Assembly (NCBI GenBank): GCA_026389055.1
Contig: JAPLIO010000214.1
Coordinates: 1-33,448, forward strand
Direction: 5' to 3'
Length of the DNA stretch: 33,448 nt
Source: Candidatus Melainabacteria bacterium
Lineage (GTDB): Bacteria; Cyanobacteriota; Vampirovibrionia; Vampirovibrionales; JAJTHC01
In this document: positions 1-33,448 of the stretch, piece after piece
How the letters are laid out: each line of letters opens with the position of its first letter
How positions within the stretch are numbered: position 1 is the stretch's first letter
Translations under genes and position numbers: made by a program
The notes under the pieces: generated by a model
Databases searched by the model: none
The model's input: the letters and a program-made list of their open reading frames with translations, nothing else
Told to the model about the DNA's origin: nothing

Positions 1-309
1 GGCTCTTTAGGTGGCTTGCTTCGGCATAGTAATGTGGGCAACGGAGCAATTATTGGGGCTTCTATCGGGGCGGGTATTGGGTTAATTCAAAGTTTATTTC
101 AAACCAAACCACAACCTGTTGAATTAGAAAATAACGCCCCATTAACACTAGTTTTGGAACAATCTTTTACGGTGGGGGGCAATACCGTACCTTTACAAGT
201 GGTTTTACCCCCTTATACACCGAAAAGTACCGCATCGCCTACTGCTTCATCCAATAAACCCACCCAAGTAGTAATTCCACCAGAAGGTACAGGCTACTAC
301 GGTTATTAG
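1..309 (+). CDS. C-terminal fragment of a glycine-zipper / low-complexity protein; the 5' end lies outside the window
   Basis: The frame is open from base 1 to the TAG at 307-309. It contains a Gly-zipper-like segment (GNGAIIGASIGAGIGLI) followed by a Pro/Thr/Ser-rich tail. No catalytic motif is recognisable. Confidence 0.45.
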   Translation, partial: GSLGGLLRHSNVGNGAIIGASIGAGIGLIQSLFQTKPQPVELENNAPLTLVLEQSFTVGGNTVPLQVVLPPYTPKSTASPTASSNKPTQVVIPPEGTGYYGY

Positions 310-343
310 TAATGAAACGGTAAAAGAACTCCATCAAGCTCAT

Positions 344-550
344 TAGACCTCTTGCATGACTCGAGAGGTGGGTGCAGATTCTAGGAATGTTGTTTGCCCT
401 GCAAACAGGTTGCTTTAGCAACCAAGAACGGAGAATTTGACGTGTACAGAGAAGTACATAAGAATTCGAGTACCACAAATGACAACGTAAAACGTTCTAC
501 GTTTTCTCGCCCTGCGGATGCCCCAGATATCGAGTCATGCAAGAGGTCTA
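344..550 (+). repeat. Family A palindromic structured element, expanded copy (207 nt)
   Basis: Starts TAGACCTCTTGCATGACTCGAG and ends with the reverse complement CTCGAGTCATGCAAGAGGTCTA. It is collinear with the 146-nt copy at 6506-6651 except for two hairpin-forming insertions at 390-425 and 488-516. Confidence 0.85.
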
Positions 551-649
551 TTATTTAACAAGTAACCCTTCAGAAGTGGTTCCATTCTACCGAAATAACC
601 AATAGTAGTTCTTATTTGTTAGTTAGCTTGGTTAGGGTAGGTTTAAAAA

Positions 650-1540
650 ATGGAACGGTTTATCAGCTTTTTAAAACGGGGTGCCTACGGTTTAGGCTTC
701 TTCTCTGTAGGACTATTTCTTGTTTGGGCTTGTACCTTTATACCACCTATTGCAGTAAACCCTCTGTTTAAAAGTAGTCATGCTTTTTTTAGTTTACCTT
801 TAACGATACTGTTGCCCACTTTCTTTAAATCCAATCAACAAGGCACATTGTTTCTTTATGCTATTGTTGTTTCCGTAACCTCTTTCTGTTTTGGGCAGCT
901 AGTTGAGCGATTGGAACTCTGGTCTATCAATAGCGAACAACAAAAACAAAAACGAAAAAACTTTACAGGACCTAACCTCATTCAACGCATCAAAGCAATG
1001 ATGATTGATTTAAAGCGGGGTAAGTTAAAATCAGTTACCTCTAAAGGGTTAATAGCATGGCTAACCAACAATAATCAAGCTTGCTATTTTGCTTTAGTCT
1101 CATTCCCCTTTCAAACCAACCGTGCTAAAGGTGAAGTATTTTTTGAATACAACTTCTTTGAAGGTAAAGAAGTTGCTTCGCCTCCCAATACACTACTCAT
1201 CAAATTCCACTCGTTACAACAGGCTATTCAATACGCCAAAAATACCAGCCAACGCCTCAAGCATGCCTATGCCCAAATGCGTCCTTCGGAAGTAAAACCT
1301 GTTTTTAAGATAGCCATCCATCGTAGTTTAGAAGCTGCGGATAGTGAAGCGTTGGCTACATTGCTCAACTTTTGCCAAGAACTTTGTAAAATAGCTTCTC
1401 CATCGCAAGTTATTAGTTCTCACGATGTTTATCTGTCTATTCAGGAAAACAAAAAGACCAAAGCCCCCTGTGAGTTAGTGCCTTTAGGGTTTTATCGGTT
1501 TGCCAGTAGCCCCATGCAAGAAGTGTTTGAAGTGGAATAA
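650..1540 (+). CDS. Hypothetical membrane protein: N-terminal transmembrane segments plus a soluble C-terminal domain of unknown function
   Basis: 296-aa ORF with an ATG start. It has hydrophobic N-terminal helices (GLGFFSVGLFLVWACTFIPPIAV; LFLYAIVVSVTSFCFGQLV). I recognise no conserved family motif. Confidence 0.5.
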   Translation: MERFISFLKRGAYGLGFFSVGLFLVWACTFIPPIAVNPLFKSSHAFFSLPLTILLPTFFKSNQQGTLFLYAIVVSVTSFCFGQLVERLELWSINSEQQKQKRKNFTGPNLIQRIKAMMIDLKRGKLKSVTSKGLIAWLTNNNQACYFALVSFPFQTNRAKGEVFFEYNFFEGKEVASPPNTLLIKFHSLQQAIQYAKNTSQRLKHAYAQMRPSEVKPVFKIAIHRSLEAADSEALATLLNFCQELCKIASPSQVISSHDVYLSIQENKKTKAPCELVPLGFYRFASSPMQEVFEVE

Positions 1541-1737
1541 GCACGCTTTTTTATTGAGAGGATAGACTTTCCTCTTGTATTTCTCCTATGTTTCTTGCTT
1601 AATAAGGGTAAGAAATGCAGGGTACTTTCATTTGCGATAGTACGTTGGTTTCGCTTTTTTTCCCCAGACACCCTCTTGGTGGTTTGTTTGTTGAAAACTC
1701 CCTGACCCCAAAATAATCATAATGGAGCATCCGACTG

Positions 1738-2034
1738 ATGATGACGACAGCAACAGAAACCCCCACTAAACTAGAAGCCCAAGAGCGGGATACGGCACGC
1801 AACCCTCGGCAATTGAGAAAAGACGGTCTTATTCCAGCTACCATTTACGGTAAAGGCTTCGGTCCATTATCTGTGCAAGTAATAACCAAGCCGTTTTATA
1901 TGGCTTACAGAGATGGTGCAGATTTATTTGAATTAGAAGGGCTTGGCTTAGTGGTTAAAGCGCATCAAGTTCAAATTCATTCTCTTTCGCATGAAATTCT
2001 TCACATTGAATTTTTGTTTGAATCAAAAATTTAA
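1738..2034 (+). CDS. rplY: 50S ribosomal protein L25, short 5S-rRNA-binding form
   Basis: 98 aa. The pattern R..R..G.IPA.IYGKG ... VKAHQVQ.H ... HIEF is colinear with E. coli-type L25. A GGAG sits about 11 nt upstream of the ATGATG start. Confidence 0.75.
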   Translation: MMTTATETPTKLEAQERDTARNPRQLRKDGLIPATIYGKGFGPLSVQVITKPFYMAYRDGADLFELEGLGLVVKAHQVQIHSLSHEILHIEFLFESKI

Positions 2035-2050
2035 CGTTCAGTCATTGAAT

Positions 2051-2096
2051 AAAAACAAAACACGCTTACCTTTTTAGATAAGTGTGTTTTGTTTTT
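2051..2096. terminator. Bidirectional intrinsic terminator between the convergent genes
   Basis: AAAAACAAAACACGCTTA pairs with TAAGTGTGTTTTGTTTTT in an 18-bp stem with one G-T pair and a 10-nt loop. The stem is flanked by A-runs and T-runs, so a U-tract follows it on either strand. Confidence 0.6.
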
Positions 2097-2115
2097 ATTT
2101 AATCTCTCCGTTGGA

Positions 2116-2442
2116 TTATTCTACGGCACAGGTGCTACACAAGCCATCCTGCTTACAAATAGCGTCTCTGCTAATGTTGGGTAATTGGGCTTCCAGCATC
2201 GCACTAGAAGGCGAAGGGCGTTTACTAACGGGTGGTTCGGCACTCACACTAGTTTCTTTAGAAGAAGCGAGTAACTGACTTAACAAGTCTAAATCTTGAG
2301 CAGACAAACCCGCTGTATTGCTACTGGTTAGCCCCTTTTCTGTGGCTGTAACAACGTTGGTAGGTTGTTTAGTTGAAGGGGATGTGGATGGTAATAGGGG
2401 CTGGTTTGAACCCTGTCCAATGGGTGAAAGACTCATCATCAT
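2116..2442 (-). CDS. Hypothetical Ser/Thr/Pro-rich small protein with a C-terminal Cys cluster
   Basis: 108 aa starting ATGATGATG (MMMSLSP...), with AAGGA about 13 nt upstream. The sequence is low complexity and ends ...DAICKQDGLCSTCAVE. The terminator at 2051-2096 follows it. Confidence 0.4.
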   Translation of the reverse strand: MMMSLSPIGQGSNQPLLPSTSPSTKQPTNVVTATEKGLTSSNTAGLSAQDLDLLSQLLASSKETSVSAEPPVSKRPSPSSAMLEAQLPNISRDAICKQDGLCSTCAVE

Positions 2443-2702
2443 TTTAGAGTGATTCCTTACGATTATTATTTGACACACACTAATAGTTAAAGTTAGTAAG
2501 AATCAACAGAGATTCTTACTAACGGCATAAAACCAACAATCTAGCCTCTTTGTGCTATCGGTGTTTGTATGCTTTTCAAAAGCTAAGGTAATCTGCAGAC
2601 CATTTTAACCTTTTACCTCTTTCTCTATAAGACGAAACGGCTTCCTTTATGGCATAATAAAAACAATTGCCCCCTTGCCTTGTTGTAGGATATTCGCTTG
2701 CC

Positions 2703-3683
2703 ATGATGATGATGATGTCTGTAGAAGAAACGCCCACCACCATAGCCCCTTCGGCACCGCCTGCCTTACCCCCCGAAAAAATGGCGATTGATTGGATGAT
2801 TTCCCCGCCACCACCACCGAGGAATAACGCCACTACCGTTGCAGGCAATCCCAACGATGAAGAAGGTAATACTAATAACAGTTTGTCTTCTTCTGAAGCG
2901 AAAAATACCACGTTGCCAGCCTTAGCAACGGCATTAACCAAACCGTGGGAAGCATGGCAAACTAAAATGCAAGCAGAAGAACTGCCCATTGTAGACCCCA
3001 TCTTAGAACGTTGCTGGCCCTATTTCCTAACAGAAGGCGTCGCTTTCGGAATTTTTGGCTTTATGGCGGTTGTGCTACCCGCCGTTTTAGGGGCAGATGC
3101 CAGTGCCGATTTCATGGGTATTTTATTTGTAATGTGTGCGGTTATGCAGTTGGTTCGTTCCTACACAGCCAGAGAATTACCGGGGTTTTTGCCTAGTTTA
3201 ATTGCAGCCGTGTTTACCCTCAACATTGGGGCGTTAATTTTCGCTTACCCCACAGACCGTTCCATTAGCACCCCCTTGGGGCTGTGTCTATTTTTCATGG
3301 TGCAAGCCCTAACCAACTTCTTTTTTAGCCAAAACTTCAAGCCCTTCCCCTACGCACAAGGCTTTTTATTTCTAGGCACCCTTTGTGGGCTATTCCTTTT
3401 TCTGATGGTGATTCCCAACGTGTGGAAAGACGATATTCTTCAAAACTTGTTGGTAGGCACCGAACTCCTCCTACACGGAGCCATTTTAGCAGGAGTCGCC
3501 CTAGGGTTACAGAGAATGGCTAGGGGGCAAGATGCCCTGCACCCATTAGCAACCTTACAATATAATCAATACCCGTTCAGCCGTAACGAAAAAGCAGAGG
3601 TTACAACCCGCCGTTCCGCTACGGCAACCAACCAAACTGCCGCTATAACAGATGGGGTTACGGCTGCACCGTGGCAATTGTAA
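2703..3683 (+). CDS. HdeD/DUF308-like polytopic membrane protein with a Pro-rich N-terminal extension
   Basis: Starts with five tandem ATG codons at 2703-2717. The C-terminal ~200 aa form about six transmembrane helices laid out like HdeD (FGIFGFMAVVLPAVLG ... LVGTELLLHGAILAG). The N-terminal ~100 aa are Pro/Thr/Asn-rich. The start codon is uncertain; the ORF track begins at TTG 2667. Confidence 0.5.
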   Translation: MMMMMSVEETPTTIAPSAPPALPPEKMAIDWMISPPPPPRNNATTVAGNPNDEEGNTNNSLSSSEAKNTTLPALATALTKPWEAWQTKMQAEELPIVDPILERCWPYFLTEGVAFGIFGFMAVVLPAVLGADASADFMGILFVMCAVMQLVRSYTARELPGFLPSLIAAVFTLNIGALIFAYPTDRSISTPLGLCLFFMVQALTNFFFSQNFKPFPYAQGFLFLGTLCGLFLFLMVIPNVWKDDILQNLLVGTELLLHGAILAGVALGLQRMARGQDALHPLATLQYNQYPFSRNEKAEVTTRRSATATNQTAAITDGVTAAPWQL

Positions 3684-4948
3684 CCCAAGTTCATCTTAAA
3701 AATTTTCGCAATATCCCTGAATTAAACTGGGATTGTTCGCCCCATTGCAATTTAATTTTAGGGCAAAACGCCCAAGGCAAAACGAATCTGCTGGAAGCGT
3801 TGTATTTCTTATCGAATACTAAATCCAACCGTAGTTCGCAAGATTTTGAGCTAGTTACTGCGGGCGAATTACCCTGTACCACGCCTGCTGGTTCAGAAAC
3901 AACCCGCAACCCGAAAACAGAAGGGTGCCTTATTCAAGCCAACGTTCAACGCTTGGGGGTTCACACGGTTAGCACGCAATTGGAAGCGAAAATTTTACCC
4001 GCCACCCAAGGTAAAAGCGGATGGCGAACCCAGTTTCGGCTGAACCAAAACCCTGTTAAAAATCGATCTCAACTGCTAGGGCAATTCCCGACCGTTTCGT
4101 TTTATAGTACAGATTTACTGCTGCTTCGGGGCGGGCTACCCCAACACCGCAGGCACTGGTTAGATGCAGCTACTGCTCAACTAAGCCCCTTGCATATTAC
4201 CCATCTCGCCAATTTTCAGAAGGTGTTACAACACAAAAACCATCTGCTTCGCCACCTGCATTCCCCCCACTTATCGGCTGACCAACAGGCCGTTTTAGAA
4301 GTTTTAAACACCCAATTAGCCACCAGTATGGGGCTAGTAATTGCAGGCAGACTTCGGTATTTAGAGGCTTTGGTTCCGCATTTTGAAGCCAGTTACGCCC
4401 AATTGTGTGCCGAAGTTGAAACGTCACCCAGCATTCATTATAAGGTGGCAGGGTTTAGCAAAGTGTTTACCACGAAAACCACCGCTAGCTTAGCCCATTT
4501 GGCTTCGTTAACACCCCAAGCGTGGGAAGGGTTATATCACGACCGTTTAGCCCAAACGCTAGGGTTAGAATGCCAACGCCAGCAGTGCCAAACAGGGCCG
4601 CATCGGGATGATATTAGCGTGGAATTGGGAACGGGGTTATTAGCCAACCGTTTTGCCAGCCAAGGGCAACAACGGAGCCTTGTTTTAGCCCTTAAATTGG
4701 CGGAATTAGCGTTGTTGGAAGGGCATCTTCAAGAAACCCCTGTGTTGTTGTTGGATGATGTAATGGCAGAGCTAGACCCTATTAGGCAGCAGCAATTGTT
4801 ACATCATTTACCGAAGCAGGCACAAGTATTTATTACCACCACGCATTGGGAAGGCGATGCCACGGCGTTGCTTCAAACGCTGCTAAGGGATAATAGCCCG
4901 TTAACAGTTTGGGAAGTTCGCCAAGGGCAATTAACGTTAAAAACGTAA
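3671..4948 (+). CDS. recF: DNA replication/repair protein RecF
   Basis: Walker A GQNAQGKTNLLEA, ABC signature SQGQQRSLVLALKLAE and Walker B PVLLLDDVMAELD. The GTG start overlaps the upstream ORF by 13 nt. At 425 aa it is longer than the RecF proteins I know. Confidence 0.9.
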   Translation: MAIVTQVHLKNFRNIPELNWDCSPHCNLILGQNAQGKTNLLEALYFLSNTKSNRSSQDFELVTAGELPCTTPAGSETTRNPKTEGCLIQANVQRLGVHTVSTQLEAKILPATQGKSGWRTQFRLNQNPVKNRSQLLGQFPTVSFYSTDLLLLRGGLPQHRRHWLDAATAQLSPLHITHLANFQKVLQHKNHLLRHLHSPHLSADQQAVLEVLNTQLATSMGLVIAGRLRYLEALVPHFEASYAQLCAEVETSPSIHYKVAGFSKVFTTKTTASLAHLASLTPQAWEGLYHDRLAQTLGLECQRQQCQTGPHRDDISVELGTGLLANRFASQGQQRSLVLALKLAELALLEGHLQETPVLLLDDVMAELDPIRQQQLLHHLPKQAQVFITTTHWEGDATALLQTLLRDNSPLTVWEVRQGQLTLKT

Positions 4949-4954
4949 CTATAT

Positions 4955-4991
4955 CATCGATTGTTGTTCTCGTCTTTCGCTGGTTGGTTTG
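4955..4991 (+). repeat. Solo copy of the family B 5' module
   Basis: CATCGATTGTTGTTCTCGTCTTTCGCTGGTTGGTTTG closely matches 28939-28975 and the reverse complement of 32606-32642. The rest of family B is absent here. It starts 7 nt after the recF stop codon. Confidence 0.55.
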
Positions 4992-5025
4992 AACTCTTTC
5001 GCTATTCTAACTTTTAATTGATGTA

Positions 5026-5171
5026 ATACCATTTTCAAATAGGGCTAGCGTTAGATGGATATTAGGCACTGGCAAGTAAAAAACCGCAGGCGTACATATA
5101 GGTACGTTGAGGATTTTTTGCTTGATGGTAACAACGTAGACGCTGACGATAGTTCTATTTGAAAATGGTAT
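5026..5171 (+). repeat. Divergent family-A-like palindromic element
   Basis: ATACCATTTTCAAATAG ... CTATTTGAAAATGGTAT forms the closing stem. Inside are a TAGCGT/ACGCTG helix, an A-run/T-run helix and an apical CGTAC-ATATAG-GTACG hairpin. The unpaired blocks ATATTAGGCACTGGCAAG and GATGGTAACAACGTAGA sit where the family A motifs sit. The paired span is 146 nt. Confidence 0.5.
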
Positions 5172-5264
5172 AAGAAGTTGTATTCATTGGGATAGTGCAA
5201 GTAGCCCCTCTTTTTGGTATAGTAAAAACAATTCAACTACTCTAATCATCAGGATGTTTCAGCC

Positions 5265-6251
5265 ATGAAATACAAAGATTATTACGCCGTTTTAGGCGTT
5301 GCACGTTCCGCCAGTGCCAAAGAAGTTAAATCTGCCTTCCGAAAAAAAGCCAAAGAATATCACCCCGATTTAAACCCCCAGCACGCCGAAAAATTCAAAG
5401 ACTTGAACGAAGCCTTTGAAGTATTAGGCGACGAACAAAAACGCAAACGCTACGATACCCTCGGTGCTAACTGGCAAGACGGGGCTAATTTTGACCCTCG
5501 GCAAGCAGCAGGCATGGGGGGCTTTAATGTTGAAGACCTGTTTTCAGGCTTTGGCAGTGGGGGTAGTGCAGGTTTTGGCGGAGCCGATTTTTTTGAATCG
5601 TTATTTGGCGGGCAACAACGGGCTTCCGCCAGTGCAAGAAACCCCTATGCTAGCCAGCAACAAGGAAGGTACCAGCAACAGCAACAAGCTCAACCCAAAG
5701 AAACCAAAGCCCAACTCGATAGCGAACAACCCATCTATATTCAATTGGAAGACGTACTAACAGGCGTTGAACGCAGCTTGTACATTCCGCACCGCAAAGA
5801 AGAAGTCTCCTTCAAAGTACCCAAAGGTATTGAACCCCATCAGCGGATACGGTTAAAAGGGTATGGCAAGGAAAGCACTAGGCAAAAAGGCATTTTTGGG
5901 GATTTGTACTTGAAAGTTACTTATCAAGAACACGCCGTTTTTGAAGTAAAGCCCGCTTCTCATAACTTGTATTGCCAGTTAGAATGCCCACCTTGGGGAT
6001 TTGTGCTAGGTAGCACTCTGAAAATTAAAACCTTAAGCGGCGATTCGTTCGAGCTAACCCTGCCCCCCAATAGTTCAACCGATAAAAAGTTACGGTTAAA
6101 AGGGTATGGGCTACCCGTTATGAAACCCAAAGCGGGCGAAACCGCCACCGTGGGCGATTTAATCGTTCAGTTGAAAGTAGCACTGCCCACCGCACCCACC
6201 AAAGCCCAATTAACAGCCTATGAAGCACTTAAAAAAGCCGATGCCTTGTAA
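5265..6251 (+). CDS. J-domain co-chaperone: type II DnaJ/CbpA-like, no zinc-finger domain
   Basis: The J domain reads YYAVLGV...[19 protein letters not shown]...[16 protein letters not shown] with the HPD motif. A Gly/Phe-rich linker and a DnaJ C-terminal substrate-binding region follow. No CxxCxGxG repeats are present. Confidence 0.85.
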
Positions 6252-6278
6252 CGCCCTTGTAACATTAAAGCAAAGCCC

Positions 6279-6307
6279 TTGCATTGCAGTTTCTTTTCAA
6301 CCATAAT
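6279..6307 (+). promoter_or_regulatory. Putative sigma70-type promoter for tRNA-fMet
   Basis: TTGCAT at 6279-6284, a 17-nt spacer, then CATAAT at 6302-6307, about 50 nt upstream of the tRNA. Confidence 0.4.
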
Positions 6308-6355
6308 AACAAAGTGGCTAGGGAAGAAACGCCCAATACCATCAATACTCGCTAT

Positions 6356-6429
<74 letters not shown>

Positions 6430-6437
6430 AATATTTT

Positions 6438-6468
6438 AAGGGTTTCTTTTGTAAAGAAACCCTTTTTG
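6438..6468 (+). terminator. Intrinsic terminator after tRNA-fMet
   Basis: AAGGGTTTCTTT-TGT-AAAGAAACCCTT forms a 12-bp stem followed by a T-run. Confidence 0.7.
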
Positions 6469-6505
6469 TTGACATCTCGTATAGTTTTTGGTATAAGCTG
6501 TTTAC

Positions 6506-6651
6506 TAGACCTCTTGCATGACTCGAGAGGTGGGTGCAGATTCTAGGAATGAGGAACGGAGAATTTGACGTGTACAGAGAAGTACATAAGAATTCGAGTA
6601 CCGCAAATGACAACGAAGATGCCCCAGATATCGAGCCATGCAAGAGGTCTA
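6506..6651 (+). repeat. Family A palindromic structured element, canonical 146-nt copy
   Basis: A roughly 21-nt terminal inverted repeat (TAGACCTCTTGCATGACTCGA / TCGAGCCATGCAAGAGGTCTA) encloses the core GGGTGCA...CTAGGAATGAGGAACG...TGTAC-AGAGAA-GTACA...CAAATGACAACGAAGA...TGCCCC. Confidence 0.85.
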
Positions 6652-6852
6652 CTACAATAAGGTTACTTTTCTGCATTCCGATACCTTCTTCCTTAAAAGT
6701 CTTCCTATTTGTCCATTCTTTACGTTTAATGGTATTTAGTGGATAATTTTCAAACGGTATTCTGTTTGTATTTCAGCCTAATAGGCAACTCTCAATTTAA
6801 AAATATAACCACGCTAACTTAAACCTTACAACCCGTAGGAATTCCCTGTCTA

Positions 6853-7437
6853 ATGATGATGGCACCAGCCCCTATCCCTCCTAAACAAAGTGATTTTTAT
6901 AATGTGGTGTGTAACGGCACTTGGTTGAACCGTTCGCAGTTTGCCCAAGCCCAAGCAGAGTTTAAAACAACCGATAATAAATTTCAAAGCGAGCAGCTAA
7001 CACAACAAAATAAAGATTGGTTTCAACAACAATCTATAGCCAATTCAAACCCTTTTGCTAAAGCGTTTGCTACTTCTACAGTTGGTGCTGCGGTAGCGTT
7101 ACCACCCACAGTACCTCAAGCGTCTCCCTTTGTAGATGAGGCCCGTGGGTTCTATTCTAAACTGGCGGATAATATGAGCCAAATTCGCTCTAGCTTATCG
7201 TTAGCCGTCATTAAAACCGTTGAAATGCCTAAAATTATGACGCAAGGGTTTATGGCGTTATTTGCCGTAGCGTTCTTATCTGGCAAGAAAGAAGCGACTT
7301 CTTCTACAGGGAAAATGAAGACGGAAGACCAAGAGGCTATTATGAAAGAAGCGGATGACACCCGTAAAATGCCCGAAATTTTCAATACCAACGTGGTAAA
7401 AGCCGCCAGTGGTGGCGGTGGGGCTTCCGCTCAGTAA
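6853..7437 (+). CDS. Hypothetical protein
   Basis: 194-aa ORF starting ATGATGATG (MMMAPAP...), with AGGA upstream. It has one hydrophobic segment (GFMALFAVAFLSG). No family is recognised. Confidence 0.5.
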   Translation: MMMAPAPIPPKQSDFYNVVCNGTWLNRSQFAQAQAEFKTTDNKFQSEQLTQQNKDWFQQQSIANSNPFAKAFATSTVGAAVALPPTVPQASPFVDEARGFYSKLADNMSQIRSSLSLAVIKTVEMPKIMTQGFMALFAVAFLSGKKEATSSTGKMKTEDQEAIMKEADDTRKMPEIFNTNVVKAASGGGGASAQ

Positions 7438-7465
7438 CGGGTTATATTAAAGGGCGTTTGGGGTA

Positions 7466-9844
7466 TTAAAAGGGACGGGGTTGGTTAACAGGGTCTGTTA
7501 TCTGCAACGGAGAAAACCCATTATTAGTAGGCTCTTCCATGGCAGGAATGGTGCTGGCTGTGTTACCGTTGGATGATTTTGTAGCCGCCGTTACGGGACG
7601 GAAAATACGAGCTTTATCATAAGAAATTTCTGTTTCACCCGCTGAAGGATAGAAACTAAGCCCCCAATAAGTCAATTTATACAGGGCATCATACCCAAGC
7701 GTAAACTTCAAATGCTTTGGGCCGACTGTAGCATAAACCATGTTACCAACCACTGAACGTTCATTCACGTTTTCTTTTTGAATGTTAAACACTTGCCGGG
7801 CTCCTAACATCGCGTAAGGACCTAACCGTAACGCATTGTTGGTGGTAACCGTCTGTTTCCCTAAGAAAAAACTATCAAACACAAACGGAGAGTTCCCGCC
7901 AATACGCCCCACACTATAATCTGTTTGAGACATAAACACGTTTTTGTAGAATAAATTCAAGGTAGGGCCTGCCCGAAGCACGGTTAAATTATCGCCCGTT
8001 GTATAAAGGGCATTTGAAAACTGAGCCGCCGCCCCAATTTCAGCGAAGTTGCCAATTTTAATCAGCGGACGTTGGTTCCGCATAACAACTTGCGTCATCC
8101 ATCTGCCTGCCGTGTAAGGATTTGAAGGACGAGGGGGCTGAATAAACCGAGCTTGGCTGTTAAACGGGAAGAAGTCATCTTTAAATAGACCCACCCCATT
8201 ATACAAAATACCACCAAACAATTTATCTTTCCCAAACCAATGCGAATGCTGGGCTTGGAACGAATAGCTTGGGCGTTCTTGCACAAGGTAATTGGTGCCT
8301 GAAATAGTATTTTGGCTGGCTAATAAGCTAACACCTTGAATGGGCAGTTTGTATTTTGCCCGAAACACATTATAGTTGTTAGCCGAAGTTCTACCCGCCA
8401 ATAACGATAAATTTTGCGAATTATAGAGGGCTAACACCCCTGCACCTACAGCACCTTGCTTGGTTTCTAAGGTATCGCCATTCCGTTTAATACCATCGCC
8501 ATAGGTCAACATGGGCGAAAGCTTTAAAGCCCCCCTGCCCACTTTAAAATCAAACCCAGGGGAAAGATAGGCACCGCCTAAATCCCGATTATACCCAAAA
8601 TCTGGGCCTAAATAATCAATACGGCTAGTGGTTTGGTCTTGCCCTAAATCAATACCTGGTAGTGCGAACACTTTTTTGTTTTTATAGGTAACCCGTGGCG
8701 ATTTTAAATCAATGGTTTGATATTGGTCAGCGTGTTGAATAATTTCAACCTTCTTCACACTAAGTTTAAAGTTATCGTCTTCACGGTCAAGGGCATCTGC
8801 GGTGGGGTCTAGCAGTTTATCATACTTGGCATAGGCTTTAATTAACGTTTGCGTTTCAAGCACTTTGGCATCTAACTTGCTATCGTCATCCACAAATTCA
8901 AATACCCGTTTAGTGTTAAGCAAGTGGGGTACAAACCCGCTTCTAACCACAATCCCTCTGGCAGGGTCTCCGCCCACAAAGCTGATTGTTCGTTTATTAC
9001 CACCGCCTAAGCCATCTGTTAACGCAGACCGATTGATAAGTAGTTTACCTTGGTTAAATTCAATATAATCTTTGGAAACAAGCCCTGTTGTTCCCGTCAT
9101 GCGTACGACGCCTAATTTGGCGTTGGGTTGGGTTATCAAGGCACATTGCCGAGATAAATCAATACGAGCAAAGGTGCCATAAGTCGGTTGACCGTCTTTT
9201 ATCATTTCCACGTTTTGTTCAGCTATTAACAACTGCTTTTCGGGAATGTAAGTCATTTTCAAGGCCCGAAGTTCCGTGTTTTCTTCGCTTACAATGACAG
9301 AAACATTGCCTGTAGCCACATAGGCCTTTAGGGCATCCTCATAAACTAATTTATCGCTGGTAATATCCACCACTTTTTCAGGAGCAGGGGGTGCCACTGG
9401 GGCTAAGGGCTTGCGGGTTTCTGTTGCTTCAGGAGTTACTAACGCAGTGGGTTGTTGTGTTTCTGTCGGGGTAAGGGTTTCTTTGGCAAGAGAATCCGCT
9501 TGCTTTTTTGCCTCTTTTTTTGATTGTTTTTCCAGTTGTTTTTGGGCTTTTAGCTCACGCTTACTTGGTTTGGCTGGGGTTACTACTGTAGGTTCAACAG
9601 ATGAAGCAGGGGCTACCGCTTCAGCAGATGCAGGGGGTGAAATTTCTGTTAAGCCCGCAGGAACGGTACTAGGGGTTTCTTCGGGTGTGGCTATTTCTGC
9701 TGGTTGAATAACGGTAGTGGCAGGCGTTGGGTTTTTTCTATGCAGAATACCCGCCTGAACAGTCGTAGGATTCAGACCCCACAAAAGGGCTAATAGGGTG
9801 ATTGTATGAAGCAAAACAGTGGATTGCTGGCGTGTGTGATGCAA
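7466..9844 (-). CDS. lptD: LptD/OstA-like outer-membrane LPS-assembly protein with a long low-complexity N-terminal linker
   Basis: The signal peptide ends ...NPTTVQA. An OstA-N-like segment (ITSDKLVYEDALKAYVATGNVSVIVSEENTELRALKMTYIPEKQLLIAEQNVEMIKDG) is followed by about 550 aa with alternating beta-strand character and a C-terminal aromatic residue (...RPF). The TTG start is uncertain. Confidence 0.65.
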   Translation of the reverse strand: MHHTRQQSTVLLHTITLLALLWGLNPTTVQAGILHRKNPTPATTVIQPAEIATPEETPSTVPAGLTEISPPASAEAVAPASSVEPTVVTPAKPSKRELKAQKQLEKQSKKEAKKQADSLAKETLTPTETQQPTALVTPEATETRKPLAPVAPPAPEKVVDITSDKLVYEDALKAYVATGNVSVIVSEENTELRALKMTYIPEKQLLIAEQNVEMIKDGQPTYGTFARIDLSRQCALITQPNAKLGVVRMTGTTGLVSKDYIEFNQGKLLINRSALTDGLGGGNKRTISFVGGDPARGIVVRSGFVPHLLNTKRVFEFVDDDSKLDAKVLETQTLIKAYAKYDKLLDPTADALDREDDNFKLSVKKVEIIQHADQYQTIDLKSPRVTYKNKKVFALPGIDLGQDQTTSRIDYLGPDFGYNRDLGGAYLSPGFDFKVGRGALKLSPMLTYGDGIKRNGDTLETKQGAVGAGVLALYNSQNLSLLAGRTSANNYNVFRAKYKLPIQGVSLLASQNTISGTNYLVQERPSYSFQAQHSHWFGKDKLFGGILYNGVGLFKDDFFPFNSQARFIQPPRPSNPYTAGRWMTQVVMRNQRPLIKIGNFAEIGAAAQFSNALYTTGDNLTVLRAGPTLNLFYKNVFMSQTDYSVGRIGGNSPFVFDSFFLGKQTVTTNNALRLGPYAMLGARQVFNIQKENVNERSVVGNMVYATVGPKHLKFTLGYDALYKLTYWGLSFYPSAGETEISYDKARIFRPVTAATKSSNGNTASTIPAMEEPTNNGFSPLQITDPVNQPRPF

Positions 9845-10115
9845 GGGAGCGTCGTCTTCTTTCTCAACGGGTAGACATAAAGTATCACCCTATATTCTAG
9901 TACAAAATACGCAAAACACCAAACCCTTTTAACTGTTTTTAGAAACAATACGCAATTTAATGGATGTAGTTGTTTTTATTAAAATAAGCGTTCTATCCTT
10001 CCTGATGAAGTTAGATTCGTTAAAATTTAGTTACTACCCCACCCTTTAAAACCAACACACTTATTATAGACCCCCAAAAAAGAGTTTAAGAGAGACAGAA
10101 AAGAGATTTTTTACC

Positions 10116-11564
10116 ATGATGATGATAAGCCTAACGAATAAAACAGAGTTCCTGAGCCTATTAAGAAAAGACAAACGCCGTGTAGGAGAAAAACTGGCTG
10201 ATGTATTAGATTCTAAAAACGTAGAAGTAGTCTTTTCAAAGGAACCCGCTAGTAACCCTAATCACATTGTAGAACGTGAAGAGAAAGATGGTAAAACTGT
10301 CATTACATTTTACGAAAAAAATACAAATGTTACCTCTGGAAATAGAGAAGCCCTTGCAGCTTATTATCTTTCAGTAGAAGCGGCTAAAATGCTGATAGAA
10401 AAAAAATCAAAGCTTAGTAAAGAAGAGTTAAAAACTAATGCGGAGTGTAATGCTGCTGTTCGTTACGTAGCTTATGGTATTAGTAATAATGTTATGGGCA
10501 GTGGCACATTAAATAGTTTGCGAGATGCTATTGAAAAAGACGTTGCGGAGCTAAAGCCAGCCAGCGGCAATTCAGACGCAACCGAAGTGCTTGCTGCCCA
10601 AGGTATTTCAGGCTTAGAGTTTGTTGAAGGCAGGGCTAAAAAGATTAGTGCGAAAGATATTACCCCTAGCACCACAACCCAAGAAAAAGATAATCCGAAA
10701 AAGACTCGTCAAGCAGCAGAAGACACAACCGATTCTGTTTCGTCTGTAAGACCCCGTTCTACATTGGCTAGCAATGATAATTCTGTCGATGATGGTGAAA
10801 AAATTAAACTGAATAATGGAACAATTATGACAAGAGGAGCCTATAAGCGGAAACTTAAAGAAGATTTCCCTTCTTTAAGCAATGATGCAATAAACAAACT
10901 TGTAGCACAAATGCCTAAAGCAACTACCACTACCAGCATGGCTAGCACTGCTTCAAACTCAACGGATATGTTTACAATCAATGGTATTAAAATGTCCAAA
11001 GCACAGGCCGTTGCTTACTTGCAAAAAAACATGCCCACCGTAGCAGACGCGGATATTCAAAGAGTATTAGATGCTAGTAAGGTGCAAAATACCCCTACAA
11101 CTACCGTTGCAACCAATCCTAATGAGGTAGTTGAATTTATGGGGCAGAAGTTACCTCGTTCAACGGCATTAGTCTTGGCAAAACAGTACTACCCTACTAT
11201 ATCTGATAGCCAATTGAACACCTTGTTAACACCCGTTGGAACGACTAATACATTAGCCACTAATCCGTTGCTAAATATGTTCACTACTGGTATGGCAGGA
11301 GGTACCACCAACCCATTATTAAGCATGTTTACTGGTACAGCAGGGTATAATCCTACTGCTACTCTGCCACGGAGTATTACAAACCCTTCTTTATACCCCT
11401 ACGCTAACTACCTGAATCCTTCCCAATTCTCTACTGCATCAGCAACGGGTCTCAATGCGTTGAATATGATGGGTATGAATAACTTAGGAGTAGGAGTAAA
11501 CGGCTTAGGCATCAATACTTTAGGTCTCAACGGTATGCCCATTACTCCAACCGTTACTGGTTAA
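10116..11564 (+). CDS. Hypothetical repeat-containing protein
   Basis: 482 aa starting ATGATGATG, visibly AT-richer than its neighbours. It has three tandem ~40-aa repeats (NGTIMTRGAYKRKLKEDFPSLSNDAINKLV / NGIKMSKAQAVAYLQKNMPTVADADIQRVL / MGQKLPRSTALVLAKQYYPTISDSQLNTLL) joined by Thr-rich linkers. The tail is Gly/Asn/Met/Leu-rich with TNPLL(N/S)MFTG repeats. Confidence 0.6.
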   Translation: MMMISLTNKTEFLSLLRKDKRRVGEKLADVLDSKNVEVVFSKEPASNPNHIVEREEKDGKTVITFYEKNTNVTSGNREALAAYYLSVEAAKMLIEKKSKLSKEELKTNAECNAAVRYVAYGISNNVMGSGTLNSLRDAIEKDVAELKPASGNSDATEVLAAQGISGLEFVEGRAKKISAKDITPSTTTQEKDNPKKTRQAAEDTTDSVSSVRPRSTLASNDNSVDDGEKIKLNNGTIMTRGAYKRKLKEDFPSLSNDAINKLVAQMPKATTTTSMASTASNSTDMFTINGIKMSKAQAVAYLQKNMPTVADADIQRVLDASKVQNTPTTTVATNPNEVVEFMGQKLPRSTALVLAKQYYPTISDSQLNTLLTPVGTTNTLATNPLLNMFTTGMAGGTTNPLLSMFTGTAGYNPTATLPRSITNPSLYPYANYLNPSQFSTASATGLNALNMMGMNNLGVGVNGLGINTLGLNGMPITPTVTG

Positions 11565-11672
11565 ATTTATCGGTCTATAAAGTTAATCTCTAACTCAAGC
11601 TGGAAGCTAGTATCTCTTTAATTAAAAGAGAAAACGCTTCCGTTTTTTTATGCATACAACGGTTTCAATGGT

Positions 11673-12764
11673 ATGATGAAGTCATCAGTTATCCTTCTTT
11701 CTTTCGTCTTCAAAAGGTTGTTGAATTATTTTATGATGCCTAATAATGCCCCTATTATTACCCCAAACCCAGTGCACGGAAAGCCCTTTTCTCGCACGTC
11801 GGAATCTTCCGCTTATCAGCTACAAGTGCCCATCTTTTCCGAAATTGCCAACGAACACGGCAGAGTAGAAGCTGGCTATATTCTAAAATTAATTGATGTG
11901 GCTGGGTGTATTCCAGCCAAAAGGCACCTTGGCCCTGAGTTTGACCCCGTAACCGCCTCGTTAGACCGCATGGATTTTTATGCCCCCGTTAACCCATGGG
12001 AAATTTGCTTGTTAGATGCGAAAATGACCCGTGTTTGGAAAACCAGTATGGAAACCAGAGTGGTTGTTACAGCGTGGGATTTTCGTACCAGTGAAATTCG
12101 GTTAATTGCCACGGCGTACATGGTAACCGTTGGCGTGAAAAACCAAGGGACTGAAAAAATCAGTGTCGATGAAATGCCCTTATTACAAGCCATTACCCCC
12201 GAAGATAAAATGCTGCAGCATTCGGCAGATGTGCGAAAGCAGTACAGAGCCTTTGAATCTACCCGCACCCGCTTTATTGGCTTGGCAGAAGAAGAAGATG
12301 CTCCTGCGATTACGGAAGCCATTATGACGTTTAAAGAAGGTAACGGGTTAGCGAAATTGGTTTTTGGTGGCGTTATTTTATCGCAAATTTATAATACAGC
12401 TAGGCAAGCGGCTATTACCCATGTGGGCGATAACCATGTTGTGTGTGCAAGGCAAGACAGGATGGATTTTCTGCAACCCGCCCATATTGGGGAAACCTTA
12501 CGGGCGAAAGCTCAAATTACCAAAACGTGGAACGCTTCGATGGAAGTTCAGGTGGAATGTGAAGCCATTAGCCTTGAGGGTGAAACCAGAGTAGTAGCCA
12601 CTACCTATTTCGTGTTTGTTCGGTTAAATGCTGAAACAGGTACGCCCACAACCGTTAAGCCATGGGAACCTAAAACCCCTCGGCAAATTGAACGGGAAAA
12701 AATGGCGATTGCTCGGCGTAGGCTACGAGAAGACGAAGCCGCCCACTTTAGCATGAGCTTGTAA
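11673..12764 (+). CDS. Acyl-CoA thioesterase with two tandem hotdog (4HBT/BFIT-like) domains
   Basis: Two copies of the hotdog pattern are present: ANEHGRVEAGYILKLIDVAG...MDF..PV...SMETRV, then LVFGGVILSQIYNTARQAA...MDFLQPAHIGE...SMEVQVE. The start may instead be the ATGATG at 11733. Confidence 0.8.
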   Translation: MMKSSVILLSFVFKRLLNYFMMPNNAPIITPNPVHGKPFSRTSESSAYQLQVPIFSEIANEHGRVEAGYILKLIDVAGCIPAKRHLGPEFDPVTASLDRMDFYAPVNPWEICLLDAKMTRVWKTSMETRVVVTAWDFRTSEIRLIATAYMVTVGVKNQGTEKISVDEMPLLQAITPEDKMLQHSADVRKQYRAFESTRTRFIGLAEEEDAPAITEAIMTFKEGNGLAKLVFGGVILSQIYNTARQAAITHVGDNHVVCARQDRMDFLQPAHIGETLRAKAQITKTWNASMEVQVECEAISLEGETRVVATTYFVFVRLNAETGTPTTVKPWEPKTPRQIEREKMAIARRRLREDEAAHFSMSL

Positions 12765-12792
12765 CGTTTTTGCCTAAAAGTCATCCTAAAAG

Positions 12793-12821
12793 TTGACAAA
12801 TGGTGTGTATTGGAGGATAAT
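12793..12821 (+). promoter_or_regulatory. Putative sigma70 promoter of the toxin-antitoxin operon
   Basis: Consensus TTGACA at 12793-12798, a 17-nt spacer, then GATAAT at 12816-12821. The predicted transcription start falls on or next to the GTG at 12829. Confidence 0.5.
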
Positions 12822-12828
12822 TAAAATA

Positions 12829-13104
12829 GTGGAAATTCGACTAACTAAATTTGCCCAAAAACAATTTGAAAAAGCCCCTAGCTCCATCCAAGATAAATTA
12901 GAAGATTGGATGATACTGATTGAAGCCGAAGGGCTAGACTTTGCAAGAACCTTGAAAGGGTATCATGATGAACCACTTCAAGGAAAACGCAAGGGACAAC
13001 GGTCTATTCGACTCAATCGTCAATGGCGGGCAATATACGAAGAGTTAACAGGCACAATTATTGAAATACAGGAGATTACTCCCCATGATTACAGAGTTCG
13101 ATGA
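12829..13104 (+). CDS. RelE/ParE-superfamily toxin (HigB-like, toxin-first arrangement)
   Basis: 91 aa from the GTG. The motif LQGKRKGQRSIRLNRQWRAIY...I.EI..HDY matches the RelE/HigB core. It overlaps the downstream HTH gene by 20 nt. The ORF track start at TTG 12793 coincides with the -35 box. Confidence 0.75.
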   Translation: MEIRLTKFAQKQFEKAPSSIQDKLEDWMILIEAEGLDFARTLKGYHDEPLQGKRKGQRSIRLNRQWRAIYEELTGTIIEIQEITPHDYRVR

Positions 13105-13435
13105 TGGTAGCATGCTGGCAAGAGATTTCCTAAAATCCTTAGGAAGACCCGAACCCACAACGGGTAGAGTTATGCGGTCTTGGCGGAAATGCGAAGACTT
13201 GACTCTGGAAACAGTAGCCAAACAATTAGGCATCAGCAAACAACTACTTTCCGCCTATGAACGAGACGAAAAACGCCCTAGCATTCAACGTCTAATGGAA
13301 ATTTGCCAACTGATTGGGATGGACCCCGCCATGATTTTACATTTCCGCATTAAAGATGAAATTCGAGGCTTCGGCTACGAGCTGAAAAAAATTGTGTTAG
13401 AACCCATTCAACCCAAAACAGATAAAGCGTCTTAA
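13085..13435 (+). CDS. XRE-family HTH antitoxin (HigA-like)
   Basis: The HTH reads LTLETVAKQLGISKQLLSAYERDEKRPSIQRLMEICQLIG. The gene is translationally coupled to and overlaps the upstream toxin gene. Confidence 0.75.
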   Translation: MITEFDDGSMLARDFLKSLGRPEPTTGRVMRSWRKCEDLTLETVAKQLGISKQLLSAYERDEKRPSIQRLMEICQLIGMDPAMILHFRIKDEIRGFGYELKKIVLEPIQPKTDKAS

Positions 13436-13454
13436 TATTAGAATAGGAACCCCC

Positions 13455-14213
13455 ATGTCAACGAACCAACCCGTCGTACTGATTACAGGTGCTAGCAGAG
13501 GTATTGGCGAAGCAATAGCCCACGCCTTAGCCAAAACAGGGGAGTATACCCTAGCCCTCAGTGCCAGAAGTACCGATATTTTAAGCACCCTGAAACAAAC
13601 CCTCCAAGTGGAATATCCTACCGTGCAAGTCGATGTTTTTCCGTGCGATGTAGCGTTGCCTGAAAGCCCTCAAGCTTTGATTGAAGCCGTCTTCAAGCGG
13701 TTGGGTCGGGTGGATGTGTTAATCAACAACGCAGGCGTGGGCGGAAAAGTGGGATTGATGACCGAAATGCCCGACGCTCACCTTCATGCGATGGTGGATT
13801 TAAATCTAAAAGCACCCATGTTGCTAAGCAAATACGCCTTGCAAGCCATGTTAAATCAGTCCAAGTTAGCGGGGCGGGGGATGGGGACGATTATCAATAT
13901 TAATTCCATTGCAGGCAAGACGGCGTTTCCGTTTTGGGCGGTGTATGATGCCACTAAGGCAGGGTTAAAAGCTTTTGCTGATGCGTTGTGTGAAGAACAG
14001 CGTAGTAATGGGGTTCGGGTTATTGGCATTTACCCAGGGGCGTGCGATACGGCTATTTGGGAGACGTTGGATTTAGCTGAAGATGATACACCTGATAAAA
14101 CGGGCTTTTTACGCCCTGCCCAAGTGGCGGAAGCCGTGGTGTTTGCCCTTAATCAACCTGCTGGCACGTTGGTGAGTGATATTACCCTGATGCCCACAGC
14201 CCCTGCGGTTTAA
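13455..14213 (+). CDS. Short-chain dehydrogenase/reductase (SDR) family oxidoreductase
   Basis: Cofactor motif TGASRGIG, an NNAG motif and the catalytic S...YDATK (YxxxK) are all present. 252 aa. Confidence 0.9.
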   Translation: MSTNQPVVLITGASRGIGEAIAHALAKTGEYTLALSARSTDILSTLKQTLQVEYPTVQVDVFPCDVALPESPQALIEAVFKRLGRVDVLINNAGVGGKVGLMTEMPDAHLHAMVDLNLKAPMLLSKYALQAMLNQSKLAGRGMGTIININSIAGKTAFPFWAVYDATKAGLKAFADALCEEQRSNGVRVIGIYPGACDTAIWETLDLAEDDTPDKTGFLRPAQVAEAVVFALNQPAGTLVSDITLMPTAPAV

Positions 14214-14293
14214 TACCCACTCTATCAATACAACTTCTAAGACTGATTCTCTGTAAAAATATCAGTTGGGTGCAGGAGTTTTCATAAAAGGGG

Positions 14294-14322
14294 TTTACAA
14301 GCGTGTTTGTTTTCTCTACTAT
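14294..14322 (+). promoter_or_regulatory. Putative sigma70 promoter for tRNA-Asn
   Basis: TTTACA at 14294-14299, a 17-nt spacer, then TACTAT at 14317-14322, about 55 nt upstream of the tRNA. Confidence 0.5.
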
Positions 14323-14379
14323 AGAAGTTGTGGAGCTAAGCAGTGCTTTGTTTCTCATCCTTCAATTTTATTGCCTTAA

Positions 14380-14451
14380 TCCCCAGTAGCTCAACGGCAG
14401 AGCGTTCGGCTGTTAACCGGAATGTTGTAAGTTCGAATCTTACCTGGGGAG
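14380..14451 (+). tRNA. tRNA-Asn (anticodon GTT)
   Basis: Cloverleaf: acceptor TCCCCAG/CTGGGGA, D-arm GCTC-AACGGCA-GAGC, anticodon arm TTCGG-CTGTTAA-CCGGA, T-arm GTAAG-TTCGAAT-CTTAC, discriminator G. A T-run follows. Confidence 0.9.
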
Positions 14452-14483
14452 TTTTTTATTGCTAATTTAGGGATTTAACGTTC

Positions 14484-15098
14484 GTGGCTTTACCTTTATC
14501 TGATAAAAAAATAGCGGTTTTCTTTGATAGAGATGGTACGCTCAACGTGGAAAAAGGCTACATTCGAGATTTGAATGACCTTGAACTGTACCCGAACATC
14601 GCTCAAGCCGTAAAAAAGCTCAATGATGCAGGTATTTTGTGCATTTTGGTAACCAACCAAACAGGGGCAGGCAGAGGCTTTTATGGATTAGACCATATTG
14701 AAGCCCTCAACCAAAAAGTGCAGGCTTTATTGCATGAACAAGCGGGTGCTTGGTTGGATGCCTTGTATTATTCGCCCTATTATGCACGGGCAGTAGTGCC
14801 TGAATTTGCCAAGGATTCTGAGTGTCGGAAGCCGAAAACGGGGATGATAATGCAGGCATTGGAACGCTTCCCCACTATTGATTTAGCCCAGAGCTTTGTG
14901 TTTGGCGATCAACACACTGATGTGGAATTGGCGGTGAATGCGGGTTGCCGAGGCGTTTTTTTGAAGACGGGGTATGGAGCCAATGTGTTGGCGGGGAAAT
15001 ACCAAAGCCTAACCGTAGAACCTTGGGCTATTTGTGATTCCACGGTGGAGGGTGTGGAGCTGGTGCTAGAAACGCTTCGCACTGAAGGGTTGTTGTAA
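14484..15098 (+). CDS. gmhB: HAD-IIIA phosphatase, D-glycero-D-manno-heptose-1,7-bisphosphate 7-phosphatase-like
   Basis: HAD motifs FFDRDGTLN (motif I), VTNQTG (motif II), CRKPKTGM (motif III) and FGDQHTD (motif IV). GTG start with AGGGA about 10 nt upstream. Confidence 0.75.
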   Translation: MALPLSDKKIAVFFDRDGTLNVEKGYIRDLNDLELYPNIAQAVKKLNDAGILCILVTNQTGAGRGFYGLDHIEALNQKVQALLHEQAGAWLDALYYSPYYARAVVPEFAKDSECRKPKTGMIMQALERFPTIDLAQSFVFGDQHTDVELAVNAGCRGVFLKTGYGANVLAGKYQSLTVEPWAICDSTVEGVELVLETLRTEGLL

Positions 15099-15196
15099 GT
15101 AAATAACTTCAAAATTAGCCTCCTTTAAACCGTTTTGTTATAATAAAGGGGTTGTGTTTAAATAAGTGATTTTTTGCAAAAAGAAGGTTTGATATT

Positions 15197-15433
15197 ATGA
15201 TGTCCTATAATCCTGATGAGTATGTAGATGCTAATGAGTGTCGTTCTATTGAATTTTCTTTGGATGAATTAAAAGCTATCGAATCTTTGATTCCTAAGTT
15301 AAAAAAAGCTACAGACAATAAGAAGGTATTACTCATTGGTTTGTCTGTTTTAATGAAAGCACAAAACCATTTAATAATTACTAAAGATAAAGCTACAGGT
15401 GCGTTAAACGAACAGTTTGATTTATGGAATTAA
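15197..15433 (+). CDS. Hypothetical small protein in an AT-rich islet
   Basis: 78 aa starting ATGATG. It is markedly AT-richer than gmhB and pheS. No motif is recognised. Confidence 0.45.
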   Translation: MMSYNPDEYVDANECRSIEFSLDELKAIESLIPKLKKATDNKKVLLIGLSVLMKAQNHLIITKDKATGALNEQFDLWN

Positions 15434-15437
15434 TTGA

Positions 15438-15728
15438 ATGAATGCCACAGAAGTGCCTGAATTTATAGCTTCTCTTACAAATGATGAGACCACTAAAGTT
15501 GCAGTCGTTCAGAAATGGGTTTTAGAAAAATTTGTTTGGGCTTATTTTGGTATATTAGCAATAATACTACTGTTACCTTTAATTATCCATCATATGCCTA
15601 TTTCAAAAGAAAACTTAGTTGTAATGAAAGAATTATACACCTACTTTTCCCCAGTTTTAAATGGCTTCATGAATCTTATTGGGATTGTGATAGGCTTCTA
15701 TTTTGGTTCAAAAAACAAAGCAGAGTAA
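15438..15728 (+). CDS. Hypothetical small two-TM membrane protein in an AT-rich islet
   Basis: 96 aa beginning 4 nt after the previous stop codon. It has two hydrophobic helices (FVWAYFGILAIILLLPLII; FMNLIGIVIGFYFG). Confidence 0.5.
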   Translation: MNATEVPEFIASLTNDETTKVAVVQKWVLEKFVWAYFGILAIILLLPLIIHHMPISKENLVVMKELYTYFSPVLNGFMNLIGIVIGFYFGSKNKAE

Positions 15729-15828
15729 ATACTTTAGAAAACGCTGTTTAGTCATAAAATGCCCTTTTTATGGTAGATTATTAGTATATACTCTCTTTCA
15801 CACTTATTTAGAAAGCCCTGCCGTTGCC

Positions 15829-16899
15829 ATGCTTACTTCTTCCCTTCAATTAGATACCCTACCCACCCTGCAAATTGACGTTATCCGCCAAGTAACCACC
15901 TGTCAAACCATCGAAGCACTAGAAGCCCTAAGGGTCGAAATTTTAGGGCGTAGCGGGCAATTAACCCTACTAAAACGCAACCTAAAAGATGTTTCCCCCG
16001 AAGAACGCCCTGCCGTCGGGCAAGCCCTCAACGCCGTTTCACAAGCCATTGAAACCGCCTTAACCGAAAAGAAAACCCAGCTAGAACAAGCCGCACTAAC
16101 CGAAAAATTACGCACCGAAACCATCGACGTTACCCTGCCCGGTTTGCCCAGCGTTGTGGGCAAACGCCACCCCCTGACCTTAGTAATAGACGATATTTGT
16201 AGCGTGTTTGAAGGCATGGGCTATAGCGTGTTGGATGACAACGCCTGCCCCGAAGTGGAAACGGAATTTTACAATTTTGAAGCCCTTAACTTCCCCGAAG
16301 ACCACCCTGCCAGAGATATGCAAGATACTTACTACACGGAAGTTGCCAAGAACGTGTTGCTCCGTTCGCAAACCAGTAACGCCCAAATTCGGTATATGTC
16401 TGCCCAAAAAACGCCTCCTTTCAAAGTGGTTGCCCCCGGGCGGGTTTACAGAAATGAAGAAGTTTCTAGCAGAAAGTACGTTTTGTTTCATCAAATTGAA
16501 GGGCTTTATGTAGCCGAAAACGTAACCTTTGCCGATTTAAAAGGCACGCTGAACACGTTTATCGCTCAGTTGTTTGGTGGGTCTCCTCGGAAGACTCGGT
16601 TTCGCCCTAGCTTTTTTCCGTTTACTGAACCCAGTGCGGAAGTGGATGTGGAATGCTTGTTTTGTGGCGGCGATGGCTGTAAAGTGTGCGGGCATAGTGG
16701 TTGGCTAGAAATTTTAGGGGCTGGCATGGTTCACCCCAATGTGTTAGAAAATTGCGGGATTGATTCGGAAAAATACACGGGCTTTGCCTTCGGTATGGGC
16801 GTTGAACGCCTAGCCATGTTGCGGGACGCTATTGACGATATTCGTATTTTTTACAATAACGACCAACGCTTCCTCAAGCAATTTAATCCTGCTTATTAA
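15829..16899 (+). CDS. pheS: Phenylalanine--tRNA ligase alpha subunit
   Basis: Class II aaRS motifs are present: HPARDMQDTYY, FHQIEGL and GFAFGMGVERLAML. ATG 15829 (MLTSSLQ...) gives a typical 356-aa length. The ORF track start at 15703 overlaps the upstream gene. Confidence 0.92.
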   Translation: MLTSSLQLDTLPTLQIDVIRQVTTCQTIEALEALRVEILGRSGQLTLLKRNLKDVSPEERPAVGQALNAVSQAIETALTEKKTQLEQAALTEKLRTETIDVTLPGLPSVVGKRHPLTLVIDDICSVFEGMGYSVLDDNACPEVETEFYNFEALNFPEDHPARDMQDTYYTEVAKNVLLRSQTSNAQIRYMSAQKTPPFKVVAPGRVYRNEEVSSRKYVLFHQIEGLYVAENVTFADLKGTLNTFIAQLFGGSPRKTRFRPSFFPFTEPSAEVDVECLFCGGDGCKVCGHSGWLEILGAGMVHPNVLENCGIDSEKYTGFAFGMGVERLAMLRDAIDDIRIFYNNDQRFLKQFNPAY

Positions 16900-16918
16900 C
16901 GGATAGGAGGACGGCTTC

Positions 16919-17215
16919 ATGTTAAAAACGACCCAACAAGTGATTGAACAATTGCAAAGCATGCAACCTAGCTTGAAACAAATCTATGGTATTGAGCATT
17001 TATGGTTGTTTGGGTCTGTTGCCAGAAATGAGGCGACTGCTTTTTCTGATTTAGATTTGCTTTATCAGCCCAGCTTGCCTCTTGGGTTGGAGTTGATGAG
17101 TTTGTGGGATGAGTTAGAGGCAACATTCGGATGCAAGGTTGATTTGGGCGATGTTCGGTATGTGAAGCCACGCTTAAAAGCCAGTATTTCAAAGGATTTA
17201 ATCGATGTCTTCTAA
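16919..17215 (+). CDS. Nucleotidyltransferase-domain protein (MNT/MntA-type antitoxin-like)
   Basis: The minimal nucleotidyltransferase fold motif LFGSVARNEATAFSDLDLL (GS...D.D) is present. 98 aa. Confidence 0.8.
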   Translation: MLKTTQQVIEQLQSMQPSLKQIYGIEHLWLFGSVARNEATAFSDLDLLYQPSLPLGLELMSLWDELEATFGCKVDLGDVRYVKPRLKASISKDLIDVF

Positions 17216-17237
17216 AAACAGTAAATGGATAATATAA

Positions 17238-19457
<2,220 letters not shown>

Positions 19458-19558
19458 AATTTTGATGAGCTTTTAACTGTTTAACAACAAAGCATTAACT
19501 TAGTTATAATGCCTTCGTTCAATGTTACTATTAATTAAAATGAGGTTAAATCCATCTA

Positions 19559-20113
19559 ATGAGTAAAAAAATGAATGCAATTACTATCCAGCTACCTACT
19601 CCTCCATACGAAGCTAATGCTGTAGACAAAGCATTTGTTGGGCAATTGCAACCTGACCCTAAGTTTCTACCTCAACTAAAATCTTTAAAAGACAGGTTTG
19701 AGGCGGACATGAAGAACTTACAACAAATTACTCCTAGTGTTGGGAAAGAGAGAGTACTTAACTTACCTTCATTTGAAAAATTGCGTAATTTTGTGGCAAA
19801 AAACTTAGGTCAGTTGGCTCACAAACAACATGAAGCAGCCTTATTAGATATAGTAGAACCTAGATTATTAATTTCATCTGCAATGAAAGAACGTGGCGTA
19901 ATCAATAAGCTAAATCTTTGGACAGCAGGATTCGTCGCTTCTTTTGGTCTAGCGGTGGGCGGTGTGATGACTGAAAATGTAAAGGTTTTTGAAAATGGTG
20001 TCCTAGGTACCATTGTAACAGCGGTCGGTGCGATGAGATCGGCTACTTTTCAATCAATTGGTGAAGGTGCCATTGAAAAAATAGCAAAAAGCGGCGGCTT
20101 ACCTCGTGTTTAA
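19559..20113 (+). CDS. Hypothetical protein with a Gly-rich hydrophobic C-terminal region
   Basis: 184 aa and AT-richer than its neighbours, with GAGG upstream. The C-terminus contains WTAGFVASFGLAVGGVM and GTIVTAVGAM segments. A strong terminator follows. Confidence 0.5.
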   Translation: MSKKMNAITIQLPTPPYEANAVDKAFVGQLQPDPKFLPQLKSLKDRFEADMKNLQQITPSVGKERVLNLPSFEKLRNFVAKNLGQLAHKQHEAALLDIVEPRLLISSAMKERGVINKLNLWTAGFVASFGLAVGGVMTENVKVFENGVLGTIVTAVGAMRSATFQSIGEGAIEKIAKSGGLPRV

Positions 20114-20128
20114 TTGACAAAACAAATA

Positions 20129-20165
20129 AACGCCTTGCTTACCCTATTTAAGCAAGGCGTTTTGT
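20129..20165 (+). terminator. Intrinsic terminator
   Basis: AACGCCTTGCTT and AAGCAAGGCGTT form a 12-bp stem with a 9-nt loop, followed by TTTGTAATTT. Confidence 0.65.
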
Positions 20166-20255
20166 AATTTGTAGCTAATTCGTCATTTTTTGGGGATAAT
20201 AGGGAGATAGTATGTTACATCTCCCTTTTGCCCTAAAAAGGAATCCTTCCCTGCC

Positions 20256-21164
20256 ATGACAACCATCGCTACCATCCCATCCGCACTAGCGTGCCAAACG
20301 TTTCAAGATTTATTGGCCCGCCTTAGCCAGTTTTGGGCAAACCAAGGGTGCGTCATCCAACAACCGTTTGACCTTGAAAAAGGGGCTTCCACCATGAACC
20401 CCGCCACCTTCCTTCGGGCATTAGGTCCCGAACCGTGGAACCTAGCCAACGTAGACCCCTGCCGTCGTCCTACCGACGGACGTTACGGCGAAAACCCCAA
20501 TCGCTTGCAACACTATTTTCAATATCAAGTGCTAATGAAACCATCCCCCCCCAATATTCAGGAGTTGTATTTAGATTCGCTCCGAGCCTTAGGCATTAAA
20601 CCCGAAGAACATGATATTCGGTTTGTAGAAGACAATTGGGAATCGCCCACGTTAGGGGCATGGGGCGTAGGCTGGGAAGTTTGGTTGGATGGCATGGAAG
20701 TAACGCAATTCACCTATTTTCAACAAGCAGGCGGGTTGGAAGTAAACCCCTGTGCCGTGGAAATTACCTATGGGTGCGAACGCTTAGCGATGTATCTGCA
20801 AAACAAAGAAAGCGTTTATGACTTGGCTTGGAATGAAACCTGTAGCTACGGCGATGTTTATTTGCAAAACGAAATTGAACAATCTACCTATAATTTTCAG
20901 GTTTCTAACAGGGAACGGTTAGCTCAACGCTTTGACCTTTACAAAGCCGAAGTGCAAGATTGTTTAGAAGCGAAATTAGTGTTACCCGCTTATGAGCAGG
21001 TTTTAAAATGTTCACACACGTTTAACCTAATGGATGCCCGTGGTATGTTAAGCCGTGATGAGCGGACGAATCATATTATGATTATTCGTCGGTTAGCGGA
21101 ACAAGTGGCTAAACTGTATGTAGAACAACGCAAAGCGTTAGGTTTTCCATTGTTAAAAAAGTAA
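20256..21164 (+). CDS. glyQ: Glycine--tRNA ligase alpha subunit
   Basis: 302 aa with the highly conserved GlyQ blocks [62 protein letters not shown] and [13 protein letters not shown]. No glyS gene follows. Confidence 0.95.
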
Positions 21165-21310
21165 TAGACCTCTTGCATGGCTCGATATCTGGGGCATCTT
21201 CGTTGTCATTTGCGGTACTCGAATTCTTATGTACTTTTGTGTACACCGCAAATTCTGCGTTCCTCATTCCTAGAATCTGCACCCACCTATCGAGCCATGC
21301 AAAAGGCCTA
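21165..21310 (-). repeat. Family A palindromic structured element, 146 nt, inverted orientation
   Basis: Its reverse complement aligns end to end with 6506-6651, with roughly ten substitutions. It begins at the base immediately after the glyQ TAA stop codon. Confidence 0.85.
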
Positions 21311-21457
21311 ATAGGTTTGGGGTATTGTATCTCAATTTAAATAACAACCTAAAGTTTTGATGACTTTAGGTCGAAAGCTCTTTTAGTAGTCGTTTGTTTT
21401 ACTCCGGTTCGTTTGAAAACAGGAGTAAAGCTCGCTTCAAAACAGGAGTATATTGCA

Positions 21458-22246
21458 GTGGTGTTTAAGCGAAACAATGGGTTTACCTTAGTAGAAGCCC
21501 TTATATCATTAGGTTTGGTGGCGTTTATTTCTGTACTTAGTGTTAAACTGTTAGAGCCACCCCCTCGTCAAAATAGTTACGGCAGAAAAGCAGGCGATTT
21601 TATCGAACATTTGATTTCGGTGCATCGGCAAGTGGAATTAACCCGAGGAAGAGCCCCGCTAACACCAGATTTAGCAGGGACTTATTTAGATTTAGATAAC
21701 GTAACTACTACGCCAGAACTGGGGTTTTCTGTTGCTTTAATGCAAAATGAAACCCAAGCCAATTATTGTACCAGTGCTGCTAACCCAGAATGTGCAACTT
21801 GGGCTACAAACCGTGCAGATTTTTTAGATTACCCCGGTGGGATGCGGCTTTATTTGCGTCCTGAACAATTTACGTGGGTAAGAACCTTACTACAATCTGC
21901 TCCGTTTAGTATTGCAGCCACTAATTTTAATAGAAACACCGTTGTTGCACCCACTACTACAAGACCTTATAGAGTTCAAAGCTTTTATCTTCTGGATATG
22001 GACCCACTAACCCCACCAACGGCTTTAGCCAACGATGATTTAGTTTTATTGTATGTGAACAATGAATCTGGCACAATTTCAACAGCAGCCCAAGAAGCGG
22101 TTAATGCCTTAAGATACTTCTCTGCAGGAAGTACGACACCCGTATTCGCTGATGGCAGAGCCACTTTTACTTGCTCATTCTATGATGTGCATAAAGGGTT
22201 TAATGCTTGTGCAGCCATTGGTGGGCAAGCTGTATTGGGTGCATAG
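21458..22246 (+). CDS. Prepilin-type N-terminal cleavage/methylation domain protein (type IV pilin or pseudopilin-like)
   Basis: GTG start with AGGAG 9 nt upstream. The leader VVFKRNNG|FTLVEALISLGLVAFISVL has the class III signal (Gly-1, Phe+1, Glu+5). The 240-aa C-terminal domain is of unknown fold. Confidence 0.7.
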   Translation: MVFKRNNGFTLVEALISLGLVAFISVLSVKLLEPPPRQNSYGRKAGDFIEHLISVHRQVELTRGRAPLTPDLAGTYLDLDNVTTTPELGFSVALMQNETQANYCTSAANPECATWATNRADFLDYPGGMRLYLRPEQFTWVRTLLQSAPFSIAATNFNRNTVVAPTTTRPYRVQSFYLLDMDPLTPPTALANDDLVLLYVNNESGTISTAAQEAVNALRYFSAGSTTPVFADGRATFTCSFYDVHKGFNACAAIGGQAVLGA

Positions 22247-22309
22247 GGTAAAAATCTAATAAACCGCTAGATAGTTTTTTTGTTACTCATTCATGGAGAC
22301 CTTCAATTT

Positions 22310-23479
22310 ATGGTAAATTTCAACCGAAAACATCCACCCTCTAGTAGAAACCAAGGCTTTAACTTGATTGAAATTTTACTAGCCATTACGTTTTTTTCGT
22401 TGGCATTTTCGGGTATGTTACTTGGTTCAACCGCCATGATTAACACGTCTACCAATGGTACCAAAATCAATGAAGATAATGCGGTAATGGGTGCCATGTT
22501 TACGGGTATTAATGCTCAAAGTGCTTATGTTGAAGCATCTGCTGCTCAATTAACCACCTTAGGCGTTCCTAATCCAAGTGTGCAGAATAACCCAGCAGGA
22601 GATATTCGTACAAGGCAAGCCCTTATTATTCCTGATGATACGGTTCAGCGTGTAAGTGGTGTAGATACCAATGCGGACAACCGCCGTTTTTATTTTGAAC
22701 GATTGGTTTTCTCTAATTTGGAAACGCCCGATGTTAAAACCGCCCAACTAGATGTTTATACCCAACCTGCAGGGGGTACACCCATTAAATCTGTCGTTAG
22801 AAGGCTAGATAAACGAGAAGAATGTTTTGCTATGGGTGTTGAGGGGTCTCTTTATTTACCTAGTTTTGGGCAACCTTGTACGGGGTGGAGTTCAGGTGTT
22901 AATGTGCCTCAAGCCAGAGCGATGACGTTAGATTTACCTGGCAATAATCAAGATTTTAGAACGTCTTTCAGAATAAATGGGGCCACCGCTGCTTTGGTTA
23001 CCGATGGGAGATTTAGGCCATTTGATGCTACGGCAGGGGCACCACCAATGGAACCTACCGATAAAGGACACCAAGTAGATAATGGTATTACAGCGGAATA
23101 CTGGATAGAAGCAACCCCCAACGTAGCTTATAATTTAATTGTTGGGTTACGCAAACAAACAAACGCCCAAACTTATACTGTTAGCGTTAATAGAGATTAT
23201 ACAGGTGCCATTGATTGCGACGACGTAACGCCTCGTCCTCGTAATTGCCAGCGTGAAATTATTACAGTTCCAGAGGTAGGTAGCACTTTACCTGTTGCAG
23301 ATGGTCAACCCTTTAGCGTGAGATTTGACAATATTATGCCTTATTCCGTGCCTGGCGAAACTCGGCGTGTATTTAGAATTCAGGTGCTTTCTACAGTACC
23401 CCCATTGTCTACACTACCTGTTCGTAATGCTAACCCAGCCGTCATTCACTATATCAAAAAAGAATTAGCCCGTAACTAA
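22310..23479 (+). CDS. Large prepilin-type N-terminal cleavage/methylation domain protein
   Basis: ATG start with GGAG 11 nt upstream. The leader MVNFNRKHPPSSRNQG|FNLIEILLAITFFSLAF has Glu at +5. The 389-aa protein has a large unrecognised C-terminal region. Confidence 0.7.
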   Translation: MVNFNRKHPPSSRNQGFNLIEILLAITFFSLAFSGMLLGSTAMINTSTNGTKINEDNAVMGAMFTGINAQSAYVEASAAQLTTLGVPNPSVQNNPAGDIRTRQALIIPDDTVQRVSGVDTNADNRRFYFERLVFSNLETPDVKTAQLDVYTQPAGGTPIKSVVRRLDKREECFAMGVEGSLYLPSFGQPCTGWSSGVNVPQARAMTLDLPGNNQDFRTSFRINGATAALVTDGRFRPFDATAGAPPMEPTDKGHQVDNGITAEYWIEATPNVAYNLIVGLRKQTNAQTYTVSVNRDYTGAIDCDDVTPRPRNCQREIITVPEVGSTLPVADGQPFSVRFDNIMPYSVPGETRRVFRIQVLSTVPPLSTLPVRNANPAVIHYIKKELARN

Positions 23480-23482
23480 TAG

Positions 23483-24139
23483 CTATGCTTTTGTCTTTAC
23501 CAAATTCGCTAAAGCGGCAGCATTCAGCTTTAAGCCTACCACTTGCCACAAATTCTCCCCTGTTTCGCTAGCTGAAGCAGGGGGTCTTTGTACCAGCTCA
23601 AACGTTAAAGCCGCATTCTTCAACTGCGGAATATTCACCTGAAAGGTAAAACTGGCGGATTGTTTATCTTCGCTCAGCTTACTATCCACAATGCTGGCAT
23701 AGCCCATTAACGTTTTGGTACTAACTAATAAGTGCAACGTAGGCACCACCCAGCCTTGAATTTTCCTCGTATTGTTGCCCATAAAATCGCATTTTGCCAA
23801 TTTTGTTTCAAAATCCTGTACCATCGTGTTTTGTTGGGAAGCTATCAGTTGGTTAATCGTTGCTTCATCAAGCATACCATTACTGCTTAACGAATCCGAC
23901 TCTGATTTAAGCTGGCTTTGGAGGATGCTTTTAACCACGGCATTTAAATTCACCGCTTGATTAAATTGTTCAACATCGCACGCCTGTAACGCCTCTGTCA
24001 TAGCAATCAGTTTATATTCTGGCGATTGTTGAACTGCGGAATTCCAATGGGTAATGCCGAAATACAGCCCAACCAACAAGGCTACATACAAGCCACTGGC
24101 TAGTAAAAATCGAATAATAAGTGTGATGATTGGGTGCAT
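23483..24139 (-). CDS. Membrane-anchored hypothetical protein, paralog of 24146-24799
   Basis: 218 aa with an N-terminal TM helix. It shares the blocks PEY.L....EA...CD, QSASF.FQV and W.VVGLKLN...LA.L with the adjacent gene. Its architecture is reminiscent of DUF2939-type proteins (weak). Confidence 0.6.
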   Translation of the reverse strand: MHPIITLIIRFLLASGLYVALLVGLYFGITHWNSAVQQSPEYKLIAMTEALQACDVEQFNQAVNLNAVVKSILQSQLKSESDSLSSNGMLDEATINQLIASQQNTMVQDFETKLAKCDFMGNNTRKIQGWVVPTLHLLVSTKTLMGYASIVDSKLSEDKQSASFTFQVNIPQLKNAALTFELVQRPPASASETGENLWQVVGLKLNAAALANLVKTKA

Positions 24140-24145
24140 GATGGA

Positions 24146-24799
24146 TTATTTCTTCTTTTTGGTAGGTTGATTCATTTCATTGAGCAACGCCAACGTTTCA
24201 TCATTCAATTCAACCCGAACTATTCGCCACGGATGAGCGGCATTGGCGGGCTGTTTTTTCAAGTGAACCGTGGCTTGTAATTCTCTCGGTTTGGGATTGT
24301 TTGTTGAAAATTGCACTATGAATGAAGCAGATTGACCATCGGTAGCCACTTGGCTATGTTCAATGGTTATTATTTCAAAGAAGTTTTTAAACACTACAAA
24401 GCTTTGCATAGCAGGCAATAACCAAGCAATATCGCTAGTCTTATTAGCACAACCTGCTACCCCTTTTTCAATAGTAGCAATGGCAGATTCTATCTTTTTG
24501 TGGATAAACGGGGCAACCAACTTAGAATTCACTAATTTTTTAGTCAATGCCGTATGATGTTTCAATTCTAGTTGCACCTGTTGTTCGCCAATGCCGTAAA
24601 GCACTTCATGCAAGGCTAACGATTCTTTCAAAGAAGGCATATCGCACCGCCCAAAGGCTTCCATCACCGTAACCAGTTGGTATTCAGGCAACGGTTTGAT
24701 GCGGGTATTCCACCAATAATCCGTACTAACCCAGCCCACCACGCCAAGCCCCAATACGGCAACAGCACCAATAAATAATCCGTTTTTTAAGATGCTCAT
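24146..24799 (-). CDS. Membrane-anchored hypothetical protein, paralog of 23483-24139
   Basis: 217 aa with an N-terminal TM helix. It starts 4 nt downstream of the folC stop, and the next gene starts 6 nt after its own stop, so the three genes look like one operon. Confidence 0.6.
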   Translation of the reverse strand: MSILKNGLFIGAVAVLGLGVVGWVSTDYWWNTRIKPLPEYQLVTVMEAFGRCDMPSLKESLALHEVLYGIGEQQVQLELKHHTALTKKLVNSKLVAPFIHKKIESAIATIEKGVAGCANKTSDIAWLLPAMQSFVVFKNFFEIITIEHSQVATDGQSASFIVQFSTNNPKPRELQATVHLKKQPANAAHPWRIVRVELNDETLALLNEMNQPTKKKK

Positions 24800-24803
24800 C
24801 TTT

Positions 24804-26309
24804 TTACAACCCCTCTGCTTCTAAGTATTTTAATACATCGCCCGTTGTGTAAAGCGAACCCGTTACTACGCCTAACGCCGAAGATTGAGAAACAAGCGTC
24901 GAAAGCTGTGGCTGCTTAGGGTGATTATTCACCCACTGTTGCAACAGACGCATGCCCACTGTGGGTGAACTAGCTGCCCAGATAGGGCGAGTGGTTAATG
25001 CAGGCAAGGCATTTCGTAATTGCTGACGTAACAGGTAAGGGCAATGGTACAAATTTGGGTTTTCATCTGCTTGAGTAGATTGCGTAACAATAACACCCAT
25101 CGTTTGGCTGGCATGGCGTTTTAGCAACTGAACCAGTAAGGCAATGGATCTGTTTTTACGCAGGCTAAGCAACCAAAAAATGGGGCGTTTTTCACCAAAC
25201 GTATCATGCAAACTAGGGGTTAGGGCATTGAGTCCATCTTCGTTATGAGACCCATCTACCAGTAAGTGCCGTTGGGGAAAGTACTGAAACCGCCCCGCCC
25301 ATTGGGCATTTTTCAGCCCTCTGTAAAAAGCTTCAATATCAGAAACAATGCCTTGGCGTTGCAAAATATTGGCTGTAGCCAACACGGTAGCCAAGTTGTG
25401 GCGTTGATAATTCCCCAACAAGCCTAGTTCAATGCGTTCAGAAGAAACCATGTTTTGAAAGGCTTGCGTGCCATTTTCTGTTAATGGGCAAGTGCGTTGC
25501 AACAGGGCGGAAGTGGTTTCAATAACGGTACCCGTACGAAACGCCGTAGCTTGTTCTTGGAGGGTTTGAAAGGCTTCATCTGGTAGGTTAGGCCCTAAAA
25601 TAACGGGTACCCCTGTGCGAAAAATGCCCGCTTTTTCTTTGGCAATACTATCTAGCGTCGTGCCAAGGTGTTCGGTATGATCAAACCCAATACTGGTAAT
25701 AACCGTAACGACGGGTTCATCCACCACATTGGTGGCGTCTAACCGCCCACCCAGCCCTGTTTCCAGCACAATCACATCAACATCTGCCTGAATAAACACC
25801 TTAAACGCCAATAAAACCAGAAATTCAAAATAAGTGGGCCAGTCTTCAGGGTTATTCGCCCGTTCACCCAATTGTTGGGTTAGCCGTTGCCATAATTGAT
25901 TTACCGCCACATTGAAATCAAATAAAGATAACGGCTGGGCGTTAATTAAAATGCGTTCAGCCACAGTACATAAGTGGGGGCTAACGGTGGTGCCTACCTT
26001 TAAGCCTTGAGCCATTATCCCGTAAGTGAGCATCGCACAAACAGAGCCTTTGCCGTTAGTGCCTGCCACATGAATAACAGGTCGTTGGTTTTGCGGATGC
26101 CCTAATAGTTCGCACAGGGCTAGCATCCGTTGGGTGCCTAGCTTGAGGGTGCTTTGTTCTAGCTGGTTCAACAACGCTTCCCCTGTAGTAGGGTGCGAAG
26201 AGGAGGAAGAAGCTGCGGCGGTAGACAAACCCAGTGGACGCTTTCTGTAACAAAAAACTGGCGGATAATTGGATATTTTTATTGTAAGCCTTTTTCTATT
26301 GAGAGACAA
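24804..26309 (-). CDS. folC: Bifunctional folylpolyglutamate synthase / dihydrofolate synthase
   Basis: Mur-ligase P-loop HVAGTNGKGS, then LETGLGGRLDATN and a C-terminal Mur ligase domain (DGSHN). The start codon is uncertain (TTG at 26309). Confidence 0.88.
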   Translation of the reverse strand: MSLNRKRLTIKISNYPPVFCYRKRPLGLSTAAASSSSSHPTTGEALLNQLEQSTLKLGTQRMLALCELLGHPQNQRPVIHVAGTNGKGSVCAMLTYGIMAQGLKVGTTVSPHLCTVAERILINAQPLSLFDFNVAVNQLWQRLTQQLGERANNPEDWPTYFEFLVLLAFKVFIQADVDVIVLETGLGGRLDATNVVDEPVVTVITSIGFDHTEHLGTTLDSIAKEKAGIFRTGVPVILGPNLPDEAFQTLQEQATAFRTGTVIETTSALLQRTCPLTENGTQAFQNMVSSERIELGLLGNYQRHNLATVLATANILQRQGIVSDIEAFYRGLKNAQWAGRFQYFPQRHLLVDGSHNEDGLNALTPSLHDTFGEKRPIFWLLSLRKNRSIALLVQLLKRHASQTMGVIVTQSTQADENPNLYHCPYLLRQQLRNALPALTTRPIWAASSPTVGMRLLQQWVNNHPKQPQLSTLVSQSSALGVVTGSLYTTGDVLKYLEAEGL

Positions 26310-26408
26310 CGTTTTTTACGCTAGATGAGGGGGATTTCAGATTTTTCTGTTTGTATCCGATAAGATAACTATCCGTAACATCATTACACCGAAGGGTACG
26401 CTTTCATT

Positions 26409-26633
26409 ATGGGGTTTTTTCAGGTAACAGTCGCATTGTTTGCGTTGCTCATGTTTATGGGGTTTATTGTCAATCTCTTCAAAAGTTCCGATGATTTATT
26501 TGATACCCGAAAAGAAACCATTTTCGATAAACTGCTCAACTGCTTTATTCCCCCTTATGATATGGTGAAGCTGCTGTTTGTCATCGGCATTGGCATGATT
26601 GGGTTCGTTATCACATCCCTAGTCGGGTTTTAA
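26409..26633 (+). CDS. Hypothetical small two-TM membrane protein
   Basis: 74 aa with two hydrophobic helices. There is no strong SD sequence. Confidence 0.4.
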   Translation: MGFFQVTVALFALLMFMGFIVNLFKSSDDLFDTRKETIFDKLLNCFIPPYDMVKLLFVIGIGMIGFVITSLVGF

Positions 26634-26639
26634 CAAAAC

Positions 26640-26660
26640 GGGAGGGTTTCAAACCCTCCC
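26640..26660 (-). terminator. Intrinsic terminator for the minus-strand gene 26693-27382
   Basis: GGGAGGGT and ACCCTCCC form a stem. On the minus strand the stem is followed by GTTTTGTT; on the plus strand no U-tract follows. Confidence 0.5.
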
Positions 26661-26692
26661 CTACGTAAAAAAATGATACAACATCTCAGCCG

Positions 26693-27382
26693 TTACGCCA
26701 TGCCTTCTTCCGCTTTTAGCTGTGCCAACCGTTGCCGAGCCATTTGCGTGGTGGCATTGCCTTCCCCTGAAGCGGAAAGATGACTAATCAACAAACCGCC
26801 TGTTAGCACGGCACCCGCAATTAACCCTGCTTTGCCCACACCTGTCATGTTGGTTAGCTTTGCCTTTTGGGCAAATTCGGTAGGATTTAGGTGTTCCGCC
26901 GCATTCATCTTTACTTTGGCGACATCGTTGGCTTGGTTGAGCATCGTGTTTAACTCTTTGTAAGGATTGTTACCGAATTTGTAGCTATTTTTGATATACT
27001 CCCCTCTGATGGTTTTATCAACTGCTTTTACATCAATTTCTGCACCATTAGCAATGCCTAGCGTTGTCCTCTGTTTAGGTGTTAATTGACTGAGAAAGGT
27101 TTTTTTAGCGTCAGTATAGCTACTATGCCCTTCTTTTGCCCACTGGCGTTCCATGGCGATGGTGGTACCCCCTGCTAAAACGGCACCCGTTCCCCACAAA
27201 GCAGCCCCACGCCAAAAGTTCCCATTTTGAGCTTCTCTCCCAAACTGCTGAGCGAGCGCCTCTTGCCTAGCATCTAACCCTGTATAACCACCATAGCCCA
27301 TGCTATTAGCTTGCCTAGCATCTCTTGGGTTACTATAACCGTTAGCTGAATAGCCTGTTACTCTACCTGTTGGATTGCTCAT
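26693..27382 (-). CDS. Hypothetical protein with two Gly-zipper-like hydrophobic segments
   Basis: 229 aa, with GGGGGAA about 8 nt upstream of the ATG. It contains the segments WGTGAVLAGGTTIAM and GKAGLIAGAVLTGGLLI. No family is recognised. Confidence 0.55.
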   Translation of the reverse strand: MSNPTGRVTGYSANGYSNPRDARQANSMGYGGYTGLDARQEALAQQFGREAQNGNFWRGAALWGTGAVLAGGTTIAMERQWAKEGHSSYTDAKKTFLSQLTPKQRTTLGIANGAEIDVKAVDKTIRGEYIKNSYKFGNNPYKELNTMLNQANDVAKVKMNAAEHLNPTEFAQKAKLTNMTGVGKAGLIAGAVLTGGLLISHLSASGEGNATTQMARQRLAQLKAEEGMA

Positions 27383-27560
27383 CGTGATTTCCCCCTTTTG
27401 TTTTTTTGTTCATTTTTATCGTTGCGTCTATCTGTTTGATGACTCATTTTTTAATCGACGCTAACACACCTATATCTGATAGCATAAAACCCACCCAACC
27501 CCCATCTTGTGCTAGTATAATGAAATTTGTACTCATGCCAATTAAAGGATTAACTATTGT

Positions 27561-27628
27561 CGTCATTTCGAGCTTGTCGAGGTCCCCTTAGACGCTAAGG
27601 AGATTCCTCGGCTACGCTCGGAATGACG
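27561..27628. repeat. 68-nt nested palindromic hairpin element in the antiporter leader
   Basis: The outer 13-bp stem pairs CGTCATTTCGAGC with GCTCGGAATGACG. Inner helices are CGAGG/CCTCG and TTAG-ACG-CTAA. The GAATGACG/CGTCATT arms resemble short palindromic repeats that yield spurious '...ERSRGIS...' ORFs in other genomes (from memory, not checked). Confidence 0.55.
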
Positions 27629-27653
27629 AAACCAACCGTTGAAAGAGTCTGCC

Positions 27654-28922
27654 ATGCCCACCGTTTCCCATACCGAAATAGCCATGCCTGCCCTACTGTT
27701 TTTAATGGGCGGCGTATTATTGTTAATAGCCCTAGGTAGCCAAAGCTTCAAAAAACGAGGGCTTTCCCCCGTAGTAGGTGAAATGCTGGTAGGCATGGCG
27801 ATAGGGCCTTTCGGTTTTGGATGGCTTCAGCCCAATTTGGTACTTCATGTACTGGCGGAACTAGGCTTGGTGTTTTTGCTACTTGAAACGGGGCTAGAAA
27901 CCCAAATTGCCAGCCTATGGGCAGCAGGGAAATCTTCCTTAAAAGTAGCCGTTATAGGGGTTGTTTTACCCCTTATTTTAGGTACAGGTATTGGGCTAGC
28001 GTTTCAGTTGCCCCTATTGACAGCCGTTTTAGTGGGGGCAACGCTTTCCGCTACCAGTATTGGTATTACCGCCAAAGCCCTGCAGGAATTAGACCTGCAA
28101 CATCGCCCAGAAACAGCGATTATTCTGGGTGCAGCGGTGATAGATGACGTACTGGGCTTGCTGATTTTAGCCTTATTGCAAGGCTTGTTTTCATCGGCAG
28201 GAAAAGGAACGGAAATCGCCTTCACACTGGCTAATTTAATGCCTTTGTTGGGTATTATAAGCCTTGTTGCTATCGGCTATTGTGGCAGAAACTGGCTATT
28301 AACCGCTGTTTTACCGCAGATTGTTCGGGTAGGTAAGTGGTTCACGAAGAAATTAGTCGTCCCCAAAGATGGGTCTGCTAAAGAGGTTTTCATTTTAATA
28401 GGCGGTATGTTGTGCTTGTTGGCAGGGTTGAATCAAACCATCGGGCTTTCTACGGCGTTGGGGGGCTTTATGGTGGGGCTAGCCCTACAAAAATGGAGCA
28501 ATAATGAACCTCGGTTACAGTCTGTGGTGCAAGAAGTAGGCGTGGTGGGCAGTTTGATGATTCCCTTTGCGTTTGTGAATTTGGGTATGCAACTCAACTG
28601 GAAGCAGCTAATTCCTGTTGATGCTAGCGTGTTTAGCCCTCCGTTGTTGTGGGTGGCGTTGGGGATTACCGTTATTGCCTTTATTAGTAAGTATTTGGCG
28701 GGGTTTGCCGTGCCGAAAGCCAACGGAATGAATCGGTCGTTGATTGGGTTGGGGATGATTCCTCGGGGGGAAGTGGGGTTAATTTTTGTGCAGGTGGGGT
28801 TGAGTGTGGGTGCATTGACTGATTTTTGGGCGAATGTGTTGGTGCTGGCGGTTTGTATTTCCACGCTGATTCCGCCTATTTTGCTTAAAATGGCGGTGCA
28901 AGCAGAAAAGAAGCAATCATGA
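27654..28922 (+). CDS. Cation:proton antiporter (CPA2 / Na+/H+ exchanger family)
   Basis: About 12 TM helices. The motifs LGLVFLLLETGLET and GMIPRGEVGLIF are typical of Kef/NapA-type exchangers. The ATG at 27654 is preferred over the TTG at 27639. Confidence 0.85.
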   Translation: MPTVSHTEIAMPALLFLMGGVLLLIALGSQSFKKRGLSPVVGEMLVGMAIGPFGFGWLQPNLVLHVLAELGLVFLLLETGLETQIASLWAAGKSSLKVAVIGVVLPLILGTGIGLAFQLPLLTAVLVGATLSATSIGITAKALQELDLQHRPETAIILGAAVIDDVLGLLILALLQGLFSSAGKGTEIAFTLANLMPLLGIISLVAIGYCGRNWLLTAVLPQIVRVGKWFTKKLVVPKDGSAKEVFILIGGMLCLLAGLNQTIGLSTALGGFMVGLALQKWSNNEPRLQSVVQEVGVVGSLMIPFAFVNLGMQLNWKQLIPVDASVFSPPLLWVALGITVIAFISKYLAGFAVPKANGMNRSLIGLGMIPRGEVGLIFVQVGLSVGALTDFWANVLVLAVCISTLIPPILLKMAVQAEKKQS

Positions 28923-28938
28923 ATAGTATTTTCTTAAG

Positions 28939-29156
28939 TCGATTGTCGTTCCTAGCTTTCGCTGGTTGGTTTGTCAGGGGGCTGTCGTTTGACAGCCCCC
29001 CGACACCCCCCACAAATTCAGGGGCAAGCCCCTAAAAACCCCCGAAAAAACACCCCCTATGCCACCAGAAGGGCATTGACGGGGGATGCTTTTTTCGCCC
29101 CTTCGGTGGACGAAACGCTGTGCGAAAGACGCACAGGTCGTTCCTACCAGTTGGTC
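28939..29156 (+). repeat. Family B GC-rich structured element, copy 1
   Basis: Aligns with the reverse complement of 32391-32642. Helices include GGGGGCTGTC-GTTT-GACAGCCCCC, GGGGC-AA-GCCCC, CCCCC...ATGCC-ACCAGAA-GGCAT...GGGGG, C-TTCG-G and CTGTGCG-AAAGA-CGCACAG. A 10-nt direct repeat GTCGTTCCTA lies at 28945-28954 and 29137-29146. Confidence 0.75.
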
Positions 29157-29196
29157 AATTTTTACATTATTAAAGGTTTAATGGGACTCAATCATC

Positions 29197-29589
29197 ATGA
29201 AAAACAACCCCCTACATCCTGTTGCGGATTTGGAACAGATTTTAACCCATCTAAGGGCGTTTTATTTCCCGAAAGCCCCTGCATTGGCGGATTTATATAC
29301 TAGGCTGAACGAAGCTAGAGCTTGGTTTAATGCGAACGTTGAAGGCTTTACGATGATTTTGGAAGATGTTTGGAATGAAACAACCGAACACCAAACCAGG
29401 ATAGACTACCAACTCCGAAGCCTTACCACGAAAGATGAAAGCACTCCGCTAGCTAGCGATGTTTACGGCAATAGGCGGGATGCTAACGGTGTTTGGCATT
29501 TAGAGGCTTATCAGCAGTCGGTTTTATTTCTGGATACCGACCTTTCAATGGTGCGGTCTTTCCTACTAGCAAATGCCCCGAAAATGTAA
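29197..29589 (+). CDS. Hypothetical protein
   Basis: 130-aa ORF with an ATG start and no recognisable motif. It lies between family B copy 1 and hicA. Confidence 0.5.
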   Translation: MKNNPLHPVADLEQILTHLRAFYFPKAPALADLYTRLNEARAWFNANVEGFTMILEDVWNETTEHQTRIDYQLRSLTTKDESTPLASDVYGNRRDANGVWHLEAYQQSVLFLDTDLSMVRSFLLANAPKM

Positions 29590-29656
29590 CTATTTTTAGT
29601 TGTATTTTTTTGAAAGCTATGCCATACTAAGTTTAGTTACAGAAAAAAGAGGTTTT

Positions 29657-29905
29657 ATGTCCAAACAAGCCAAATTATTGGAAAAACTCAAAAATAATTC
29701 AGCCCTAAAATGGGACGAACTGGCAACGCTGTTGAAGTCTCTTGGGTTTGAACTAATCCACGAGGCAGGGTCTCGACGGAAATTTTGGCATCAATCTTCT
29801 AATACATTAATTAACTTACATCAACCGCACCCACAACCCGAACTTAAAAGGTATCAGAAAACATTGGTGCTTGAAGCCCTACAAAACGGAGGTTTTCTAT
29901 CATGA
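29657..29905 (+). CDS. hicA: HicA-family mRNA interferase toxin
   Basis: 82 aa from the ATG at 29657, with AGAGG upstream. The pattern W.EL..LL..LGFE......GS.RKF.H.......L.L..PH..P.LK.Y fits HicA. It overlaps the downstream hicB by 4 nt (ATGA). Confidence 0.8.
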   Translation: MSKQAKLLEKLKNNSALKWDELATLLKSLGFELIHEAGSRRKFWHQSSNTLINLHQPHPQPELKRYQKTLVLEALQNGGFLS

Positions 29906-30258
29906 AGTCAGATTTTTTAACCCACAAAGGGTATTCTGGGTCAGTTTCTTATTCTGCCGAAGATAACTGCTTATTTGGCAAAATAGAATTTATTAAAGAT
30001 TTAGTTACTTATGAAGGCGAAACCGTTGCCCAAGTGAAAGTGGCATTTGTTGAAGCGGTGGAAGATTATTTAGCCACCTGCGAAACCTTGGGTAAAGAGC
30101 CTGAACAACCTTTTAAAGGGGTTTTTCAAGTGCGTACCAGCCCAGAGGTGCATCGGCAATTAGCTTTTTTCGCAAAGCATTCTGAAAAAAACTTGAATGA
30201 ATTAGCCAATGAAGCGTTTCAGCAGTATTTAAATCAACAGAAGCTAAAACAACCCTAG
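29902..30258 (+). CDS. hicB: HicB-family antitoxin
   Basis: HicB N-terminal pattern YKGYSGSV.YS.ED....G.I....D......G.T........F.EAVEDYL..C...G. The C-terminal F.VR..PE.H..LA..A........NE.....Q.YL is a RHH-like DNA-binding tail. Confidence 0.85.
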   Translation: MKSDFLTHKGYSGSVSYSAEDNCLFGKIEFIKDLVTYEGETVAQVKVAFVEAVEDYLATCETLGKEPEQPFKGVFQVRTSPEVHRQLAFFAKHSEKNLNELANEAFQQYLNQQKLKQP

Positions 30259-30310
30259 CCCCTGTTTATTACGGATTTCTTATGTTTTTCATCCCGAAGG
30301 GTTGCCTCAA

Positions 30311-30319
30311 TGCTATAAT
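30311..30319 (+). promoter_or_regulatory. Possible extended -10 promoter (TGCTATAAT) upstream of the pepA leader
   Basis: The TGnTATAAT match is at 30311-30319 with no convincing -35. If it is used, the family-A-like element at 30372-30551 lies in the pepA 5' UTR. Confidence 0.3.
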
Positions 30320-30371
30320 TTAACCGTGTCTAATTCGCAAAAATCACGATGTTATTTTTTCCTGTTGTTAT

Positions 30372-30551
30372 AGAAGCTGTTTGCATAGTTGTCAAGGAAG
30401 TGCAATTTCTAGGAATGAGGAACGCAATGACGGGCGTGTAGATTAACTACATAACCGAATGTTGATTCCACTGGAATCATTCTGCCGAAGGCAGAAAATA
30501 CCGCAAATGACAACGAAAGTGCCTTGATTGGCGACTATGCAGATAGCTTCT
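30372..30551 (+). repeat. Divergent family A structured element in the pepA leader region
   Basis: It shares GTGCA(A/G)(T/A)TTCTAGGAATGAGGAACG and TACCGCAAATGACAACGAA with the canonical copies. Its closing stem is different but complementary (AGAAGCTGTTTGCATAGT... / ...ACTATGCAGATAGCTTCT). Its apical hairpin is compensated (TGTAG-ATTAA-CTACA). It also has two extra hairpins (TGATTCC-ACT-GGAATCA and TCTGCC-GAA-GGCAGA). Confidence 0.65.
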
Positions 30552-30571
30552 TAGAAAAGTGAGACCCCATT

Positions 30572-32167
30572 ATGCCAGCTGTTACGCCAACAATTTTAGT
30601 TTCAGATAAATGCCCAACCAACGTGGATGTTACCACCGTTCTAGTGCCCGTATGGGGAGCAGAAGCCCCTGCCGATAAAACCGCCGAAGATGCCCCCAAG
30701 CCCAGCCTGCCAGAATCCAAAGCCCTCAGCTGCATGGCAGAAGGCATGGGCTTACCCATTTACGCAATCGCCGCCGAAGAAAAATTCACGGGCACGCTGG
30801 CAAAAACCCTCGTCTTTCGTATGCCTGAAAGCACCGAACACAAAATTAAACGCGTCGTATTGTTAGGCCTTGGCGAAGCTAAAAAACTGACGCTCGGCAA
30901 GCTAACCATGGCAATTGCCAGCGGGTTAAAATCCATTCAAGGGTGGAATGAAGACCTTCAAAAAGTCGCCATTTCCCTGCCTAAAGCTTATGAATTGTTT
31001 GGTGGGTCGTTAAATACGGCGGAGACACTGAAAACCAGCATTTCTACAGAAGAAATTACGCTAGCCGTAACCCGTGGTGTGTTTGCTGTAACCTACAAAG
31101 CCTTAGAAGCCAAAAAACCCGCCAAAGCCTTCGCTAACTTGGTTTACCTAACCCCTGAAGTAGCCACGGTTGAACAAGCCTTACCGTTAGCTATTGCTTT
31201 GAATGAAGGGCGTTCGTTAACCAAAGATTTAGTGAACATGCCAGCCAACACCAAAACGACAAAATCGTTAGTGGATGCGGCAAAGGCCATTGCTGATGAA
31301 TTTGCTTCGGTTTCAATCACCGTGGTAGATGACGTGGCTTGGATTGAAAAAGAAATGCCCTGCTTCTACCAAGTAGCCAGAGGTAGCGTTGCAACCGACC
31401 CTCCCAAATGGATTCACTTGGTTTACAAGGGTGCGAACCCGACTCGGAAAATTGCACTTGTTGGGAAGTCCGTCATTTTTGATACGGGCGGGTACCAAGT
31501 AAAACCGGGCGATTCCATGGTTACTATGAAGGGCGATATGGCAGGTGGAGCAAGTGTTTTAGGCACATTGAAAGCCATTGCAAAAGTAGCCCCTGCCCAC
31601 TTGGAATTGCACGTTTTCCTAGCCGCTACCCCCAACAAAATTGATAGCGACGCAATGGTGCCAGATTCAATTGTCAACACCACTTGCGGAAAAACCGTGG
31701 AAATTCGTCATACCGATGCGGAAGGGCGTTTGACCTTGATTGATGCGGTTACTTTAGCTTGCAAACAAGAACCTGAAGCCATTGTAACGGTTGCCACCTT
31801 AACGGGTGCAGCCATGATGGCGGTGGGTAGAACCATTGCCTTAATGAGCAATAACCCACATTGGGGCGATTTAGTGCATGCTGGGGCGGTTACGGCAGGC
31901 GAGCCCGTCCAAGCGTTGACGGTTACCCTTGAAGATTTTGAAAATATCCAATCCAAAGCCGAAGGGGCGGATTTACGCAACACCAACAAAGGCAGAACGC
32001 GTGGGGCTCAAACCGCAGCGGCGTTTGTGATGGAAGGTGCCGATGAGGGTGTTCCGTTGGTTCATCTGGATATTGCGGGTGCGGATATGACCGATGACGA
32101 GAAAGCGACTGCTTATTCTGTTGGTTCGTTAGTTCACTTTTTGTTGGCACTACCTGCCCAAAAATAG
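30572..32167 (+). CDS. pepA: Leucyl aminopeptidase (M17 family)
   Basis: M17 catalytic blocks VGKSVIFDTGGYQVKPG, MKGDMAGGA and HTDAEGRLTLIDA (matching the NTDAEGRL signature), plus TLTGA. Confidence 0.92.
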   Translation: MPAVTPTILVSDKCPTNVDVTTVLVPVWGAEAPADKTAEDAPKPSLPESKALSCMAEGMGLPIYAIAAEEKFTGTLAKTLVFRMPESTEHKIKRVVLLGLGEAKKLTLGKLTMAIASGLKSIQGWNEDLQKVAISLPKAYELFGGSLNTAETLKTSISTEEITLAVTRGVFAVTYKALEAKKPAKAFANLVYLTPEVATVEQALPLAIALNEGRSLTKDLVNMPANTKTTKSLVDAAKAIADEFASVSITVVDDVAWIEKEMPCFYQVARGSVATDPPKWIHLVYKGANPTRKIALVGKSVIFDTGGYQVKPGDSMVTMKGDMAGGASVLGTLKAIAKVAPAHLELHVFLAATPNKIDSDAMVPDSIVNTTCGKTVEIRHTDAEGRLTLIDAVTLACKQEPEAIVTVATLTGAAMMAVGRTIALMSNNPHWGDLVHAGAVTAGEPVQALTVTLEDFENIQSKAEGADLRNTNKGRTRGAQTAAAFVMEGADEGVPLVHLDIAGADMTDDEKATAYSVGSLVHFLLALPAQK

Positions 32168-32390
32168 GGGGTTGTTCCCTTGTTAAATGCGATAGGTGTA
32201 TTATTGCTTAGTTTGGGCTGAAATTTTTAGCTTCAAACCATAGGCAGTTGGCTAGCCACAGGCAAACTACTAGACCCCCGACTGCTCATTTCGGGGGCTT
32301 TTTGCTAGCCAAAAGTGCTAGATGCCCTTGATGCGATGGAGCAAGGCTTGGGCTTTAATACCAATTGACAATTTAAATAGCGTAAGCATG

Positions 32391-32642
32391 CAAACCACCC
32401 AGTAGGAACGACCATCGCATTTGCTCTGCAGCTGCCGATGCGTTCCGTCCACCGAAGGGGCAAAAAGAACATCCCGCCGTCAATGCCCTTCTGGTGGCAT
32501 AGGCGGGTGGCGTTTAGGGTGGTTTTTCCGTAGGGGCTTGCCCCTGAATTTGTCCAAAAAAATTAAAAAGCGTGTTGGGGGGTGCCCAAACAGGCACCCC
32601 CCCGACAAACCAACCAGCTAAAGACTGAAACAACAATCGATG
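32391..32642 (-). repeat. Family B GC-rich structured element, copy 2, inverted relative to copy 1
   Basis: Its reverse complement aligns with 28939-29156. It carries compensatory differences in helix 1 (GGGGGGTGCC/GGGCACCCCCC versus GGGGGCTGTC/GACAGCCCCC) and helix 3 (CCCGCC/GGCGGG versus CCCCC/GGGGG). It is somewhat longer because of an A/T-rich insertion. Confidence 0.75.
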
Positions 32643-32709
32643 AAAGAACACGCTATTTAATCTGTGAATCGGCATCCAGCAATAAAGCACAGACAAAAAG
32701 GGGGGTTCA

Positions 32710-33111
32710 ATGGATGGATTTCGCAGTAGCCAACTAGCCAAACAAGCGGGCGTTACGGTAGAAACATTACGGTACTATCATAAAGAAGCCCTACTACCCG
32801 AACCTGAAAAAACCGAAGCGGGGTATCGTATTTACACAACGCAGGATTTGTATCAAGTGTTGTTTATCAAACGGTGTCAAAGCTTAGGATTTTCCTTAAA
32901 AGAAATTAAAGGACTGATAGCCTTAAAAACCAATACCACAGCTTGTGCTAGCGAGGTAAAAGCATTAACCGTTAGTAAAATTGCCATTATCGAAGAAAAA
33001 ATGACGGTTTTAGAAGAAATAAAAGCAACCTTAACTGGGTTAGTTCAACAATGCGATGGTAAAGGAGGCGTTTCGGACTGTACTATTTTGAAAGCGTTAG
33101 AAAATAATTAG
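32710..33111 (+). CDS. MerR-family heavy-metal-responsive transcriptional regulator
   Basis: N-terminal wHTH (LAKQAGVTVETLRYYHKEALLPEP...GYRIY) followed by a coiled-coil dimerisation helix. Cysteines at residues 79, 115 and 124 are spaced like the metal ligands of MerR, ZntR and CadR. Confidence 0.88.
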   Translation: MDGFRSSQLAKQAGVTVETLRYYHKEALLPEPEKTEAGYRIYTTQDLYQVLFIKRCQSLGFSLKEIKGLIALKTNTTACASEVKALTVSKIAIIEEKMTVLEEIKATLTGLVQQCDGKGGVSDCTILKALENN

Positions 33112-33152
33112 GCAACTCTAATGAAAGGGAACTCCATCATGTCAAAAAAATC

Positions 33153-33296
33153 ATGGGTTTATTAGTATTAACCATTGTAGCTTTAGGGTTTATGGCACCC
33201 ACTTTACCTGCAATGGCAAACCACGAAGCTGGGCATAAATGCGAATGTTGTGGCGACCACTGCCAGTGCGAACCCACTTGTACTTGTACAAAATAA
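33153..33296 (+). CDS. Small secreted Cys/His-rich peptide (putative periplasmic metal-binding peptide); absent from the ORF track
   Basis: 47 aa reading MGLLVLTIVALGFMAPTLPAMA|NHEAGHKCECCGDHCQCEPTCTCTK. A hydrophobic signal with an AMA cleavage motif precedes a 25-aa mature part carrying 7 Cys and 3 His. It lies 41 nt downstream of merR and is followed by a terminator. The start is uncertain because of an upstream A7 tract. Confidence 0.55.
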   Translation: MGLLVLTIVALGFMAPTLPAMANHEAGHKCECCGDHCQCEPTCTCTK

Positions 33297-33319
33297 TACC
33301 GCTCTAAAATAACCAAAAT

Positions 33320-33361
33320 ACCGCTTTAGTTGATGCACTAGCATTACAAAAGCGGTTTTTT
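33320..33361 (+). terminator. Intrinsic terminator after the Cys-rich peptide gene
   Basis: ACCGCTTT pairs with AAAGCGGT, enclosing an inner TGATGC/GCATTA helix. A T6 run follows. Confidence 0.55.
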
Positions 33362-33367
33362 AATTAT

Positions 33368-33448
33368 TAGACCTCTTGCATGACTCGATATCTGGGGCAT
33401 CTTTTTTGTCATTTGCGGTACTCCTTTGGTTATTTAGTTAGTCTAAAC
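33368..33448 (-). repeat. Family A element, partial or interrupted copy at the window edge
   Basis: TAGACCTCTTGCATGACTCGATATCTGGGGCATCTTTTTTGTCATTTGCGGTACTC matches the first ~56 nt of the inverted copy at 21165. After that it diverges, and the window ends. Confidence 0.7.

Follow-up and report, generated by a model that had tools for sequence, protein, structure and literature searches.

Prokaryotic MITEs are defined by a length of 50-500 bp, terminal inverted repeats, flanking direct repeats, a preference for AT-rich intergenic sites and stable stem-loop transcripts (PMC10969869). RUP, Correia, ERIC and some RPEs have TA termini and give long hairpin transcripts (PMC2229807). RUP, which is mobilised by IS630-Spn1, is non-coding and ~100-150 bp long, with terminal inverted repeats and TA at both its termini and its targets; its copies are numerous between genes, and other mobile DNA is among its targets as well (PMC2229807). 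The Correia (NEMIS) elements of Neisseria duplicate TA, have ~24-bp repeats and occur as length variants (107 versus 155 bp), and the long hairpin that they form in read-through transcripts is cleaved by RNase III. ERIC (IRU) of enterobacteria is an imperfect palindrome of ~127 bp with TA termini, is co-transcribed with its neighbours and affects mRNA stability in an orientation-dependent manner (PMC2229807). The RPEs of Rickettsia are palindromes of ~105-150 bp that are tolerated in frame inside conserved protein genes (PMC2229807, PMC10969869). Finally, the cyanobacterial ISY100, of the IS630/Tc1-mariner group, inserts almost exclusively at TA with a 2-bp duplication, and its 24-bp repeats suffice in cis (PMC2170065).

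The element described here, found in a 33,448-nt stretch of Vampirovibrionales DNA (the window), is like all of these in one respect or another. It resembles RUP, Correia, ERIC and ISY100 in such features as size, terminal inverted repeats, TA at termini and targets and length variants, would resemble Correia and ERIC in the hairpin of its read-through transcripts, and, like RPE, has a copy in frame within a protein gene, ribBA. It would work like RUP, Correia, ERIC and RPE but, judged by sequence, belongs to none of them. RUP has a known partner IS with matching ends and no sequence similarity to the Vampirovibrionales element, whose closing stem is far longer than that of RUP and which is further set apart by its conserved asymmetric loops and its optional modules with hairpins. 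Unlike Correia, it has no identified promoter or IHF site and resides in a different host clade; representative Neisseria genomes lack its core 18-mer. Membership of ERIC, REP/BIME or other E. coli repeats was rejected, since blastn found no homology at E ≤ 0.01 in 5,426 E. coli genomes (28 Gb), and a role of RNase E such as ERIC has would be ascribed to the present element by analogy. Most copies are intergenic and no frame is open family-wide, unlike RPE. ISY100 encodes its own transposase, whereas the element here encodes nothing, and the two have in common TA insertion, repeats of about this length and a cyanobacterial host lineage.

The element has the properties of a MITE. Copies are 143-215 bp long, without a transposase gene or a consistently open frame, and end in terminal inverted repeats of ~21-32 nt whose arms are 84-90% complementary within a copy. 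TA lies on both sides, with a single TA at an empty orthologous site and at a restored phage terminase gene, and a TA target with 2-bp duplication is likewise the mark of MITEs derived from IS630/Tc1-mariner. The element is dispersed and polymorphic for insertion. We consider it probable that it represents a new TA-inserting MITE family, mobilised in trans by a putative DDE transposase and carried as a long hairpin in read-through transcripts. The family appears to be undescribed and the kind is familiar, so that the novelty lies at the level of the family; a literature search of limited scope found no paper linking Vampirovibrio or Melainabacteria with MITEs. Its hosts are predatory relatives of cyanobacteria, a narrow group, and the family adds a well-documented MITE to the poorly studied Melainabacteria/Vampirovibrionales. 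Three things place it slightly above the routine: unusually clean insertion evidence (an empty site and a restored phage gene), a tolerated 53-residue insert in RibBA, an essential-type enzyme, and the strand-specific conservation of its fold.

Copies in the window and anatomy of the element

The sequence-only reading had reported four near-identical copies in 33 kb. All four (c1 to c4) are present at the positions and with the covariance-model scores given in the Table; the model was built from 15 copies and used both to score and to find copies, and the complete copies among these four had E-values of 1e-31 to 1e-38, far beyond chance. The count of four was too low, two further copies (c5 and c6) having been missed, so that the window holds six. 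Copies c2 and c3 are 93-94% identical over 146-153 nt, and a further correction concerns c4, whose interior is unlike that of c2 and whose central hairpin is the variant GTTTAG/CTAAAT. Copy c1 is the 146-nt form with two hairpin-bearing insertions; larger ERIC variants were reportedly traced by Wilson and Sharp in 2006 to internal insertions at fixed sites. The parts first described were all recovered, namely the terminal inverted repeat TAGACCTCTTGCATG(A/G)CTCGA, the pairings of GGG(T)GCA with TGCCCC and of GAATT with AATTC inside it, an apical hairpin and the conserved blocks CTAGGAATGAGGAACG and CAAATGACAACGAAGA. The window copies are indeed all intergenic, and Pfam searches of the window ORFs found no transposase.

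Table. Coordinates of element copies, of the parts of copy c2 and of neighbouring features (window coordinates unless a locus is named)
Feature	Position	Strand	Description
Copy c1	344-550	+	Expanded 207-nt form; module i at 390-425, module iii at 487-517; 140 bits
Copy c2 (focal)	6506-6651	+	146 nt; between tRNA-Met terminator and next gene; TA at both termini (6506-6507, 6650-6651); 168 bits
Copy c3	21165-21310	-	146 nt; begins directly 3' of glyQ stop (...AAG TAA^TAGACC), 0 nt after the stop codon; 170 bits
Copy c4	33368-33448	-	5'-truncated by window end; canonical 3' arm and 3' block; 55 bits
Copy c5 (sub-family)	30371-30553	+	Both core blocks and module ii; 18 nt upstream of M17 aminopeptidase gene; 113 bits
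Copy c6 (diverged sub-family)	5025-5172	+	Ends ATACCATTTTCAAAT...; between SMC-like gene and dnaJ-like gene; 56 bits
c2: P1 5' arm (left terminal inverted repeat)	6507-6528	+	Pairs with 6629-6650
c2: P1 3' arm (right terminal inverted repeat)	6629-6650	+	Pairs with 6507-6528
c2: P2	6531-6538	+	TGGG(T)GCA; pairs with TGCCCCA at 6620-6626
c2: 5' core block	6543-6558	+	CTAGGAATGAGGAACG; in large asymmetric internal loop
c2: central arm	6561-6595	+	Stem P4 and apical hairpin P5
c2: P4	6561-6565 with 6591-6595	+	GAATT with AATTC; 5/5 pairs change on both sides
c2: P5	6570-6575 with 6582-6587	+	GTGTAC, loop, GTACAT; 3/6 pairs change on both sides
c2: 3' core block	6599-6619	+	TACCGCAAATGACAACGAAGA; faces 5' block
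Copy at L011			0 and 4 nt from two convergent genes
Copies adjoining fliJ and fliS homologues			0 nt from the gene
Copy at L006			Overlaps SBP_bac_5 stop codon; the element's own TAG is the stop
IS5-family IS, ~1.17 kb	L014 4787-5939; L016 ~4229-5392; L014 7420-8000		DDE_Tnp_1 and DUF772
Terminator-like hairpin	6438-6464		Directly 3' of tRNA-Met
AT-rich hairpin	2044-2103		28-nt arms; after ribosomal protein L25 gene
HigB-like toxin/HTH antitoxin pair	12793-13435		Between 4HBT and SDR genes
Second repeat family, ~200 nt	28922-29118; 32440-32657; also 4954-4991; L009 1330-1583 and 3719-3965; L021 ~1490-1620		Unrelated to the element
In this Table and in the text, ^ marks a junction.

The two additional copies belong to sub-families. 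The ends of c5 are TAGAAGCTGTTTGCATAG... and ...CTATGCAGATAGCTTCTTA, unlike the canonical ends and complementary to each other, and its sister copy (L015) lies at an unrelated locus; c6 is matched at 92% identity by a copy that occupies a different locus in another species (L029). Across the family the terminal repeats are of the types TAGACCTCTTGCATG, TAGACTGGTTGTATTG, TAGAAGCTGTTTGCATAG and ATACCATTTTCAAAT. For c5 the candidate of a riboswitch upstream of pepA was rejected, since the gene that follows the sister copy is unrelated and c5 is bounded by inverted ends of its own.

All copies follow one plan: a central hairpin and an asymmetric, conserved internal loop lie between the terminal repeats, with as many as three optional modules that contain hairpins. 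Between P1 and P2 there is a mismatch loop, GG/AG, which is conserved. The internal loop consists of GGAAUGAGGAAC opposite AAAUGACAAC; part of it (GGAAC with GUACC, UUC with GAA) may pair, in columns that hardly vary. The exact 5' block was found at 12 places in the MAG Vampirovibrio sp. DET50b, where its invariance is imposed by the search pattern, and AAATGACA is retained in all copies not selected on the 3' block, except three old copies. Modules i to iii enter at fixed points, namely after GGAATG in the 5' block (i), before TACCG, just ahead of the 3' block (ii), and after GACAACG, inside it (iii). They occur only inside copies of the element, and the candidate of independent mini-repeats was rejected. 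The sub-families keep the core and differ widely at their ends, a contrast that comes partly from detection, 12 copies having been found by an exact core 18-mer. A kept core with variable ends is the opposite of the usual MITE pattern and counts against the reading as a MITE family moved in trans.

Insertion at TA, distribution and mobilisation

Two syntenic contigs (L024 and L025) share with the window the order dnaJ-like gene, tRNA-Met, terminator and 194-aa gene, and both are empty at the c2 site. They read ...TA^CTACAATAAGG, with a single TA, where the window has TA[GACC...GGTC]TA; the junction is ...TA^CTACAATAAGGTTAC in the contigs and ...TTTAC-TA[GACC...GGTC]TA-CTACAATAAGGTTAC in the window. 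Synteny with these contigs starts exactly at the dnaJ-like gene and breaks at c6 (~5025-5265), which could be a rearrangement breakpoint at the repeat or a coincidence.

The second line of evidence comes from a phage contig (L034; IMGVR_UViG_3300034020_001616, 5.9 kb, IMG/VR), in which an element at 2545-2717 splits a terminase large-subunit gene and sits between an ORF with the N-terminal and an ORF with the C-terminal terminase domain. Removing 171 nt (GACC...GGTC and one TA) gives a continuous ORF of 493 aa (...PREGGII^IKQKWFNYYDP...), which matches the terminase large subunit PHROG 38 in a single stretch over residues 6-470 (E = 1.6e-103). The phage is probably defective, or it shows a possible route by which the element spreads. 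Other genes of the contig, which is a phage or prophage fragment, encode a DNA methylase, a serine recombinase and proteins with DUF5681 and DUF2924.

Together, the empty orthologous site and the exact restoration of the terminase ORF bear out the TA target duplication that had been proposed from the sequence, and 16 copies are flanked as TA...TA, usually AT^TA...TA^TT. Because the dinucleotide is palindromic, such a 'duplication' is indistinguishable from the insertion, 3' of a TA, of an element whose own end is TA, a point against the MITE reading. Mobility and insertion at the TA dinucleotide are shown, and the description of the element as a TA-flanked, MITE-like palindrome of the ERIC/Correia/IS630 kind holds on both the insertion and the fold evidence. 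At the glyQ site, c3 is absent from an 89%-identical relative (L031). The element is missing from all three glyQ relatives (L031-33); since genes downstream are arranged differently in them, they offer no clean junction. A 99%-identical strain has the same insertions.

These observations also bear on whether the repeat could be a fixed feature of the host chromosome, such as a nucleoid-protein or gyrase site of the REP/BIME kind. The intergenic, palindromic copies near gene ends would suit such a site. Its presence and absence at orthologous sites, the copies inside the phage terminase gene and ribBA, the near-identical copies at unrelated loci and in different species and the lack of homology to E. 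coli repeats would not, and we give this explanation almost no credence.

That the element is abundant in its genome, as had been suggested, is indicated by assembly breaks and by at least 12 copies in the related MAG DET50b. Five independent short-read glyQ contigs end 30 nt into c3, which is the expected behaviour of a high-copy repeat. In practical terms, the element breaks short-read assemblies, and strains could be marked by whether or not they carry it.

Homologues of GlyQ and of the DnaJ-like protein assign the window to the Vampirovibrionales/Melainabacteria. Beyond the window, an exact search for the 18-mer TTCTAGGAATGAGGAACG in 596 Gb, with each species represented by one genome, returned 12 matches in DET50b and two chance matches, and the covariance model added three more copies in DET50b loci, for at least 15 in the sampled DET50b loci. 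These do not overlap the window, which therefore stems from a genome related to DET50b. One copy was found in a close relative of DET50b (L029) and a diverged one in a species whose DnaJ-like protein is 80% identical (L021-23). In viral scans the contig L034 was the one true match, four others being chance. The two-block pattern gave a single chance match in JGI metagenomes, plasmids and GenBank phages gave none, and no copy was seen in the DNA examined of the syntenic L024 and L025 or of the glyQ relatives L031-33. A wide distribution was thus rejected, the true matches being confined to a few related Vampirovibrionales genomes and one phage contig; by its sequence matches, the family is restricted to a narrow clade of Vampirovibrionales, with several sub-families.

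Sub-families may also exchange ends. The interior of a copy at L010 6518-6662 is nearly identical to those at L019 5009-5153 and L006 3394-3538, and its outer 20 bp differ at ~9 positions in both arms, all of them compensated, which suggests end-swapping between sub-families or rapid co-evolution of the ends.

In the mechanism that we favour, a DDE transposase would recognise the terminal repeats, duplicate TA and act in trans, with an IS630/Tc1-mariner-type enzyme as the leading candidate partner. An autonomous element with matching ends was absent from the ~300 kb of the window and related loci, where a search for inverted-repeat pairs 0.7-3 kb apart returned only noise. The only multi-copy transposase in a repeated-protein search belongs to an IS5-family IS whose copies are 98-100% identical; its ends (GAAGTTACGGAA...) are unrelated, with only TAGAAG in common with the ends of the c5 sub-family. 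TA insertion with a 2-bp duplication also fits some IS5 sub-groups. Transcription from neighbouring genes would read through the element and yield a long, nearly continuous hairpin of -55 to -88 kcal/mol, and its likeliest effect, by analogy with the action of RNase III on Correia and RNase E on ERIC, would be to alter the stability of adjacent mRNAs or where their 3' ends lie, rather than to serve a dedicated cellular function.

Fold, covariation and the folded strand

Each copy folds as a near-continuous rod of -42 to -88 kcal/mol (z ~ -8 to -11); the RNA of c2 has -63.3 kcal/mol and z = -10.8. In a 21-copy alignment, paired columns hold standard pairs in 94.3% of cells, versus 29-42% after a shift of the partners by 1-3 columns. 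Both sides change in 39 of 47 pairs, and 0 of 500 shuffles matched these observed values. The alignment was fitted to the model, to the advantage of the outer stem in the copies that diverge most; there is no ambiguity in the central helices. For each of the 22 P1 pairs, some part of the family shows changes on both sides. P4 is either GAAUU/AAUUC or AAACC/GGAUUU, and P5 occurs as GUGUAC/GUACAU, GUGUAG/CUACAU, GUUUAC/GUAAAU, GUUUAG/CUAAAU and GCGUAC/GUACGU, always closed by an invariant G.U pair. The rod-like fold is strongly supported, and covariation across the helices backs the 'structured core' of the sequence-only reading.

[quoted passage not shown] Core blocks kept across sub-families with quite different ends, optional hairpins at junction-like positions like the variable domains of RNAs, the invariant G.U pair closing P5 and the strand asymmetry described below all speak for it. 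Yet at gathering thresholds Rfam 15 found only two tRNAs in the window, and at E ≤ 10 it gave four copies, including expanded ones, only weak chance matches, the best of 19.9 bits (gathering 34) and another of 18.7 bits (45); a known RNA family was rejected on these scans, and the absence of a match to any known family in Rfam or the BLAST collections agrees with what had been stated from the sequence. The element is, moreover, confined to one narrow lineage within 596 Gb of genomes and the JGI metagenomes, shows no orientation preference relative to co-directional host genes (~8-9 copies sense, 7 antisense) and lacks a conserved promoter (the match TTGACG-17-AAGAAT of c2 is absent from c3 and other interior types) or terminator across copies. 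Single-copy mutations stand at 2.8% in the 3' core block versus 4-5% in the arms; such similar frequencies in core and arms fit decay after insertion. The disrupted phage gene and the empty orthologous sites are selfish behaviour, and the element behaves like selfish DNA. We regard a structured RNA as clearly improbable, and the implication that the core might form a separate new RNA family was too generous, given the narrow lineage, the lack of orientation bias and the lack of a conserved promoter.

The strand asymmetry is harder to accommodate. In 20 of 22 copies the fold is better on the strand with CTAGGAATGAGGAACG (+) than on the complementary one. On average the two differ by -11.4 kcal/mol, and old copies reach -24 to -32 kcal/mol; for c6 the values are -65.7 and -42.0 kcal/mol. 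G.U pairs outnumber A.C mismatches by 68 to 17 overall and by ~31 to 5 in the closing stems (~15 to 5 when shared events are counted once), counts that are not independent because the copies are related. This bias counts against the MITE reading, since neutral decay of a double-stranded cut-and-paste element gives no asymmetry, and it suggests an additional role for the folded + strand in how the element itself propagates.

One mechanism with such a requirement is single-stranded mobilisation by an HUH/Y1 enzyme, of the REP/RAYT kind or derived from IS200/IS605, in which the + hairpin would be the substrate and the right TA part of the element. It would explain a fold preserved on one strand only, the asymmetric target hexamer (ATTATT, AT^TA^TT, in 7 copies versus 2 reversed) and the finding that the locally G-rich strand carries the + orientation in 11 of 13 copies (loci with absolute GC skew above 0.02), and a related contig carries a TnpB gene. 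The GC-skew association is a hint only, the proxy being weak, and the six window copies point both ways (+,+,+,-,+,-), against a strict replication-strand rule. Nor do the ends have the right form: they are long complementary terminal repeats that pair over 21-32 bp, not two sub-terminal hairpins, and TA is symmetric at both. No Y1/RAYT gene was found in the window ORFs or the related loci. Membership of REP/RAYT or IS200/IS605 was rejected on the ends and the window ORFs, and we hold mobilisation of this type to be very improbable.

More generally, the folded + strand, as ssDNA or RNA, might itself be required, the loop and the covarying rod being selected through a strand-specific single-stranded form; that form might be an intermediate of transposition or an RNA which the element carries and a protein recognises. 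We think this rather unlikely; if true, the element would not be a decayed IS but would represent a class of palindromic mobile elements in bacteria with a mechanism of its own. That the fold is conserved on one strand while orientation to genes is random makes a real, if small, puzzle; if upheld on whole genomes, it would bear on how palindromic elements of this kind move.

Gene context and the ribBA copy

Many copies lie 0-5 nt from gene ends (Table). Since both ends of the element read TA-G, insertion at TAA or TAG would regenerate a stop, and insertions at stop codons would thus be tolerated; this would be a simple reason for the survival of such insertions in a compact genome.

In just 1 copy out of about 24, the element lies in frame within a gene. 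This copy, at L012 6452-6606 in DET50b, is inside ribBA, which encodes 489 aa with the element versus 436 aa in 96-97%-identical orthologues without it, a net gain of 53 aa. In the solved RibBA structure 4I14 a 6-residue loop occupies the place of the insert, immediately before the conserved LVRVHSEC motif, and the insertion allele is represented by two contigs and, among protein clusters, by six member sequences. TA flanks are missing from the ribBA copy, as are the outermost 9 nt of both arms, and these features count against the reading as a TA-inserting MITE. It is the one in-frame case; the corresponding frame has stops in most copies, and RPE-type membership was rejected. A small protein or translatable element was likewise rejected, as no frame is open across the sub-families.

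Several other features of the window were noted. The 4HBT and SDR genes on either side of the HigB-like toxin/HTH antitoxin pair are adjacent in L024 and L025, where a similar toxin pair is found elsewhere in the contigs. Two inverted copies of the second, unrelated repeat family flank a 3.3-kb segment with hicAB, c5 and the M17 aminopeptidase gene, and this second repeat contains GC-rich hairpins such as GGGATGCTTTTTTCGCCCCTTCGGTGGACGAAACGC.

What the first reader, a model, noticed from the sequence alone, without database searches (positions are those of the whole stretch)
28939..29156. Family B: GC-rich structured element of about 220-250 nt, present as an inverted pair with compensatory changes in at least two helices
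Region 28939-29156 aligns with the reverse complement of 32391-32642 at roughly three-quarters identity by eye. Helix 1 is GGGGGCTGTC-GTTT-GACAGCCCCC in copy 1 and GGGGGGTGCC-TGTTT-GGGCACCCCCC in copy 2. Helix 3 is CCCCC...GGGGG versus CCCGCC...GGCGGG, and it encloses an invariant TATGCCACCAGAAGGGCATTGAC. The 3' hairpin has unrelated sequence in the two copies (CTGTGCG-AAAGA-CGCACAG versus a CATCG...CGATG stem) but lies within the same GGA(A/C)(G)...CGTTCC helix. GGGGCAAGCCCC and a C(TTCG)G tetraloop-like hairpin are invariant. The element is far more GC-rich than its surroundings. The ORFs called across it (28971-29303, 32421-32621, 32514-32741) are low-complexity read-throughs. I cannot assign it to any riboswitch, ribozyme, tmRNA, SRP, RNase P or 6S class.
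Basis: partly seen in the sequence, partly recalled or inferred. Interest (0 to 1): 0.66.

Follow-up and report, generated by a model that had tools for sequence, protein, structure and literature searches.

The report
Hairpin-rich MITE repeat in Vampirovibrio
The two GC-rich "structured elements" are copies of a small non-autonomous transposon (a MITE using the ends of an IS630-type insertion sequence) that fills a Vampirovibrio genome with about 50 copies; its hairpins are real and evolutionarily maintained, but nothing shows it is a functional RNA gene.

Summary
Window 28939-29156 (+) and 32391-32642 (-) are homologous at about 79% identity, and their hairpins differ by paired changes.

The two copies belong to a dispersed family. 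The related MAG Vampirovibrio sp. DET50b holds about 47 full copies. The window is syntenic with it at about 90% identity, and both window copies have orthologues there.

Copies are bounded by degenerate 25-bp inverted repeats, TACCAATTCAAAGATTAAATAGCGT. These match 24 of 26 bases of the ends of a 1085-bp IS630-family insertion sequence in the same genome. That IS has three copies at 98-99.7% identity and encodes HTH and DDE_3 domains. The same ends also bound 126-163-bp MITEs in at least seven Vampirovibrionales MAGs. Family B is therefore an IS630-type MITE carrying a ~230-nt multi-hairpin cargo.

Covariation supports the hairpins: 11 pairs carry double changes, and no shuffle of 500 reached that. 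However:
- copies are intergenic with no orientation bias;
- the strand is undecidable;
- there is no Rfam match;
- orthologous copies swap whole hairpins, which points to gene conversion.

An IS110-family element with a canonical bridge RNA inserts at CCCC-CT-GACAA, at the base of helix 1. It is a new member of a known kind and of moderate interest.

The parts
28905..28929 (+). Decayed 5' terminal inverted repeat of copy 1 (gaaaagaagcaatcatgaatagtat). It contains the stop codon (28920-28922) of the upstream cation/H+ antiporter gene.
   Evidence: Residual similarity to the TIR consensus ..CAAAGATTGAATAGCGT. The same flank is about 95% conserved in the DET50b orthologue.
28939..29156 (+). Copy 1 cargo, i.e. 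the finding itself. It is a ~218-nt multi-hairpin core of subfamily B.
   Evidence: nhmmer E = 1e-63 against the family profile. Folding z = -4.6. The orthologue is L004 1404-1629.
28972..29005 (+). Helix 1: TGTC-A-GGGGGCTGTC / GTTT / GACAGCCCCC-C-GACA.
   Evidence: Per-copy folds of about 20 distinct variants all keep the stem. Two subfamilies differ by multiple paired changes.
28971..28982 (-). Sequence CCCCC-CT-GACAA read on the minus strand. It is a perfect match to the insertion target of the IS110-family element. This copy is unoccupied. Copy 2 has CC in place of the CT core.
   Evidence: Four IS110 junctions in L060, L003, L004 and L152. The bridge-RNA target loop holds UUCCCCU and UUGUCAG. 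The guide rules come from PMC11208160.
29020..29033 (+). Hairpin 2: A-GGGG-CAAG-CCCC-T.
   Evidence: The stem is invariant. The first and fourth loop bases covary: C..G in 15 copies, U..A in 7, and G..C in L063.
29043..29097 (+). Helix 3: an A-tract/U-tract outer stem, a GC stem and the apical hairpin ATGCC-loop-GGCAT. It resembles a bidirectional terminator.
   Evidence: Five pairs have changes on both sides and 98-99% of cells are paired.
29098..29109 (+). Hairpin 4: CCCC(UUCG)GUGG. The loop reads UNCG on this strand.
   Evidence: N is U, C, A or G among copies, and 21 of 23 copies keep C(UNCG)G.
29112..29144 (+). Helix 5: outer GAAACG/CGTTCC enclosing CTGTGCG-AAAGA-CGCACAG.
   Evidence: The inner hairpin occurs in at least three sequence versions (CATCG.., CCGTGCG.., CTGTGCG..), all of them paired.
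29164..29188 (+). Decayed 3' terminal inverted repeat of copy 1 (tacattattaaaggtttaatgggac).
   Evidence: About 16 of 24 bases match the TIR consensus TACGCTATTTAATCTTTGAATTGGTA.
32358..32383 (-). 3' terminal inverted repeat of copy 2 (ATACCAATTGACAATTTAAATAGCGT, read outside to inside on the plus strand).
   Evidence: TIR scans: 4 mismatches in 25.
32391..32642 (-). Copy 2 cargo. It has a 13-nt T-rich insert after helix 1 and a 5-nt insert after hairpin 2.
   Evidence: nhmmer E = 2e-69. The orthologue is L004 4798-5028.
32650..32675 (-). 5' terminal inverted repeat of copy 2 (TGCCGATTCACAGATTAAATAGCGT on the minus strand).
   Evidence: TIR scans: 3 mismatches in 25.

Best explanation
Family B is a miniature inverted-repeat transposable element (MITE) of the IS630/Tc1-mariner type.

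Structure: a ~230-nt non-coding, GC-rich cargo of five hairpins sits between two ~25-bp terminal inverted repeats. Those repeats are the ends of a 1085-bp IS630-family insertion sequence living in the same genome.

Inferred mechanism:
- The IS630 transposase binds the repeats and moves the element in trans, by cut-and-paste, into TA dinucleotides.
- The element settles mainly downstream of genes.
- Most copies are now immobile, because their repeats have decayed.
- The cargo stays about 90% alike between copies. Its hairpins stay paired because copies exchange whole hairpin patches (gene conversion or template switching), possibly helped by selection.

Two consequences follow.
- Shown: helix 1 with the adjoining CCCC-CT-GACAA is the programmed landing site of an IS110-family element whose bridge RNA matches it.
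- Inferred: helix 3, with its A-tract and U-tract, probably acts as a transcription terminator or RNA-end hairpin in both directions.
For: - Multi-copy. The invariant 23-mer occurs 14 times in DET50b, and a looser pattern plus nhmmer finds about 47 full copies and further fragments.
- Terminal inverted repeats flank the copies.
- The same repeats, identical at 24 of 26 bases, bound a 1085-bp element that encodes HTH and DDE_3 domains (E = 6.7e-25). That element has three copies at 98-99.7% identity.
- The same repeats bound 126/136/148/163-bp MITEs in at least seven Vampirovibrionales MAGs.
- The IS630 copy in L152 sits inside a Family-B copy with a TA duplication. TA duplication is the hallmark of the IS630 family (PMC2170065).
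- All copies are intergenic: 17 between convergent genes, 17 tandem, 7 divergent. Orientation in tandem contexts is 11 same against 6 opposite.
- No ORF is conserved, because indels differ between copies.
- There is no Rfam match.
- Metagenome assemblies of the same organism break inside the element.
- Hairpins are maintained: 96.8% of cells are paired and 11 pairs carry double changes, against 4.8 in shuffles and 0-2 when partners are slid.
- Orthologous copies in the window and DET50b have about 95% identical flanks but wholesale-swapped hairpins.
- IS110 targeting rests on four insertions with CT at both junctions and on bridge-RNA loops complementary to the target and to the IS ends.
Against: - No empty site or presence/absence polymorphism of a Family-B copy was found, so mobility is inferred and not shown.
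- The TA duplication of the MITE itself cannot be separated from the first bases of its repeat.
- Only 13 of 51 copies keep both repeats in recognisable form.
- The cargo is much better conserved than the repeats: 0.87-0.93 against 0.62-0.72 identity to consensus. A simple neutral MITE does not predict this, so a function of the cargo remains possible.
- The origin of the cargo and of the direct repeat at its two ends is unexplained.
Confidence: 0.8

Rival explanations
1. The cargo is a functional structured RNA, such as an sRNA, a cis-acting RNA, or a terminator or RNA-stability module. It has been spread by the MITE and is now kept by selection at its resident sites.
For: - Strong covariation in helices 2-5 and in helix 1.
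- The cargo is conserved far better than the inverted repeats.
- A UNCG-type tetraloop with free N occurs in 21 of 23 copies.
- Helix 3 carries an A-tract and a U-tract, as bidirectional terminators do.
- Copies are enriched downstream of genes, with 51 neighbouring gene ends being 3' ends against 31 that are 5' ends.
Against: - There is no orientation bias relative to neighbouring genes: 11 same against 6 opposite.
- No promoter-like site was found.
- The strand signals conflict. Helices 2-5 show no asymmetry.
- The family is confined to one species-level lineage.
- Orthologues differ by swapped patches, not by slow compensated drift.
- Template switching can make compensatory hairpin changes without selection (PMC8794818).
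Confidence: 0.25
2. The element is an internal-deletion derivative of the IS110-family insertion sequence: the left end carrying its bridge RNA fused to the right end.
For: In contig L060 the element lies directly upstream of a 307-aa IS110 transposase. blastn shows short copies equal to L060 224-414 joined to 1535-1578.
Against: - The junctions are those of a site-specific insertion: CAGTCCC-CT-[TATGTG...CAGATG]-CT-GACAA.
- The empty site is intact in short copies.
- The four IS copies have different flanks and orientations.
- The IS carries its own 186-nt left end, which folds at z = -5.45 into two internal-loop domains. Their guides match the target and the IS ends.
- The cargo has no such loops.
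Confidence: 0.02
3. The element is a REP/BIME- or BOX-like mosaic of palindromic units, generated and spread by something other than IS630 (for example a RAYT-type HUH enzyme or replication-based processes). On this view the flanking IS630-type repeats are incidental.
For: - The cargo is modular. Helix 1 carries an optional 33-nt palindromic insert that also occurs in another MITE family.
- Solo fragments made of the 5' part plus helix 1 exist.
- IS110 elements classically target REP stem-loops.
Against: - Full copies consistently carry the IS630-type repeats or their decayed remains on both sides, at fixed distances from the cargo.
- No RAYT was searched for or seen.
- Several other MITE types with the same repeats exist in the same order.
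Confidence: 0.07

Closest known systems
IS630/Tc1-mariner-derived MITEs of bacteria (non-autonomous derivatives of elements such as ISY100 in cyanobacteria)
   Same: - Short and non-coding.
- Bounded by ~25-bp terminal inverted repeats identical at 24 of 26 bases to those of a resident IS630-family IS encoding an HTH + DDE_3 transposase.
- Flanked by TA.
- Tens of copies, all intergenic.
   Different: - The interior is unusually long (~230 nt).
- The interior is unrelated to the parent IS and to the sibling 148-bp MITE.
- The interior is organised as five GC-rich hairpins and is conserved better than the repeats themselves.
REP/BIME elements of Enterobacteria and Pseudomonas, as natural targets of IS110-family bridge recombinases (IS621, ISPpu10)
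   Same: - Extragenic and palindromic.
- Enriched between convergent genes.
- Stem maintained by covariation.
- The left half of the IS110 target is the 3' arm of a GC-rich stem-loop, as described for ISPpu10, with a CT core.
   Different: - REPs are 20-40-nt units spread by RAYT-type enzymes and have no terminal inverted repeats.
- Here the hairpin is one module of a ~300-bp IS630-type MITE.
Correia (Neisseria), ERIC/IRU (Enterobacteria) and BOX/RUP (pneumococcus) repeats
   Same: They are MITE-like dispersed repeats whose transcripts or DNA form stable hairpins. They are modular (BOX), often co-transcribed with neighbouring genes, and reported to affect termination or mRNA stability.
   Different: - There is no sequence relationship.
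- Those elements fold mainly as one long hairpin formed by their ends, whereas this one has five independent internal hairpins.
- Effects on expression have not been tested here.
IS621-type bridge RNA (Durrant et al. 2024)
   Same: This resemblance applies to the associated IS110 element and not to the finding. That element has two internal loops, each flanking a stem-loop. The LTG and RTG guides match the target, the LDG and RDG guides match the IS ends, the core is CT, and a promoter is rebuilt at the circle junction (TTGACA-18-TAGAAT).
   Different: The Family-B cargo has none of these features. It is the target, not the guide.

Membership tests
MITE of the IS630/Tc1-mariner superfamily | Small (under ~600 bp) with no coding capacity | tested here: met
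   Elements measure about 290-320 bp from repeat to repeat. Indels of 1-3 nt and differences in hairpin length between copies break every frame.
MITE of the IS630/Tc1-mariner superfamily | Terminal inverted repeats | tested here: met
   The consensus is TACCAATTCAAAGATTAAATAGCGT on both sides. Both repeats are recognisable in 13 of 51 copies, one in 19 of 51, and the rest have decayed.
MITE of the IS630/Tc1-mariner superfamily | Repeats shared with an autonomous element that encodes the transposase | tested here: met
   A 1085-bp IS occurs at L166 748-1832, L152 2394-3478 and L169 145-1229. Its repeats are TACCAATTCCAAGTTTAAATAGCGT. Its ORFs carry DDE_3 (6.7e-25) and HTH_33/28/23 domains. The three copies are 98-99.7% identical.
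MITE of the IS630/Tc1-mariner superfamily | TA target-site duplication | tested here: inconclusive
   Every well-kept copy reads TA-CCAATT...AATTGG-TA, but without an empty site the TA cannot be told apart from the repeat. A TA duplication is shown directly only for the autonomous IS inserted in L152. The family rule comes from PMC2170065.
MITE of the IS630/Tc1-mariner superfamily | Evidence of mobility (presence/absence polymorphism, many dispersed copies) | tested here: inconclusive
   About 47 dispersed copies exist. Both window copies are shared with DET50b at orthologous sites, and no filled/empty pair was found.
   Eleven pairs have changes on both sides, and no shuffle of 500 reached that. 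Sliding the partners gives 0-2 such pairs. Helix 1 variants are all paired. Caveat: the copies are paralogues that exchange patches.
   No promoter-like site was found. Orientation is 11 same against 6 opposite. The strand signals conflict.
   No expression data are available.
Known Rfam family | Covariance-model match | tested here: not met
   At gathering threshold the window yields only two tRNAs. The E-value scan of copy 1 finds nothing below E = 0.47.
IS110 bridge RNA or IS110 deletion derivative | Two internal loops with guides complementary to the target and to the element's own ends, and a CT core at the element's boundaries | tested here: not met
   The cargo folds into closed hairpins without such loops. 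These features are found instead in the separate 1.12-kb IS inserted into it.
Intrinsic (bidirectional) terminator | GC-rich stem followed by a U-tract on both strands | tested here: inconclusive
   Helix 3 has an A5-6 tract, then the stem, then UUCUUUUU, conserved in all copies. The simple scan flags only part of it. Activity was not tested.

The most novel reading that the evidence does not exclude
The 230-nt cargo is not junk. On this reading it is a domesticated, orientation-independent structured module that the MITE has distributed to about 50 gene ends. It could be a bidirectional terminator or insulator, or a DNA or RNA hairpin array. Selection keeps it after the transposon ends have decayed. 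It also serves as a dedicated safe landing pad, recognised by both sequence and structure by a bridge-RNA recombinase.
Probability: 0.2. Interest if true: 0.6.

Novelty: new member of a known kind. Interest (0 to 1): 0.35.

Why it matters
- It removes a candidate 'new RNA class' from the list and explains it as mobile DNA. This also explains why assemblies of this organism break at these sites.
- It documents a three-layer mobile-element system in a little-studied predatory relative of cyanobacteria. An IS630-family IS has several MITE families, and an IS110 bridge-RNA element is naturally programmed to a stem-loop-flanked site inside one of those MITEs.
- This gives an independent natural example of the stem-loop-plus-guide target logic reported for ISPpu10.
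- The cargo is better conserved than the transposon ends and exchanges whole hairpins between copies. That makes the family a useful case for separating selection from gene conversion or template switching as sources of 'covariation'. This caveat matters for any RNA-motif discovery pipeline that uses repeated sequences.

Tried and rejected
- Rfam: nothing found at gathering threshold or by E-value.
- IS110 deletion derivative or bridge RNA: first suggested by L060, then rejected on the junction sequences and on the IS's own bridge RNA.
- Long-range pairing of CCACC-A-GAAGGG with CCCTTCGGTGG: rejected, because the variable N of the UNCG loop would sit mismatched in the middle of that helix.
- Alternative pairing of the 5' direct repeat with the 5' strand of helix 5: rejected, because the repeat does not change in copies whose helix 5 is replaced, namely window copy 1 and L063.
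- Outer stem formed by the flanks as an RNA helix: rejected. The two arms decay independently without compensation, and they are the IS630 repeats.
- Distant homologues by pattern scans: only chance hits and Planctomycetota kinase genes outside Vampirovibrio.
- Relation of the cargo to the 148-bp sibling MITE: none, with an alignment score below the shuffle mean.
- Deciding the strand by thermodynamics or G.U asymmetry: inconclusive.
- Looking for an empty site through contigs encoding the neighbouring proteins: the contigs only broke inside the repeat, or diverged right after pepA.

Full report
**Observation**

Window 28939-29156 (+) and 32391-32642 (-) align at 79% mean column identity over an extended alignment. 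The invariant 23-mer TATGCCACCAGAAGGGCATTGAC occurs exactly twice in the window, against 0 expected. Copy 1 folds with z = -4.6 and copy 2 with z = -2.0. Rfam finds only two tRNAs in the window and nothing at the element. The GC excess is modest, at 0.50-0.53 against 0.37-0.49.

**A dispersed family**

The 23-mer occurs 14 times in one GTDB genome, the MAG Vampirovibrio sp. DET50b. A looser pattern and a profile search raise this to about 47 full copies plus fragments in that 2.49-Mb genome.

Outside this lineage, pattern scans gave only chance hits and Planctomycetota kinase genes. One lake metagenome contig (L060) and one IMG/VR contig (L063) carry a copy.

The window is not DET50b itself. 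It is syntenic with DET50b at 88-91% nucleotide identity, and both window copies have orthologues there, at L004 1404-1629 and 4798-5028. Metagenome contigs that are 99-100% identical to the window all break inside the element, as expected for a repeat.

**Boundaries and parent element**

Well-preserved copies are flanked by imperfect ~25-bp inverted repeats with consensus TACCAATTCAAAGATTAAATAGCGT, preceded and followed by TA.

Inverted pairs of the repeat define elements of these sizes:
- 148 bp (about 35 cases)
- 163, 136 and 126 bp
- about 290-320 bp (Family B)
- 1085 bp

The 1085-bp element has three copies in DET50b at 98-99.7% identity. It encodes an HTH protein and a DDE_3 protein in overlapping frames, which is the IS630/Tc1-mariner architecture. 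Its repeats, TACCAATTCCAAGTTTAAATAGCGT, match the Family-B consensus at 24 of 26 positions.

In L152 one of these IS copies sits inside a Family-B copy, between cargo and 3' repeat, and is flanked by a duplicated TA. TA duplication is the rule for the IS630 family (PMC2170065).

Family B is therefore an IS630-type MITE whose interior is the ~230-nt structured core. That interior is unrelated to the interior of the 148-bp sibling MITE and was found only in the DET50b/window lineage.

**The hairpins**

Helices 2-5 were scored on 23 distinct copies with a hand-specified structure:

| Measure | Observed | Controls |
|---|---|---|
| Cells forming standard pairs | 96.8% | 43-49% when the 3' partners are slid |
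| Pairs with changes on both sides | 11 | shuffle mean 4.8, reached in 0 of 500 shuffles; 0-2 when slid |

Examples of the paired changes:
- One pair of the GC stem of helix 3 occurs as G-C, C-G and U-A, and its neighbour as C-G or U-A.
- The A/U outer stem of helix 3 exists in two fully paired haplotypes.
- The apical stem has one G-C to A-U change.
- The inner hairpin of helix 5 exists in at least three unrelated paired versions.

Helix 1 exists in two subfamilies, TGTTAAGGGGG..CCCCCTTAACA and TGTCAGGGG..CCCCCGACA, plus many tip variants. All of them are paired.

**Why this is not good evidence for an RNA gene**

1. Copies are all intergenic, in every orientation: 17 between convergent genes, 17 tandem and 7 divergent. 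In tandem contexts the element's strand agrees with the genes 11 times and disagrees 6 times.
2. No promoter-like site is found.
3. The strand cannot be decided.
   - Both strands fold better than shuffles, with mean z of -3.3 and -3.6.
   - Helices 2-5 show no asymmetry.
4. Orthologous copies in the window and DET50b have about 95% identical flanks. Yet helix 1, the closing pair of the hairpin-2 loop, the outer stem of helix 3, the apical loop and the helix-5 hairpin are exchanged wholesale. That is patchwise gene conversion between paralogues, which moves both arms of a hairpin together and so mimics compensation.
5. Template switching at quasi-palindromes is a further DNA-level source of compensatory changes (PMC8794818).

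One observation remains that a purely neutral MITE does not predict. Identity to consensus is 0.62-0.72 in the repeats and 0.87-0.93 in the 3' two-thirds of the cargo. Only 13 of 51 copies keep both repeats in recognisable form. Either conversion homogenises the centre more than the edges, or the cargo is under selection.

The most plausible physiological effect is termination or RNA-end protection in both directions. Helix 3 is an A-tract, a GC stem and a U-tract, conserved in all copies. Also, 51 of the neighbouring gene ends are 3' ends against 31 that are 5' ends. This is an inference, not a result.

**The recombinase link**

In L060 the reverse complement of the element lies just upstream of a 307-aa protein with DEDD_Tnp_IS110 (4e-23) and Transposase_20 (1.7e-14) domains. 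I first read the short copies as left end plus right end of this IS. The junctions show the opposite.

The four IS copies (L060, L003, L004, L152) read ...TCCC(C)-CT-[TATGTGTTGG...CACAGATG]-CT-GACA... The uninterrupted site CCCC-CT-GACAA is present in short copies at the base of helix 1.

The IS's own 186-nt left end folds at z = -5.45 into two domains, each an internal loop around a stem-loop:
- Loop 1 carries UUCCCCU, identical to the left target plus core, and UUGUCAG, the reverse complement of CT+GACAA.
- Loop 2 carries ACAGAUGC, the right-end terminus plus the first core base, and CAUAAG, the reverse complement of CT+TATG.

This is the LTG/RTG/LDG/RDG logic of the IS621 bridge RNA (PMC11208160). 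The circle junction rebuilds TTGACA-18 nt-TAGAAT. The left half of the target is the 3' arm of the GC-rich helix 1, as reported for ISPpu10 and REP targets.

In the window:
- Copy 1 carries a perfect, unoccupied target at 28971-28982 on the minus strand.
- Copy 2 has CC instead of the CT core.

Two of the four IS copies have flanks from oppositely oriented half-sites, which suggests IS-associated rearrangements.

**Verdict**

The feature is real and structured, but it is the cargo of an IS630-type MITE. That makes it a new member of a known kind. It has three unusual traits: a cargo conserved better than the ends, modular hairpins exchanged between copies, and use as a bridge-RNA landing site.

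Confidence in the MITE classification is about 0.8. The probability that the cargo has a selected function is about 0.2-0.25.

Noticed in passing
L060 417-1534; L003 about 4811-3680 (-); L004 about 7587-6465 (-); L152 about 2212-1084 (-): A 1.12-kb IS110-family insertion sequence encoding a 307-aa DEDD transposase. It has a canonical bridge RNA in its left end, a CT core and a junction promoter (TTGACA-18-TAGAAT). It is naturally targeted to CCCC-CT-GACAA at the base of helix 1 of Family-B copies. Two of its four copies have flanks from oppositely oriented half-sites, which suggests inversions.
   Followed up: yes
L166 748-1832, L152 2394-3478, L169 145-1229; many loci L064-L173: A 1085-bp IS630-family IS (HTH and DDE_3 domains in two overlapping frames) with three copies at 98-99.7% identity. 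Sibling MITE families of 126, 136, 148 and 163 bp carry the same repeats in at least seven Vampirovibrionales MAGs.
   Followed up: yes
window 344-550, 6499-6651, 21165-21313; L063 2545-2724; L011 3968-4098; L003 2793-3034: A second MITE family of about 150 bp, with repeats TAGACCTCTTGCATGACTCGATA...TATCGAGTCATGCAAGAGGTCTA. In the viral contig L063 a copy lies between the Terminase_6N and Terminase_6C reading frames. Its interior resembles that of the 148-bp IS630-type MITE.
   Followed up: partly
L002 and L011 helix 1; window 330-570; L063 2520-2750: A small palindromic module, GATTGCCCTGCAATC within a ~33-nt insert. It appears as an optional insertion in helix 1 of two Family-B copies and also in copies of the second MITE family. 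The apical loop of helix 5 (CTGCAGGGCAAA) resembles it.
   Followed up: no
window 28920-28922: The stop codon of the 427-aa cation/H+ antiporter gene lies inside the decayed 5' inverted repeat of copy 1. The MITE therefore supplies the end of that reading frame. The same holds in the DET50b orthologue.
   Followed up: partly
window 29600-30258: A hicA (PF07927) and hicB (PF05534) toxin-antitoxin pair, together with an unannotated 130-aa ORF (29197-29589, no Pfam hit), lies between the two copies.
   Followed up: partly
L063 3813-5627: In an IMG/VR contig, a Family-B copy directly follows a 506-aa large serine recombinase. DUF2924, terminase and methylase genes are nearby. This may be a prophage end or attachment region lying in the repeat.
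   Followed up: no
L180 3099-3520 versus window 32168 onward: A metagenome contig that is 99.3% identical to window 29070-32167 diverges completely right after the pepA stop codon, and an L33 gene follows instead of copy 2 and merR. This is either a strain-level rearrangement or a chimeric contig.
   Followed up: partly
both ends of the cargo, e.g. window 28941-28969 and 29133-29158: A direct repeat, CGATTGTCGTTCCTA[GCTTTAG]CTGGTTGG at the 5' end and CGATGGTCGTTCCTA-CTGGTTGG at the 3' end. It does not covary with helix 5, and its origin is unexplained.
   Followed up: partly
L005 1834-1899, L003 6481-6581, L004 4526-4632, L006 4426-4507, L106 5257-5333: Solo fragments consisting of the 5' part plus helix 1, often close to a full copy and inverted relative to it. 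They may be footprints of recombination at the IS110 half-sites.
   Followed up: no
L008 6424-6626, L082, L095, L098 and others: Another hairpin repeat, GTAGGGGCG(N)CGCCCCTAC, forms the interior of the 136- and 163-bp MITEs and also occurs alone next to Family-B copies.
   Followed up: no

Follow-up and report, generated by a model that had tools for sequence, protein, structure and literature searches.

A hairpin-forming repeat inserted upstream of pepA in Vampirovibrionales belongs to a probably mobile family constrained as a folded strand

Upstream of pepA in a Vampirovibrionales contig lies a long inverted repeat, and the locus raises the question of whether this sequence is a regulator of pepA or one copy of a dispersed repeat family, here designated family A. 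The window, which is the whole stretch of DNA analysed (33,448 nt), was placed in Vampirovibrionales through pepA homologs. Its housekeeping genes are rplY-like, recF-like, dnaJ-like, pheS, ligA, glyQ, Mur-ligase-like, Na/H exchanger and pepA genes, and it also carries a merR-family gene and hicAB and higB/HTH toxin-antitoxin pairs.

The sequence at 30372-30551 on the plus strand folds into one long hairpin of 180 nt with -73.4 kcal/mol, against -40.7 +/- 3.6 kcal/mol for shuffled sequences (z -9.0), and it was recognized by the family A profile with the nhmmer E-value 1.4e-28. Its parts and their surroundings are as follows.

30311-30319, plus strand: extended -10-like sequence TGCTATAAT, read directly; possible pepA promoter, upstream of the insertion
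30368-30372, no strand: left 5-mer TTATA, probable target-site duplication, 4/5 match to TTAGA
30372-30551, plus strand: pepA-leader element, family A repeat copy, AGAAGC-terminus subtype, apex of three hairpins
30372-30397, plus strand: closing stem P1, 5' arm AGAAGCTGTTTGCATAGTTGTCAAGG, which pairs with 30522-30551
30400-30424, plus strand: core block 1, GTGCAATTTCTAGGAATGAGGAACG, 5' strand of the irregular internal-loop helix
30436-30452, plus strand: apical hairpin 1, GTGTAG ATTAA CTACAT, with the family-invariant G·U closing pair and the C-G to G-C swap
30463-30496, plus strand: two extra hairpins, TGATTCC-ACT-GGAATCA and TTCTGCC-GAA-GGCAGAA, found only in three-hairpin apex variants
30499-30517, plus strand: core block 2, TACCGCAAATGACAACGAA, 3' strand of the irregular internal-loop helix
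30522-30551, plus strand: closing stem P1, 3' arm CCTTGATTGGCGACTATGCAGATAGCTTCT, the pairing arm in the fold
30551-30555, no strand: right 5-mer TTAGA, probable target-site duplication, matched by only one TTAGA at the equivalent position of the ortholog
30572-32167, plus strand: pepA, M17 leucyl aminopeptidase (Pfam PF00883 and PF02789), whose start agrees with the ortholog N-terminus MPAVTPTIL

An earlier note on this DNA had described the element as a divergent copy that keeps its core motifs and replaces its closing stem, and this description holds. The two core blocks are near-identical to those of the canonical copies (2 mismatches in block 1, block 2 identical), and the terminal inverted repeat is a different sequence that still pairs, with both arms closing the hairpin. 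Also real is the apical swap from C-G to G-C that the note reported: GTGTAG..CTACAT is present here versus GTGTAC..GTACAT in the canonical copies, and the swap is carried by 3 of the 15 aligned copies (alignment columns 110/117). In the 5' arm of P1 the transition mismatches are 5 G·U and 0 A·C, and the extra apex hairpins show compensated differences in two copies from another genome described below (L003:4896-5040 and L005:1162-1375). The element end at 30551 is 20 nt from the pepA ATG at 30572, and the extended -10-like sequence is present at 30311-30319, both as the note had read them.

The core blocks recur in the window. Core block 1 is found with 2 mismatches at 6534-6558 (plus strand) and 21258-21282 (minus strand), and core block 2 is identical at 6599-6617 and 21199-21217 and has 2 mismatches at 471-489 and 33402-33420; for both blocks, 0 occurrences are expected in shuffled sequences. 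Repeat finding and alignment revealed five family A copies in the 33-kb window, and the four copies besides the pepA-leader element are listed here.

341-553, plus strand: family A copy enlarged by two insertions, a hairpin pair within core 1 and a 27-nt hairpin behind core 2
About 6503-6655, plus strand: canonical family A copy, inverted-repeat core 6508-6649, flanked by TACTA on both sides
About 21161-21313, minus strand: canonical family A copy, flanking 5-mer overlapping the glyQ stop codon
33365-33448, minus strand: 3' half only of a family A copy, truncated by the window end

The canonical copy at about 6503-6655 (153 nt) has the same fold architecture as the pepA-leader element (-64 kcal/mol, z -10.3).

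A screening of one genome per species with a pattern derived from the two cores gave matches in one organism only, the MAG Vampirovibrio sp. DET50b, in which nine copies were placed (loci L002-L006 and L009-L012). Two further matches in a coding region (L007 and L008) lack the hairpin architecture and were treated as chance pattern matches, as were L022 and L024 from the second metagenome scan described below. Searches of the fetched DET50b loci with blastn and nhmmer added three copies (L003:4896-5040, L004:1625-1745, and L005:1162-1375), giving 12 copies in about 88 kb of loci. One more copy was found on an IMG/VR contig (L029), and the total is 18. A relaxed two-core pattern gave no matches in the first metagenome scan or in a viral scan.

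Family A copies are 150-215 nt long, below 500 bp, and have no transposase gene of their own. Every copy has long inverted termini, whose sequence differs between subfamilies (53-57% identity). The AGAAGC-terminus subtype of the pepA-leader element is also present at L011:1727-1875 in DET50b. The apex consists of one hairpin in the canonical copies and L011 and of three in the pepA copy, L003:4896-5040 and L005:1162-1375. An extra hairpin within core 1 is seen in window 341-553, L005:1162-1375 and L029, and the 27-nt hairpin after core 2 is shared by window 341-553 and L009.

The relation of the element to pepA was analyzed by comparison with orthologous leaders. The closest pepA ortholog (P0002, 84% amino acid identity) is encoded on two contigs (L013/L014), and its leader has no element. 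There, the extended -10 sequence TGGTATACT is followed by about 33 nt, TTCCTGTTGTTA, 17 unrelated nt, TTAGAAAG, 9 nt and the ATG; in the window, TGCTATAAT is followed by about 39 nt, TTCCTGTTGTTA-TA, the element, TTAGAAAAG, 12 nt and the ATG. The ortholog TGGTATACT lies at a similar distance once the element is removed. Comparison of both layouts therefore shows the window leader as an otherwise recognisable leader plus the element, with the site empty in the relative, although this empty site is not clean and contains 17 unrelated nt. An nhmmer search of the pepA leaders of more distant orthologs (L015-L017) found no family A copy. Thus the expectation that orthologous pepA leaders carry the structure was not borne out, either in the 84% ortholog or in L015-L017. 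The pepA gene call of the ortholog is extended to 585 aa, and the public contig with the window pepA terminates inside the element.

A consensus scan of 30200-30620 revealed neither a full -35/-10 sigma-70 promoter nor a terminator. Transcription from the extended -10 sequence into the element is plausible, and if it starts just past TGCTATAAT, the 5' UTR would be about 246 nt long. In the predicted fold of the leader the element hairpin is intact, and the last 20 nt and the start codon are unpaired in the centroid. No expression platform, either a terminator/anti-terminator or sequestration of the ribosome-binding site, was found in the predicted leader fold or the scan.

Several features of the insertion sites point to mobility. 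Among 14 copies, the flanking 5-nt direct repeats match at 5/5 positions in three pairs and at 4/5 in six, and several pairs match at only 1-3 of 5. The middle base of the flanking 5-mers co-varies in 12 of the 14 copies, being C/C twice, A/A three times, and T/T seven times. These flanks have the look of a 5-bp duplication made at a TANTA-like target site, although, as all are AT-rich and TANTA-like, the match could in part reflect the sequence of the element itself or a preference for certain targets. The inverted-repeat core inside them ends in GACC...GGTC, or in GAAGC...GCTTC in the pepA subtype. The canonical copy next to glyQ adjoins its stop codon in the window, and an 89% glyQ ortholog (L018) has no copy there. 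The AGAAGC-subtype copy of L011 is located between rluB-like and fur-like genes.

Copies point either way and occupy 5' and 3' regions as well as the interior of ORFs. Relative to neighbouring genes, about seven are co-oriented, about five are anti-oriented, and five lie between convergent or divergent genes. In DET50b, the L009 copy forms an in-frame insert of 57 aa in the GTP cyclohydrolase II domain of ribBA, and its outer stem, different in sequence and still complementary, avoids the stop codon of the canonical copy; this is the one in-frame case among the 18 copies. In L029, an antisense copy lies within a prophage large-terminase gene, with the N-terminal half on one side and the C-terminal half on the other, and the gene is apparently disrupted. 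No transposase was found in the window, and only short copies, without any autonomous element with matching ends, were recognized in the window and about 150 kb of fetched loci. Terminal repeats that differ between subfamilies are unusual for transposase-dependent MITEs.

The pattern of substitutions indicates what is kept in these elements. Covariation was analyzed in 15 complete copies from the window and DET50b with stems defined by RNAalifold, after removal of one invariant helix inside core 1. Both sides were changed in 23 of the 36 stem pairs, and standard pairing was seen in 96% of the cells, versus 83% in column shuffles and 31-41% with a slid partner column; none of 500 shuffles matched the observed values on any measure. 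Compensated changes are also seen in P1 between the window pepA copy and L011 of the same subtype. The covariation that the earlier note anticipated in a mixed alignment of canonical and divergent members therefore goes beyond the controls.

Wobble pairs are distributed asymmetrically. The aligned stems contain 39 G·U versus 3 A·C cells, with 15 of the G·U contributed by the invariant apical closing pair; counted by polymorphic pair positions, G·U occurs at 10 and A·C at 3 (p about 0.09). Independent arm-against-arm alignments gave 29 G·U versus 7 A·C, including six G·U from L004:1596-1741 that were counted only there, the 3' arm of this copy having been misaligned by MAFFT. The core-sense strand folds better than the antisense strand in 24 of 25 copies (15/16 family copies and 9/9 further relatives), in keeping with wobble pairs that sit almost only on that strand, and the antisense fold is weaker by 2-23 kcal/mol. 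All 15 aligned copies close the apical hairpin with the same G·U pair, which is also present in the distant relatives described below.

Conservation is uneven along the element. When eight divergent lineages are compared pairwise, the P1 arms are 53-57% identical and the lower apical stem about 58%; the cores reach 76-80% at positions unforced by the search and 98% at search-forced positions, and core conservation is partly ascertained because most extra copies came from patterns requiring core parts. The statement that the termini are less conserved than the cores thus stands on 53-57% for P1 against 76-80% for the unforced core, within this partial ascertainment. The cores face each other in an irregular helix of GCA/UGC, purine-purine mismatches and UUC/GAA, which ends with AAUGAGGAAC opposite CAAAUGACAAC, a GAGG/CCGC segment. 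The last segment is compensated in L004:1625-1745 (GCGG/CCGU) and fully Watson-Crick in a distant copy, L016.

The 23 compensated pairs out of 36, the 39:3 ratio of G·U to A·C and the stronger sense fold in 24 of 25 copies uphold the earlier proposal of selection on a folded molecule with specific internal loops. They support the conclusion that family A is under selection as one folded strand, either RNA or single-stranded DNA. Coding is not the constraint, since the open frame that starts at the core 1 ATG in the canonical copy stops after 8 codons in the pepA copy, and a small protein was rejected. This frame is the sole long one in the element, and one in-frame insert is translated through it. 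A small self-cleaving ribozyme was rejected as well: by eye, the conserved nucleotides fit none of the hammerhead, twister, pistol, hatchet and hairpin cores. An own promoter or terminator was sought by consensus scan and dismissed, with T-runs behind only some copies.

Relatives with the same inner part were found outside the close family. A distant copy was detected with nhmmer in another Vampirovibrionales MAG between metK and recA (L016:4607-4756). Its P1 is unrelated, its UUC..GGAA and UGACA..GAAG strands are recognisable, and its apical hairpin GTGTACATAGAAGTACAT is identical to those of L005a and L006. A second metagenome scan, with a pattern from the apex and the UGACANNGAAG strand, gave eight loci on contigs of about 34-36% GC with a related hairpin of about 125 nt. 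The best matches of TsaD from one such contig are Clostridia (Acidaminobacter-, Fusibacter- and Caminicella-like). In all seven Clostridia copies a small conserved stem-loop precedes the hairpin, the unit is flanked by a direct duplication of a locus-specific terminator-like hairpin of 18-32 nt, and the copy lies in sense orientation between these terminator-like hairpins. The flanking duplicates differ mainly in their loops in most copies. The sense fold of the Clostridia copies is better than the antisense fold by 10-16 kcal/mol.

Judged by sequence, the module of core and apex is apparently older and wider than the Vampirovibrio family, because it was found in L016 and the Clostridia contigs, and it has another flank signature in Clostridia. 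The conservation of core and apex with different flanks in Clostridia hints at a function beyond selfish mobility. A bolder reading, which is speculative and more probably wrong than right, is that the core loop and the G·U-closed apex are an undescribed structured single-strand module that Vampirovibrionales and Clostridia have in common, serving as the active part of a new kind of hairpin-dependent mobile element whose outer stem is free to vary and whose insertion signature depends on the lineage. If this were true, the signatures would be the 5-nt duplication in Vampirovibrio and the duplication of a whole terminator-like hairpin in Clostridia, and movement would be structure-guided, strand-specific transposition or retro-copying, not the work of a classical transposase that reads terminal repeats.

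It is probable, with considerable room for doubt, that family A is a non-autonomous, MITE-like mobile palindrome, nearest in its behaviour to bcr1, ERIC and RPE, whose sense-strand fold is recognised, with P1 a mere helix, the specificity in core and apex, and the pepA copy a recent insertion with incidental effects. Its mover would be an enzyme acting in trans and encoded elsewhere, and this enzyme or a host factor would read the single-stranded core-sense fold as RNA or ssDNA. A helix would be the sole requirement on P1, and the recognition surface may have three parts: the irregular core helix, the apical hairpin and the G·U pair that closes it. The pepA copy is of the subfamily whose P1 arms differ and whose apex has three hairpins, and it was probably inserted between the probable promoter and the start codon once the lineage had diverged from its closest sampled relative. 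If it is transcribed from the extended -10 sequence, it would form a very stable 5'-UTR hairpin that ends 20 nt before the AUG and leaves the ribosome-binding region free. From such a stable hairpin and free region, one would expect mRNA stability or processing by RNases to be affected incidentally, rather than ligand sensing or a control dedicated to pepA; by analogy with Correia and ERIC (PMC10969869), a copy that is transcribed could change the half-life of the mRNA or become a substrate of RNase III.

That the element is instead a dedicated cis-acting regulator of the pepA leader, of the riboswitch or attenuator type, would agree with its sense orientation between the extended -10-like site and the ATG, its very stable fold and its conserved internal loops. 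This reading is highly improbable, as the leader of the closest ortholog and those of L015-L017 have no element, the same subtype occurs at an unrelated locus and the same cores beside unrelated genes, and the fold contains no terminator/anti-terminator and no RBS sequestration. The suggestion in the earlier note of an action specific to pepA thus fails against the empty ortholog, the same subtype elsewhere and the mixed orientations and ORF locations of the copies. The hairpin should not be annotated as a conserved regulator because it is a lineage-specific insertion. A broader functional reading takes family A as a structured ncRNA module, either a multi-copy small RNA or a protein-binding scaffold, with dispersal secondary and the pepA copy one functional instance. 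The strand-specific wobble excess and stronger sense fold, the invariant apical closing G·U (15/15 copies, plus L016 and Clostridia), the conserved purine-purine mismatches beside UUC/GAA, and the core pairing compensated in L004:1625-1745 and L016 all fit such a module, as do the conservation of core and apex across two phyla and the sense placement of 7/7 Clostridia copies between terminator-like hairpins. It is nevertheless unlikely: the Vampirovibrio copies are about seven co-oriented to about five anti-oriented, have no own promoter or terminator in the consensus scan, interrupt or lengthen ORFs, are flanked by direct repeats with orthologous sites empty, and match no Rfam family.

The flanks and empty sites are also compatible with an ordinary DDE-type MITE, of which the hairpin would be a by-product of terminal inverted repeats and the compensation a product of template switching or intra-palindrome repair. 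Direct repeats of 5 nt are typical of staggered-cut transposition, the insertions at the pepA and glyQ sites are polymorphic, and template switching is documented to make multi-base "compensatory" changes in hairpins (PMC8794818). However, template switching predicts perfect Watson-Crick arms, whereas the stems of family A show many G·U and almost no A·C, and the antisense strand folds worse by 2-23 kcal/mol. In addition, conservation is highest in the asymmetric internal loops, and the termini differ between subfamilies, which a transposase reading terminal repeats should not tolerate. An ordinary MITE of this type is thus rather improbable, and the preferred reading remains a mobile palindrome recognised through its folded sense strand.

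At the level of pepA the result is deflationary. At the level of the family, a new repeat family is documented in the little-studied predatory Vampirovibrionales, and the evidence that such a mobile palindrome is under constraint as a single folded strand is clean. The mobilising activity, if found, could account for the movement of elements with non-conserved termini. Family A repeats also break assemblies and can yield false ORFs and extended gene calls.

Comparison with known systems places family A beside several described repeats. Rfam 15 gave nothing credible with gathering and permissive thresholds for the window, the element, a canonical copy, and a Clostridia copy; in the window only two tRNAs reach the threshold, and the best sub-threshold matches are chance snoRNA/miRNA hits with E-values of at least 0.13. 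The literature search found no paper on repeats in Vampirovibrio. Family A was filed, from its sequence traits, as a putatively undescribed repeat family of the structured MITE-like kind, because it shares traits with bcr1, ERIC, Correia, RPE, and REPIN and because no Rfam match and no Vampirovibrio-repeat paper were found.

REPINs of the REP-RAYT system are doublets of hairpin-forming repeats, which are thought to be moved as single-stranded hairpins, and selection keeps the hairpin. The hairpin of family A is likewise kept by selection. However, family A has no REP units of 20-40 nt with a GTAG or CGTC tag; a REPIN consists of two inverted REPs, whereas the conserved parts of family A are asymmetric and no RAYT gene was seen.

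ERIC/IRU and Correia (NEMIS) elements resemble family A as imperfect intergenic palindromes of 100-200 bp, found in either orientation and with internal-insertion variants, but their sequences are unrelated to it. Correia elements conserve their terminal repeats, are flanked by a TA duplication and contain IHF and promoter sites, whereas family A varies at its termini and conserves its internal loops. Transcribed ERIC and Correia hairpins change the fate of mRNA via RNase III or RNase E, and known MITEs affect transcripts through these RNases and through promoters (PMC10969869). The RPE of Rickettsia, palindromic and about 150 bp long, may be located within protein genes without breaking the reading frame (PMC10969869), similar to the family A copy that adds 57 aa to RibBA. 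In family A, by contrast, this is one in-frame case only, most copies are intergenic, and the canonical copy has a stop in that frame.

A blastn search of family A and the Clostridia relative against a plasmid collection gave no match, which is a weak test as the presence of bcr1 in the collection is unconfirmed. The bcr1 repeat of the Bacillus cereus group (Okstad 2004, Klevan 2007) is about 155 bp long, multi-copy and strain-variable in distribution, flanked by 5-bp TTTAT direct repeats, and transcribed, with a structure kept by compensatory changes (PMC3184786, PMC6199540). The two differ in fold, host and evidence of expression: bcr1 is described as cruciform-like with two stem-loops, whereas family A forms a single long hairpin interrupted by internal loops; the host phyla differ; and transcription is shown for bcr1. 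They agree in size, copy number, non-conserved distribution, 5-bp AT-rich repeats, compensatory changes and the lack of a known transposase. The closest described analogue of family A is thus bcr1.

Family A, the probably mobile palindromic hairpin repeat also found in the pepA leader, occurs inside a protein-coding gene at one locus outside the window and apparently at a second:

L009:6442-6610, (-) strand, family A copy in ribBA of Vampirovibrio sp. DET50b
L029:2545-2715, (-) strand, canonical family A copy whose core 1 (one of the two conserved internal-loop strands) carries an additional hairpin, in the IMG/VR contig UViG_3300034020_001616

In ribBA, the GTP cyclohydrolase II domain is interrupted in frame by the copy, which adds 57 aa bounded by ...MGDLSTV before and LVRVHSECLTGD after. 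The outer stem of this copy differs in sequence from that of canonical copies, but its arms are nonetheless complementary, and the altered stem sequence has removed the stop codon that canonical copies carry. The L029 copy is flanked by two ORFs corresponding to the N-terminal half (1670-2560) and the C-terminal half (2852-3322) of a phage large terminase, with DNA methylase and serine recombinase genes nearby; this looks like a prophage large terminase gene disrupted by the repeat. In the window, the stop codon TAA of glyQ (20256-21164) at 21162-21164 lies inside the 5-mer flanking a family A copy (21162-21166), and an ortholog with 89% identity terminates with LLK-TAG and has no repeat beyond. 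Thus, the insertion of family A touched the end of glyQ.

The surroundings of pepA include a second repeat family, designated B, and two toxin-antitoxin pairs are present in the window:

28922-29185, (+) strand, family B copy
32373-32676, family B copy, inverted relative to 28922-29185
4954-4991, partial match to family B
29600-30258, hicA/hicB toxin-antitoxin pair, immediately 5' of the pepA leader
12793-13435, higB-like/HTH toxin-antitoxin pair

Family B is a GC-rich multi-hairpin element of ~260-300 nt (predicted fold -100 kcal/mol, z -4.5), and its two inverted copies enclose pepA together with hicAB and the family A copy. Further copies were found in five DET50b loci and directly upstream of the orthologous pepA (L013:5844-6009); there, the stretch separating pepA from the family B repeat contains no hicAB. 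Two ORFs, 28971-29303 and 29197-29589, all or part of which lie inside a family B copy, have no match in Pfam and may be spurious. A 40-nt segment at 27588-27627, 97.5% identical to L009:1674-1713, suggests from the sequence match another short repeat family.

The public Logan contig with an identical pepA (L001) breaks off within the family A repeat, at a point 58 nt 5' of the start codon ATG, and the gene call of the pepA ortholog P0002 in L013 has 54 additional codons that reach into the leader. In both cases an assembly or annotation artefact related to the repeat seems likely.

Related hairpins were recognized outside the Vampirovibrio family:

L016:4607-4756, (+) strand, distant family A member between metK and recA in the Vampirovibrionales MAG GCA_046080465.1
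L019:3666-3815, related hairpin, Clostridia-like metagenome contig
L019:9383-9463, related hairpin, same contig
L020, L021, L023, L026, and L028, related hairpins, Clostridia-like metagenome contigs

The closing stem of the L016 member is unrelated, its core region is entirely Watson-Crick paired (AAAACAA/TTGTTTT), and its apical hairpin is identical to that in two DET50b copies. Each copy in the Clostridia-like contigs is preceded by a small conserved stem-loop (GGCTGTCGAC.AAGTCGACTGAC) and lies between two directly repeated versions of an 18-32-nt terminator-like hairpin that is particular to the locus; for most copies, the two versions diverge chiefly in their loops. This family, ~125 nt in length, has in common with family A the apical hairpin and the UUC..GGAAC / UGACAANGAAG strands.
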